Below, one piece after another: positions 1 to 64,000 of a DNA stretch of 64,000 bases (position 1 is the stretch's first letter; each line of letters begins with the position of its first letter). The notes beneath the pieces were generated by a model. The model was not told the DNA's origin, did not search any database, and saw only the letters and a list, made by a program, of their open reading frames with translations. The stretch is taken from NCBI GenBank assembly GCA_021613535.1, contig CP075496.1, positions 11,594,001 through 11,658,000 on the forward strand, given 5' to 3'. Source of the stretch: Adineta vaga (taxonomy: Eukaryota > Animalia > Rotifera). A program made the position numbers and the translations under genes.

Positions 1-993
1 GAATATAATTACGTTCTAATAGACGATCATATTGACCAGATTTAAGAATAATTAACGAATTAAATGTAACAATAGTTAGAAAAGGAATGATAAATGTTAG
101 AAAAAAATCGATTATATTCATTTGACGAGTAAAACGAAGCCAAGGACGTAAAGTAACACAACGTTTTTCATAGGATGGTACTGTTATTCGTTCGGAATTC
201 GCTGTTTCAATACCTGATGTCCATAAAGCAGGAGAATAGAGAAATAACGCGAGAAATGTAAGTAATACAACAGCATAACGTGTCCGCGTTGCAGAATTAT
301 ATTGAGATCGTTTTAAAGGATAAGCAACAACAACATAACGTTCGGTAGTAAATGCAACGGTAAACCTAAAACGAAAAGGTTTTATTTCTAAAACTATTCT
401 CATTTCTATTTGTAAAACTCTCTGATTCTTTTTAAATTTTAATACGTTAATAATAAAGTTTAAGAATATCATACACGTTCGATACACGATTATTATACAT
501 AATATTTATGAAATAATTAGATATTCTTTAGAATTTTCAAACAATGTACTTACCATACGGATAATGAACTGAAAACTGTTGTTAAATATACTGTTATTTG
601 ACAAATTCCACTATTATGAAAGATAAAAACATGAATATTTTCAAGCCAAATCAATCCCAAACAAATCAAATATCCATTATCCGATATCGATAAAGCTGTT
701 AGATATAAACTACAACTCAAACGTCTAAAATCAAAGAATCTTTTTCTTCTCAATTTCAAATCATTTTCATTTTATTGTTACCTAAGTTTACTTCGAACAA
801 ATACATAACATGATATTGAATTACCAACAAAACCAAGAATAATAACAATTGCCATATAGATAACACCAAAACGTTTAAGTAAATGTTGAAAATATTTTAC
901 TGAACTAATATTTGAATCTATATTTTGCATTCCTATCGTAACCACAGGTAGAATAGGTGGCTCCACATAAATAGTCGCATTTAATTTTAACAT
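1..993 (-). CDS. Rhodopsin-like (class A) peptide GPCR, 3'-partial; exons 993-782, 724-554, 365-<1
   Basis: TM1 'IIILGFVGNSISCYVF', TM2 'LYLTALSISDNGYL', TM3 'WFTVAFTTERYVVVAYPL', then 'IDFFLTFIIPF'; GT-AG introns keep the frame. Confidence 0.9.
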
Positions 994-1723
994 GTTCTGT
1001 TTTTCTATCTACAAATGAAAAATCAAAATAAATCCGTTGGATTAATATCTTTATCTTTCGGTCTTACAATAGACGCAATTAATATAATTTGGAAATCTAG
1101 ATTGATAAAATTCTGATATCATGCAAAATAAACTAAGTCTTAATTCCAAATTTATCCGCTTATAATAAATAGTGTAGGCGAAGTGGAAATAATTACTAAT
1201 TACTATGAACACGGGATCTCGTTTCATCTTCTGTTTGTTCAGTAAGATACAAAGAAGAGATTTACCTATTCATAGTTATGATGTCACAAAGTTAGGCAGA
1301 AAAAATACACAGTAGGAAAGCAAAACAGCAAGATTCATAAACAAAGAATATATCATTAATTGTTCTCGTTAGTCAATCAGAAGTATACAAGAAAAACTAA
1401 TGAAATACAATGAAATTTCTCTTCAAACAAACCTTCGACTTGTCATCGAACTATTCATTTTCCTTATTTCGAATATTAATCTATATCGAATTATATTCAA
1501 GCTCTTATCAGTCTAGTCTAATATCAAATAAAGCAATCTATTCAACTTGTACTTCTTGTTGAATCAATTATATAAGAATCAAGAACAAAATTCTCAAATA
1601 TCTCTCGCCTACTCTCATTAGACTTGTTCCTTCTCATGATCACAATATTCTCTAGAGCCTTGTTACAAAGAATACGATATTATTTAATCGAGATTTTCTT
1701 TCTTCTCTCTCATTTGCTATCTT

Positions 1724-1749
1724 TCTCTCTCTCTCTCTCGCTCTCTTTC
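1724..1749. repeat. (CT)n/(GA)n microsatellite upstream of the GPCR
   Basis: tctctctctctctctcgctctctttc seen directly. Confidence 0.7.
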
Positions 1750-4407
1750 TGTTACGCTTATTTTTTTTCTCAAACAAGTTCGTCTACAAACATTATCAGA
1801 CACCTCAGATTGCGAATATGAATAGAGTTTCTAATGAAAAAAGAATCTGGTTGATTATTACGAAGTTAGAAGTACATACACACATACCTACAATGAAAAA
1901 CAAAGAAAATGATATGGTGCATATGTAATTTTTCAAATATTAATTAGTTAATTCATTATTATCATCTAGATATTCAATATCTTTGTTTTATTTATATCAA
2001 TTACATTTAGATATAAGAAAAGATAATAAGAATATTGAACTATTCATTTCTATTACTTCTCTTCTAACATTAAAGATGTACATCTTTAATTATATATACG
2101 CGTATTTTCTTATATCTAATTCGCACTTGTACGAGTAGTTTCATTGTTAAGTAAACAAGGACATAGACAAGCTGAAAGTACTGGATTTAATGAACCTTCA
2201 AAATAATTGCTGACGCGCAAAGACATTATTTATATGAGTGGATTCAATGCTTAGATATGTTCGAATGCATGCAGATTGTGCACCTAACGCATTAGATTAC
2301 CTGTCGTTGTCAAAATTTTTTTGTCTATCTGCCTGAGGCGAGATGCGAGATAGATAAACATAATCTAGTGTAGCAATGACAGGCACACATATATACAGCA
2401 ACTTCGAACATATGCGCATGCACTTATCATAAAAACGGATAATCGATATTCGACTAGATGTAGTGTTGCCATTTAGTATATCTTTTGAACGACTGTTATG
2501 ACCATGAAAATTGATATTATGAACATGCCTTATTTATGTAGAAAAGATATGACCGACGTCAAGATGATATACAGCAATAGAGAAGTATATAAAATAGAAA
2601 TCGTGAAGCTTTTAGTGTCAAATAAGAAAACGTATAGGCACTACTATCATCAGAGAATCAAATCAAGGCCTTGACTAATTGAGACATACACATACATCAT
2701 AGGCTAAGGCCGACGATACTACACACGTCGGCCAGTCTTTTTTTCGAAGAAGTTCACTTTCTCTCGTTTCCCTTCTTATTCAACCTTCGCTTGTCGGCTT
2801 TGATTACTCGACAGCTTCAGAAAATGAAACACAGACAACTACTGTAGAATATTATAATCGACAGACAAGTATAAGGTGGAGTAGATACTGTAATCTCCAC
2901 CTTATTATAAACGACATCAATCGATACAATTACGATTTCGATTAAATATAATGAGTCTATGTTGTGCATGAGTTGTAAATGAATGTATATTGATTTTCGA
3001 TAAGGAAAATCAGATTACGTTTTCTTTCGAAGGTTCAAGATGTTACTCTTCAATGACGTGTAACTAAAGCGACCTTTGAGATATTAACTAAAGACAGAAA
3101 AGAAGAAAAATTCAATAGTCTAATTAAGTAATACTTTTGAATGGTATAATTTAACTAAGGAAAGGCATCTTATTAGAAATTGGTTGTTTTTTTTCTTATA
3201 AAAACAGTATGAGTTCTTTTTTCATATCAAAATGTACCTTGACTTTTCACATAGAGTTTTCTTTATACAGCCATTGATCGTTATAAGAACTAGTCTGAAA
3301 ATAAATATCAGAAGCTGAGATGAATAATCGATTTGTATAGAAATATATATGAAATAAATGTCGTCAATGAACTTTAATTATAAATCTATTTAAGAGATGA
3401 GAAGAAAAAGAACTCATGGCATGATTAACATGTCAACACCAATCGATTGATTGATCTTATTATGAATATGTTTGTTGCAAAAAGAATATTTCTATCAATT
3501 ATCGGAAAGTGATAATGTATATCTTATATAAACCAACTAACATCATACGTCAAATATTGACATGTACGGAATGTTAACATCAGCAAGGATAAAACTCACT
3601 TGACAAAAACATTACCATTCAATCTTTATTATCTACATGACTGATCCGACATGATGAACTTGAATATAACTAGATAAAATGGGGAGAAAAAAAGTCAATA
3701 TTGAGACGTACTTCGCATTAGATAAAACATGATATTATTCTGGAGAAATCCTTCGATTTAAAATTTTAATTTCATATATAAATATCTATTAGAGATTATA
3801 AAGTACGTCAACATTAATATGCATACAAGAATAGTCAGGATATTAAATGATTTAATATTTTTTAATAAAGATTTCTATGAAAAGAAATAATTACATTATA
3901 TATATCCATAAATTAGAATAAAATGATACTTTTTTATTCAACTCTGCGGACTTATCCAATTCAGATATTCTCTTAATACATTAGTTAAGAAAATAATTGT
4001 TTCACTATTTATAAATAATCTCAAAAATATTTGTTTATAAGAAACTATGAGAATAAAATTCATCAACTCTTTCCCTTACAAAGCAAGAAAATCAAGTAGT
4101 AAACGTCATAGCTCTAATCTTTCTTGTTTCTTCTTTTCTACTCAATCGATAATAAAAGAATTCAGTTTTATTCATAATCAATCGATTGAATCACTATCAA
4201 GTCTATGTTAACTATTATCATTTATTATCTATTACAAAAAAAAAGAAACAAACAACCGAAAGAATAAACAACACATTGAAAGTACATCAGATTCAAATTA
4301 TCTCCATTATGTGATCAGTGTAAAATGAAAGCAGTGAAAGATCTGTACAGAATTATAAAACAACACAGAATGTATGAAAATGTATCAAAAAAGAAAGAAA
4401 GAAAGAT

Positions 4408-7239
4408 TCACAAAGGCACTTCTTCAAAAAGAGAAAATGTTTTTTGTCGATATTCAAGAATAGATTCGAGCACCCAATCGGATGAAACAAAATGTATACC
4501 TAATGAACGACATTGATCATAATTATGGCGTCGTTCAGAAACATATAACATATCACAAAGTACAATAATTTGATGTTTATCAAGTAAACGTTGTGTTACA
4601 CAAGTTATTATTTGTCCACCACATGTTGTTATTAAATCTTCTAAACGTTCATTTGTCATTCGAATATCCGAATTTTCTGTACATTTAATCATAAAGCAAA
4701 TATTTTGAAAAAGTGAATGACGACTTGGAATTAAACGTGAACGACGTGGGCCACCATGCGGGAGAACATCAGTATCATCACCTTCGATTTCATAAGATAT
4801 TTCGTCAATAATTCGATCATATTTAAGACAATCACTTATCCAACGATAAGATACACAGAAACAATGATGAGCAATAGCTTCAATTAATTTCATTGATAAT
4901 GGTGAACGTAAAGCAATTTTTTCATCATTTGTTATTAAATGCGTTGTATGAGAATCGATCGAAGCAACTTGACTAACTTGTGAAGAAAATTTTTCCAAAA
5001 ATTTTTCAACTAATTCCTAGAAAAAAAAGACAAATCAAATTTTAAGAATAGTAATACAGGAACACAAAAGAACATTCTTACTAGTTGATAGCTTTCAAGA
5101 CATGTAACAGCAAAAACAATTGATCGGTTGGAATCATTCTATATAATCGAGGGAATAGGAATTGAATTATTTTAGAAATTTAGAGAAAAAAAAATTCTTA
5201 CACTAAAGAGAATTGGAGCATCATCAGAATCCATTTCAGCTATATTTATTGATATTGGTGTATTTGCAATTCTTGGACGAGATATATCATTAGATGTTGC
5301 ATTTGCATTTAATAAATCATAGTCGTTGTGTGAATTACGTGAAACTGATTCAGATTCATCGGAACTAGGATTTCTTTCATTTGAACTTAATAAAATTTCT
5401 TGATCAGGATGAGCACGTCGTTTATGTTTCTTAAAAGAATAACAAAAAAAGAACGTTAAGTGAACTTATCAAAATAACTTGATAGTTTACATTTATCTTG
5501 TCTTTTTTGACACTTTAAGGATAAGTTTCACTCTCTCTTCTTCATTGATAACACTGATTAACGAACAATCAGTCATTAGCCGTCTGTTTAGTCTACTCTT
5601 GATTTTAGATTCATTTTATTATTTGTTATGTCTACATGAGATAAATTCGACAAGTTGTAACAATTACAAGGTTATAATAACTAGTCAATCTTATTTTGAT
5701 TAGATAATCTGATAAAAAACAGAATTTATCATATATACTAAGTGCAATTTAATGTATTTCTATCGAATAGACTATTCGTCGCAGAAACATATTTTCTAGA
5801 AGAACATTATATAGAATTCGTCTTCTCTTTTACTTATGTTTTTTTTAAAGTATTAATTCAATAATCATCTTGTAAGAAATATTTTCAAGGTCAATAACTC
5901 CAATGAAAAGTGAAACCTTGTTGAAAATTGAACTTATCTTCTTGATCAATATAAAAAAACTTACCTTCAGATAATCGGAGCGAAAGAATTTATTACAAAT
6001 GTTACATTTAATTTTCATTCGTATTTTCGAATCACGATTTGATTTTCCATTTCCTCGTGAACGTAATCTTCCATAATTTGTATTCCATTGTTTAGTGGAA
6101 GGTTGTAATGGATGCGTCTCTTCATCTGAAACAACAACTATGCAAATATAAAATATAGGAAATTTCAATTATTGAAATTTTAGTTTTCTACCTGATTGAT
6201 CACGTGTTGTATCGCTTTGATTATTATCACTTTGATCATCAAAATTCTTTCCTGTATTCTCTTGATTCATTTCTAAAAGTGATTGATCTTGTTCATTGAC
6301 GGATGGTGGTAATTTTCCTTTATGAATATTTCGAATATGTATGAGATAATTGGATCGTTTAGAAAACTCATGTTCACATAATGAACAATATTTTCGTGGA
6401 TCAATTGGTTTTTGTCGATTATTAATCCAAACAGATCGTCCAGATTTTTTTGCGAAAGACATTGATGATTTCATATGTTTAGATTCTACAAATCACAAGA
6501 TATTTAAAAATAAACAACAAGAAGAAGAAATATCATACTTAAACGTTTAATATTTTTTGTAATTTTTGATTTTGTAGGATCAAGTATTTCAATTTCATTA
6601 TTATTATCATCAGAGATTGCTTCATTCTCTTGCACATTGCTATCGTCGTCATGAATATGGATTGTTGAAAGTTGATCTACATATGTAAATATTTGAGAAA
6701 AGATCATTTTTATTCAATGATTATAAATTGATGAAAACCTTTTGTTAGTCGTGGAATACGAATAATTGGTTGCACAATTTTTGTTTGTTTAATAACTGAT
6801 TGTTCAACACGATTCGTACGTCGTTTTAATCTATGAATTTCTTTTTGCATTTGTAATAAAATATTTGTCATTGTCATCATATATTGTCGATTAATTAATT
6901 GTGTATGATGAAAAAGTCGTTCAAAACGAGAACGACGTTTAACAGTCAATTGTGAATGATCATCTAATTAAGCAAAGAAATATGAAAAAAAAACAAATTT
7001 CAACGAAAAAATAATTATTTACTCTTTAAAGTTGATGATAAAATTCCATGTCGATCTCTAACTGAATGTTCAACTGTACTTGTTGATGCAATTGATGATG
7101 GTGATGGTGTCACTTCATATGAATTACTTTCATTCATCGGAATAGATAATCCACTTGTATCAACAGAAATATGTTCATGACATTTCGTACAACAAGTCTT
7201 ACAGGATGAAACTGGTTTTTCAATTGCAATAGATGACAT
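4408..7239 (-). CDS. C2H2 zinc finger x2 plus BRCA1-like tandem BRCT protein, ~642 aa; exons 7239-7023, 6963-6739, 6676-6539, 6485-6192, 6125-5965, 5429-5202, 5138-5082, 5016-4408
   Basis: All seven GT-AG introns are phase-compatible (1929 nt). ZF1 is CSLCEHEFSKRSNYLIHIRNIH; ZF2 CNICNKFFRSDYLK|KHKRRAH is completed across intron 5964-5430. BRCT motifs: THLIT..SMKLIEAI..VSYRWISDC..EIEGD..HGGPRRSR..CGGQII..VSSDWVLESI. Confidence 0.85.
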
Positions 7240-7760
7240 TCTTTACTCCGAATAGAGAAAAGAAAATGAAACTATTGTAAACACAGCAAGAAAAGAAAAG
7301 AACAATTTGATTTTAAGATCTAAAATCTAAAATAAATAAATTTTTTATATAAAAAATGATAAAAATAGAAATATCATATAATTCTATGTCAAAGTAAACG
7401 AATAGTTTACTTTTAAATTCAATTATTGTTTTGTCATCTAAAATCAGAAACGAAAAATAAACAAATGATAAAAGAACATTAACATCTAATTCTTCTGAAG
7501 GTCATTTATTACAAAAGATTTTTAAAATAACTTTCCTTCTCTCGTTTTTCTTTCTCTCTCATCAACGTTAAAAATAAGTATTTGTAGAAGAAAAAGTCTT
7601 TCGATATAGATGTATAGTTCTCTTTTCTTTTTTGTAGATGTTTGAAGGGTAGCAAAAAACACATGTAGAACACAAAGAAAAAGAACCAAGACAATGAAAC
7701 AAACGATTTTCTTCAGATGAATTTACATAATCAATGATGATCAAGAAATACAATCGAACA

Positions 7761-8778
7761 TTAAAGTTGCTTTTCTTGTTTATCAGTTTGACTCGATGAT
7801 GGTAAGATATTTAATGATGGTGAAGCCGTTTCATTTGACGAAGGTTTCAACCAGGATGGTTTAAATTCATTTGCATCCGGATTTAATGAACTTTCTTCCA
7901 TCTATGAAAACAAAATGATTAACAATCATCTTTTTAGATCCATCTAAATTATTACTGAAACTTTTGATGCTTCACCACTTTCATCTTCTTGACTCATATA
8001 ATTCCAACACTCTTCCATTTGAGCATACAATTCTTCTTGCTAAAAATCAAAAATATAATATCGATCTATTTCCTAAGAGATTAATTTGGAGAAAAAGAAA
8101 ACTATTCGTTAAATTTTAGCATGAGATATAGTCAATAAAAACAAGCAGATACCTCATTATCAGAGAACTTATCATCCCACATCTAGAATATGAATGTGTC
8201 TTATTCGTTTTTCTTGACCTTCATCCTTCGTCAAATATACCAAGTCATTATAAGTCCAATATTTAGAATACTGAAGAAATAGTACAAAAATAAAAAGAAT
8301 TTTTTTTGTAGTTTACAATGAATTTTTAGTTCTCATTTGACCTACTTCATTTTGATATTTTTTAAATGCATCTTGTACAGCATCAGAAAAGACTGAATCG
8401 TCTTCATCATTGACATTTCGTTGAAAACGATGTTTTGTATCGAATTCATCAGCTAAATTTTCATCCATATGTTCTTGATAAGGATGCATTTGTCGATGGA
8501 AACGATTTCCGTGATTACTAATAGAAAATTGAGTGAAAAAAAACCCGAACATTATCATTCACAAAACTTACGATTGACCTCGGGCATGAAATGATTGAGC
8601 AGACATCGATTGTTGAGAAGAATTTTGTGTATTTCTAGAATGAACGAGCAGTTTAACCTAAGAAAACATGGTTTATCTTTTCATACACTGTCTCATTTGT
8701 TTCATAGTTCAATAATTGATTTGAACGGGTCTGATTAGGATTATTATTATTATTCGATGGTTGTTGTGAAGATGACAT
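7761..8778 (-). CDS. PAM2-motif protein, PAIP2-like (PABP-interacting), multi-exon
   Basis: C-terminal 'SSLNPDANEFKPSW' fits the PAM2 consensus and follows an acidic segment 'QEELYAQMEECWNYMSQEDE'; short GT-AG introns. Confidence 0.7.
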
Positions 8779-10557
8779 CTAAAAATAATCAATATTTAGA
8801 CTAGATATTTATACGATTTGTTTTTCAAAACAGAAATATTCTAGATAATTAGAACTATTTTATCTTTACTCTGAATTTCATGCTTGATTAGTCAGCATAG
8901 CTTAGTATAGGTTACTTGACTGATCGAAAGGACAGAGGAAGAAAGAAAAGAAGAAAAAAAACAACATTCGTATATAGAATAGACATTGAAATCGAAATAT
9001 ATCATCCATTCAGTAGAAGATACAGTTCAAATCAGGTAACAGTGATAGTAGCGTCCAAGGACATATTTATAATGAAGTTTTATTATATCAAATAGACTAA
9101 ATTAAGTTGAAGTAAAACAATTAGTTAAAAAACATTCATCTGAGATTTTATTTAGAAAAAAAGTTTTCTTTCAAATAGATGTCACTGATAATCAACTGAT
9201 GATTATGTTCATAACTCAAAAGTATATTGAACATGATCTTTGATACCCTTTGAATCACGTCTGTCAACTGTTTGTTGTAATAATACTACACCAATAAAGT
9301 AGAACATTTTTCATCTTCTTTTTATCATACCCTAGAATTCAAGTTTCCTTTTATCTTGTGCCAATATTTATTTTTTAGTGACAATGTGATTATACATAAT
9401 TTATTATATCGATGAATGATTGAAAAGAAAAATTCTTTGAATCTATTTGAAATAAAATTAATCTAAGATAACTTTCTATGGACTCGATTGGCGTATTCGA
9501 ACAAAAAATATGATTTCAGTGTTATATCTATCGAACTTTATCAGATTATGTGTTGAAAATATGTACGATAAGAAATGTATTGAAAAAATAATAAAAAAGA
9601 CTTTAAAATTTGCATATTTATATCGTGAATACTCGAATGAGTTCAAAGAAAGAATGCAAAACAACAATAGTTTTCTGTTATTTTTCATTTTATTTTAACC
9701 ATTGATAAATAATTAAGACAACTTTCTAAGAAAGAGCTCCTTTAGAGAATTTACATCAATTATTTGATAACGTATATTTTAAATAAAATGAACAGCTTAT
9801 AGAGCAATTCATCAGAATGCATTACATTTGTGAAGATCTCAGTACGTAATTCACTGTTATAGAAATATATGATACATTTCTGCATATTATCGAAACTTCA
9901 GTGAAACTAATTTTTCAACTTTTTCTACCGAGAGCACAGAAATAAGATACAAATTTGGAAACATTCTATCACAATTGCAATCGTCATGTTTTTTTAAATT
10001 TGATTGAATTTTACTTGTTGATATAGTCATGAGCATAAGGAACAGTGTGAAATTATCAAAATTGTTTAATTAGCATTGATAAAGAAATGCTCGTTTCTTT
10101 TTACGAATAATGTAAATTGTCAAGGACAATGGTGCAATAGAGATAAATTTATACAAAAATTCTTTGTTGTCGTGCCTTTTCAAAACTTGAAATCTTTCAG
10201 AAAAGAAATATATAGAGATCAGTATATATGCGGACGCGTATTTTGTTCAAAAGCGAAAAAAAATATTTTTGAAAATTAAAAGACAAAAAAAAAGTTGCAG
10301 AGAGACAGAGATAAAAAATATGAAAGAAAATCCAGAAAATATGTGGTGTTGGGAAAATTAATGCATATTCATATGACGACGACGACTACTCTTCTCTCTG
10401 GAAAATTTTTTTCTGTAGGTGTGAAAAAAAAAGCGCGCATATACACGTTTACGTGTAACAAAGATTGAATACAACAACAACAACAGCGACGATGATGACG
10501 ATTATATAGTTCGAGATTCGGAAAAGAGTCTTTTTATATTAGTATTTGAAAAAATGA

Positions 10558-10985
10558 TTATGTTGATATTTGTCGTTTAACAAAACGAATGCTCAACAGA
10601 CAGATGGCAAGAAGAATGACGATTTGTTGAAGATTTTGAATGCTTGGACCAGCACCATAAGCTCTTACTTCTTGATCATAAGCATATTCTAGAAAGATAG
10701 ACGAAGAAAATTTCGTATACAAGCCTATTCGAAAAGTCATTTTGTTGATAACTTACTGAAGAATGCAACAAATGGAATAAAGGTAGCCCAAAGACCAATT
10801 AAACCAAGTGCTGAAAGACAACAGAGGCAAGTGATAGCGCCTCCTAAGCCGCCTATTAATCCACCGGCTCCGGCTCCGGCTCTTCCTGCTGAATCTCTGA
10901 AAAAAAAGAAAGATAGAAACATTTATGAGATTCGTCTGTACATATAGGCATACAAAGAGTATGATAAAACTTACCGGTTGAGCAT
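10558..10985 (-). CDS. Small Gly-rich two-hydrophobic-helix membrane protein (paralog A); start may lie further upstream
   Basis: Spliced product MLNR|DSAGRAGAGAGGLIGGLGGAITCLCCLSALGLIGLWATFIPFVAFFK|YAYDQEVRAYGAGPSIQNLQQIVILLAICLLSIRFVKRQIST. Confidence 0.65.
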
Positions 10986-12352
10986 ATTGTCACTATGCGG
11001 TGGAGAGCAATCTAAAAGATGGAGATGAGCAAAAATTTTATCATAGGTGATCAATATGTAAAGAAAAAAAGAAGGACTTTTTTATTCTTTCTTTTTTTTC
11101 AAAAAAAGAAATTAAACAACCTATACTAAATCCTCCTAGAGCTGTATTCTCTCCCTCTTTTTCTCTCTCTACATTTACATATACTAGAAACAAATAGCAC
11201 TCAACGCTTATTATTGTTCGAAAAAAATACATTACTATGTATCTTTTTACTTTCTGCTTCGCTCTCTTCCTCTCACTCTCTCTCTCTCTTTTTTCGCCTA
11301 TCTGAAGGAGACATATCTAAACGCATTCACGTCATGGTTGACGGCATCTTTTTCCTTCGTGGTAATCGGGAGAATAGTACAAGTGCACAAGAAAAGAAAG
11401 GAACCGATGTTTCTCGTCAATATGCGTGACTTCGAATGTAGGAGACACTCTGCTACCTATATTCATGGCAAAAAAATCGGAGAAAAGGAAGAGAGAGAGG
11501 GAGAGAGAGAGAAAGAGGGAGAAAATCAAACTATGCATATCAGTCTGCGTCGATAATGATGAGTATGCAATTGTATATGTGTATGACGAAAAAAAAATGC
11601 AAAAAAAAGTATATTTGGTCATGCGTAACGTAAAAAAGCATGTGAAAGTAGGAGAAATACATGTTTCTACCGATGAATGCCTGCGTAAGCAAACGAAAAT
11701 CGACCTTGACAAGAAAAAATTGAGTTGTGATGATCATCATCATCATCAATGTTGAGACAAACGAAATGTAAAGGCTCGTATATGTATACATACATATACA
11801 TATATCTATAAATGAACATTTAAACAGATATAAAATGATCATGTCTCGAATAAATGATCTAATTGAGTGACTTTGATCGATCAATCAAATGCAAAGAAAA
11901 AAAGGAAGAGAAATGTTTCTTGAACACATATGTATTGTTCTTTCTTTTTATAAATCATAGACACAAGAGAAAAAAGTTTGAAAAAATTGACAAAAAATTT
12001 GTAAACAGGTAGCTGTGTATTTTTTTAATAGCAGCAAGTCAACAGTTGATTTTTTTAATTCGATAAAATAAAAAACATAATGACGACGATGACGATGACT
12101 GATGATATTTGGCGATATTAAATTACACGTTGATACCTGTTCAAAATGAAAAGCGTTTTTTGGCGCGCAAGTTATAGAAAAAATCCGAAAAAAATCTTGT
12201 CATCAAAAGATAAGACGAAAATATAGTTGTGTTGCAAAAAGAATAGATGAAGAAGTAATAAAAGAAAGTGTTTTTCTCAAAAAGATTTGCATATGTTTGT
12301 AAATTTGCAAAATGTAGAGATAGGTGTTGGAATAGTTGTATGTGTTCACCAG

Positions 12353-12826
12353 TTAATTACTAATGGCAACACCTCGTCGATGTTTTGTCAATACATAGAT
12401 GGAACAGAGAAGAGCGCTGAAGAGAACCAAGATATTCAATTCCATCGTCGTTCCAGCACCTGTTGCATTTTTACGAATTTGACTTTGAATTTTGTCTATC
12501 ATAAATAAAGAAATCAACCTTAAGTTTTGTTCATAAAGAATTTCATTACATACTCATATAGGCAGCAGCAGCAATCATTGTAGCAAAAAGACCGAGAAGA
12601 GCTAATGATGCTAGACAGCCAAGACAAAGTAATGGACATGCTATGCCTTTAAGGATTCCACTAGCACCGCCTCCAGAAGCTGCAGCTACTGGTGCTCGAG
12701 GAATAAATGTAGGTCTTCGTCTAAATTAAAAGAAAATTCAATTATGCAAAAGTACTTCCATTTGTATAAAGAAACTTACACCGCATAACGGTTAACGGAA
12801 GCATAGGGACGTGGTCGGATGGACAT
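12353..12826 (-). CDS. Small two-hydrophobic-helix membrane protein (paralog B), 3 exons
   Basis: Spliced product MSIRPRPYASVNRYAVRRPTFIPRAPVAAASGGGASGILKGIACPLLCLGCLASLALLGLFATMIAAAAYMNKIQSQIRKNATGAGTTMELNILVLFSALLCSIYVLTKHRRGVAISN. Confidence 0.7.
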
Positions 12827-14235
12827 GGTTCTGTTTTGTATAAAGAAAGTCCAAGTGACACCGACTTAAACTAAAAGAAAGAAGAAGAGAAAACGAAAAC
12901 AAATATTCTGACAATTCTCTATTGTAATCTTTCAAATAAACACTTATTGCCTGTTGGCACTGTGTACAGTATCTTTTTCGTAAGCACGGTCGAACATGCA
13001 TTCAGTCTCTCTCTCTCGCGCTCTCTCTCTCTTCCTCTGCTTCTCCTTTCTCTCCTTTCATTTTTGTTGTTTTTTCTTGATTAGAAAGCGAAAAAAAAGA
13101 AAACAACTTATAACTACATGTCTTTAATTTGAAAAAAGAGAAAAAATCAAGTATATGTTCTATCAATTGGACTGACACAGTGTATGAGACTGTGAAAAAG
13201 AGAAATAGAAATACAGAGAGAAGAGAGGAGGAGAGAGAGAGAGAAAATTGAGGAAGAGACACAGAGAGTAAAGACCTCCAAAAACATGACAAAAAGAATG
13301 ACGCTGATGCTACATATAAACATACACGTAAAACGAATCTCGAAGGTAATTCATAAATATAAAATGCATGTAAAGAAATGCGAATTCGCTCAAGCATGCC
13401 GAAATAGTGATGATAGTGACGGTGGCAAAGGTAGATATTTATGAAAAAAAAATCGAAATATAGGTAGAAGAAACAGACGAGAGAAAGAAGCATGTAACGA
13501 TCGTTTTCTTTGCATGACTTATATGTAGTGGAAAAATGAAAAAGTAATAGAAAAAAATATAGACAAAATGAAATGGACGATATGTGTGAATACATGACGT
13601 TGACAAGATGATGCGTAGGTAGATGAAATTTATGAATACAAGGAAAGATGAAAAAAAAACGTAGAAAAACATGATATGGTTATGATGATGTCATTAAGAT
13701 ATGAACTGGTCATGATCAATAATGTTGAAATATGACTAAACATAAACAATGTATATAATTATTAACAGCAATATGTCTAGATTGGTAAACAAAAATATCA
13801 AATATAATTTCTTTGAAAAATAAGTTCGTAATTATACGTAAATGAAAAAATATTTTGCTTTGTTCAACAAAGAATATACAGTATATTTGAATAAATCATG
13901 TAGTTCATTTCTTATGATCACATTGAGAAACGATCGTTTATAATTTTTCAAAAAAGAAATAAAATTCTTACTCTATAATTTCATTGATATTAGTCAATAG
14001 GTTTTGTATCAAAATATTCAACTTATTTTATTCACGAAACATAATAGAACTGACAACAGTATAAGTTACATAGCAATACTGGTATGGTTAATTATAGTCT
14101 CTTATTGATAAGACATTATGGTTATACAAGACAACGTTTATTTATTTTTCAGAGATAAAATAAACGATAAATATAGATACTAGAAAGAAATACTTTAAAT
14201 ATTGTTCATACAGATCTTTGACGTTGATTTTGCCA

Positions 14236-16185
14236 TTATTCTTCTTTGTATTCAATACGTTTTTCTTTTGGCCATTCTAATGTATATTCCAATGGCAAAC
14301 GGCAATCACCTTTTGATTTTAGAATACATTTCCATTCTAAATTATTATTATCGTTCATGGTTACTGTATAATTAGCATTCACTTGTTTTGTTCGTAAATC
14401 AGGTACAATTAATTTGACTTTAATCTTTTCATCGGATGATAATGGTACTTGATCATAAACATAAACTGTTACATCAGTTAATTTTGTATTGACAAGACGT
14501 GTTTCGCGACGAACTGTTTCGTGATGAGTTTTTGAAATTAAACCTTGAGTTTCAGTATTGCTTTTGACCGGTTTGTATTCTACTTTCACACTAGCATCAG
14601 TACCTAATGGTAAATCGAATGTATCACCCAAGCAAACATTATCAATGGTACTATTTGTAACAAAATTGTTATCCATGAAAACTGCAACTGGTCCAGCAAG
14701 AAGTTGTTTGTCTGATGTATTAGTGGTTGTTGCTTTAAGATAAGCATGAAGTGATAATTTTGGTGTAACTGCATAAACAAAGATTGAACTAAGATCGAGA
14801 ACACCTATCGTCACTTTATGTGGTTTACCCTAGAAAGAAAATAGTTTTTGCAATGAGCGAGATTTTAAAATATTCAAAAAAAAACTTACGTCAGCTTCGA
14901 TAGTTGATCGTCGAGGTATAGCAAAGCTAGAGCTTGACATACTAGCTTCGGTTGTTGTTGATAAAACGTTAACTGTGTTTGGATTTTCACTTTCTTCGGA
15001 GGTTTTTTTTAAATTGAGATCCGATCGACCGCGAAAGCTGACAAATGCTTTCGATTTTTTCGATGCTGCTCTTGGCGCCTCATCGAGTCCAGCGTAACAT
15101 AAGTTTGATGCCTGTTCAAGTCCACTTTCTGCTAAACAATCATAATCATTCCGGTAATTATATCGGGGTCGATAATAGTCAATTTTCAATGTATTTAATT
15201 TCGGTGGTGTTCCTCCAAGTGATGGAGTTGCTGTTGACAATGATAATTGTGTATCGACCCAATTCTCTTGACTTTTATTTACCTAATTTAGAGAATAGAT
15301 TATTTTATTTTATCCGAGAAATTTGTTTTTTTTTTCGTTGATACTTACGATAATACCATAATAAGTTAATTGTGTTCGTTGGATGGTAACATCATTACTA
15401 CTTACACGAACATCATAACTTGCATTCCATGAACAATTACTTATCAAATAGGATATTTCCAAATCAACATCAGCATTGCTACTACCTATATGTACTGTTA
15501 TGGTCACTTCACGACGTTCTTTTCGGCGACTGGCTTGACCTGCAGCACCATGTTCATTCATTTTCGCTTGTAATCCATCTCGTCTTTCAGTTAATTTTTT
15601 CACTTCCTTTTCTTCATCGGTCGTTTGACATCTAATTTAGATAATGTTTTACGATAAAAATCCATAAATTGACCCATCGCTTCTAAATCATTTGCTTTCA
15701 TTTCTCCATCTTGATTCATCAATTTTGATGCTCGTCCATCAAGCCATGTACGTTGTTTATTAAGACGTGCTATTTCTCGTTGATGAACAGCAATAGTTGC
15801 TTCAACTTGATGAAATTCATTTTGTAATTGTTCCAATAATGTCAGATCCGTTTCTGGTGTTGCACTTTCATAGCATGTTTGATAGGATACTTCGAGAATA
15901 GTACATGCTTTACCCGTTCCTCCACTAACATGCAGAGATGTTTGATCAACAAATGGAGAAAAACCTTCAAATACTAAATCGTAAGTACCTTCAACATCAA
16001 AATGATGTTTTAAGAGACGTGTAACTTCAGCACGATCATTATAAACCGTAACATATTGTATTGGACATTGTTGATTGATGTTAAATCGAACGATTGATGT
16101 TTTTACGGTTAGTGTTGATGATGTAGTTCTTTCCACAGGAATTGTTGGTCGCTTCTGTTGTTGTGGTTAACGTTGTTTGTTCCAT
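14236..16185 (-). pseudogene. DUF4140 + DUF4139 protein (MuiA/F37C4.5-like) with two apparent frameshifts (pseudogene or assembly error)
   Basis: Motifs 'VTVYNDRAEVTR', 'SWNASYDVRV', 'VNKSQENWVDTQLSLSTATP' and 'DQVPLSSDEKIKV'; introns 15348-15283 and 14889-14830; frame breaks near 16165 and 15628. Confidence 0.75.
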
Positions 16186-17225
16186 TCTTAGAATGAAGAA
16201 TAATCAAGTTAAAGTTTGCTCTATGCTTTATGAATAATATTGCTCTGGAGTTTTGCAATTCTCTTTTCTATTCGACATTCTTAACGTGAAATAATGTGTT
16301 GTCATGACTCATTTGAGCAACTTAGACATACGTGAAAGAAGAAAAATATGAATAAGACGAGATATTTTTCAACCTTGATGAATCATCAATGTCAAATATA
16401 TATATCGCTAATGTACAACATATTACTCATTCAAACAGATCTCTTAGCATAACCTCTAAAGTATCACGAACAAAATAATTGAAGTTAAAAAGGAAAATAC
16501 CTCTCAGATTTATGAAGAACGAGAAGAATCTATTTAAATCATTTCTATGTCATACTGGATTAGTTGATTGAAAATAACATCACTATTTATTCCTCCCAGA
16601 TTACTATTCTCGTATTTTTTTTCTGGATATAGATGATTACAACTAGTCAATACATACAAAATATTTTCTCATAATTACCAGATGGCGTTGTTAAACATAA
16701 CAAGTATATTTATATGGTTTAGTACCCACTCTTATTTGTATGTTGATCTAAGTCCTCACACACATTCTAAGCGATGAAATACCATTATAAAATATGCTGA
16801 CATTTTCACGTACACATACTTCTCTAATATACAATTATTCATTTTGATGAAAAAGGTTTATATGGAATGAATCATCACAAAAAATCGTTTTCTATTCTTG
16901 TCCATGGATAATCTAACACAAATTTTATTCGACGAAATTTTTTGATCTTTCATCTCCCTATCTATAGGAATTTCATGCAATATTCTTTCAGCTGTTTTAT
17001 TCTGTATTGATGATATGTCATTTATTTGATTATTCTTTCATGATCAAGATGATCACTAATTAATCATTTAATGAACATCTGCAATGAACATTGCCTAATG
17101 ATCAAACAAATTGTCTATTATCAATGCCGCTGATACGGTCATCGTTGTCTCTCTTTATGCATATATATATATTCAGAATCATTAGTCGATAGCTAACATT
17201 CATATTCATCTCGGTAAATCATTAA

Positions 17226-17911
17226 ATGGCTTGTATTACACCAACTCGTCAATTAGAAACAAGTACTGATCGTCTTCTTAGACGAGTACATCTATGTACA
17301 GAACGTAGTTTTGAACGAACACCTGTTCGACATCGAACTTCCAAACGAAAAACGGTTCAATTATTATCATCAACACTTTCATCTGGTATTACATTGTTGA
17401 GTGTTGGTGATCGTACATTGATTGGTGATTATACTGTTAGTGAAAATTCATTATTATCACTTGATAGAACATTAACTGAAAATAATAATCAAAAGGTAAG
17501 TCAAGATAATATAGGATCGTTTTTTGATGAAACAGTTTTTGTCGATTTTAGAGCATACATAATGATACGACTAGTACCACACCTTGGGAAGTAATCGATA
17601 GTATTCACAGTGATCGATCGAACTTTAGTATTATAACAATGAATCAATCTAATGCATCACAAGTTACTGTTATCAGTAAACGATCCGCAAAAGGTAAAGT
17701 AACTTGAATAGTATGCGATAAAGATGTTTGAAAAAAATTTATTCTTATAGCACCAAGTCGACCTCAATCATTTTTGACACGTATTTTGAAACCGTCATTA
17801 TCAAAACCGTCAACAACAGGAGTGAAATTTATGAACCGTTGTGTACGTGATATTGATCGTTTGAATGATACATTTGGCCAAGAATGGATAACTCTACCAA
17901 ATTTTGTATAG
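17226..17911 (+). CDS. Uncharacterised Ser/Thr/Arg-rich protein; exons 17226-17494, 17552-17693, 17751-17911
   Basis: Phase-compatible GT-AG introns; product ends ...FGQEWITLPNFV*. Confidence 0.65.
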
Positions 17912-18487
17912 AATAGAATAGTTCGTCTGTTTTTGTCGAAATATATTTTATTTTAATTGTCTTTAATAAAAAATAACTATACTATATATATATGCGTTTT
18001 ACATTGCGTTCCAGAGAGAGATCTAATAAAGAACATCACGTAATGAAAATAAGAAAACCACAACCTATAGAAGACATGACTGAAAGAAACTTATAGCAAT
18101 GAATTCCGATAGTAATCTCTGATGATTTCGGTTAACAATATACTGACTGTTTTTTGGTATTTATTGAACAGATGATGTCATTACACCATCATCAAAATAT
18201 TGACATTAAATCTATTTTAAAGAGATTACGAGATATTCTTATCAAACCAGGTTAGAAATGATAACAATTCTTTTTTGAATTTGTAACCTGACATTTAATC
18301 CGATTTATAGTAAATAGATCTATATTCGAAAGCTTTTAATGACAAATTCGATAGACATAGTATGCTCATATCTGCGTTATAATAGTATCATCCATTTTTT
18401 GAAACAACTTATCTTTATTAATAAGCTTAATTTAAGGTTAAAAAGAAGTTCTAGTACACAGGTCTAGAGGTTAACAATATGGTATGT

Positions 18488-20755
18488 TTAGTCGTTGCTA
18501 CGAAGTCGCTGGATCCATTGTTCAGTTTTTTGTCGATCAAGATGTTCTTGAGAAACAATTTGTTCGTAGATAGCTAGAGCATGTTCGTAATATTTTAATG
18601 CCATTTTGGATTGGCTCAGTTTCTTATAAGTAGCTCCGATATTTGCCAAGTTGTGTGCAATTTTAATATGGTTATGTGACAAAAATTGTTCCTTCATTTT
18701 AAGTGATCTTTCGAAATAATCTAAAGCACGATCATATTCATATTGATCGAAATAAACAAGACCAATTTTATGAAGACTATGAGCAATATCGAGATGCTCA
18801 GTGACGTAAGTTTTCTCCTGTATACGAAGTGCTCGTTGATGAAGATCAAACGCTTCCTTGATATTTCCCTGCATTCGAAGAATAGCACCGATGTGATTGA
18901 GGCTCCACGCAATAAAAGCATGATCACTAGGATAATACTTTTCTTGAATTTCGAGCGCTTGACGATGAAGATTCAGCGCTTCATCGTATTTTTCTTGTTT
19001 TTGAAAGACACGAGCAATGTTATTCAAATTCCAAGCAATATCTGCATGGTCAGGTGGTAGAAATTTCTCCTGCATGGTAAATGCTCGTTGATAATATTCG
19101 AGGGCTTCAGCATACTTTTCTTGAGCTCGACAGATAGAACCAATACAGTTGAGAGTCCAAGCAATGCCAAGATGACCATTGGGATAGAATTTTTCCTGTA
19201 TGGTGAGTGATCTTTGATAGTAATCTAGAGCTTCATTATGTTTACCCTGTCTATACAAAATGACGCCAATACTACGAAGGACAGTCGCTGAATCTTTGAG
19301 ACGTGATGGTTTAGCATTCACCATTCGATCATATACACTGTCATACCATTTTCTCGCATTAAACCAATCACATTTCCAAATAAAAGCTCGACCAATGTTG
19401 AATTCAATCCATGCGAGATCTTCTCCATTAGGGTCAGCTAATAATTTCTGAAAATATCTCAATGATTTGTCATACTGACCGCTACTGCACATCAATCTAC
19501 CAATTAAAATAACAACACTCTTCTCTTTCACTTCTTCTCGTTGTAAATCAAGGTATTGCTTGATGATTGATTGTGATTCATTTGACGCACTCATGTTTAT
19601 CAACCATAATGTTTCTTCTTGTTGAATGCTGTCAATGTGAAAGGTAGCACTAAGATTAAATAAAACTTCTTCTTCTTGAGGATATTCACTGAATTTTGCA
19701 ATGTCAGCAAAGATAACACTTTGATCTAGTTCCTGAATATTACATTGAATAGCAAAGAGTACTGCTACGACATCGACGCGCCTGGTAGGTTTTTTGGCAA
19801 ACGATGATGCTCTGGAACGGGAGCGGCTTGCCGACAAAAATCCATTTATAGAAATAAGTTTACCTTCGTTTTGCATGATCTTATCAAAATCTTCCATAGT
19901 TAGTTTTGCTCCACGGAAGACAGTTAGTATCTTTTCTTCAGAATGTAGCATATTTTGATGTTCGCGCTCGAGACTTTTCGAGAGATCGCTAACAAAAATG
20001 CGGAGTGTATGTAATTGATCGATATCTTCACTTCTTAAAGCTTTATTGACCAATTTGTAGACAAATGATTGCTTCGAATACCATTTAATTGCATGTTCAG
20101 GTTGATAATCTTGTTCAAACTCATCAATAAGCTTTTGTTCATTGGAATTACCACGATAATAGTGACGACATGTATCAATCATCTCCTGTTTGGCCTGTAA
20201 ATTTCCTGGTAAACGAACAATCAAATCTTTGAAAAGTTGATACCAAAGAAATTCACCCGATTGTTTCGATAAATCTTTGATTGCTCGTTGATGTTGATCG
20301 AAGAAACTAAATGTTTCCAATTGTTTATTGACTAGATTAATCTGTTCTAGAATCGAGATACATAACGACTTGCGATCAACAAAAATATCGATGACTTTAG
20401 AATATTTATTAAGAAGATCTTTGTATTTCGTTTTTTTAATACAAAAGATGAATATCGAATCTATTTGAGAAAGTTCATGTACACGTATCAATAATTCAGA
20501 TGCATGTGCACCAGAGGTAATTAAGAAAATTTTTTCCTCACTGATTGATTGAATATATGCGACACATTCACTAATTTCAGTATGAAATATAACATAATCA
20601 TTGATTCGACGAAGTTGTTCTTTTGTTCGTTCAGTGTCTTCACGTAGACCAAGCGCAGGATCGAACCAGATGAGAGTAATACTTTCTTTGTTCTCGGTAA
20701 TATGCTCGTCCATGATAGATTTCTGCCTTACGTATGTCGAATCTGAATAAATCAT
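18488..20755 (-). CDS. Receiver-like + ADP-ribosyltransferase (R-S-E clade) + TPR-repeat protein, intronless
   Basis: 755-aa ORF; ART motifs 'TVFRG', 'GFLSAS' and 'YPQEEEVLF'; about eight TPRs, mostly of the 42-aa kinesin-light-chain type ('IAWTLNCIG..YAEALEYYQRA'). Confidence 0.9.
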   Translation of the reverse strand: MIYSDSTYVRQKSIMDEHITENKESITLIWFDPALGLREDTERTKEQLRRINDYVIFHTEISECVAYIQSISEEKIFLITSGAHASELLIRVHELSQIDSIFIFCIKKTKYKDLLNKYSKVIDIFVDRKSLCISILEQINLVNKQLETFSFFDQHQRAIKDLSKQSGEFLWYQLFKDLIVRLPGNLQAKQEMIDTCRHYYRGNSNEQKLIDEFEQDYQPEHAIKWYSKQSFVYKLVNKALRSEDIDQLHTLRIFVSDLSKSLEREHQNMLHSEEKILTVFRGAKLTMEDFDKIMQNEGKLISINGFLSASRSRSRASSFAKKPTRRVDVVAVLFAIQCNIQELDQSVIFADIAKFSEYPQEEEVLFNLSATFHIDSIQQEETLWLINMSASNESQSIIKQYLDLQREEVKEKSVVILIGRLMCSSGQYDKSLRYFQKLLADPNGEDLAWIEFNIGRAFIWKCDWFNARKWYDSVYDRMVNAKPSRLKDSATVLRSIGVILYRQGKHNEALDYYQRSLTIQEKFYPNGHLGIAWTLNCIGSICRAQEKYAEALEYYQRAFTMQEKFLPPDHADIAWNLNNIARVFQKQEKYDEALNLHRQALEIQEKYYPSDHAFIAWSLNHIGAILRMQGNIKEAFDLHQRALRIQEKTYVTEHLDIAHSLHKIGLVYFDQYEYDRALDYFERSLKMKEQFLSHNHIKIAHNLANIGATYKKLSQSKMALKYYEHALAIYEQIVSQEHLDRQKTEQWIQRLRSND

Positions 20756-22587
20756 TTTTAGATTAAATGATTGAATTTACGCTTGTAGAGTAACCAATGA
20801 CTATAGGACGATAATTCACTTGTAAAAAGTTTTTTTTTCTTTCACTGTAATATGCAGAATACTTGAAAAAAATCCGTATTAATATAGAACTATAGCAGTC
20901 AAATTCTGCTTACTCTATTTATTTTTATTCTTCCTCGCCAAGATTTTTGCTGTTGTTTCGACGTTTTTTGCAACGGTAAGCGTTGACAGATAGAAGTAAA
21001 TAATGTGAAAAGTTAAGCTATTATTCTTTGCATTCTCCGAAACCATGATATCAATGAATAGTGAAGTGATATACGTATAAAAAGAACCATAAAAAAAAAC
21101 TTTTAATCTTCGAGGGATATCGAAAAAAACACTTAAAAAACTTGGAAGAAACAAATGAGAGAAAGCACAAATTATTTTGCATGATTGAAGAGAACCATTG
21201 AAATAAAATGTGTTGAATGAATGAATGAAATCTCAAGAATTTTCGAAGAATTTCAAGTCTTAGTTAATATCTGTATTACCGTTACTCACGACATAATATA
21301 TTTACGATAAAATTTTAACTACATGTAACATTTAATACTTCAAAACATTTGCTTTTACATATGCAAAAACTTTAATTGATTAATTTTGTTTTTAATATTA
21401 CTCTTCCAAAAATTATTACTTTCTTGCATTCTTTCCTTAGACGTACTATTGTTTTCGTTTTGTCTTTACCATTCTTTGTTAGTTACTTTCGTACTTTATA
21501 TACTCTTTTCGTTTATGTAGAATGATTTGTATTCATTGTCAACTAAAGCAACATTCATTTTCCAATATGTGACGATAACGTCATAGTTGCATACAGTGAT
21601 GATACAAATTTTGTAGTTATGCTTGATGGTGACGCAGTCGTTAAAAAATAGGCAATATGAGTCGTTGCATCGACATGTCTAGTAATGGATGATAATAATA
21701 ATAATAATCAACAAAATCAAGAAGGCCCTATGGACGAAAAGAGTGATGAACAAGAATCAACTGTGCGGTAATGAGTTGTTCCTTTGTATATTAGACTTGA
21801 ATTTGCATATTTTCATATATTTGACGTGATGCAATATGTATGAAAGATAAATTCATAACAGTTTATATTCGACAAGAAAATATTGCAAGAACTAACACAA
21901 AAGGTATAGAGAACTGTAAACATTTTTAGGTAAAAGAATATGAAGAACAAAAGAAAGAAATAACAATAACAATAAATGTTTACTAACTGATCGTAGTCGT
22001 TTAATTCCTCTTCTAGATTCGAGTCGTATCTATGAAAATTGTAGGAAACATCGGTAAAATGTAATGATCGATCTGTAATTTTCGTCTGGCGTTGATCAAA
22101 TAAACTATGAATGTCGCTTTGTTAAATTTGTACACTCGATATTGATATTTGGGGCAAGAAAAACATAATGCGTCAAGGTGAAACCATTGATTCATCAGTG
22201 ACGTAACTTTCTTGAAAAATAAACAAGAAAGTCGGTATTTTGAAAATACTTTCACACATTGACGCATTTAAACATACTCAATAAAGGTGAATGTGGATGA
22301 TTCTTGCAGTCATCATCAATATTCCCTTGTTTTTTCGTCCTCAACGTCCATAGCCCCTATTTTTTGTCCTCATCCTCAAGTTATTTAAATCATTCACTGA
22401 TTTTGTATATGACTAATTTTGTTGCAAGTGATCCGTGAAAGTGCGCACTGAAAACGAATCTATGATCGTCCAGTATAAATATATAGTTTTTATTTATTAC
22501 TTTCTCAAACGTATAATACATAACTTATCTGGATTGAAAACATTCTACAAATACACTAACAAATAATTCTCCCAAATTTTTGGTAAC

Positions 22588-23424
22588 ATGCCATTAAAAT
22601 TCGTTATTTACACCACCCTCTTCTTCGCATATACGTTGAATTCGTATACTTATGGAGATGCATATTTTTCTGGCTCAGCTCCAAATGTAACAGGTCTCAC
22701 TCCAGATTTTTCTATCTTCAGAACAACTTCATTGTTTAACAGTCCTATTACCATCTCATTAACAGTCTATCAACGTCCAGTGAATAATACATTAAAAGAA
22801 ACATTACGAATAATTGATGGTAATACAACTATCAATTCTACGGGTCTTTGTATCGGTTATGGTGTTTCTTTTCAATTTTTGGGACAATATCCCATAATAA
22901 ACGATGCAGTAACTGGAAACGGTGGTTGTGATGCAATATTGGGGAAGGAATGCTCAGACAATATTCGTTCTTCAATACAACAATCACTGAAGTCTATCAC
23001 TGAAATCGCCTGTGGAGTGAATATAAACACTCTTTTGAATATACCACAAGGATGTATTAACAAAAATTCAAATAATGCTTTTGTAAGTTCGAACTTCCTT
23101 ACTAATGGTTCATTCATGATCGATCAGTCGTCAGCATCGAACTCAACCGTACCATGGATATACGATCTAAGTGCCACATCAACTACGAATGATTATAATG
23201 AACTAATGAAATATTTCGTTTTGGTATATTTTCTTGGACGACCATATTCATCTGGTATTATTGATTCGGCTATTGTCTGCTTGTCGACATACAATAAAAC
23301 AGCAGACCCAATGAACAATCAAACATCGACTCAAGCTAACGGTTTTGCAATACCAACTTTCGATAGTAAATTCCATCTAGTCTTCTTAATACTATCGTAT
23401 TTCATTTCTTTTCCGGTTTTATAA
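22588..23424 (+). CDS. Secreted, probably GPI-anchored Cys-containing glycoprotein, intronless
   Basis: N-terminal signal-like hydrophobic stretch, many N-x-S/T sequons, six Cys, polar spacer followed by a hydrophobic C-terminus. Confidence 0.75.
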   Translation: MPLKFVIYTTLFFAYTLNSYTYGDAYFSGSAPNVTGLTPDFSIFRTTSLFNSPITISLTVYQRPVNNTLKETLRIIDGNTTINSTGLCIGYGVSFQFLGQYPIINDAVTGNGGCDAILGKECSDNIRSSIQQSLKSITEIACGVNINTLLNIPQGCINKNSNNAFVSSNFLTNGSFMIDQSSASNSTVPWIYDLSATSTTNDYNELMKYFVLVYFLGRPYSSGIIDSAIVCLSTYNKTADPMNNQTSTQANGFAIPTFDSKFHLVFLILSYFISFPVL

Positions 23425-23597
23425 AATATAAAATAGAACTCTTTCTTCAATTAATATTAAAAAAATAATCTAATTTCTTATCCGGATTGTATATTGAATG
23501 ATAATGTTGAAAAACAGATTTATATCAAGGGAAAGTAATAAAGCTATATTATTACAAACGAACTAATAAACTAAAGAAACAGAAAAGAAATTTGCAA

Positions 23598-24426
23598 TTA
23601 AGAAATCATCAAACAATCAGTTGGAATAAATCCTTCATCACTTTGTTCATTTCGTACCCAAATCCAGTGTGGATGTGTTGAACGAAGTACCTGAATTAAT
23701 TCATATTTCTTTATAGTTAAATCTTGATGAAATGTTGCTGTATACGTTTTTGTTACTGAATACCATCGATCGATCATTGTTGATGTCAATGGTCCCATTT
23801 GGTCGTCCTCGTCATCAGCAATGATCGTTTGATTAGTATCAGATCCAATACGACGACTACTTTCTGCTAATGGTATGTATTCGGAAAGTGTTTCATCGAG
23901 AAATAATTCTGATCGATCAGTTGTTAATAGATTATGTGAAATATAATTGATGATCGATGGATCACACCTTAAATGATACGATTTTGGTAGAGATGTTGCC
24001 ATCGATTGGTTAAATAATAAAGTTGATGATGATAATGAACAGTGTGAGAAATTACTTAATGCTGACACACCGGAATCTATTGAATCACCGCTAATCGATG
24101 AGATTGTGTCATCTGAAGTCATCTATAACATAATATCAACAATGATATTGTTCAATGAATTTGAGTAAAGACATACATTATTCGATGATGTTCGTTTGTT
24201 ATTATGATGAGTTTTTCGTAAGGAAAGACGACAATTTGATTTTGAACGAATAGTCGAAGATGTTTCTAGAATTGAAATATGAATAATAGAAACTACTCAG
24301 ATGATAAATACATACTTTGAATAGCTTTGAAAAGTATCTTTTTCATTTGATGTAAACGATCATATATTTTTGCTGTTGTTTCTTCCATTTTTTGTTGAGT
24401 TGTATATTCACTGATTTCACTTTCAT
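23598..24426 (-). CDS. Ser-rich protein with a C-terminal SH3 domain, 3 exons
   Basis: 'YSVTKTYTATFHQDLTIKKYELIQVL..HWIWVRNEQSDEGFIPTDCL' is SH3-like; first exon MKVKSVNIQLNKKW. Confidence 0.75.
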
Positions 24427-25424
24427 ACATTTGACTATGACAAGTTTAGAAATATATGTTGTTTTCTTTTCTCAATGATAGATATATGATCAAGATTATA
24501 ATCTGATGTTTGACACTTTTTTGTTTAATTGACCTATTTCAGATAATCTATTCACCTTTCTCTTTCTGTGTTGTTTTATTGGACATTCTTGCCTATTGGC
24601 TATGTTTACATTTAGTCCTATTTCGATTAATTAATGAACTCATTTAGTATGGTCGTTATTTTGTTTGATGATAACTCACGGTGAGAAGGATGAAGATATC
24701 GAACTGTTGACATCAAGCAATACTTCATTATTCATTTGTTCAACTCAAATATTGCAGCATGAGAAAAAAGTTTGTTATTTCATGTTTTGATCGTATTGTA
24801 TAGACAAGACTATTATTCAAAATAGAAGATTTGATTATGTATCATAAATTCAATAAATTCAACAGTTGTAAACTGGAATCGTGTCAAAAGAACAAATTTA
24901 TTATACATACTGACGATTTACAATCGAAAAATAAGAAATCAATCGACACAAATCTCTATAGCGTATCTATTCAGAATATTAGGAAGAAAAAGATTAATAT
25001 GTAAACAAATATACAATTAAGTTATCAGATTTTATCAACTATTCATTGTTTATTTTTATAGTGTAACAAGTCAGTAATTCATCGAAGGAATAAAATTAAG
25101 AAAACAGTTCTACTCAATTATTAAATAGAATGATATAAATACCAGTTGTTTTTCTAGTACAAAAGTAATGCAAAGTACTGAATGTACGATCATTCAACCT
25201 TTGCATTCGAAAATCTTAAAGTATTCTTTGTGAATTTTATTAACTCATAGAAAAATCTATCGATAACAATCTCGTTAAGAAGCAATATCTTCAAATCACA
25301 GTACATGCATTTATTCATTCATACGAAGCAAAAAATCTGAAGCAAAACCGAACAATTTTTTTAAAGAAAAACTAAGTTCATTTAGAGACAATTGTTCAAG
25401 ATTGTAATATTCTTTATCGAAATT

Positions 25425-27399
25425 TTATTGTGGTGGATAGTAAAGTCTCACTGAATTAGTTGATGTTTGTCTTGTTGTATATGTCTGTTGTGTTAATGGT
25501 GCATATCTTGTTCCATGAACTATTGGATCTCTTGGTAATAATTGTTCAGATGCTGTTGTTGTTTTAGCTTTTCGATGACAATACCATCGACAATTACAAC
25601 ACGTATTACATGCTTTTGCTGCTGGTTGAATATTAAGCGATAAATGATTTTGACTTGAACTATTTGAACTATGATTTCGTTTCGCTGAAACTTCATAAGT
25701 AACATAGGATTCTTTGGGTATTTTCGTACATACAATTTGAAAATAACAACAACAAATATGTTGAAATAAATGTTGAAAGAATTTTCTCCAAGATTTCAAT
25801 ATTCGTTGAAGTTCGTTACGAAAACGTCGTCCACATAAACAATGTAAAATAACATTGGATGCAGAATTGAGTAGATCAAAAGCAATTAATAAACCATAAG
25901 TTTCACTTAAAAAATTTGGACAATCATCACTAGCTGAAAGTTTTTTCTTACAATAGATAAATGAAAGTATCACTTGACCAAACCAAGAATTTGTTATAGC
26001 AAATAAACATTCAATTGTAATAACAACTAATATACGACGTGTATCATCCGTACGACGACGACATCGTGACATTAATGATGATGTTAAACGATTTAATTCT
26101 TGAACAAGATAAAGTGAAATCATATTACTAAGAATGGTAATTAACGATGGAATAAGACTTCCGAATACTAAAAGAAAAAGATGAAAAATTCTATTAGTTG
26201 TTTTGTTTGTATTTATCGAGATTTTCTAAATGAATTGAATAGATATAAATTCAATATTTTAAAGTTAATATAATAGAAATAACATTATTGTACTTTTCAA
26301 ATTAACTAATGTATATGATGAATAACTTTTATTCCATTTGAAAGATTATTTTTTTTGAAAAATCATCAACTAAATACTTGCATTGTCAGTACTTATTCTC
26401 TAAGATCCAGTAAGAATCTCGTAATCACATTGATTTATCATTGAAATCATTCTTACCTAAGAGAAGTGTATAACGATTGTAATGAAAAGATCGTCCATAA
26501 ATAAAATCATAAGCTCGATCAAAAAAGTTTGATTCTTGTGGAAAGAGACATTCATGAAATTGATATCTTCGATGAATATCATTTATTGTTATAATATGAC
26601 CAGTTTTCGATACATAGATTTTTTGTATTAATATTACAATTGATTGCTCATATTGATTGAAATAAAATGATAAAATTTCCATTAATTTTTCTTTTGTACA
26701 TACAGAATTCGCATTGTCCAATAAAGTTTGATTTTGTTGTAAAATATTTATCGCATAATTAACACATTTGTAATCGTTTGATTGTTTTTCTATTACACTA
26801 GTTAACATATTCGTGACATTATTCATATGTTTATTCATATGTAGAAACCAATCATAAGCAATATCGGGACTAAATGATTTCGAACAAAATATAACCGAAC
26901 CAGAAAATTGAAATGCATATGCAGTAAGAAATGTACAAAAAATAACGAGAATTGTTCCTTTATATTTATATTTATCTACATATGTTGTGGGTATAATTTC
27001 AAGTTTTAATGAACGTTTAATAAATATTGTTCGTTGAACAGACATAAATGACATTAATATTAATGAAAAACGTAAATATAATTCAGGTTGAATAATCGGT
27101 GTAAATATTTGTGGCCAATTTTGTGTAGCATCCGCATAGATTCGAGCAAGAAATGTTTCTTTACAAGAATTTCGATTACTATTTCGTGGTAAATCAAATA
27201 ATGTATTTAAATAATAATTGATTTTCATGAAACGAAATAATAAATAAATGGAATCAGCAAGTAATAAAACAATAAAATAAGGTGTTATAATACGATAACG
27301 AAATTTTTTTCGAAGAAATACTAATATACATAGACCATTGCCTGATGATCCGAAGATAAATAAACAGAAACCAATCAGTACGCATGAGAAAGCCAACAT
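25425..27399 (-). CDS. Divergent class A GPCR with a very long second extracellular loop, 2 exons (intron ~26455-26168)
   Basis: 'FGSSGNGLCILVF', 'LLLADSIYL', 'MSVQRT', TM7 'LLNSASNVILHCLCGRRFRNEL'. Confidence 0.85.
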
Positions 27400-29401
27400 C
27401 TTATCTAAAGAAGATTTTCTTCTTTTTAAAAAAAGAAAGAGACAGGCAGACAGATGTCAAATGAGCCCATTTTTTTCAAGAAATAGTAGATTAGGTTTTC
27501 TGTTTCTCAAATGTAATCTGTTAACAATTGAAAGGATGTTTTTAGAAATGAGAAAGCAAAACAAAAGCTGCAACTGTGTTTTTCACTTGCGAGAGAAAAG
27601 CATAATAACAATATTGAGTCAATCTTTTTGATGAATCTCAATTAACGACGTCAGAGAAAAGAAATCACATACTTGTTCAAATAAGAAAGAAAAACATCAT
27701 CACAAGAGAAAAGAACATCATTTCTAGAAGTAGTTTTCTTTTCTGAATCGCTCAACCATTCATAAAATGAATATCTCATGCATATTGAAAAAAAAGAAAG
27801 TAAAAAAGATTAAGAAGAAAAGAAGAATAAGAAATAGACAAATAGACAAATTACTGTCAACTCATTTTGCAGTTAGTCGTTAGACTAGAACGAGAATGTC
27901 AATCTTTTTATGGAAAAATATGTCAAATATAATGCTCATCAATTAAATAGAACCATATCTTAAAGGTCTCTCTCGACTTCTGGGAACATAAAGTCAAGAA
28001 AATCATAATAGACAATAATAACATCTACTTTTTATTCAAAAACTTTTTCTTCTTTTATCTTTTTTAACTAATAACAGAAAAGTTAATGATGAATCTGTAA
28101 ATCTTCGTATTTATTTATGACTCTCTCGAAATTATAAAATTATGTTTGAGGATATAATTAAATAGAATCTTTTTAATAATTTAATATTTCTTTGAAGATT
28201 TTGATGATGAGAAAAAGGATGAGAATATATATAACTATGTATATATTAATGACTTCACATTGATGAAGTAGTTAAATAGAAAAGTTCTTTATTTGTTCCA
28301 TAATTTAATTTTACGGAAAGTAAATGTCAAATAATATCGTTTAGTATTTTGTCTAATTTACTTTCTTGAACACAATATTTCAACCTTAATTTATGATATA
28401 ACTCAATTTCTACTCTATATATTTATCTAAAAATGTTTAAACAACATTTCAAAAGATAATCAATGATGTTTGTTACGTCAAACGCAAAAAAAAACATAAT
28501 TTCTATTTAGGAAGATTCTTTTTTAATTAAATAGCACTCTATGTAATTCACTTAGTAACTGACACACATTTACAAATCAGCTTCGTTAGCATGAATAGTC
28601 ACTTGAGACTTATCTTGAAAAGAAGACTTTAATTTAAAAAAAGGGAAATATCCTTGAACTTTCCTTCCACTTCTACTTAACAATGAAACGAAGAAAATTG
28701 TGTTCTTTTAAATAAGATATGATGTTTCTTAATGATTATATAAAGCTTAATCTTTAGATTTCTTACAAAGAGAAAATCTTTTATACTTACATCTCTATAC
28801 AACCGAAAAAGCTTTTAAATACCCTCGATCTCAAATTTACATATTATTCTTACCTACAGACACATTCGTCAAATGGCCGTGTACATTTTTTGATTCTAAA
28901 TCAAGTCATTCACCTCATCGAACAACATTTCTTTTTTTGCAAATGAGAATCAGAAAGAAAAATATTTGTCGTCAACGATAGGAATCAGCATGACATACAA
29001 TATAACGAAAATATATTACATACTAACTTCATGTCATCGTGGTCTTTTGAAGAATAAGAATATACTTAGACTAAATATGGACAAAAAGGATTTTTTCACA
29101 ACTCATAATGATATATGTGTTAAAATATTGCATGAGACAAATTATTGTTTTGTGCTAGAATATACAATAGAATTGACTGTTAATTAGTTAAGCGAACATT
29201 TTTCTAGCCTTTGACAATATAGTTGATGACTGTTTTCAATCCTATGACGCAAAACTTCTTACCATTTTCTTTTACAGTTGAATAAAACAATTTATTTAAA
29301 TGAACAACAACAACAAGCAGAATAAATACTTGATACACGATTTTAAGTATTGTATATAGGAATACGTTTGGAATTGTTTTTTTTGATTGCATCTAGGAGA
29401 T

Positions 29402-32231
29402 TTATTTATTATTTTGTTTGGCATCGAATGATGCGACTGTGATTAATCCATTCTCTTGAGGATAATCATGAACTGTTGGAATAATAAAATCTTTCATATT
29501 TGGCATTACCTAAAAAAATGAATAAAGGAAATGAAATAGTTGTTATTTGTCATTGATTTCTACTAAATATCGACGAAATATTTGACGTAATTTGTTTTCT
29601 AATTTATCTTTTAGTTTATAGAATGACACACGATATGTACCGAGATGTGGTGTAGCCTAGGACAATCGATAAATTAATATGAATAGAAAGAGATTTTTTT
29701 GTAACAATACAGAAAATTCCATTGTTGGCATATCGAGAAAACTAATCCATAGACGATCGGATGGAACGGATGGAATATTGAATAGTAGAATACCATGGAG
29801 ATTGTTGACTTCTAACTTAATCATAAGTGTCGTTTTAGTTATTTTTGTAATATGAGATGACGAAGAAGTTATTTGTTTCGTAGGTTTTGTTTTGCTGATT
29901 AATGAATGTTTTGGAAGAGATTGTTGACGTTGAAACCATCTTCTTGGTGGCCAAAGACGTCTACGCCATGACTTTTTAGGAAGAATAGTTTTGGATTCCT
30001 TTCCAAGTTGTTTGTCGGAAGTGGATAATCGTGTAGTTTTCAAGGGATTATTATCGATTAGATGTTTTCGAATCCATTTAAGTTTAATATTAAGAGTTAA
30101 GTGAAGTTTTCCATTATAAGATATTTTCATACGAGACCAAAACCCGTGTTCATCAATCCAAGGTTTGTAGATATTCTTTTTGTAATAAATTAGAACTTTT
30201 TTTTCTTTTCGTGAATTATTGAATGACTTACTTTTATTTCAGGTAATCGATCACCTAAATTGAGATTAGTTAGAAGAATACGTTCAATCCAAGGCATTCG
30301 ACTTTTTTCGAATTGTTTTTGCAGAAAAATTCGAATTCGTTCAAGATATTTTTCATTATCGAAAAAATCAAGAAAACATCGAGCAAAAAATATATTCAAC
30401 AATAAAACTGGATCTTCGAGATTATCTTCTGTCATATTATATGGTATTTGTTGTAAATATTTAAATACAAAATACAATAAAGAATGATTTGTATCGTTTT
30501 GAAAGAAGGATGATCGACTTATTTCAATTTGTTGACGATTTGTATTCATATCACGATTGAATGGAGATATCTAGGGTTGTTTTGAAAAATTAAGAAAAAA
30601 GATGATCGTTCTCGACATTGGTTAAGATTTGAATTCATCGATGTATGTAAGATAATTCCTCTCGTGCGGATAATGAAAAATATCTCGTCTTCATCATTTT
30701 TATCGAGCTATAAAACTAGTAACTGAGCAATTACCACAACTAACTAGAACTTATGATTGAGTAAACAAGGATTCATTAGTCTGTAAGTAGAATTTGACCT
30801 ACTTTAATTATAGCTATTAGCACGACAACGTATAATTTCTTTACGCCAAACTCAGACAGGAAACATCGTTTGTCACAGAGTTTTCTAGCAAATTAACTAG
30901 TCTACTAACGATTTCCTCATTGCTAGTCGAAGTTTGACACATTCATTTTCGTTGTAAGCAAAGTACTAACGCGTGAAAAATGAAACAACATGACACTGTG
31001 CACACTGTTAATTATACGCGTCGAAGTTAAATAAACTAATCTTATTAGAAATGAGGCTACATATGTTTTCCTTTGAGTTATCTCATGAAATTTGAATAGA
31101 AGACAGGTCATACTACCCTTCGTCTACTTATATTCTTCGATAGATTTACTTTGAAATTATCATTTGTACTCGTTTCTACCATCTGATTTTGTTCCATAAG
31201 CCATCTTTCACAATATTCTTGTTTTGGATTACTTAACAAGTAAACATCTTCGTTAGATCTCTTGTTTTGTGAATTATTGAATGATTCTTGATGATTATGA
31301 TCACTTTTTTTCTGTTTAAAATCAGGTAAAAACTTGTATACAGTATCGACTGCTTTCAAATAAGATAATTGATCAAGTGCTGTAAAACGATCAGATCGTT
31401 TTAAAAAATTCATCATACGTTGTTGATGTTCTTCATGTTCTGTAATCATATTCTGTCTTCTTCTTTTTGAAATTTTTATTTTATTTATCTGAAATATAGC
31501 ATTTTAAAAGCAAAATTCGTTGAATATCGATATAAAATCACCTTTTTCGTGTTAGGAATTATTTGATTTTGTTCTATTTGATATAGAATTTCATTTCTCC
31601 ATAAATCTAATTGTGAAGCATGAACAAATCGATAAAACCATTCTTCTTTACTACGACGTGTTCGTGCAAATAAAATCAGTGTTACATTTATGTGATTTTG
31701 ATTAGTTTTACCCGATGGAATTACTAACGATTGATTTTGTAAGTAAAGAACATTTCGTAGGACGATCGGTGTTTTCTTCGACCAATATTTCGAACGTTGC
31801 ATTTTATTTGGTAATAAACCAACATTTGCTTCGCTTAGATTATACATTCGAGTTTCATTAATACTAACTTTGGAATGAAGTTCTTTGTCAGTTAATTGAC
31901 GATTGGGTTCTTTCAATGGTTGAGAAATAAATAAAATATTTCGTTGAATCTCAACTAAACAAATTTTTGTCATTGAATATGAAAACTTATGTACATTATA
32001 TTGTTCTTCATTCAATTCATACATCCATGTTTTTGATGAATCAATTGTTTCCATTGAATAAAATTGTTCTCTTTCATTTATTGAATAAGATTTAAATGAA
32101 AGAAGATTTCCGAGAAATGATAGAATATTAGAAAATAGAAATGATTTCATTATGAAATGAAAACATAGAAAAATCAATCCGAGAATAAAACCAAAAAAGA
32201 AATCAACGAGAAACCATCTATGATTGATCAT
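29402..32231 (-). CDS. TEX2: TEX2/Nvj2-like ER membrane-contact-site protein (TM, PH, SMP), multi-exon
   Basis: PH segment 'KYWSKKTPI..LFARTRRSKEEWF'; SMP segment 'LNIFFARCFLDF..NLGDRLP..NIPSVPSDRLWISF..VMPNMKDFIIP'. Confidence 0.85.
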
Positions 32232-32490
32232 GAATAGAAACTATGTGTCACTTAGAAACATTGTATAATTAAATGGAAAAGACTGTCATCTGTCGGATTC
32301 GATGAAACTTATGTTCGTTTCATATCCAATGAAATATTTAAAGATAAAACAATTTGTTTTTCTGTCTGTCTGTCGTTTTAAATTTAAAAGAGATACAACA
32401 ATCAGTGTCAATATATAATTCATGATGTTATAATTCGTTATTCAACAGTTTAATTTTGTTAAGAAGAAAAATCATTCTCATTAATTTTAG

Positions 32491-33495
32491 ATGGGTTCAC
32501 AATTTGGAAAATTGCTTAGTGTTGATTTAGCGATTCAATTTCTCGGTTGGATCATTTCAGCTAAATTTCGAACGGAGAAATTCTTTGATTTAACAGGTTA
32601 ATAGATTTGAATCAAATCCATACATTTCAATATTGATTCTTTAGGTTCATTAACATTCGTTCTATTAACTTATCTAAGTCGTAATAAAAGTGGACAAAGT
32701 TTACGACAAAAAATTCAATGTGCTTGTGTATATATTTGGGCTTTAAGGTACTAAGAATGCTGCATTCAACAGAGAAACAAAACATAATACTATCTGAATC
32801 TTTTATTAAGATTGGGTACATTTTTATTTCATCGAATAATGAAACATGGTAAAGATTCACGTTTTGATCGTATGCGTAATTCACCATCGAAACTATTGTT
32901 CGCTTGGATTATGCAAGGTTAGATTAAAGAAGAAATTCTATTTCTATTATTATTATTATTATATCTTGTAGGTGTTTGGGTAATCATCACACTCTTACCT
33001 ACACTTTATCTTAATGAAAAACGAGTGGATAAAGCATTGACAAAAACTGATTTTATTGGTTGGGGTATTTGGTTGTTTGGTTTTCTTTTTGAAGTTATAG
33101 CGGATCGACAAAAAATGACATTTAAAAATGATCTAAATAATAAAGTATAAAAAGTCAATTCTTCTTCCAAAGTTGGAAAAGGGTTCTTTTTTTAATATAT
33201 TTAGGGTAAATTTATCAATACTGGTTTATGGAAGTATTCAAGACATCCGAATTATTTTGGTGAAATATGTGCATGGTTCGGTCTTTATTTCGCTTCATCG
33301 CATATGCTTGTTGGAAAAGAACGATTGTTTGGCTTATTATCACCTGTATTTGTAACAGGATTACTTTCATTTCTTAGTGGAATACCAATATTAGAAAAAC
33401 AAGCAATGAAAGCATTTGGTAATGATTCGAATTATCGTACATATCGAAAGAAAACGCCAGTTCTTATTCCATTCATCAATTTTCCTCGTATATGA
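32491..33495 (+). CDS. DUF1295 / steroid 5-alpha-reductase-like membrane protein, multi-exon
   Basis: 'TEKFFDLTGS', 'GKDSRFD', 'FEVIADRQK', 'TGLWKYSRHPNYFGE', 'SGIPILEK'. Confidence 0.9.
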
Positions 33496-33589
33496 AATGA
33501 CTAAAAGATATTTCATACTTTTTTTTCTTTTTTATTGTATCGTTTTTTTCTTTTGATTGAAAAACTCTTATCTTACATTTTGATTCAAC

Positions 33590-33605
33590 CCAATCATCTG
33601 ATTGG
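33590..33605. promoter_or_regulatory. Inverted pair of CCAAT boxes upstream of the secreted-protein gene
   Basis: ccaatca-tc-tgattgg, with further CCAAT/ATTGG at ~33717, ~33736 and ~33758. Confidence 0.4.
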
Positions 33606-33854
33606 TTTTGAAATAAGTATATGACGATATTTGATTATCTAATTCAATAGTATTGTTTAACTAATGATAAATAACAATTCACATTCATATCCGTTTATTT
33701 TGGAAGTTGTTAACATACCAATCGTTCTATCTCTAATTGGTAAATACTTAAAAGATAATTGGTAACGAGAAAAAAAAGATCCTCCGATGTACCGTATATG
33801 TATATAATACATTCATTCGATAAGCAAGATATTCACTTATTCTATTGAAACAAA

Positions 33855-34919
33855 ATGCGTCTTGTATCAATATTTTTCTTTTGTATCATTTGTCTACAAT
33901 TAAAAGTTAATGCTGAATTAAGTCCGAGTTCATGTTCTCTTCTTCGAACAGCAACAAGTATTACTACGATAGTACCTGAAATAGCTCAACTTGCTATGCG
34001 TTATTATCGTGTATCATCACCATCATCAAATTCTGAACATCATCGTCAAAAACGTTTTCTTTTTACGGATAATCCTTCTCGAGATAGTAGTGGTAATTCG
34101 AAAGGATCCGTTCTCGAACAAATGGTTGCTTCTGCATTTAAAGATGTAAATTATACTAAAGTTGCATTGATAATTCTTCAGAATAATGACTCTGTTAGTA
34201 AAATTCGACAAAATATTGATGGTGAAACAATCGTTCGTACAGCAATGCGTAATGTTGATTATGAAAAATTAGGTCGTAGTTTATGGCATGCAGCTGAAAC
34301 TGAATTTGATTTGGAATATATTATTTCTAGTTTTATTAATGTTACACAGATTGATACAATACATAATGAAATTGTTACAACTGGTGTTTTACCAGATTGG
34401 CTTATTAAACGTATTCATCCAGATTTAAATGTTCGAACAGTCGATCATATATTTGAATCTTTAAAAAATATATCACAAAAATTTCTTATAATAATGAATA
34501 GTTCAGACAATTTGGATCAATATCTATATCAAACAGTACAACAACAAGCACTAAAACCAATGGAACATATCATTCGAAGAATAAGAACTGAACAACCAAC
34601 AACATTAGATCAATTAGTGGAAATTATTTTGGATAATGTTAATAAAGTTGTGATGGTAAGACTATTTAGTTAATCTGCATATCATGTTTATTAGTTATTT
34701 TAGGAGAAATTTCCTACTACCAAGACTCCGATGAGTTCAAAGACAACAAAACAAGAATCATTGGCAACTACAACAGAAACTGTAGTAGAAGATTCAGTTC
34801 ATAATGATGTGAAATTACTTTTCTATCAATTTTCAATTGCCGTTGATTCAATAGGACAAACAGCTCGAGTTATACTCAAAGCTCTCGAACAACTTTATTG
34901 TACGACTGTATGGGAATAG
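33855..34919 (+). CDS. Secreted helical pro-protein with a furin site; exons 33855-34656 and 34704-34919
   Basis: Signal peptide ending VNA, 'HHRQKR|FLF' and an in-frame GT-AG intron. Confidence 0.8.
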
Positions 34920-35332
34920 AAATAAGAAACATCTGTTTTTTCCTTTCGATATAAAATCTTATTTTAGACTTTTCAATGGAATATACAAGCATCTCTTTTC
35001 TTTCTATAATGTTAATCATACTGCTACATTTTGATGAATAGATTTTTGTCATAACTGCACAATAATTGTTTTTATTCTCTGAATTTTTCTTTCAAACATA
35101 AAAATTATGTCAACAAATTTCTTTATGTTTCTTTTACATGACAATAGTTACCATGACTGAATTATACAAATAATCGAAATTTACACATTCATCTATTTAT
35201 CTTTTAAAAATAAATCAACTATTATTTATATCATTTCTTTCTGTTGATCAGTATAATAACTGAAACCAACAATCTCCATGGTTCGGTTTTTATTCCGAGA
35301 ATACACTCATAACACACACACGCGCTTGTATG

Positions 35333-35669
35333 TATATATATATACGTTGATATATATATATATAACTATCTAATTCTACAAAGAAACATTTTCCCTTTGA
35401 ATTGGCTCAAACAGATAGAAAAAAAAGTTATACATATAGATAAATTTTGCACAAGTGGAGAAGGGAGAGACAAGATTGACAAATCCTTTAATTTTGAAGG
35501 ATAGAATAGTTCGTAATCGTGAGAAAAAGAGCCAAATAAACAAAGATGAATGAATACACGTTCACACAAGAGAGAGAGAAAAAATAGAAAATGAGAGATA
35601 AACACATATATGAATGCGAAGATAAATATGTACAAAAAAGAAAGAAGATGAATAATAAGGCTAGAATCA

Positions 35670-35701
<32 letters not shown>
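35333..35701. repeat. Two (TA)n microsatellite tracts (~35333-35363 and ~35672-35701)
   Basis: Seen directly. Confidence 0.7.
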
Positions 35702-36149
35702 TGCACACAGAGTAGTCGAGTAGAGTATGTCAATGCATAGAAATAAGGCTCTGCTTGAGTAATGAAGTTTTAAACACAGGGTTGATGGAAGAGGATGCCT
35801 CTTATATTTTGAGGTTCACTGAAAAAAGCACTAAAATAAAGATGAAGAAGAGAAGACGCACGCGCAAGAAAGAATTACTGATATATTTTTTTATACGTGT
35901 TTACAAAAAATGTTTTGTTTTTTTTTGATTTTCATTTTTGTCTCCGGGTGTTTTTTTGTCCCAGATGTTTATATTCTAAAGGAAAGACCAAATAAAGAAG
36001 AAAATGAAAGGAAAGACATGAATGATACGTTGCTGAGCCGAAGAAGAACAGATGAGAATGAAAGAAAAAAAATAAATAGAAAGTAACAAAAAGAAGATAT
36101 TTGACTGGATTTCATCGTCATCACCATTGTCTATATCATTACCGTTTTT

Positions 36150-38576
<2,427 letters not shown>

Positions 38577-38884
38577 TGTTATGTAGTTTTGATTTAATAT
38601 TCGAAAGAAAAACGAGATGTTTTGATAATAATACAGACGTTTGTTTGTATGTGTCTTGAAAGATACTGATATGTATAATGATTTATTGTGAGACGTTAAT
38701 GCTAGAAATAAAGACAAATAAAACCGTTGTGTAATACAAAAGATTTATTTGAAATCGATGTTTTCGAAAGTGACATATGATGAAAAGAAGCCTTTGTATA
38801 AATAATGTTTGTTTAAAAGAAAAGCAAAGCAACCACAAATAGTTGTGAAGAAAAACAAAAGATTTTTCTCAAGAAACACGTGGG

Positions 38885-38953
38885 TCTGGATGCATCTGGA
38901 TTATCTGGATGAATACGTATATTCTTCTATTGGTTACAAATTAACCAATAGAA
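38885..38953. promoter_or_regulatory. Candidate promoter element: three TCTGGAT direct repeats plus a perfect 12-bp inverted repeat carrying two CCAAT boxes
   Basis: ttctattggtta-caaat-taaccaatagaa at 38925-38953, lying between divergent genes. Confidence 0.5.
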
Positions 38954-39847
38954 AATCGAGCGTTACAAACAATGAGAAAAGATAAAAAAAATAAAACTAA
39001 ATTTTTTCATAAAATAATTCATTTTTTTAAAATTTTGCAACAAGAAAAAAAACGGTTGAATTATAAAATTGAAGGTTTTTATGTAACATAGATTTTTTTA
39101 GCAAAACAATTTCGTAGAAACTTCTAGATTTTCATAACATAGAGAGAGAGAATCGTAAGAGAAATAATTAATAGAAGTGTATAGACATACATATGATTTG
39201 GTTGCGTTGGAAACATTTTTCCTTTCTAAATGTTGTATTTATTCATTTTAACTACATCAAAAACTATTTGCATTGTTAAAATATCAAAATTAACAAAACG
39301 AAAATTTCTTTTCTCTTATTTTTATAAGAAATTATTATGACTGATACACTTTTATTCTCGATCGTGAACAAGTGAATCTCTGTTAATTTCATTGCATCCT
39401 TATTAATCTAATTGTCCTCAAGAATAGAAAGAAAGAAAAAACTGACTATGAACTAAACATTTCTAATTCTTCAATATTTGCATAATAAACAAAATCCATA
39501 CAAGTTTTCTGTTATTAAACGTAATCAACAAGTGAAGCTCTTTCAATGAAAAGATTTCGTTATATCTCAACTTGTCTCCTATGATTTTTAATCAAAGCAC
39601 TTATACTCACAAACATAACCATCATTATTTGCAAGTCGACGTCTTTCTCTCCTTCACTCTCTCTCTCTCTCTCAACAGTCAAATAAAAAGATGAAGGTAA
39701 AAATGCTATGTAAACTATGTTCTTCGATAGAAAAAGAGAACGAAGAAAAAGAAAAAAGAAATACTAGTGACATGGAAACTGTTTGATGTTACTGTAGATG
39801 ATCATTGCGAATTGCTACCATACTTACAATAAAAACAAATAATAAAC

Positions 39848-41479
39848 ATGTCGCATGTAGCACATGCAGCATGTGGTGTTGATGTTTTTCTTTGTTTTAA
39901 TCCTCAATCTACTCAATGTTCATCCGTAGCAACGATTATCCAACAACATTGTTCAAAGTATGAAACTCAAAATTGATTGAGTAAAATAGATAAAAGATTT
40001 TTTGAAATCTTTAGACAAGAAATCATTTATCTAGCATCAGATAATATAGATTTTACGACGAATTGGTATGAATTAATACCAATTCAAATTCTTCGTTCGA
40101 AAATATTCATTCCAATTATTGATGAACAATGGTATTCATCATTTTGGTGTTCTTGGATGCTTTTATTTGCTCTTGTATGTAGATCCATAAAAGACAACAT
40201 ATTTTCTATCAGTTAAATTCTTTTATTTTAAGGAACATGAAAGTCGTTATAGTCTTCCATTGATTATGCCTGTAATTTTACCATCATATGGTGAACGAGC
40301 ATCAGAAGCATTGATTACAAAATTAACAAAAAAATATAAAGCAACGATTATTCTCAATGAAGTAGGAAAATGTTATTATATATTTTGAAATTCAATCTTG
40401 AAATTTTAGCATGAACCAATTAAACAATCACTTGAACCATTATTTAAACTGATTGAATTGACTATTCATACGCCTGAATGGTTATCTAAGAGTGATAAAT
40501 CAAAACGACATGTTGACAGTGAACGACCATTGACATCTGATGAATTCGAGTTTTTAAATGAAATACGACATAAAGAAATCTCTTTGATGAAAGGTTTGAT
40601 AACTTATTCAATTCATACTGTTTATTTTATTTTTATATTTTAAAAAAAGAATTATCATTACAACAAGAACAAAAACTTTCACATCCAAAAAAGTCTTCCA
40701 CAAATCAACACGTAGCATTATCTATTCCATATGAACAATTATCGACATTTTTATTCTCAGTTATGTATGAAAATTTTCATTTAATATGGTTTGATGTTGT
40801 TACAATTGATCAACGACATTATTTTACATTTATTTGGAATGATAATCATCTTTTTCAAAATCGTACATCCGTTCTATTCTATGATCTTAATCCTGCACAA
40901 TTTCATGAAATAACATTAAAAATGAATCGTTATGAATTTGATTTAATACATTTCGATGTTTATTGTCATAGGAATGTAAATATGTTTCATTATATTTGTC
41001 TTTTCTTACGTCATGATTTAAATAAATTATTTAATAAATTACATACACCAATTATATCACATCGATGGATAAATGAAAGTAAACCAAATGCTGTTAATAT
41101 ACGTCCATTGTTATTATGTGGAAATTTATATTATTCAAATTTATTTACATTCAAAGGTTATGATCATAATCGATATCATCGAATAAATTTAACTGATAGT
41201 GAATTACTTGAAGAACATACAAAAGCTTTAATTGATAATTTTAAATTAGTTGATTTAAAAGTTTATCATTTACATAATGGTGATTATCGTTTTGTAGCTC
41301 TATGGACAAAAGAACAAGAAGGTTCATCAATAGTCTTACTTGGTTTAACATATGATGAATTAACTGAACGTTTAAAAGAAAAACAAATTCGACCAAGTAT
41401 TATTACGAATTATGGATTATTAGTTGATGGACAACAATGTTTTGCATTAGTTTGTAATCAATATGAAACGATTCGATGA
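39848..41479 (+). CDS. TIR-like domain plus ~5 BTRD1/polyglycine-hydrolase-like repeats, ~470 aa; exons 39848-39957, 40015-40174, 40233-40361, 40410-40593, 40650-41479
   Basis: TIR segments 'VDVFLCF', 'ILRSKIFIPIIDEQWYSSFWCSWMLLFA' and 'LIMPVIL'; repeats such as 'INLTDSELLEEHTKALIDNFKLVDLKVYHLHNGDYRFVALWTK'; all introns phase-compatible. Confidence 0.75.
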
Positions 41480-41663
41480 ACGATTACTTTTTTTCATATA
41501 CAAACATTGACAAAGGGAAGAAAAAAAAAATTTTATTGTGAAAAAGAAAAAGACGAAACTTATTAGATAAAGATGTTTGGAAAAGAATTTGAATTAAAAA
41601 CGCATACACACATTAGAATGAATCAAGATATCAAAGAAAAATGTATTTGTCTATAAGTATGAA

Positions 41664-44547
41664 TTAATCAATTTTAACAGCTGAATATATTCTACTAACG
41701 AATGTATATGAAGCAATAAAACCGATTGTACCAGTGAGAATCCAGAATGTAAAACAGATTACAAATGTGTAGCCAAAATAAAGTAATGATGGAACAAATC
41801 CAGTTATATCAAGCTAAAATAAAATGAAATTATTGTTTCTTTTTTTTATCTCGGAAATTTCTATAAGTGAATTTCTGTTACTTTAGAGAAGAAGTAGAAA
41901 ATTGAATAGGCAAATACATAAAATGCAGAACCACCTGAAACAATAAATGATCGCCACCACCAATGATAATCTTCTCCACATAATTGAAAATATGTGATGA
42001 CAATTGAAATTTGTGAACATGCAACTAAATAAATCAAATACATATCTTCATAGTTTTACTGTTTATTACTTACTAATGATGATTATAAAGACAAGAAAAA
42101 GAAAACCAAATAAATAATAATATTGATTTTCCCAAATAGCCTAAACGATCATCGAAGATTTATTCGTCAATCCAAAAAGTTCTTCTTCATTTTTTTACCG
42201 TAAAAATAAAAAATAATTCGATGAACATTGCACCAAATGGAAGAACACCTTAGAAAATAATCTCCTATAAAAATTTTCACATTATTCGTCGATTTCTTAC
42301 CAGCAATGAGAGTACTAAATAAAAACATAAATAGATACGTTCAATTCATTGTATTCATTTACCTTATAACTGGATGCATATACCATTGTTGTTCAGGGAT
42401 TTGTTTTGGAATTTGATTTGTTCGTACGGGATGTTCATATGGCTAAAACAAATTCTAGATTTTTTGAGTATGAAATCATGGCACATACTAGTTGACGATA
42501 AGCAAAATAGAATCCAATCCAAACAAGTGGAAATGAAATACCTAACCACATAAGTAATATAGCAAGCATCGTAGAAAATGGTACAGCACCCGATGAACGT
42601 TTTCCCCAGATAAAAAAATTCAAAATAAGGCAAATACTACAAACAACAGATGGATAGAGTGTAGCAGTCTGAAGAAAAAAAAACGCTATCAATCAATGTT
42701 CCATAAAGAATGAATGAACATACTAAGATTGCGGTTTTTCTCCAATTAGTACCTTTGATTGTTTTGTAGATTCGACCAGAAAAGTATCCAGCAATTAAAC
42801 TAATCAAATCCATAAGAATGGTATTTCAATTCAAATAAAATCTATCTACATACCCCATAAAGACATAAAGAAAACAAACAGCTGTTATTAAGGCACCACG
42901 TGATGATGGTGAGAGCATTCCAAGTGCAGCAAAAACTAACCGAAAGAAATCAATTTAGTTTTCTTCTTTTTTTCTAAATCTTTGGTGAAAGAAATACGAA
43001 CCAATAACAATAAATGACATCATAAATAATTGAACACCTGAACCAACAAGAGCTGAAAGAAAATTCTTAGCACGTGGTGGTCGAAATACATCACCATGAA
43101 CCCTAGAGACAAATAAAGAAAGAATTCTTCAAGAATCAATTCAATTCAATAATCAACCAACAATTTCCATCCAGTTTCTTCAATACCTTCATCCTAAATC
43201 AAAATCAAAACCATCTTATCATTTTCTCCTACAAAATCTCATTAATAATAACTAACTGAATCTTCTTGATTATATCGTGCTATATCACGTCGAAGTGTTT
43301 TAACGATAATCATTGCAACAATACCAGCAAGAAAAAAGATGACAATAACTGAATTAATAATAGAAAACCAATGAATTTGAACATCTGACATCGCTAAATA
43401 CGTATCCCAGCTAAAATACAAGATTACAATTGATTTTCTTGTATATAACGAAAATTAGAAATCATCTGATATTTACCGACTTGCCCAACGTGTTTCACTT
43501 GGTGTCCATTCGACTTCATATGTCATCGTAACTTTAGTTTCTCCTAAAAAATCGATTCATTTTCCTATAAAATGAAATCATTACTATGAATAACTTTACC
43601 TTCTGAATTAATTTTTTGCATATTATTTCCACCATCGATTGTACATGTTGTCTCATCGTCAGATTTAATACGACTAGAATCAATACTTTTCGGTTCAACT
43701 TCAAAACCAACCACACGATATACCGTACTTCAGAAAAAATCAATTATTGTCGATATTTTCAATCATCAAATTCATATTTACATACTCAGATTCAGATTCT
43801 TTGTGATAATGTAATCTAATAACCAAATGATTATTTAAAAAGGCTTCGTTCGATTCTTTTGCATATATTCCTAAACGATAACCATGTTCATACATAACGT
43901 CATTTGCGTTAATATTTTGAATTTTTGTAGCACTTGGAAGATTATCTACAAGTCTTGAAAAGAAAAGACAAATATTTCCGAATGAAAACATCGAATTCTC
44001 TTACAAATGTACGAAATATTTTTCTTCGATATGTTTTGCTACTGTTGCACTTTCTTCTGCTGTTAAAGTAATATCTTTACAAAGAACTCGACAAGGAGCA
44101 TTAGTATCCATTTCAACCTAAATCATATTCAATGATTCATCGATTGAAATGATCTTCTCAAAATGCTTTTACTTTAAAATTTGTATTAACAATTCGATCA
44201 CCACGAAGAACTTCGCCTATGTAACAAAATTTATGTTTGCCTATTGAATAGAAAGATTTCTTTACCAAGATTTTCTGATTTATATTGAACACCATCAGAC
44301 GGTTTACAATGAACGGGTAGTTTATAATAATCATACGGTAATTGAGTATTTGAACTCGTCATTTTAACAGCCTGAAAAGGAAGAAGAATAATTATTATTT
44401 TCGTCTACGAATAAAAACAATTACTTTAACTTCAACATCTCCACCTTTTTCAAAATCAAGTGGAGCAACACCGGGAATGTAAAATGAGAAAACTGGTTGA
44501 AATAAATAAATCAAACATAAACAACCACTTAAACCTACGTTGAGCAT
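41664..44547 (-). CDS. TM9SF4: Transmembrane 9 superfamily member 4, many exons
   Basis: '[40 protein letters not shown]', '[10 protein letters not shown]', 'VHGDVFRPP', '[11 protein letters not shown]', C-terminal 'SAVKID'. Confidence 0.93.
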
Positions 44548-45650
44548 CTTAGAAATAGAAAAAAAATGATAAACGTAACGTTATTTGTTCATGCTTGAAT
44601 GATTGTAGTAATACGAATATATACAGTAAGCATGATATCGAAATGAAGGTAAATATGTAAGAACGAAAAGAGAGAAGGACGTTTTCTACAGCAAATGATC
44701 ACATATGAAAATGTGTCTTCCGAGTACGACGTTAAATGAAAACATCCAGTACACGTATATGGCTTATGAAATATTAATTATTTATTTGAATTTTTAAGTG
44801 AAAAAAAAAATCTTTCAATGAATTACTTGATGAGAAACCAATTAATTTTAGTGAATTGATTTCAAATTATTTTTTTAATAAAATATCATTTGAGGATGAG
44901 GGTGTGATTAGTTGATCTGTCTCTCCCATTCTCAACATTAATATGAGGCTTCTATTGTTGTGCACTATAAAACTTTTGATTTTTGATAAATATATATCGG
45001 ATATTCTTCTTCTCTGCATCCCTGCTGTTCGGAGTTTTTCTTTGCAACGTTATGCGAAAGAATCAAAAACTGATTTGATATCTTTGTTATACAATAAAAC
45101 CTTAGTATTGGTTAAAATCAATGTATAAAAAAGATCTAGAAAGTCTTTTATAATGATTCTATGACGATAAAAAATCATTCGATGAAGATCACACTTTACT
45201 GTATTAACAGTTTGGTTTAGGAAGAAAGAAATTTTTAATATAATCAATAATCATCTTCAAGTAATATCCAATATCTGATGAGATCATATATATCTATAAA
45301 TCGAACGTCTTCAAGTTTTGGCAATTTATGAAATATCTTCATTATCCTTAATTGAAGAATTTGATATTCAATTGAAAATAAATACTCAATTATAATAGTT
45401 TTACTTTATCTATTAAACACGGAATATCGCTAAAGAAAGGAGATGGTAATATTTGAATCAACAAATGAAAATTTCTAATGCATTGTCACAAAGTCTTTAA
45501 TATTCTGTTTGTTTTATATGCATTTATGATTGTATAGAAATCAATGTAGAGGTCGTTGTTAAGAAATGATTTTTGTAATGCCATGTTGTATAACTGTACA
45601 AAAACTGTTTTGATTGCCAAAATCTTTTTTCAAGTTTTAATTGGTCAATA

Positions 45651-48600
45651 ATGGCGATGAAAACGAAGGCACCAACGACATTGAAAGCAGTGAACAATCG
45701 AAAAGAAGAAAAAAAAGTTCTTCTACCGGAAATGGTCAAAACATCTATTCAAAATACTAAAAAAGAATTTCCATCATCGAAACCTGTTATTCAAAATAAC
45801 GCAGAATTCAATCGTTTGATTACAGGAGATTTTTCTCAAGTTTTTTCTAAGCAAAGATCACGACTCTTTCGAATTTTTCTCAGTTCAACATTTTCTGATT
45901 TTAAAGTAGAAAGGAATGAACTCTATCGACGAGTTTTTCCAACCATTAAACAACGATGTGCACAGCTTGGTTACGAATTTCAAGTTGTCGATATGAGGTA
46001 TATCATTTCTCTTTTTCTCATATCTTTCAATCGAAACATTTTTTTTTCTTCTCTAGATGGGGCGTATCCGATACAGCGGATACGGATCATACAGCAGATA
46101 TAATGTGTATGAATGAAATTGAACGATGTATTGATTTATCAGCTGGTCTTAATTTTATTTACTTAATTGGAAATCGTTATGGATATATGTATGTTCCATT
46201 AGAAATCGATCAAGACGAATTCGAAAATATCCTTACTGTTGCCCGTGAAGAAAAAATTGAAAATAGTAATCTTATACAAAAATGGTTTCTACTTGATCAA
46301 AATTCTTTACCATCAAAATATGTTTATGTTGTAAGTAGAAACCCGTTTCTGATATATATATTATTTCGATTTGTAAACCTTGTTGTAGCCGATTACAACG
46401 TATTATAAACACTTCGAAGAACAATCAGCTGAACAACAACAAGAGAAAAAACAATGGCAAACAGAAGAAAAATCATTATTAAAAGCATTACGAGAAGCAG
46501 CTGATAAAGCTCATGAAAAGAAAAAGATATCATATGCACAAGCAAACAAATATTTTGAATCAAGTAATATTCTTTTATATATTAATACAACTTTTAAACA
46601 ACTTATATAGTTACTGAACGAGAAATTCGTCGTGGAACAATGGAATCTAATTCTTCTAATGTTATTGGTGTTGTTCGAGATTTTCTAAATCCAATTGTTG
46701 AAACACCTGCTGATGCAAAATTTATTGGTACTAAATTATACACATATTACATTTGACTTAGTCTGATACCATCGTCTTTTATAGATTCAGCAAAGAATGA
46801 ACGTATATCAAATGCGATCAATCAATTAAAAATGCATAGCTCGAAAGTAACACCACCAGCTCAATTCAAACGATTTCTTGTTCCATGGGTAAAATTTCAA
46901 TTTGCTTGTAATTAGAATTTTCATTCTGAATTTGTTCATAGAAACCTGGTGGTTTGAATCTCAGTAAAGAACAATCTCATCAACAATATATCGATGAATT
47001 TTGTCAATTTTTATCAACAACAATCTTACAAATGATTGAAAATACTTGTAAAAAATTATCGAATAAAACATTCTCACCATTCCATGAAGATCTTCTACAT
47101 CATGGATTATTTTGTCAAGAAAAAAATCAATTTTTCTTCGGTAGAGAAGAACTCTTATCGAATGTTCATGCACGTATTGAAACCAATCGTCGAAATGTTT
47201 CTTCACCACTTGCTTTCATTGCCGAATCAGGTTGTGGCAAAACATCATTTATGGCACGTTTAGCTCAAGATTTACGTGTATGGTATCCAACAAGTGCTGT
47301 ATTCATACGTTTTCTTGGTACATCTGCACAATCGACAAATATCGAATTAGTCATACGTTCACTATGTCGACAATTAAAATTAGTCTATGGTACTGATAGT
47401 GATGATGATAATGAAGATGAAGATGATCAATCATTAACATTTGCATCATTAGTTCGAATTTTTCATGAACGATTAAAATTACTTTCACGAAAACGTTTAA
47501 AAATTCTTCGTAAAAAATCGATACCAAAACCATTATTTATTCTCTTAGATGCTATTGATCAATTTGAAAATACATCAAAATTCTCTTTTCAATTTGATTC
47601 TTGGTTATTAAGATATTTACCACGTGATGTTCATATATTTATCTCATTTATACCAACTATTGAACGGTTTAATATCAAAGATTTATTTCTACAATTCATT
47701 CGAAATGATGAATCAACATTATTTACTATTCCAAGTCTTCGTTCAATTGATTGTGAAAATATTATTCGAAGTTCACTTCAAGCACATCATCGACAATTAT
47801 CATCGGAACAATATAAATATTTGTTAACAACTGTTGAACATAATTCTAAACCATTATATTTAAAATTATTAATCGATATTGCACGAACATGGACTTCTTT
47901 TCAAGATCAATCTTTACAAGTAACATTATCACTTCCTGAAACAATTGAAAATGCTGTTGAACAATTATTTTCACGTTTAGAAAATCGTCATGGAAAAGAA
48001 TTTATTCAATATTCACTTGCCTATCTTGTTTATGGTTTAAATGGTATATCAGAGAATGAATTAGAAGATTGTCTATCAATAAATGATATTGTACTGAACG
48101 AAATCTATGCATATCATGATCCTCCAATACCAAATGCAGTTCATATACCGTCACTTCTTTGTCAATCTTTACTTTATTCAATTAAAGAATATTTAAGTCA
48201 AAAACGTATCCATGATAAACATATTCTTTCATTTTATCATCGAAAATTTTCCGAAGCAACAACAAAACGTTATGAACATTTACGTAAACAATGTCATGAA
48301 CATTTAATTGAAATCTATGGTAATGATCAAACAACGTATAAACGAACAATAACATTAAAAAAACGAAATAATATGATTATTAACGATGCTGATCGATTAA
48401 TTAGTTCACAAATGACAAATCAATTGAATACAAGAAAATTAATTGCATTACCTTATCATTGTTTAGAATTTGGATTCGAAAAAGATCATTTATTACGAAC
48501 AATGTGTTTATTTAATTTAAATTTTCTTTCTTGTCAATTAAAAAGTCTTGGTCATACGATATTTGTTGATTCTATTCGACATTGTTTACGAATGAGACCA

Positions 48601-51600
48601 AATTGGACAGATTTACGATGTCTTTATCATGCAATATGGTCTATTGATGGTGATATGATTGAAAATATGGACGTAGCATTGATTATTTCCGAACAAATCT
48701 TAGGTTTTATTGATGATAAAAAAACAAGTCAATTCTACAAGAAAACAAATGAATTAAATATTAGTCAAGATCTTGAAAAACTTCTTGTTGAATGTCGAAA
48801 ATATTGTAGTGAACATGATGATTGTTTTCGTTCATTATACGCAGGTTTTCCACAAGAAACCGATGCATTAGCATGGAGTTTTTCTCCTGTCACACATATT
48901 TTATATCATAATGAATTCTATTGTCTAGTTATTCTTGATGGAACAGATAAGGTTAATGGAAAAGATCCAAGTTCTCTAATCCAAACTTATACAGTAGCTG
49001 TCATTAATTTACAAACTGGCAAAGTAAGATTGCACTTGAAAATGAAAAGATAAATTCATTTCTTTATTTCGTTTTTTTAGGTTGATAAAATCTATCTTGA
49101 TGAAACATTTGATAAAATTTGGAATGGTTATATCACAAAAAATGGAAATAAAGTTTATCTATTCGGTGCTAAAGATATGAAGATATTTAATAGTCGAACA
49201 GGTGATATGTTAAGTGAACGATCATTATCATTTGATAATAAAACATTTTGTAATAAAGCATATTGTTTTACAAGCAATGAAGAGTAAGTAATTTGAATAG
49301 AAATAGTTAGACAAACAGGAATTTTATCATTACTTAAAGTATCGATAGTTTTCCAAAAAATTAAACATGAAATTTGTTCTCTCATTCATATTGATTTTCT
49401 AGACAATTGATATTAGCGAATGAATGGCGTCTTATTGCACTCGATCAAACTGATGAAGATTTAACTATCCGAGTAAGTACTATAAACTTTTCGTCATTAT
49501 CTTGTTGAAATTTTGTCTGTTACTAAAAATAACTTAAATAGAAATATCATATAACATTCTAGTTTCATTTCCCTTCATTATTTTTTCTATCTCCATCAAT
49601 ATCACGTTATTTCCATTTTACTCGAGACTCTCAATTACTAGTTCATTTTCCAGTAAATTAATTCCATTATAATACAACTACATGATATTCGATATAGATT
49701 TCCGAAAGAAAAACAAATTCTCGAATGGGACTTCTACTTGGATAGATTAAGTTTATTTATCGTATATAATAGACATTTTGTCATACTCTATTCTATCTGT
49801 TTGAATAATTTTAGAGCGGACGAATTCCAGTTAAGAATGTATCATTTGAAATAAAAAATACTGCCTATATCGATGTTTCTCTTCGATGTATTGGTGCTAA
49901 TGATGAATATGTTCTTTGTTTAATATTTGATGAATGTAATCAAGCTTTAATCACTCTTTGGTCATTGAATGAACATGTAGAAATGTTATTAATGCGTTTT
50001 GCTTTCCTTTATCTTGAAACAACTTCATCCTATCTATTTGATTTTCCATTGAATAATAATGAAATTTTATATCTTGCAACAATCGATGGTTATATTTGTA
50101 CATTTGATTTGATTAAAATTAAATCGAATACAAAAGTGCAAACTTTTACTAAAAATGATACACTTATTTCACAAATGTATATTCTTCCTGATGAAGAATT
50201 AGATCGTCTTGTTTGTTTAGCTAATGATCAAATTGCTATATCTACAAAAACGTATATCGCCTTATTTGATCGAAAAAATCTTTCGACAATTTTACAAAAG
50301 ATTTCCATCAATAAATCACGTAATGATTGGAATATGATTATACAAGATGATGATCATCAACATGTTTTAATTACCATTGATTCAACTTATCAATTCATAA
50401 CAATCTATCGACAAGATCAAACATCAAACTTGAATCAAATGAAGATTAATTTTCGTTCGAATGTTCAAGATTTGAAATTAATTCAAACAACAACAATGTT
50501 AAATAATGATGAAAAGAAAAAAGTTTATGTTCTGATTTTACTTGACGATGAAACTATTCAATTACTTGAAATAAATCAATTATCTCAAGCTAGTTTACAA
50601 CCGAATGGTTTATTTACAAAAATTCAAAATTATAATGTAAATTTATCTTCATGTTCTTTTCTTTTTCAAATGAATTTGTTTTTTTTCTTCATTAGATCGG
50701 TGAAAAATTGATTGTTACACGTGAATATGATAGTCCTTATCCATTAGTAATGTGTCCTTCAAATAAATCATTTCATACTGTTCAATCTCTTGAATCTTTA
50801 AATAAACTTAACATTGAATTCATTGCTTTATTAGATAATGATCAATATTATATCATTCTTACCAGTGACAAATTAGTTTATAGTTATTCCGTACATAATC
50901 TCAATGAATTACTTTTTGAATATGATTTAAAAACAAAATCAACATTGAAATGTTTCTCATTAAAAACTTATCATTCAAATCTAATTATATTTATGTTTAT
51001 GGATGTATTTATTGTTTTACAACTCAAATATGATAATATTGAAACTAAATTTCATGTTCAATCCGAACAAATTCTTTCGATTCCAAATCGAAATGTAGAA
51101 TATTCTCTTAAATTTATACCGAATAAAAAATTTCTTATACTTGAACAATCATTAAATCTCACCAGTAATGAATCTCTCAGTGACTTGCGTGTATTTACTT
51201 GTAATGAACAAATGAAAATCTCACCAATTAATGAATCTATTACGTATATGAAATCAAAAATTTCAAAAAGTGGAAAAATTATTGCATTTATGACATATAT
51301 ACCGGCATTTACAGGATCAGAACTTTGGATTGCTTATGAAGGAAACATTTTACATGCTCGTCTTCCATCTACTCTAGCTGAACTTGATGTACGTTCTGAT
51401 TTTCATTCTTGGATGCGTCATTCACTCGCATTATACAATCAAACAGCAGAAAAATATAGTTTATCAATTGATGTTACAAGTTTAGCTATTCAATCTCCGA
51501 ATGATTCATGTCTTGCATCAGGTGCTGATGATGGATCAATTATTCTTTGGTTTTTCACAAATAATCCAACCTATGAAGTTTTAGAATCCATCCATAACGA

Positions 51601-51981
51601 GGAAGTAAAGATCACAACAGATTATTTTATAAGAAAAAAAAACAAAATTCAATTTCATTTTCTTAGATCACTGGTTTACAATTTGATCCAAATACGAAAC
51701 GATTATTTTCATCATCTCTTGATCGTACTCTTGCCATATGGTCTCCAACAACATTACTACATGTTCTTCATACACATGTACCCATTAATCGAATTCATCT
51801 TTTCGTTTCTTCAAATGTTCTTCTTGCTCAAGGTAGATTTTGGGGTTTTGATCGATTGATGATGTTTTATATTGATAACAATATACGACCAACACAAACC
51901 ATATCAAAGACGACTCTCAATAAGGAATCAAAGAGTACAACAATTATGGAAGCATCTGAAGTTGCAAGCTGGGCTTTATAG
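45651..51981 (+). CDS. DUF4062-NACHT-WD40 protein (NWD1/NWD2-like STAND NTPase)
   Basis: 'FRIFLSSTFSDFKVERN..FQVVDMRWGV', Walker A 'AESGCGKTS', Walker B 'LFILLDAIDQ', 'GISENELEDCLS'; WD-like 'LASGADDGSIILW' and 'LFSSSLDRTLAIW'. Confidence 0.9.
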
Positions 51982-52485
51982 GAATAACAAACCAAGTAAT
52001 TCCATATGCGTGATAATGTCTTACTTCTTTCTCTCATTTTTTTTCTTTCTTTCGTGCTTTACTAAGTAGTTGTACGCATGTGTGGGTTTAAATAAGAACG
52101 AAGCTTCTAAAAATAATGTTTTTGTCTATTGACGTCAAAACTATGAAACAATATGCAGATCATTGATATTACTAACCTAACCAACGTAAAATACGTCGAG
52201 AAAAAAAAACAAAGATATCGTTTGTGACACATGACTTGTTATTAATAAACACAGATGCTAAATCTTCATTTCTAAGACAAGAGTTATTCTTTTGTAAAAG
52301 AATAGAAGAAGAAAAAGAAAAAGACGAAATAGTACAATCATTAGTAATGTTTTCTTTGCTTTTATACGAACAAAAACAACAGAAGAAATCAAATGAAAAA
52401 TAAAAACATCTATCCGACAGAAAGAACAAAATATTTATAGAAAAAAATCAAATGTTTCCTTGGAGAAAAGATCGAGATTCATGTT

Positions 52486-53988
52486 TTAATTTGAATGTGA
52501 TAGACGTGTTGATGACATAGGTAATAAACGATGACTTAAGTAAATACTATTTTGACGATCTTGTAGTGTTTTTTGATTACCAAAGGAAAAATATCGTCGC
52601 AGTAAGGAACAACTGAATAGGCGTACAACTTCATTACGAAATCGTTGACCACAAATGGCATAAACAAAGAAATTGACACAGAATGATGCAAAAAACCAAA
52701 GACGCGCAATGTTAACTGCAGTAAGCATCCATTCTGGTTGTTTTGGAATAAATAGAAAACAGAATAATAATAAATGATAAGGTAAATTAAAAACAAGAAA
52801 AACAGTCGATGCTGCTAGTAACATTTTCGTCGTTTTTGCTGATGCTGTTGGACGACATTGAGTCGAACGAATACGGATTGTCGTACTCATATCTTGTAAT
52901 GGAACATGCCTTGGTGAAAGCGCACATGGTAACGAATAATTACGTCTTGTTCGGGTCTGTCGCTGTAATGGCTGAACAGATAAATAAATGTTATCTTGTT
53001 GGTGCTGCTGCTGTTGTTGTATTAGATTATTGACTTCACTGTGAATATTATTTGTTGATATACTAATTGTATTAATACTAGTCGTCGTATTTCCATTATT
53101 CAATTGAGACAATGGAAGTGCCTCAGATCCTGATTGTCCCGATGAATTTATTGATGTTTTAGCAGAAAGAGACATACCAGGTGTTGAAATATTTGCAAGC
53201 GATGATTTTTGTCCGAAAGTGAATTTTGAATTAAGTTTATAAACAATAGCTAAATTCATACAAGCTATACATGAAAATGGGATAATAAATGTAAATAATG
53301 TATCCAAGACAAGAAATGGAAATAATAATGGTTTGTCTCGATCTTCTTCACATGAAACGATATTAGTTGTATTCGAACGAAATTTTGTTGTTGTTACAGG
53401 AAATGATAACGAATAAAATGAACATGCAAAGATTAATAATGCAAATGCAAGAATACGATTTGTACGTTGTTTTAGAAAATTTGTTGCTTTAATTGGAAAG
53501 AAAACGGCGATAAGTCGATGACTTGTATAAGCCAATGTAAAATTGGATGATAAAAATGATGCTATATGACTTAAATAAATCGTTATCATACAAACAGGTA
53601 TTGTCATAACTGGTGCATGTAATGAATCAAGAAAAGCAATAACAAGTATAAGTATAAATATAAGATCAGTTATAGCCAAACATGTTAGAAAAAATGATGA
53701 ACGTAGAGAACGTAAACGTCTTTGTGAAAATACAATAATTGTTGTTGTGTTACCAACCAGACCCGTTAAGGCAATAGCAATATAATATGCTAATTGAAGT
53801 TTAGAAGACAATGCCATACTTACATCAACAACATGAGAATTGAATGATGATAGTGGTGTAGTAGTTGAAAGAGAATCAAAAGGAAGAATATGTGTTAATG
53901 AAACTGAAGAATTGTTAGATGTATTGTATACATCTTGTGAACTAGAAAGAAAAGAGCATTTATTCTTCATTGTTGTTACTATCATCAC
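52486..53988 (-). CDS. Class A GPCR with an intronless CDS and a long third intracellular loop
   Basis: 'TGLVGNT', 'LAITD', 'SHRLIAVFFP', 'FLVFNLPY', 'VNFFVYAICGQRFR'. Confidence 0.9.
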   Translation of the reverse strand: MMIVTTMKNKCSFLSSSQDVYNTSNNSSVSLTHILPFDSLSTTTPLSSFNSHVVDVSMALSSKLQLAYYIAIALTGLVGNTTTIIVFSQRRLRSLRSSFFLTCLAITDLIFILILVIAFLDSLHAPVMTIPVCMITIYLSHIASFLSSNFTLAYTSHRLIAVFFPIKATNFLKQRTNRILAFALLIFACSFYSLSFPVTTTKFRSNTTNIVSCEEDRDKPLLFPFLVLDTLFTFIIPFSCIACMNLAIVYKLNSKFTFGQKSSLANISTPGMSLSAKTSINSSGQSGSEALPLSQLNNGNTTTSINTISISTNNIHSEVNNLIQQQQQHQQDNIYLSVQPLQRQTRTRRNYSLPCALSPRHVPLQDMSTTIRIRSTQCRPTASAKTTKMLLAASTVFLVFNLPYHLLLFCFLFIPKQPEWMLTAVNIARLWFFASFCVNFFVYAICGQRFRNEVVRLFSCSLLRRYFSFGNQKTLQDRQNSIYLSHRLLPMSSTRLSHSN

Positions 53989-56900
53989 CGTCGTCGTCTT
54001 CTTCTTTTTACCTTTTACCTCTCCTTTTTTATTCTCTTTTTCACCGATAAAAAAGAATTTTAAAGTTAGACATAATTATATCCTATCATTTTTACTCAAC
54101 TCTACTATATACAAAAAGAAAAGAAGGAAAGTGCTAAAATTTTGATAGTTTTTTTTTTCCTTCATTCATTTAATAATACTTCACTTGGAAATTATACTAA
54201 CAAAATAATATTTATAAAAAATATTGAAACAAGAAAAGTAAATCCTTATGACTTGATCTATCTGTTTGTTTATTTAACAGAAATATAATTCCGCATAGAT
54301 GATTTCTCGAATAAATACTTATCTTTTGGTGTGCATGGAATACCAAATCAGTTTTCTTACTGCTTTTGTTATTATTATTATTGTGTTTTTTTTTTCGTCT
54401 AATCAACAGTTGTGTATAACAATTACAAACTAATTGACAGAGCAACTTAGCAACTGTGATTTTCATGAAAAATGCTGTTTGATATAATCTATATTATTAA
54501 ATAATTTAACTTAGAGAAAAAAATCGATGACATAGCTCATTGAAAACTTGTGATAGAATAATTCTATGAAGGAAAAGAAACCATTCTATTATTCAACTTA
54601 ATTAAACAAAGCTATGGTTGAGTTTCTTCACATAATCTAGATAAAATAAATAAACCATTCAAAATTTGTTTAAATTTTGTCTCTTTAAATAACAATCGAT
54701 GATGCTTATCGAAACGATTATATTTATTTCGATTAAAATCCTAGTTGACGAAAAAGAAAAAACAATTCTGTCTATTACTAATATATCTGTATTGTATGAT
54801 GAAGAGTATGAAAAAAGTTTTCCTTATTATTATACTATATAAACAAACAAAAGAAGAAAGAAAGAAAAAACAATATTGTTCTAGTGACATATCTTTGTCT
54901 TTTGTGTTGATTCTATCGTAATGATTACTAACTGGAAGTTAATTTAGCAAAGTTTTCTCTTGTGAACAATAATTTGTTTGTATTTTTGTTTCTTAAGGAA
55001 AGCTAATTGGAAATAATAAAACGGAAATAAAAGAATAGTTAGATATATTAAAGGAAGTGTTGTCTTTTCAATGATCTTTTACGTTTGTTCGAATAGATTA
55101 CTCATATAACAAAGAAAGCGTTTGTTTTGTTTTACCTGTTTTTATGTAGATTCATTTGTTAGTTGTTCGTTTGTCAGCAATTGATTAATTCTTTTAGCTT
55201 ATCTTAACTATTAAGATCCTAGTCCAATATTGAGATGATGTTAATGGTAGTAGAGAAACTAGATAAAGAGAACGAGAACAATATTATGCAGCGTGTTTTA
55301 TTCTCGTTTGTTTTCTGTTTTTTTCTTCTTTCTGATAGATGAATACATTGTATAGATATATACAGAAGTATTGATGACAGAGAGACAAATCATAGATGAT
55401 AGACATATGATAGAAGAGAAAAGAGAATGAGAGAAGGTTACACAGTGATATAGTTGAACTTGTTTCATTTATATATATATATATGTGTGTGTCGATGTAT
55501 TTCTCAGTACGAAATTCAACGTGTTCGTCATAAAAATCTCAATTGAATGAACTGAATACTGTGACAGATGTTGCACAATTATTCTCTTTTGTTCTGTTCG
55601 GAAGAGAAAAAACACACAAATTTGATGAGATTAGATCAATTGATATAAATTCGAGATTTCTTTCTATCGAATAGAACAATGTTATGTTATTCTTATTAAT
55701 CTCTACTTTGATATCGTTAGTAACGTTTAAATAGAAGAAAACAAGGATGAATTTTTGTTTTCTAACTATTGTTTCAATTCTAACCTTTGAAATCGATTGC
55801 ATGTCATTGTTATGCTTGTCTATCCATTAGTGATTCACTACTTAATGGAATTCATTTAGTTCTTTGATACGAGGTGGGTGTATATCCGTCAGTGATACAG
55901 TAAAAACAACTCGACGGTTATTAATTAGGCTTTTTGTTGATTTGAACTGAGAATTAGAAAAAAAATCCTATTCTCTATTAAGGTTTCATTACCGTAGTCC
56001 AATCATAGTTGCTATTGATTCGAAGATAATATTCTTTTTCTATCAAGATGACATCAACATTATCATTCAAAAGGGAGTAACCAACGGTGCAACCTTCATC
56101 ATCGTTGCACAAATGCTGATGTTATTCCTATTTTTTCCTTCTCACTGCAATCTAGAAACTGTCCATAGAGTGCATTTATAGATATGACTATCAATGAATG
56201 GAAAGAAAAAAACTCGTTAGTGACACAACGGAAATAGGAAGAACAGAAAGAATAAAATAGTATTTTCTCGCAAATGAAGAATTTTAAATCTCAACATTAC
56301 TTTTCTGATTCAAACAAATAAAATGTAATTGCATGTCTAAGACAAACAGCGAGATTAGTATCTAAAATTAACTTCACGGTGGGTGAGAAAAATGTTTCTT
56401 AAAACAAGAAAAACATTTGCTTAAAATAGAGTTTCCAAGTCGATATTACGTAGGATGACAGTTTCAAATTGAAATTCGTCGGAAGGAAATGATAATTTCA
56501 GTGACATATTTATGATTTCTTTTTCTATCAGAAATTAATAGAATTTCAACTACAAACCATTCCATCTACTATCCTTTCTGGTCAATGATTTGCTTTGTCT
56601 TTAGTTCTTAAATCATACGTTTCATGCTTATTTAAGAAACACGATCCTACGCTTGTAATCGAAATCCTTTTCTCTTCTATTCATATCCCAATGAAACTAG
56701 AGAAGATATTCCCACGATTTACATCTTCATATTTCCTTCGATATAAAGCATCATTTAAGAAACGGTCAACAACATATATACATATATATATATATACATT
56801 TACAGACTACCAGATATCATTTGATGAACCCATTAATTCTCAGAAAACTTTGTTTTTTTTTCTATATGAATAAAAATTTAAATAATACAAATAGATCACC

Positions 56901-58114
56901 AGTTATTTACTGTAGAAGACAAAACTCTTACCTTGTTCGCCACGACATTGCTATATGTTGTATTAGCATAACATAAAAGCAATAAAATATGCGAGTGAAA
57001 ATATTTCGTATAATTCTATAGTGTTATTCAGCTGTTGCCAACTTCCCGAAAAGAGAGGGAGAGAGAGAGAGATAGACTAAATATGTTTCCTTTTGTGCAA
57101 TCAATCAAGAAACCTTCGATTCCCATTTGGATATCTGACAGTTTCTAACAATGCAATTTATAATTCATACGTATGATCGATCATCAATGGACAGTTGTGA
57201 TCCAATAAACTTCCCATATTAGTCGATCTCAAACGACAATTTGATGTATTTTTTATGATATATACGACTGACTTGCGACAACTAATTACAGAACGCCTAC
57301 TAATCGGAATTTCTATGATGGAAATCTATCATATTAAGATATAATCAAATATACAATTTCATCGAAAGAAAAGAACTAATTAATAATATTTATGCTATTA
57401 TTTATTGCTAATAATTAAGAAGCAGCAGGAATGAAGGCAATTCTGTTAGACTATATTCTGTAAAATAAATCAATTTCTTGCATCGAGATAACTATTCTTA
57501 AATACTTACAATTACATACTTTGAGTGCAAATGATCAATATACCCGGGAGATCCTTTTGACTTTTGGAGATATCATGTTTAACAGCACATTGTAAGAAAA
57601 AAGTACATCTCTCGTTCATTATCAACAAATACCTAGATCATCATTATATTCGTAGAATTGTACCCAGACGTTAAAAATACTTTGGAATAATCTGTTAAGA
57701 ACGACAGGATGCTAATGGGAATTAAAAGAAAGAAAAATTAGATGAAGTAAAAGAAATTCAAATGGAAAAACAGCAGACATCTTAGTAAAGTATACACGCT
57801 ATTATAGGATTTAATATTAAATCACAACATTTTCAAAAGTTCCATACTTACGCTTTCATTCTACAAAATATTTCTCAAAGTACAAAGAATTCCTTCATGA
57901 TTACATTTATTTTATTATTAAATTATACTTCATAGTAAAAAAAGAAAACTTTCATTAATTTTGTTTTGTTTTTTTAACTGAAACATATCAATCGATTCGA
58001 AAAACACACTTAATACATTCACACATACATAGAAAAAAAAAGATTAGCAAATAAAAAACCAACAAACACACATAGATAAGAAAAATCTAGAACGAAAACC
58101 AACATATATATGAC

Positions 58115-61100
58115 CTAATTTGGATTATTATTATGACGACGATGACGATGACGATGCGATTGTGCACTACCAGGTGGTATGCTATTTGGATTGGATTCTT
58201 TTAAATGATTTTCGATATTTGAACGAGCTTTTTGTAAAACATCTAATGTTGGTTGGACTAAAATAGAAGAAAATTACCTAGAATGATTATACATAGCAAT
58301 GAATCTATCTATTCTATCGATTTAAACAAAATTCTATCATTTTTTGATCCAATAGATATTGTACCGTATTATCAAATCCTAGTAATCAGTTAGCTACAAA
58401 ATAGTCAACTACAAATATATATATATATATACAATATTCAAAGAATTTAGAAAGCAAACAAGAAGAATTCATTCCGAATAAAACAACAACTATAAACACA
58501 CTTATTAAACAAACATTAGTGAAAAATTAAATTTGACTAATTGGTGAAAGATTTTCCATTCCATTGACAAACAACAAAAAATACTTACGTAGCAATGCCA
58601 TATATTCGTCTGTATCAGTTTTTTTGCGATTCATCTTCTGCAAGAATTAATATTTAGAAGAAAAAGAAAAACGGATAGATACAGATTATCTTCATATTCA
58701 TAAGTGAATAGAAAACCAAAGCAAAACTAACACAAAAAAAGTCATATTTTGATAAACTCACCGTTATTTGAACGAGTAATTGATCAATATATTTCGCATC
58801 TTGTTTATGTTTGTCTTTTAAATGTTGAATTAGTTGAAGATATTTTCTTTGTTGTGACATAAGATTTTCATTCTAAAAAGTTCAAGATTATTTCAATAAG
58901 AATAAAAGCAAATGAAGTTCATACCTCTTCAATCAGACGATGATCACTAAATTGATATTCACCACGTCCATCGTTCTCAGGTAAATTTGCTTGTCGATAT
59001 GTTTCAATTAAATCAAGAGCACGAATTAAATGTTCATCGAATGAAGTCAAAAGTTCTACCAATGATGCGTCATTTGTTGATGAACTCTAAAAATTCAGAT
59101 CTTTATTTAAAATGCATTCATTTCAGAATACATACACTTCGTGATTGTAGACGAGCTTGTAATTGTTGTGCAACAGTTTTCATGTCAAATTTGATTCCTT
59201 CTATAATTTGACGAAGATCATTATGAAACTTGACTTCTCCAACAACATATTGTTTCATAGCTAAAACAGTAAGAAAAATATTTCATAGAAAAATTTCAAA
59301 TAGTTCGATTTGAATACCTCTTCGATGAGAGATATCAACATTTCCAACATTAGCTTCTGATGAAACGACTAATCTTGAACGTTGATCATCAACTATAGTT
59401 GATGATGACGAAAGTAACTGTTCAGTACCAACTAAACCGGAAGCATCGATGACCTGAAGATCTGGATAAGATACTCCATGGCCAGAAAACTTGAATGAAC
59501 GTGGTGATCGTGATTGACGAATATTTTCATCTAATTTCGCTTGTAATTCATTTTGTTTTATAATACTTTGTTCAAGATCATGACGAAGATGACGCATTTC
59601 TTCTAATAATACTGATAATTCACTTGTACGAATAACCATTTCAGTTTTATCATTATCTTAATGATTAAATACAAAGCATTAGAGAAACAAAATACTAAAA
59701 TCTTATATAAAACTTACTATTTGCATGTATTTTTCGTTCTAATATATCAATCTGAGTTGTGTAATGTTCGATTAAAGATTGATAACGTTGATTTTCACTT
59801 TCTAATTGGTTTTTTTCAAGACGTAACCTACGAAGAAGTATATTTTAGTTTAGAATGTTTGATTGCTATTGCATTTCTATTATTACTTTCGATTTTCTTG
59901 TTCATAGTCATTAGTTTTCACTTTGAGTAACTCATATTTTTGAAGTAATTCATCGTTTAGATTATGTCCAGTTGGACTACTGTGATATTGTTGCAACGCA
60001 CTAAAAATAAGATTTATTTTCGAACATTCATACGAAAAAAAACACGATCTTTGAATTACAAAGTTAGAACGAAATGATTCACTTACTGAGCTAGTTCCTC
60101 GTCCAATTGTCTGATTTGTCGATCTTTTTCATCGAGTTTATTATTAAGTTTTCGAATATCATCATCTTTTTGAGATAATTTTTGTCGATATTCATATGAA
60201 TATGTTGTACCACCTATTGTACTATCTCGTTTACTAGATGTTGGTGCTAAAAAGAAACAAAAGAAATACTTTTACACTTCATTATTGAAGATTTTCTTTC
60301 AATTAAATATGACTGTCTTTTTATCTTCATTTTCTATTATTTTTCAAGCAAAAATATAGAGCAGCATTAGCGATATATATGTGTTAGAAAGAAAATAGAA
60401 ATTGTTTGATAGGTAATTCATAAAATTTTTTTTTTCTTTCCGTAACTATCTAGATAAATCGATAAGAATATTAAGAAGTTGAAAATGACTTTCATTGATA
60501 TACATTTTTTTTTGTCATTGCCTTGAATAATATCAATATCTAAATCGATGATATAATCATCGATAGAATTCATCATATGTTCTTTTCTTTCATCGAAGAT
60601 AGGCAAATGAAGATCATGTTTCTAAATGATTGAAAAGATATTGTTTAAATTGATTAGAATCGAATGAAAACAAACTTGAATGATTTGTTCATAGGTTTGT
60701 GAATGCTTTTTTAAGAATTCAATTGATGTTTGTTGATCTTTGAAATGTTTCTCATACTGTTCTAATGTTTGACGATTATTTTCAATAGTTTTATAATGTT
60801 TTTCTAATTCGTTTTTAAGTAACGTTGATTCATTTCGATATGTATCAATGAGAAGATTTAAATTCTAAAATTAAACAAACAAAATTTTCCTAATATAGTC
60901 TGTGAAATATTAATTATTTTACTTGAATTTGTTCATTTAGTTTTTCAATTGTCGGTGATTGAAGTAAATCGGGTGTATTTATACGAACACGCGTTTGTAA
61001 TTGTCGAAGATGTTTACGATTATTACGAATAATTTCTTTTAATTCATCAAGATTAGTTATTTCAGTCAAATCATCATGGATTTTCTTGGATTGATTCAAA

Positions 61101-64000
61101 CCAATTCTCAATGAATCATCTGCACTATGACGACGCTGTGATTAGATGATTCAACTAAACCTAAATAAAAAAAAACGAACGAATAAAGATTAGATTATTC
61201 CGAGAGATCTACGATTGATACGAACCTGCTTCGTACAATAATTTTTGATATTTATTCAATTCTCGTTGATGATTTCGTGATTGACTTTCACTCCGTCCGA
61301 GTTGTTCTGTAAGGCGTGCTAATTTTGTTTGCCATTCAATATTTGAACGTTCCAATAGTGCTATAGTTGACTTGATATTCTTAGATGGTATATCATTTCC
61401 CGTTGATGGTAAATCATGATGTACGGTATTCAGATTTTGTTCTAAGATTTGCAGAGAGAGAAAGGTGTAAAATCAAAGCAAATCGTATTTAATTACAAGA
61501 AGTAGTATTAGATAGAAGAAGAAGATAAAAGAATAAATTTTAAGCAAAAAACCTGATAAAGATCGAGCATTAGCATTGTTTATAACAGAGCGCATAGCAT
61601 TCGTACGAGATTGTTGTATTTTTAATTTGGCAAGTTCATCTTGATAATTAGCTAATTCATGTGTTAATTCTAATCGTGTACTTGAACCATGAATATCGAT
61701 TAAGGCATTCAGTTTACGCCATAGAACTTGATTAACATATTGTTGTCGTCCAAGTTCTTGTCGAACTTGAACTAATTGATTGTGAAGTTCCGTGAGCGAA
61801 GGAAATTTTTCTAATGTTCATTTTCAAGTATAAGAACTCTTCGTATTTGTTTTCTTTAAGTTAAAATACTTACCATTCAATTGCTTATTTAATTCTTGAT
61901 TATGTTGTAACGCTCGCTCAAGTTCAAATAAAAGTTCTTCACGATTCAAATGATCAAGATCAGGTCGTGCTACAAAGAAAGATTGTCTCTTCATATCTTT
62001 ATTTTAATTGAGAATGAATTACTTACATCGGAATTTAGGTTCACGATTTGTTGTTGAAGATCGATCATAGTTTCCCTAAACGAGAGTAAAAATTTCGATC
62101 GATTTTGTTTTAGAATGCAATTGATAATGTATACATCATTGGAAATTTCATGTCGAGCATCTCGAACTTTTTGCTTAAGTTCATCGATTTCCTAGAAAGA
62201 ATATTTTCATTTAACAAGAGATTATTTTGAGATGATGCCTCACTTGATCTTTTTGTCTGATTTGGGTTTCTAACGATCTTACGTGCGCGGATGCATCGAC
62301 ATTGCTTGATTCATTGAATTTTTGTTCTAACATTGAGTAACGCTGTTGTGATCGCTAAAATTGAATATATGTATACGTACATTCGTTTACTTTCCTTTTT
62401 AATTGAAATTACGCGTAAGTCTTCTTTTTGATTAGATGATTCTCGTTCCAATTCTTCGATTTTCGATCCCAGTTGCTTTTTAATTTGCAAAACAAATAAT
62501 AAGACATGAGAAATAGTAGAATAAAAAGAATTTCATTTACCTCGTAACGATCTTGTAATTCAAGGTATTCTCTTTCACTTCGACCAGGAGTTTGACGAGC
62601 TTGACGTAATTTTTCTTCCAATTCACGACTCACAAGTGTTCGATCCTAAACAGATAGATCAAAGTATAAGATTTAATGTTGGTTACTGTTGGAAACAAAG
62701 ATATTTCTCTCTTCTCTTTCTTCACCTTCGTCGGAAATAATGCAGGAAAAGGCTATCGCTTCCTCTACCTTGTTCTTTTGCTTTTCTATGAAAAAGCAAG
62801 TAAGAAAAACCATACAACGCTTTTCTCGCTTTCGTTCTCTTCTCTTTCTTGTTCTTTTATTAATAAAAAAAATGATAATAAACATGCAATGAAGAATGAA
62901 GGAAAGAGAAAAAAAGAACAAATGACAAAGTTTATTATCTTCTTTTACTTCCCTGAAAAAGAATAATAAGTTTTGTCTGCAAACCATCTGTTCTCAGTCG
63001 TAAAATTTAATTAAATTTAGTTTCAACAATACCTCTATGATTTCTTCATTTTGTCGAAGTTTGTTCTTCAAATTCTTGATTTCAAGTTCATATGTATCAA
63101 TATTCTCGCGTGTCGATTCAATATAGGACATCTAAAGAATATCATGTATTTTTTTTTGTATATAAAGAACAAAATTTTACTTCGTCTAAACGGTTTTTTA
63201 GATCTTTGATTTCACGAATACTGCTCTAAAATAAACAATAAAGTATGCATGATTATTGTTTTTTTCTAATTTTACTATCAATCGTACTTCTCTTTCTTCA
63301 ATAACAATTTTAAGATTGATATTCAAAGTTTCATTCGCTTTTTGATATTGTTCAAGATCAAGATGTTGTTCCTGAAAGAATAAGACTCTATTTATTCATT
63401 CGAAAAACCTCCAATTGATCGTACACGAATTGTTTGTTCTGAGTCTTTTAATTCTTTCTTAGCAAGATCTAGTTTTGCTTCTAGTTCATGAATAATTCTT
63501 TGCAGTTCTTGTATGTCTTGTTCTTGTTCTTGAATTGTTAAAGTTTGACTATTTAAAATTTCCTCAGATCGTTTTTCACGATCTCGATGTTCTATTTGTA
63601 ATCTTGCAATTCTATTTATTTCATGATCATCCTAAAAATAAGAAATATATCATTTAAAATTGATTTGAAATGAATTTATTTACTGGTGAAGTAAACGCAT
63701 GACTTCTTTCATTTGTTGTACTATAATTCTGATATAAATTTTCGTCTGTTTGAAGATTGTTTTCTAATGGATTGACGTTTATCTAAATGAAATATAATAT
63801 TTTGATCACGGAAACACTATAGTAAAAAAATACTTGAAGATCTAACTGAACATGATCAGGTTGATCGCTATCGGTACGGTTTCCAGCTTTAAGTTTCTAA
63901 AATTACATGAAATCGTCTATTTAATCTATGAATCTATTAGATACATTACTTCAATATATTTTTCTAATTCTGAAATCTAAATAAACAAAAGAATGATGTT
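58115..64000 (-). CDS. Large coiled-coil protein, CDK5RAP2/PDE4DIP (centrosomin family)-like; 5'-partial, many exons
   Basis: 'LLEEMRHLRHDLEQSIIKQNELQAKLDE', 'QYVVGEVKFHNDLRQII' and CM2-like 'YIDQLLVQI..TLDVLQKARSNIE' recall the myomegalin/CDK5RAP2 C-terminus. Confidence 0.7.

Follow-up and report, generated by a model that had tools for sequence, protein, structure and literature searches.

Gene structure and transcripts

The window analysed here, a stretch of 64,000 nucleotides from the rotifer Adineta vaga (contig CP075496.1), carries on its + strand a five-exon gene that joins a TIR-like domain to a predicted five-repeat barrel (Table 1). Direct reading and a script yield a CDS at 39848-41479 that encodes 470 amino acids, identical to the NCBI hypothetical protein I4U23_020886 of Adineta vaga (P0001). 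An earlier note, made from the letters of this DNA, had proposed that five exons form one ORF here, and its coordinates coincide exactly with the CDS. The four introns are short (57, 58, 48 and 56 nt) and each of them runs from GT to AG. Contigs of the runs X1, X2 and X3, which come from two unrelated studies and are probably RNA (this label is a guess, the splicing itself being visible in the contigs), are joined at exactly the four predicted introns, and the genomic run X12 is unspliced at the locus. A genome search of A. vaga returned no copy or paralogue besides the gene itself, which is thus single copy. The searches reported here used single exons first and thereafter P0001, whose sequence is that of the spliced product. 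The GC content of the exons lies between 25 and 37%, with 25% in exon 5, compared to 29% in the window. Allelic or strain differences in the contigs comprise seven synonymous and six non-synonymous changes, four of the latter in the linker; these numbers are too small for use.

Prokaryote-style gene callers working on metagenome contigs call exon 5 alone as an ORF of 275 amino acids, as would be expected if a small TIR gene and an adjoining repeat gene had been falsely joined in the annotation. Such an artefact is ruled out by a single X1 contig (record 1, 897 nt) that crosses all four junctions in frame, so that the TIR exons and the last exon lie in one transcript, a joint that the earlier note had marked for checking. 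Annotations of four bdelloid species and of Brachionus show the full-length architecture as well, and a 588-aa intron-free full-length ORF is present on a 1.9-kb contig of a public sequencing run, which is probably a transcript.

Table 1. Features of the TIR-barrel gene of A. vaga; positions are those of the window, residues those of the 470-aa product.
Feature	Position	Strand	Support
Transcript, approximate extent (5' UTR, CDS, 3' UTR)	39769..41604	+	Spliced X1/X3 contigs begin at 39769/39781; 3' contigs end at 41568-41604; true ends not fixed by contigs
Exon 1, 110 nt, ATG at 39848, residues 1-36 and 2 nt of codon 37	39848..39957	+	Joint 39957>40015 in X1, X3
Exon 2, 160 nt, residues 37-90	40015..40174	+	Joint 40174>40233 in X1, X3
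Exon 3, 129 nt, residues 91-133	40233..40361	+	Joint 40361>40410 in X1, X3
Exon 4, 184 nt, residues 134-194 and 1 nt of codon 195	40410..40593	+	Joint 40593>40650 (GT..AG; equivalent to 40589>40646 cut +4) in X1, X2, X3
Exon 5, 830 nt, residues 195-470 with the TGA stop; last part of linker and entire repeat barrel	40650..41479	+	Reading and script
TIR-like domain, residues about 10-155	39875..40475 (exons 1-4, introns included)	+	AF2 model, Foldseek, VIA-align, Pfam TIR_2
Met85 codon, aligned with the catalytic Glu of NAD-cleaving TIRs	40157..40159	+	Profile alignments to L6 and AtTIR
Long linker helix, residues 176-203, preceded by conserved R-x-x-D-x-x-R-P-L-T motif	40536..40675 (spans intron 4)	+	Model, pLDDT about 50-78
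Barrel repeat 1, residues 214-259, E-H-E-E	40706..40843	+	Model; within 212-468 superposition on 7tpu 13-267
Barrel repeat 2, residues 268-315, E-H-E-E, conserved L-N-P-A-Q motif	40868..41011	+	Model; N275, A277, Q278 nearly invariant in both clades
Barrel repeat 3, residues 324-360, E-H-E-E, most sequence-degenerate	41036..41146	+	Model and repeat alignment
Barrel repeat 4, residues 369-414, E-H-E-E, best Pfam BTRD1 match	41171..41308	+	BTRD1 positions 7-49 of 50 on residues 372-415; pLDDT 90-95
Barrel repeat 5, residues 421-464, E-H-E-E	41327..41458	+	Model

The C-terminal barrel

An AlphaFold2 model built from a 37-sequence alignment has a mean pLDDT of 77 and consists of two domains; a seven-sequence alignment had yielded a pLDDT of 40. 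The C-terminal domain contains five E-H-E-E units, which agrees with the roughly five repeats that had been counted in the last exon. Residues 212-468 superpose on the N-domain of the polyglycine hydrolase 7tpu (chain 13-267) with a Z of 23.3 over 240 residues at 3.1 Å and about 10% identity (VIA-align). A Foldseek search of the model, the comparison with polyglycine hydrolase structures that the earlier note had suggested, returned 7tpu_A as its best match (E 6.5e-7). On the sequence level, Pfam BTRD1 (PF17660) gives 20.1 bits on the full A. vaga protein and 22.8 bits (E 8.5e-5) on exon 5 alone, just under the cut-off of 23. However, the orthologs reach 24.3-26.7 bits and monogonont-type members up to 40.3 bits, and 32 of the 37 family members match at E <= 0.01, the best at E 3.1e-10. 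The suggested Pfam search thus gave matches that recur across the family, with sub-threshold scores for the A. vaga protein itself, and together with the superposition it upholds the proposal that the repeats are of BTRD1 type and related to polyglycine hydrolases. The N-domain of these enzymes has been described as five EHEE repeats of about 44 residues that close into a barrel, and its function has been called unknown (PMC9912923). A MAFFT alignment of the five rotifer repeats against one another left no column invariant, indicating that they are structural rather than sequence repeats, like those of 7tpu. Thus, the predicted C-terminal closed barrel is homologous to BTRD1 and the polyglycine hydrolase N-domain. 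In the linker region that precedes it, R166, D169, R172, P173, L174, E178 and F181 are invariant in the family.

The rotifer protein and the fungal polyglycine hydrolases (Fvan-cmp, 7tpu) have in common the closed barrel of five E-H-E-E units, a repeat length of about 45-50 residues and little conservation between repeats. In contrast to the fungal enzymes, the rotifer barrel is C-terminal and fused to a predicted cytosolic TIR, and the protein terminates with it: the beta-lactamase-like C-domain with its nucleophilic serine is missing, and no hydrolase domain was found (Pfam PF00144 and PF13354 are without match). A signal peptide is missing as well, since no leader is apparent at the N-terminus, where the bA strand of the TIR starts at residue 13 in the model. 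Lacking catalytic domain and signal peptide, the rotifer protein is not a polyglycine hydrolase.

The TIR-like domain

The N-terminal part of the model shows the order bA-aA-bB-aB-bC-aC-bD-aD-bE-aE with a pLDDT of mostly 65-88, and this predicted flavodoxin-like, five-stranded alpha/beta TIR fold superposes on solved TIRs. Foldseek assigns a probability of 1.0 to matches with the TIRs of RUN1, L6, MyD88, SNC1, SARM1, TRAM and Mal, and in VIA-align TIR chains, which match model residues 3-161, make up 49 of the best 50 rows. With one exception among these listed chains, the Z is 12.2-14.7 and the rmsd 2.2-3.4 Å, with 123-148 residues aligned. Sequence comparisons give a fainter signal. Pfam TIR_2 (PF13676), a search proposed in the earlier note, matches recurrently in the bdelloids (E 1e-3 to 1e-4 and 20-23.2 bits in six of six full-length orthologs), but the gathering cut-off of 28 is not reached. 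The TIR family PF01582 has no match in the protein, and TIR_2 has none in two monogonont-type full-length proteins, which is why the TIR assignment depends mainly on the predicted model, with weak support from sequence. Searches of PDB with profiles of the TIR region were weak (E 0.03-0.2) and did not gain from added monogonont-type sequences. The TIR exons taken singly (36, 53 and 43 aa) have no Pfam match because the pieces are too short; the signal appears only on the whole protein. Boxes that can be aligned to L6 and AtTIR are found at bA (D-V-F-L-S-F type), bC (S-K-x-x-I-x-I-I-S type) and aC (S-x-W-C), although the W-C box of aC is absent from the monogonont-type clade. At the N-terminus, the motif M-S-H-x-x-H-x-x-C-G is invariant. 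The TIR pattern that had been read from the N-terminus is hence borne out by the match of the model to solved TIRs (Z 12-14.7) and by sub-threshold TIR_2 matches.

The earlier note had also called the domain pseudo-catalytic. Profile alignment pairs FWCSWMLL of the rotifer protein with KWCLMELA of L6 and SWCLDELV of AtTIR, so that Met85 stands opposite the glutamate of WCLxEL, a position set by sequence alignment and not by structural superposition. The column holds methionine in bdelloids and leucine in Brachionus and in P0048, and a glutamate occurs in it nowhere in the alignment of the whole family. To our knowledge, the catalytic aC glutamate is needed in all characterised TIR NADases, and the domain, which does not have it, is predicted to be unable to cleave NAD+ in the known way, as the term pseudo-catalytic had implied. 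One might argue that the TIR still acts as an enzyme, using another acidic residue or taking nucleic acid or another substrate, with the barrel as a regulatory or substrate-recruiting part. Enzymatic TIRs such as RUN1, L6, SARM1, AbTir and SPARTA are indeed among the structural neighbours, and monogonont-type proteins have a glutamate a few residues upstream in aC (L-E-N/C-D/E). This residue is not kept in bdelloids, however, and given the methionine or leucine in a column that is indispensable in the characterised enzymes we consider catalysis very unlikely.

A missing catalytic glutamate, together with the fold itself, is what the rotifer TIR shares with scaffold TIRs (MyD88, Mal/TIRAP, TRAM and the non-catalytic plant RRS1), and the model superposes on MyD88, Mal and the RRS1/RPS4 pair with a Z of about 12-13.4. 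Unlike these adaptors, the rotifer protein has neither a death domain nor a recognisable BB-loop proline motif of the TLR/MyD88 class: reading residues 45-60 did not reveal an R-D-x-x-P-G type motif, in a loop that is modelled at lower confidence. Its motifs D-V-F-L-x-F, S-K-I-F-I-P-I-I and S-x-W-C are plant/bacterial TIR_2-like.

Orthologs, age and selection

We show here that the TIR-barrel gene is neither bdelloid-specific nor recent. Brachionus calyciflorus has a collinear ortholog (26% identity over the full length, E 5e-41) in which all four introns occupy identical positions and phases, exon 1 has the same length and phase and exon 2 the same length (160 nt); the Brachionus exons were joined solely to locate intron boundaries on the annotated protein. 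Exon 5 is uninterrupted also in A. ricciae, Rotaria and Brachionus. Since the fused five-exon gene with all its introns is present in Brachionus, any transfer has to be older than the split between bdelloids and monogononts. Orthologs among the bdelloid genera are one-to-one with 72-87% identity, synteny with EMP70 is conserved, and exon 5 compared with A. ricciae has a dN of 0.071 and a dS of 1.07 (dN/dS about 0.07). Thus, purifying selection on the gene is strong. Diversity is higher in the monogonont-type clade, which comprises about 18 clusters at 50% identity. No other named animal among 1.84 billion representative proteins has a relative of the gene, and what had been announced as an animal gene is more precisely a rotifer gene.

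The pairing of BTRD1 with TIR had been thought unusual, and we found no description of it in the literature on BTRD1/PF17660, in TIR-DC catalogues or in work on rotifer TIR proteins (the catalogue of Gerdol et al., 2017 lying outside this scope). Within that literature, the combination of a BTRD1-type barrel with TIR is previously undescribed.

Origin of the barrel

A PF17660 scan of the A. vaga genome identified a canonical BTRD1 and beta-lactamase gene, I4U23_023380 on chromosome 5, and did not flag the TIR-barrel gene, which is too diverged for this profile. I4U23_023380 is intron-less, encodes a leader peptide, scores 312 bits to BTRD1 and is 50-60% identical to bacterial serine hydrolases, traits that mark it as a clear candidate for horizontal transfer of the recent type. 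Both genes have the genome and the five-repeat barrel family in common; the TIR-barrel gene, in contrast, has introns and no leader. We rejected a recent derivation of one barrel from the other: when the bdelloid barrel profile was aligned with hhalign to the canonical BTRD1 domain of A. vaga, the match was insignificant (probability 2.7%, E 0.017) and displaced by one repeat.

Outside rotifers, sequence relatives of the barrel among the 1.84 billion representatives are bacterial only and of very low similarity. Structurally, its Atlas neighbours come from bacteria or fungi and are mostly hydrolase-fused, the eukaryotic ones being Ascomycota only, and its language-model neighbours are all BTRD1/DUF7477 clusters from bacteria or fungi. 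The rotifer C-terminal profile retrieves the canonical bacterial 5xBTRD1 proteins P0040 (M23 + 5xBTRD1, E 2e-5) and P0043 (a secreted 5xBTRD1 protein, E 1e-4; both library-wide), and in pattern scans covering 185,579 prokaryotic species genomes a close relative did not turn up. Bacterial BTRD1/DUF7477 proteins, which form the closest Atlas clusters in both structure and features, share fold and family signal with the rotifer barrel. They are stand-alone barrels or fused to Peptidase_M23, Beta-lactamase, papain-like C1/C70 or astacin domains; unlike the rotifer protein they are intron-less, carry hydrophobic leaders and have secreted hydrolases and no TIR as partners. A published survey of the fold gives a similar distribution, with 30 bacterial and 20 fungal proteins among the top 50 hits (supplement of PMC9912923). 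Since the relatives found outside rotifers come without exception from bacteria or fungi, a horizontal origin of the barrel is plausible. The barrel would have passed from a microbe into the rotifer stem lineage and been fused to TIR before bdelloids and monogononts separated.

The acquisition that the earlier note had proposed fits the exclusively microbial relatives found, but not the features of the gene: the marks of foreign DNA (absence of introns, deviant composition, restriction to bdelloids) are missing, and instead there are four introns, a host-like GC content and a Brachionus ortholog with the same introns. The further inference of a chimera from an intron-bearing TIR part and a repeat block in one exon proved weak, because exon 5 already begins some 18 residues upstream of the barrel, within the linker, and a fusion cannot be dated from where introns lie.

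Two other histories have to be weighed against a microbial barrel fused within rotifers. A bacterial TIR-BTRD1 protein could have been acquired as a unit and gained its introns later, with no fusion in an animal. TIR and BTRD1 are each common in bacteria, and the rotifer TIR is nearer to the TIR_2 (bacterial/plant-like) profile than to the animal TLR/MyD88 type. However, the structural and feature neighbours include no cluster that unites TIR with BTRD1, the prokaryotic genome scans are negative, the four introns (three of them within the TIR) were already common to bdelloids and monogononts, and the more than 100 resident TIR_2 genes of A. vaga offer a possible source of the TIR. We hold transfer of the whole gene to be very unlikely. 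Alternatively, the barrel may be an ancient eukaryotic or metazoan one, retained in rotifers while other lineages lost it or changed it beyond recognition, with no horizontal transfer at all. The fold has been described as present across all kingdoms (PMC9912923), composition and introns are fully native, and the extreme divergence of rotifer from microbial barrels (10% identity to 7tpu, library E about 1e-5) is what great age predicts. Against this history stand the purely bacterial matches outside the rotifer-type family, the limitation of eukaryotic Atlas neighbours to Ascomycota and the many independent losses that it would require, and we judge vertical descent unlikely.

Discussion

Taken together, we favor a joint reading in which the spliced TIR-barrel gene encodes a predicted cytosolic adaptor or sensor with a scaffold TIR and a microbe-derived barrel, fused before the bdelloid-monogonont split; we put its probability at roughly 0.55. 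In bacteria and fungi the barrel accompanies secreted peptidases and beta-lactamase-like hydrolases as a non-catalytic accessory module, and in the putative rotifer adaptor it would form the ligand- or protein-binding end. As a domain predicted not to cleave NAD+ in the known way, the TIR would signal as a scaffold via TIR-TIR assembly, in which its partners would be further copies of itself or some among the at least 100 other TIR proteins of A. vaga. The genome of this species contains at least 105 TIR_2 matches, and other TIR genes have expanded in tandem clusters, which the TIR-barrel gene has not. Immune receptors that diversify do not typically show one-to-one orthology, a single copy and slow evolution, which counts against the joint reading as a whole; of the two roles, a conserved adaptor seems to agree better with a single, slowly evolving copy than a diversifying receptor does.

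The same observations would also suit a housekeeping or developmental adaptor in which TIR and barrel are mere protein-protein modules and microbes are not sensed. One-to-one orthologs across the bdelloid genera, the low dN/dS, the conserved synteny, transcripts in runs from two unrelated studies and a position outside the tandem TIR clusters are all in line with such a role. However, nothing in the data points positively to a particular cellular role, animal TIR domains are overwhelmingly linked to immune or injury signalling, and the monogonont-type clade with its about 18 clusters is more diverse. We regard a non-immune scaffold as rather unlikely.

At the other end, the barrel could be a ligand-recognition module captured from microbes that, coupled to a scaffold TIR, makes up a new class of cytosolic pattern-recognition receptors in rotifers, an idea that we regard as quite doubtful. 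By analogy, glycine-rich peptides or cell-wall fragments might be candidate ligands, because the barrel travels with polyglycine hydrolases, which cleave Gly-Gly bonds, and with M23 peptidases. If this receptor reading were true, it would add a pattern-recognition receptor class to a phylum whose surveyed members are largely without TLRs, and it would open, for the first time, a way to the function of the BTRD1 fold.

Bdelloids are known for recent whole-gene transfers. If the barrel is microbial, the TIR-barrel gene would contrast with these as an old horizontal transfer on the level of a domain, followed by fusion to a host domain, and I4U23_023380 offers a recent-type whole-gene comparison in the same genome. 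A. vaga has been reported to lack TLRs (PMC8609888), and yet its genome has more than 100 TIR genes, which makes the TIR-barrel protein a candidate member of some non-canonical network of TIR signalling. The N-domain of polyglycine hydrolases is a recently solved fold that is catalogued almost only in secreted hydrolases of bacteria and fungi. In rotifers this fold is predicted to be intracellular, joined to a signalling domain and conserved since before bdelloids and monogononts separated. The fusion and the strong purifying selection since before this split argue for an autonomous binding module, and the rotifer gene thus offers a tractable system for identifying the binding partner of the barrel.

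Gene structure and transcripts

The AT-rich window (GC about 29%) lies on chromosome-scale contig 4 of the A. vaga assembly (100.8 Mb, six contigs). Direct reading gives five exons (table); the four introns between them measure 57, 58, 48 and 56 nt, and all have the GT..AG boundaries. The spliced product of 470 aa is identical to the NCBI hypothetical protein I4U23_020886, found by a protein search with exon 5 that also assigns the window to the bdelloid rotifer Adineta vaga; exons were searched singly, and later protein analyses used the database entry. The interval 39848-41479, which an earlier note had assigned to the gene, is exactly this coding sequence, and its five exons form one frame. 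The stretch is present wholly or partly in 17 public sequencing runs, and contigs of four were examined. Runs X1, X2 and X3, from two studies, are guessed to be RNA; as assembled contigs they give no expression levels. In X1 and X3, contigs lack each of the four predicted introns (39957>40015, 40174>40233, 40361>40410 and 40593>40650, the last read after a +4 shift of the reported position), X2 contigs show the last joint only, and contigs of the genomic run X12 are colinear with the window DNA. A single X1 contig of 897 nt, from 39781 to 40896, spans all four joints. Because spliced contigs join the TIR exons to exon 5, a wrong joining of two neighbouring genes is excluded. Downstream, in convergent orientation, lies a spliced gene for EMP70/TM9SF (nonaspanin), with ORF fragments that match PF02990 (E 9e-22 and 2e-17). 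In A. ricciae this gene also lies behind the ortholog, hence synteny is conserved.

Features of the TIR-BTRD1 gene and of related loci (window positions or residues of I4U23_020886 unless a locus is named; G000, A. vaga genome; C3-C5, its chromosomes; L005, L008, L014, extracted loci)
Feature	Position	Strand	Basis or remark
TIR-BTRD1 exon 1	39848-39957	+	direct reading of window 39400-41900
TIR-BTRD1 exon 2	40015-40174	+	direct reading of window
TIR-BTRD1 exon 3	40233-40361	+	direct reading of window
TIR-BTRD1 exon 4	40410-40593	+	direct reading of window
TIR-BTRD1 exon 5	40650-41479	+	direct reading of window
N-terminal motif M-S-H-x-x-H-x-x-C-G-x-D-x-F	39848-39889, residues 1-14		
Met85 codon	40157-40159	+	profile alignment to L6 and AtTIR
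Linker motif R-(Y/H)-x-D-x-x-R-P-(L/M)-(T/S)-x-x-E-x-x-F	40506-40552, residues 166-181		
Barrel repeat 1	residues 214-259		E-H-E-E, AlphaFold2 model
Barrel repeat 2	residues 268-315		E-H-E-E, AlphaFold2 model
Barrel repeat 3	residues 324-360		E-H-E-E, AlphaFold2 model
Barrel repeat 4	residues 369-414		E-H-E-E, AlphaFold2 model
Barrel repeat 5	residues 421-464		E-H-E-E, AlphaFold2 model
EMP70/TM9SF gene	41864-42692 and beyond	-	
I4U23_023380	G000:C5:5002848-5004773 (L008:298-2223)	-	intron-less frame
Two TIR_2-matching frames	G000:C5:4980505-4992762		574 and 812 aa
Example TIR_2 region	C5:11689865-11758462		genome-wide TIR_2 search
Example TIR_2 region	C4:7675527-7683976		genome-wide TIR_2 search
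Example TIR_2 region	C3:4255333-4266404		genome-wide TIR_2 search
Divergent family member	L005:5142-7071		metagenome scaffold
Divergent family member	L014:5001-5954		metagenome scaffold

Domain assignment

At the sequence level, Pfam matches to both domains are weak but reproducible across bdelloid orthologs. TIR_2 matches residues 13-108/120 of I4U23_020886 and of every bdelloid ortholog at E 1e-3 to 1e-4 (20-23 bits, cut-off 28), and BTRD1 matches the full-length bdelloid orthologs at E 6e-4 to 1.6e-5, with several members exceeding the 23-bit cut-off. In the 37-sequence family alignment A3, 32 members match BTRD1 (best E 3.1e-10) and six match TIR_2. AlphaFold2 reached a pLDDT of 40 with seven close sequences and a mean of 77 with A3 (80-95 across most of the C-terminal half), and predicts a beta-alpha N-domain (residues ~10-155), a long helix (176-203) and five barrel repeats. 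The top Foldseek match in the PDB is the polyglycine hydrolase Fvan-cmp (7tpu_A, E 6.5e-7), followed by many TIR domains at probability 1.0 (RUN1, L6, MyD88, SNC1, SARM1, TRAM, Mal). VIA-align superposes model residues 212-468 on 7tpu residues 13-267 (Z 23.3, rmsd 3.1 A, 240 residues), a range that is the 7tpu N-domain, described as a barrel of five EHEE repeats of 44 residues with a function unknown to its authors (PMC9912923). In the ESM-Atlas, every neighbour, whether found by shape or by language-model features, is a BTRD1/DUF7477 cluster, and all are bacterial except for one Ascomycota cluster of polyglycine-hydrolase relatives; structural neighbours mostly carry fused Beta-lactamase, M23, papain-like or astacin domains, and feature neighbours are stand-alone barrels. 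In the reverse direction, the rotifer C-terminal profile retrieved canonical bacterial proteins from 1.84 billion representatives at library-wide E 2e-5 and 1e-4, namely P0040, with five strong BTRD1 repeats and Peptidase_M23, and P0043, from a bacterial genome, which is secreted and has 5xBTRD1 as a stand-alone barrel. Pfam, the fold match, the Atlas neighbours and the reverse retrieval together give good support to the repeat block as a BTRD1 homologue, and the five repeats first read from the DNA correspond to five modelled units. The TIR reading of the N-terminus likewise held up; it draws mostly on the predicted fold (Z 12.2-14.7 on TIR chains, 123-148 residues), with weak, consistent sequence signals in addition.

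When the protein is aligned by profile with flax L6 and Arabidopsis AtTIR, the W-C box matches and Met85 falls opposite the Glu of W-C-L-x-E-L, the residue regarded as catalytic in the literature on TIR NADases. This column of A3 is Met in every bdelloid and Leu in the two full-length proteins of the monogonont-type clade. With Met or Leu at this position, as placed by sequence alignment and not by structure, the term 'pseudo-catalytic' used in the earlier note is justified. The protein has no hydrophobic leader, its first TIR strand starting at residue 13, whereas canonical BTRD1 proteins have leader peptides; the barrel has therefore moved from a secreted to a cytosolic context. From bdelloids to Brachionus and a distant metagenomic member the N-terminal motif does not vary, yet it is modelled at pLDDT < 50; it may bind metal or serve in docking. 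The conserved linker motif (R-x-x-D-x-x-R-P-L-T) lies directly ahead of the long helix and is common to both rotifer clades.

Distribution and age

Orthologs of 470-471 aa share 87% (A. ricciae), 77% (A. steineri) and 72-73% (Rotaria species, over exon 5) identity, and the gene is single copy in the A. vaga haploid assembly. For exon 5 of A. vaga and A. ricciae, dN is 0.071 and dS 1.07, evidence of strong purifying selection. The search of representatives returned only 25 proteins in total, all but three from the TIR-BTRD1 family. Among them, CAF0947594 of the monogonont Brachionus calyciflorus (UniRef name 'TIR domain-containing protein') aligns end to end with the A. vaga protein (26% identity, E 5e-41) and has the same N-terminal M-S-H-x-x-H-x-x-C-G. 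Its exons measure 110, 160, 147, 172 and 1022 nt, compared with 110, 160, 129, 184 and 830 nt in A. vaga, and all four introns are identical in position and phase. A 588-aa full-length relative is encoded on an intron-free 1.9-kb contig, probably a transcript, assembled from a public sequencing run. Two divergent members lie on marine-looking 'GROS21' metagenome scaffolds that are animal-like, with intron-split calpain, GPCR (7tm_1) and PGI fragments, one member being flanked by calpain and GPCR genes. For the L005 member, a 274-aa ORF immediately upstream encodes the TIR-like part and apparently reads through an in-frame intron at the intron 1 position. All metagenomic members without species name have the monogonont-type C-terminus. 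Given the full-length Brachionus ortholog, its four common introns and the other relatives, the fused gene predates the bdelloid-monogonont split. No named non-rotifer animal member was found among the 1.84 billion representatives, and as far as their named taxa go, TIR-BTRD1 is an ancient, rotifer-restricted architecture.

Origin of the barrel

A horizontal origin of the barrel, as the earlier note proposed, is plausible because the fold is known from microbes: of the 50 best Foldseek hits to the 7tpu N-domain, 30 are bacterial and 20 fungal (PMC9912923 supplement), and sequence matches outside the family are bacterial only. Identity to microbial barrels, however, is only ~10-23%, so that no trustworthy tree can be built, exon 5 has a GC of 25% like its surroundings, and the introns are old; moreover, no close relative turned up when 185,579 prokaryotic species genomes were scanned by pattern. 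Vertical descent of the barrel with loss elsewhere is an alternative explanation, and acquisition of an entire bacterial TIR-BTRD1 gene is a further, less likely one. The contrast between intron-rich TIR exons and a single-exon repeat block, once taken as a sign of a chimera, is weak, since exon 5 starts inside the linker, ~18 residues ahead of the barrel.

On chromosome 5, A. vaga carries another BTRD1 gene, the canonical I4U23_023380. The 633-aa product has a hydrophobic leader; its five canonical repeats score 312 bits and its Beta-lactamase domain 168 bits, and the architecture is like that of polyglycine hydrolases. Identity to Adineta orthologs is 75-78%, and the next matches are bacterial serine hydrolases (50-60%), which makes the gene a clear candidate for horizontal transfer and a model of recent bdelloid acquisition of the module. 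Comparison by hhalign showed no close relation between its barrel and the TIR-fused one (E 0.017). Two TIR_2-matching frames lie 11-23 kb from I4U23_023380; this proximity may be coincidence.

Function and significance

Besides its anatomy, expression, conservation and missing catalytic Glu, which we show here, we infer for the protein an adaptor- or sensor-like function. The barrel would be the binding end, and the TIR would signal via homotypic assembly in the manner of scaffold TIRs, with a partner that could be the protein itself or some of the at least 105 TIR_2-matching loci of A. vaga. Many of these genome-wide Pfam matches lie in tandem clusters and in open frames of considerable length; in a sample of four ORFs (381-611 aa), the TIR_2 domains are strong (65-96 bits) but vary in position, and their remainder has no Pfam match. 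Any such TIR network would be non-canonical, as A. vaga is reported to have no TLRs (PMC8609888). A gene present once, with one-to-one orthologs and a slow rate of change, looks more like a conserved adaptor than a diversifying receptor; a scaffold function outside immunity has to be taken seriously as an alternative.

TIR and BTRD1 are each already known as families. Automatic annotation names the Brachionus protein as one with a TIR domain and assigns PF17660 to some fragments of exon 5; the entries for full-length proteins come without a precomputed Pfam domain, and we found no description of the combination in the literature. The gene is of moderate interest, chiefly as a way into the study of an orphan fold and of TIR signalling without TLRs.
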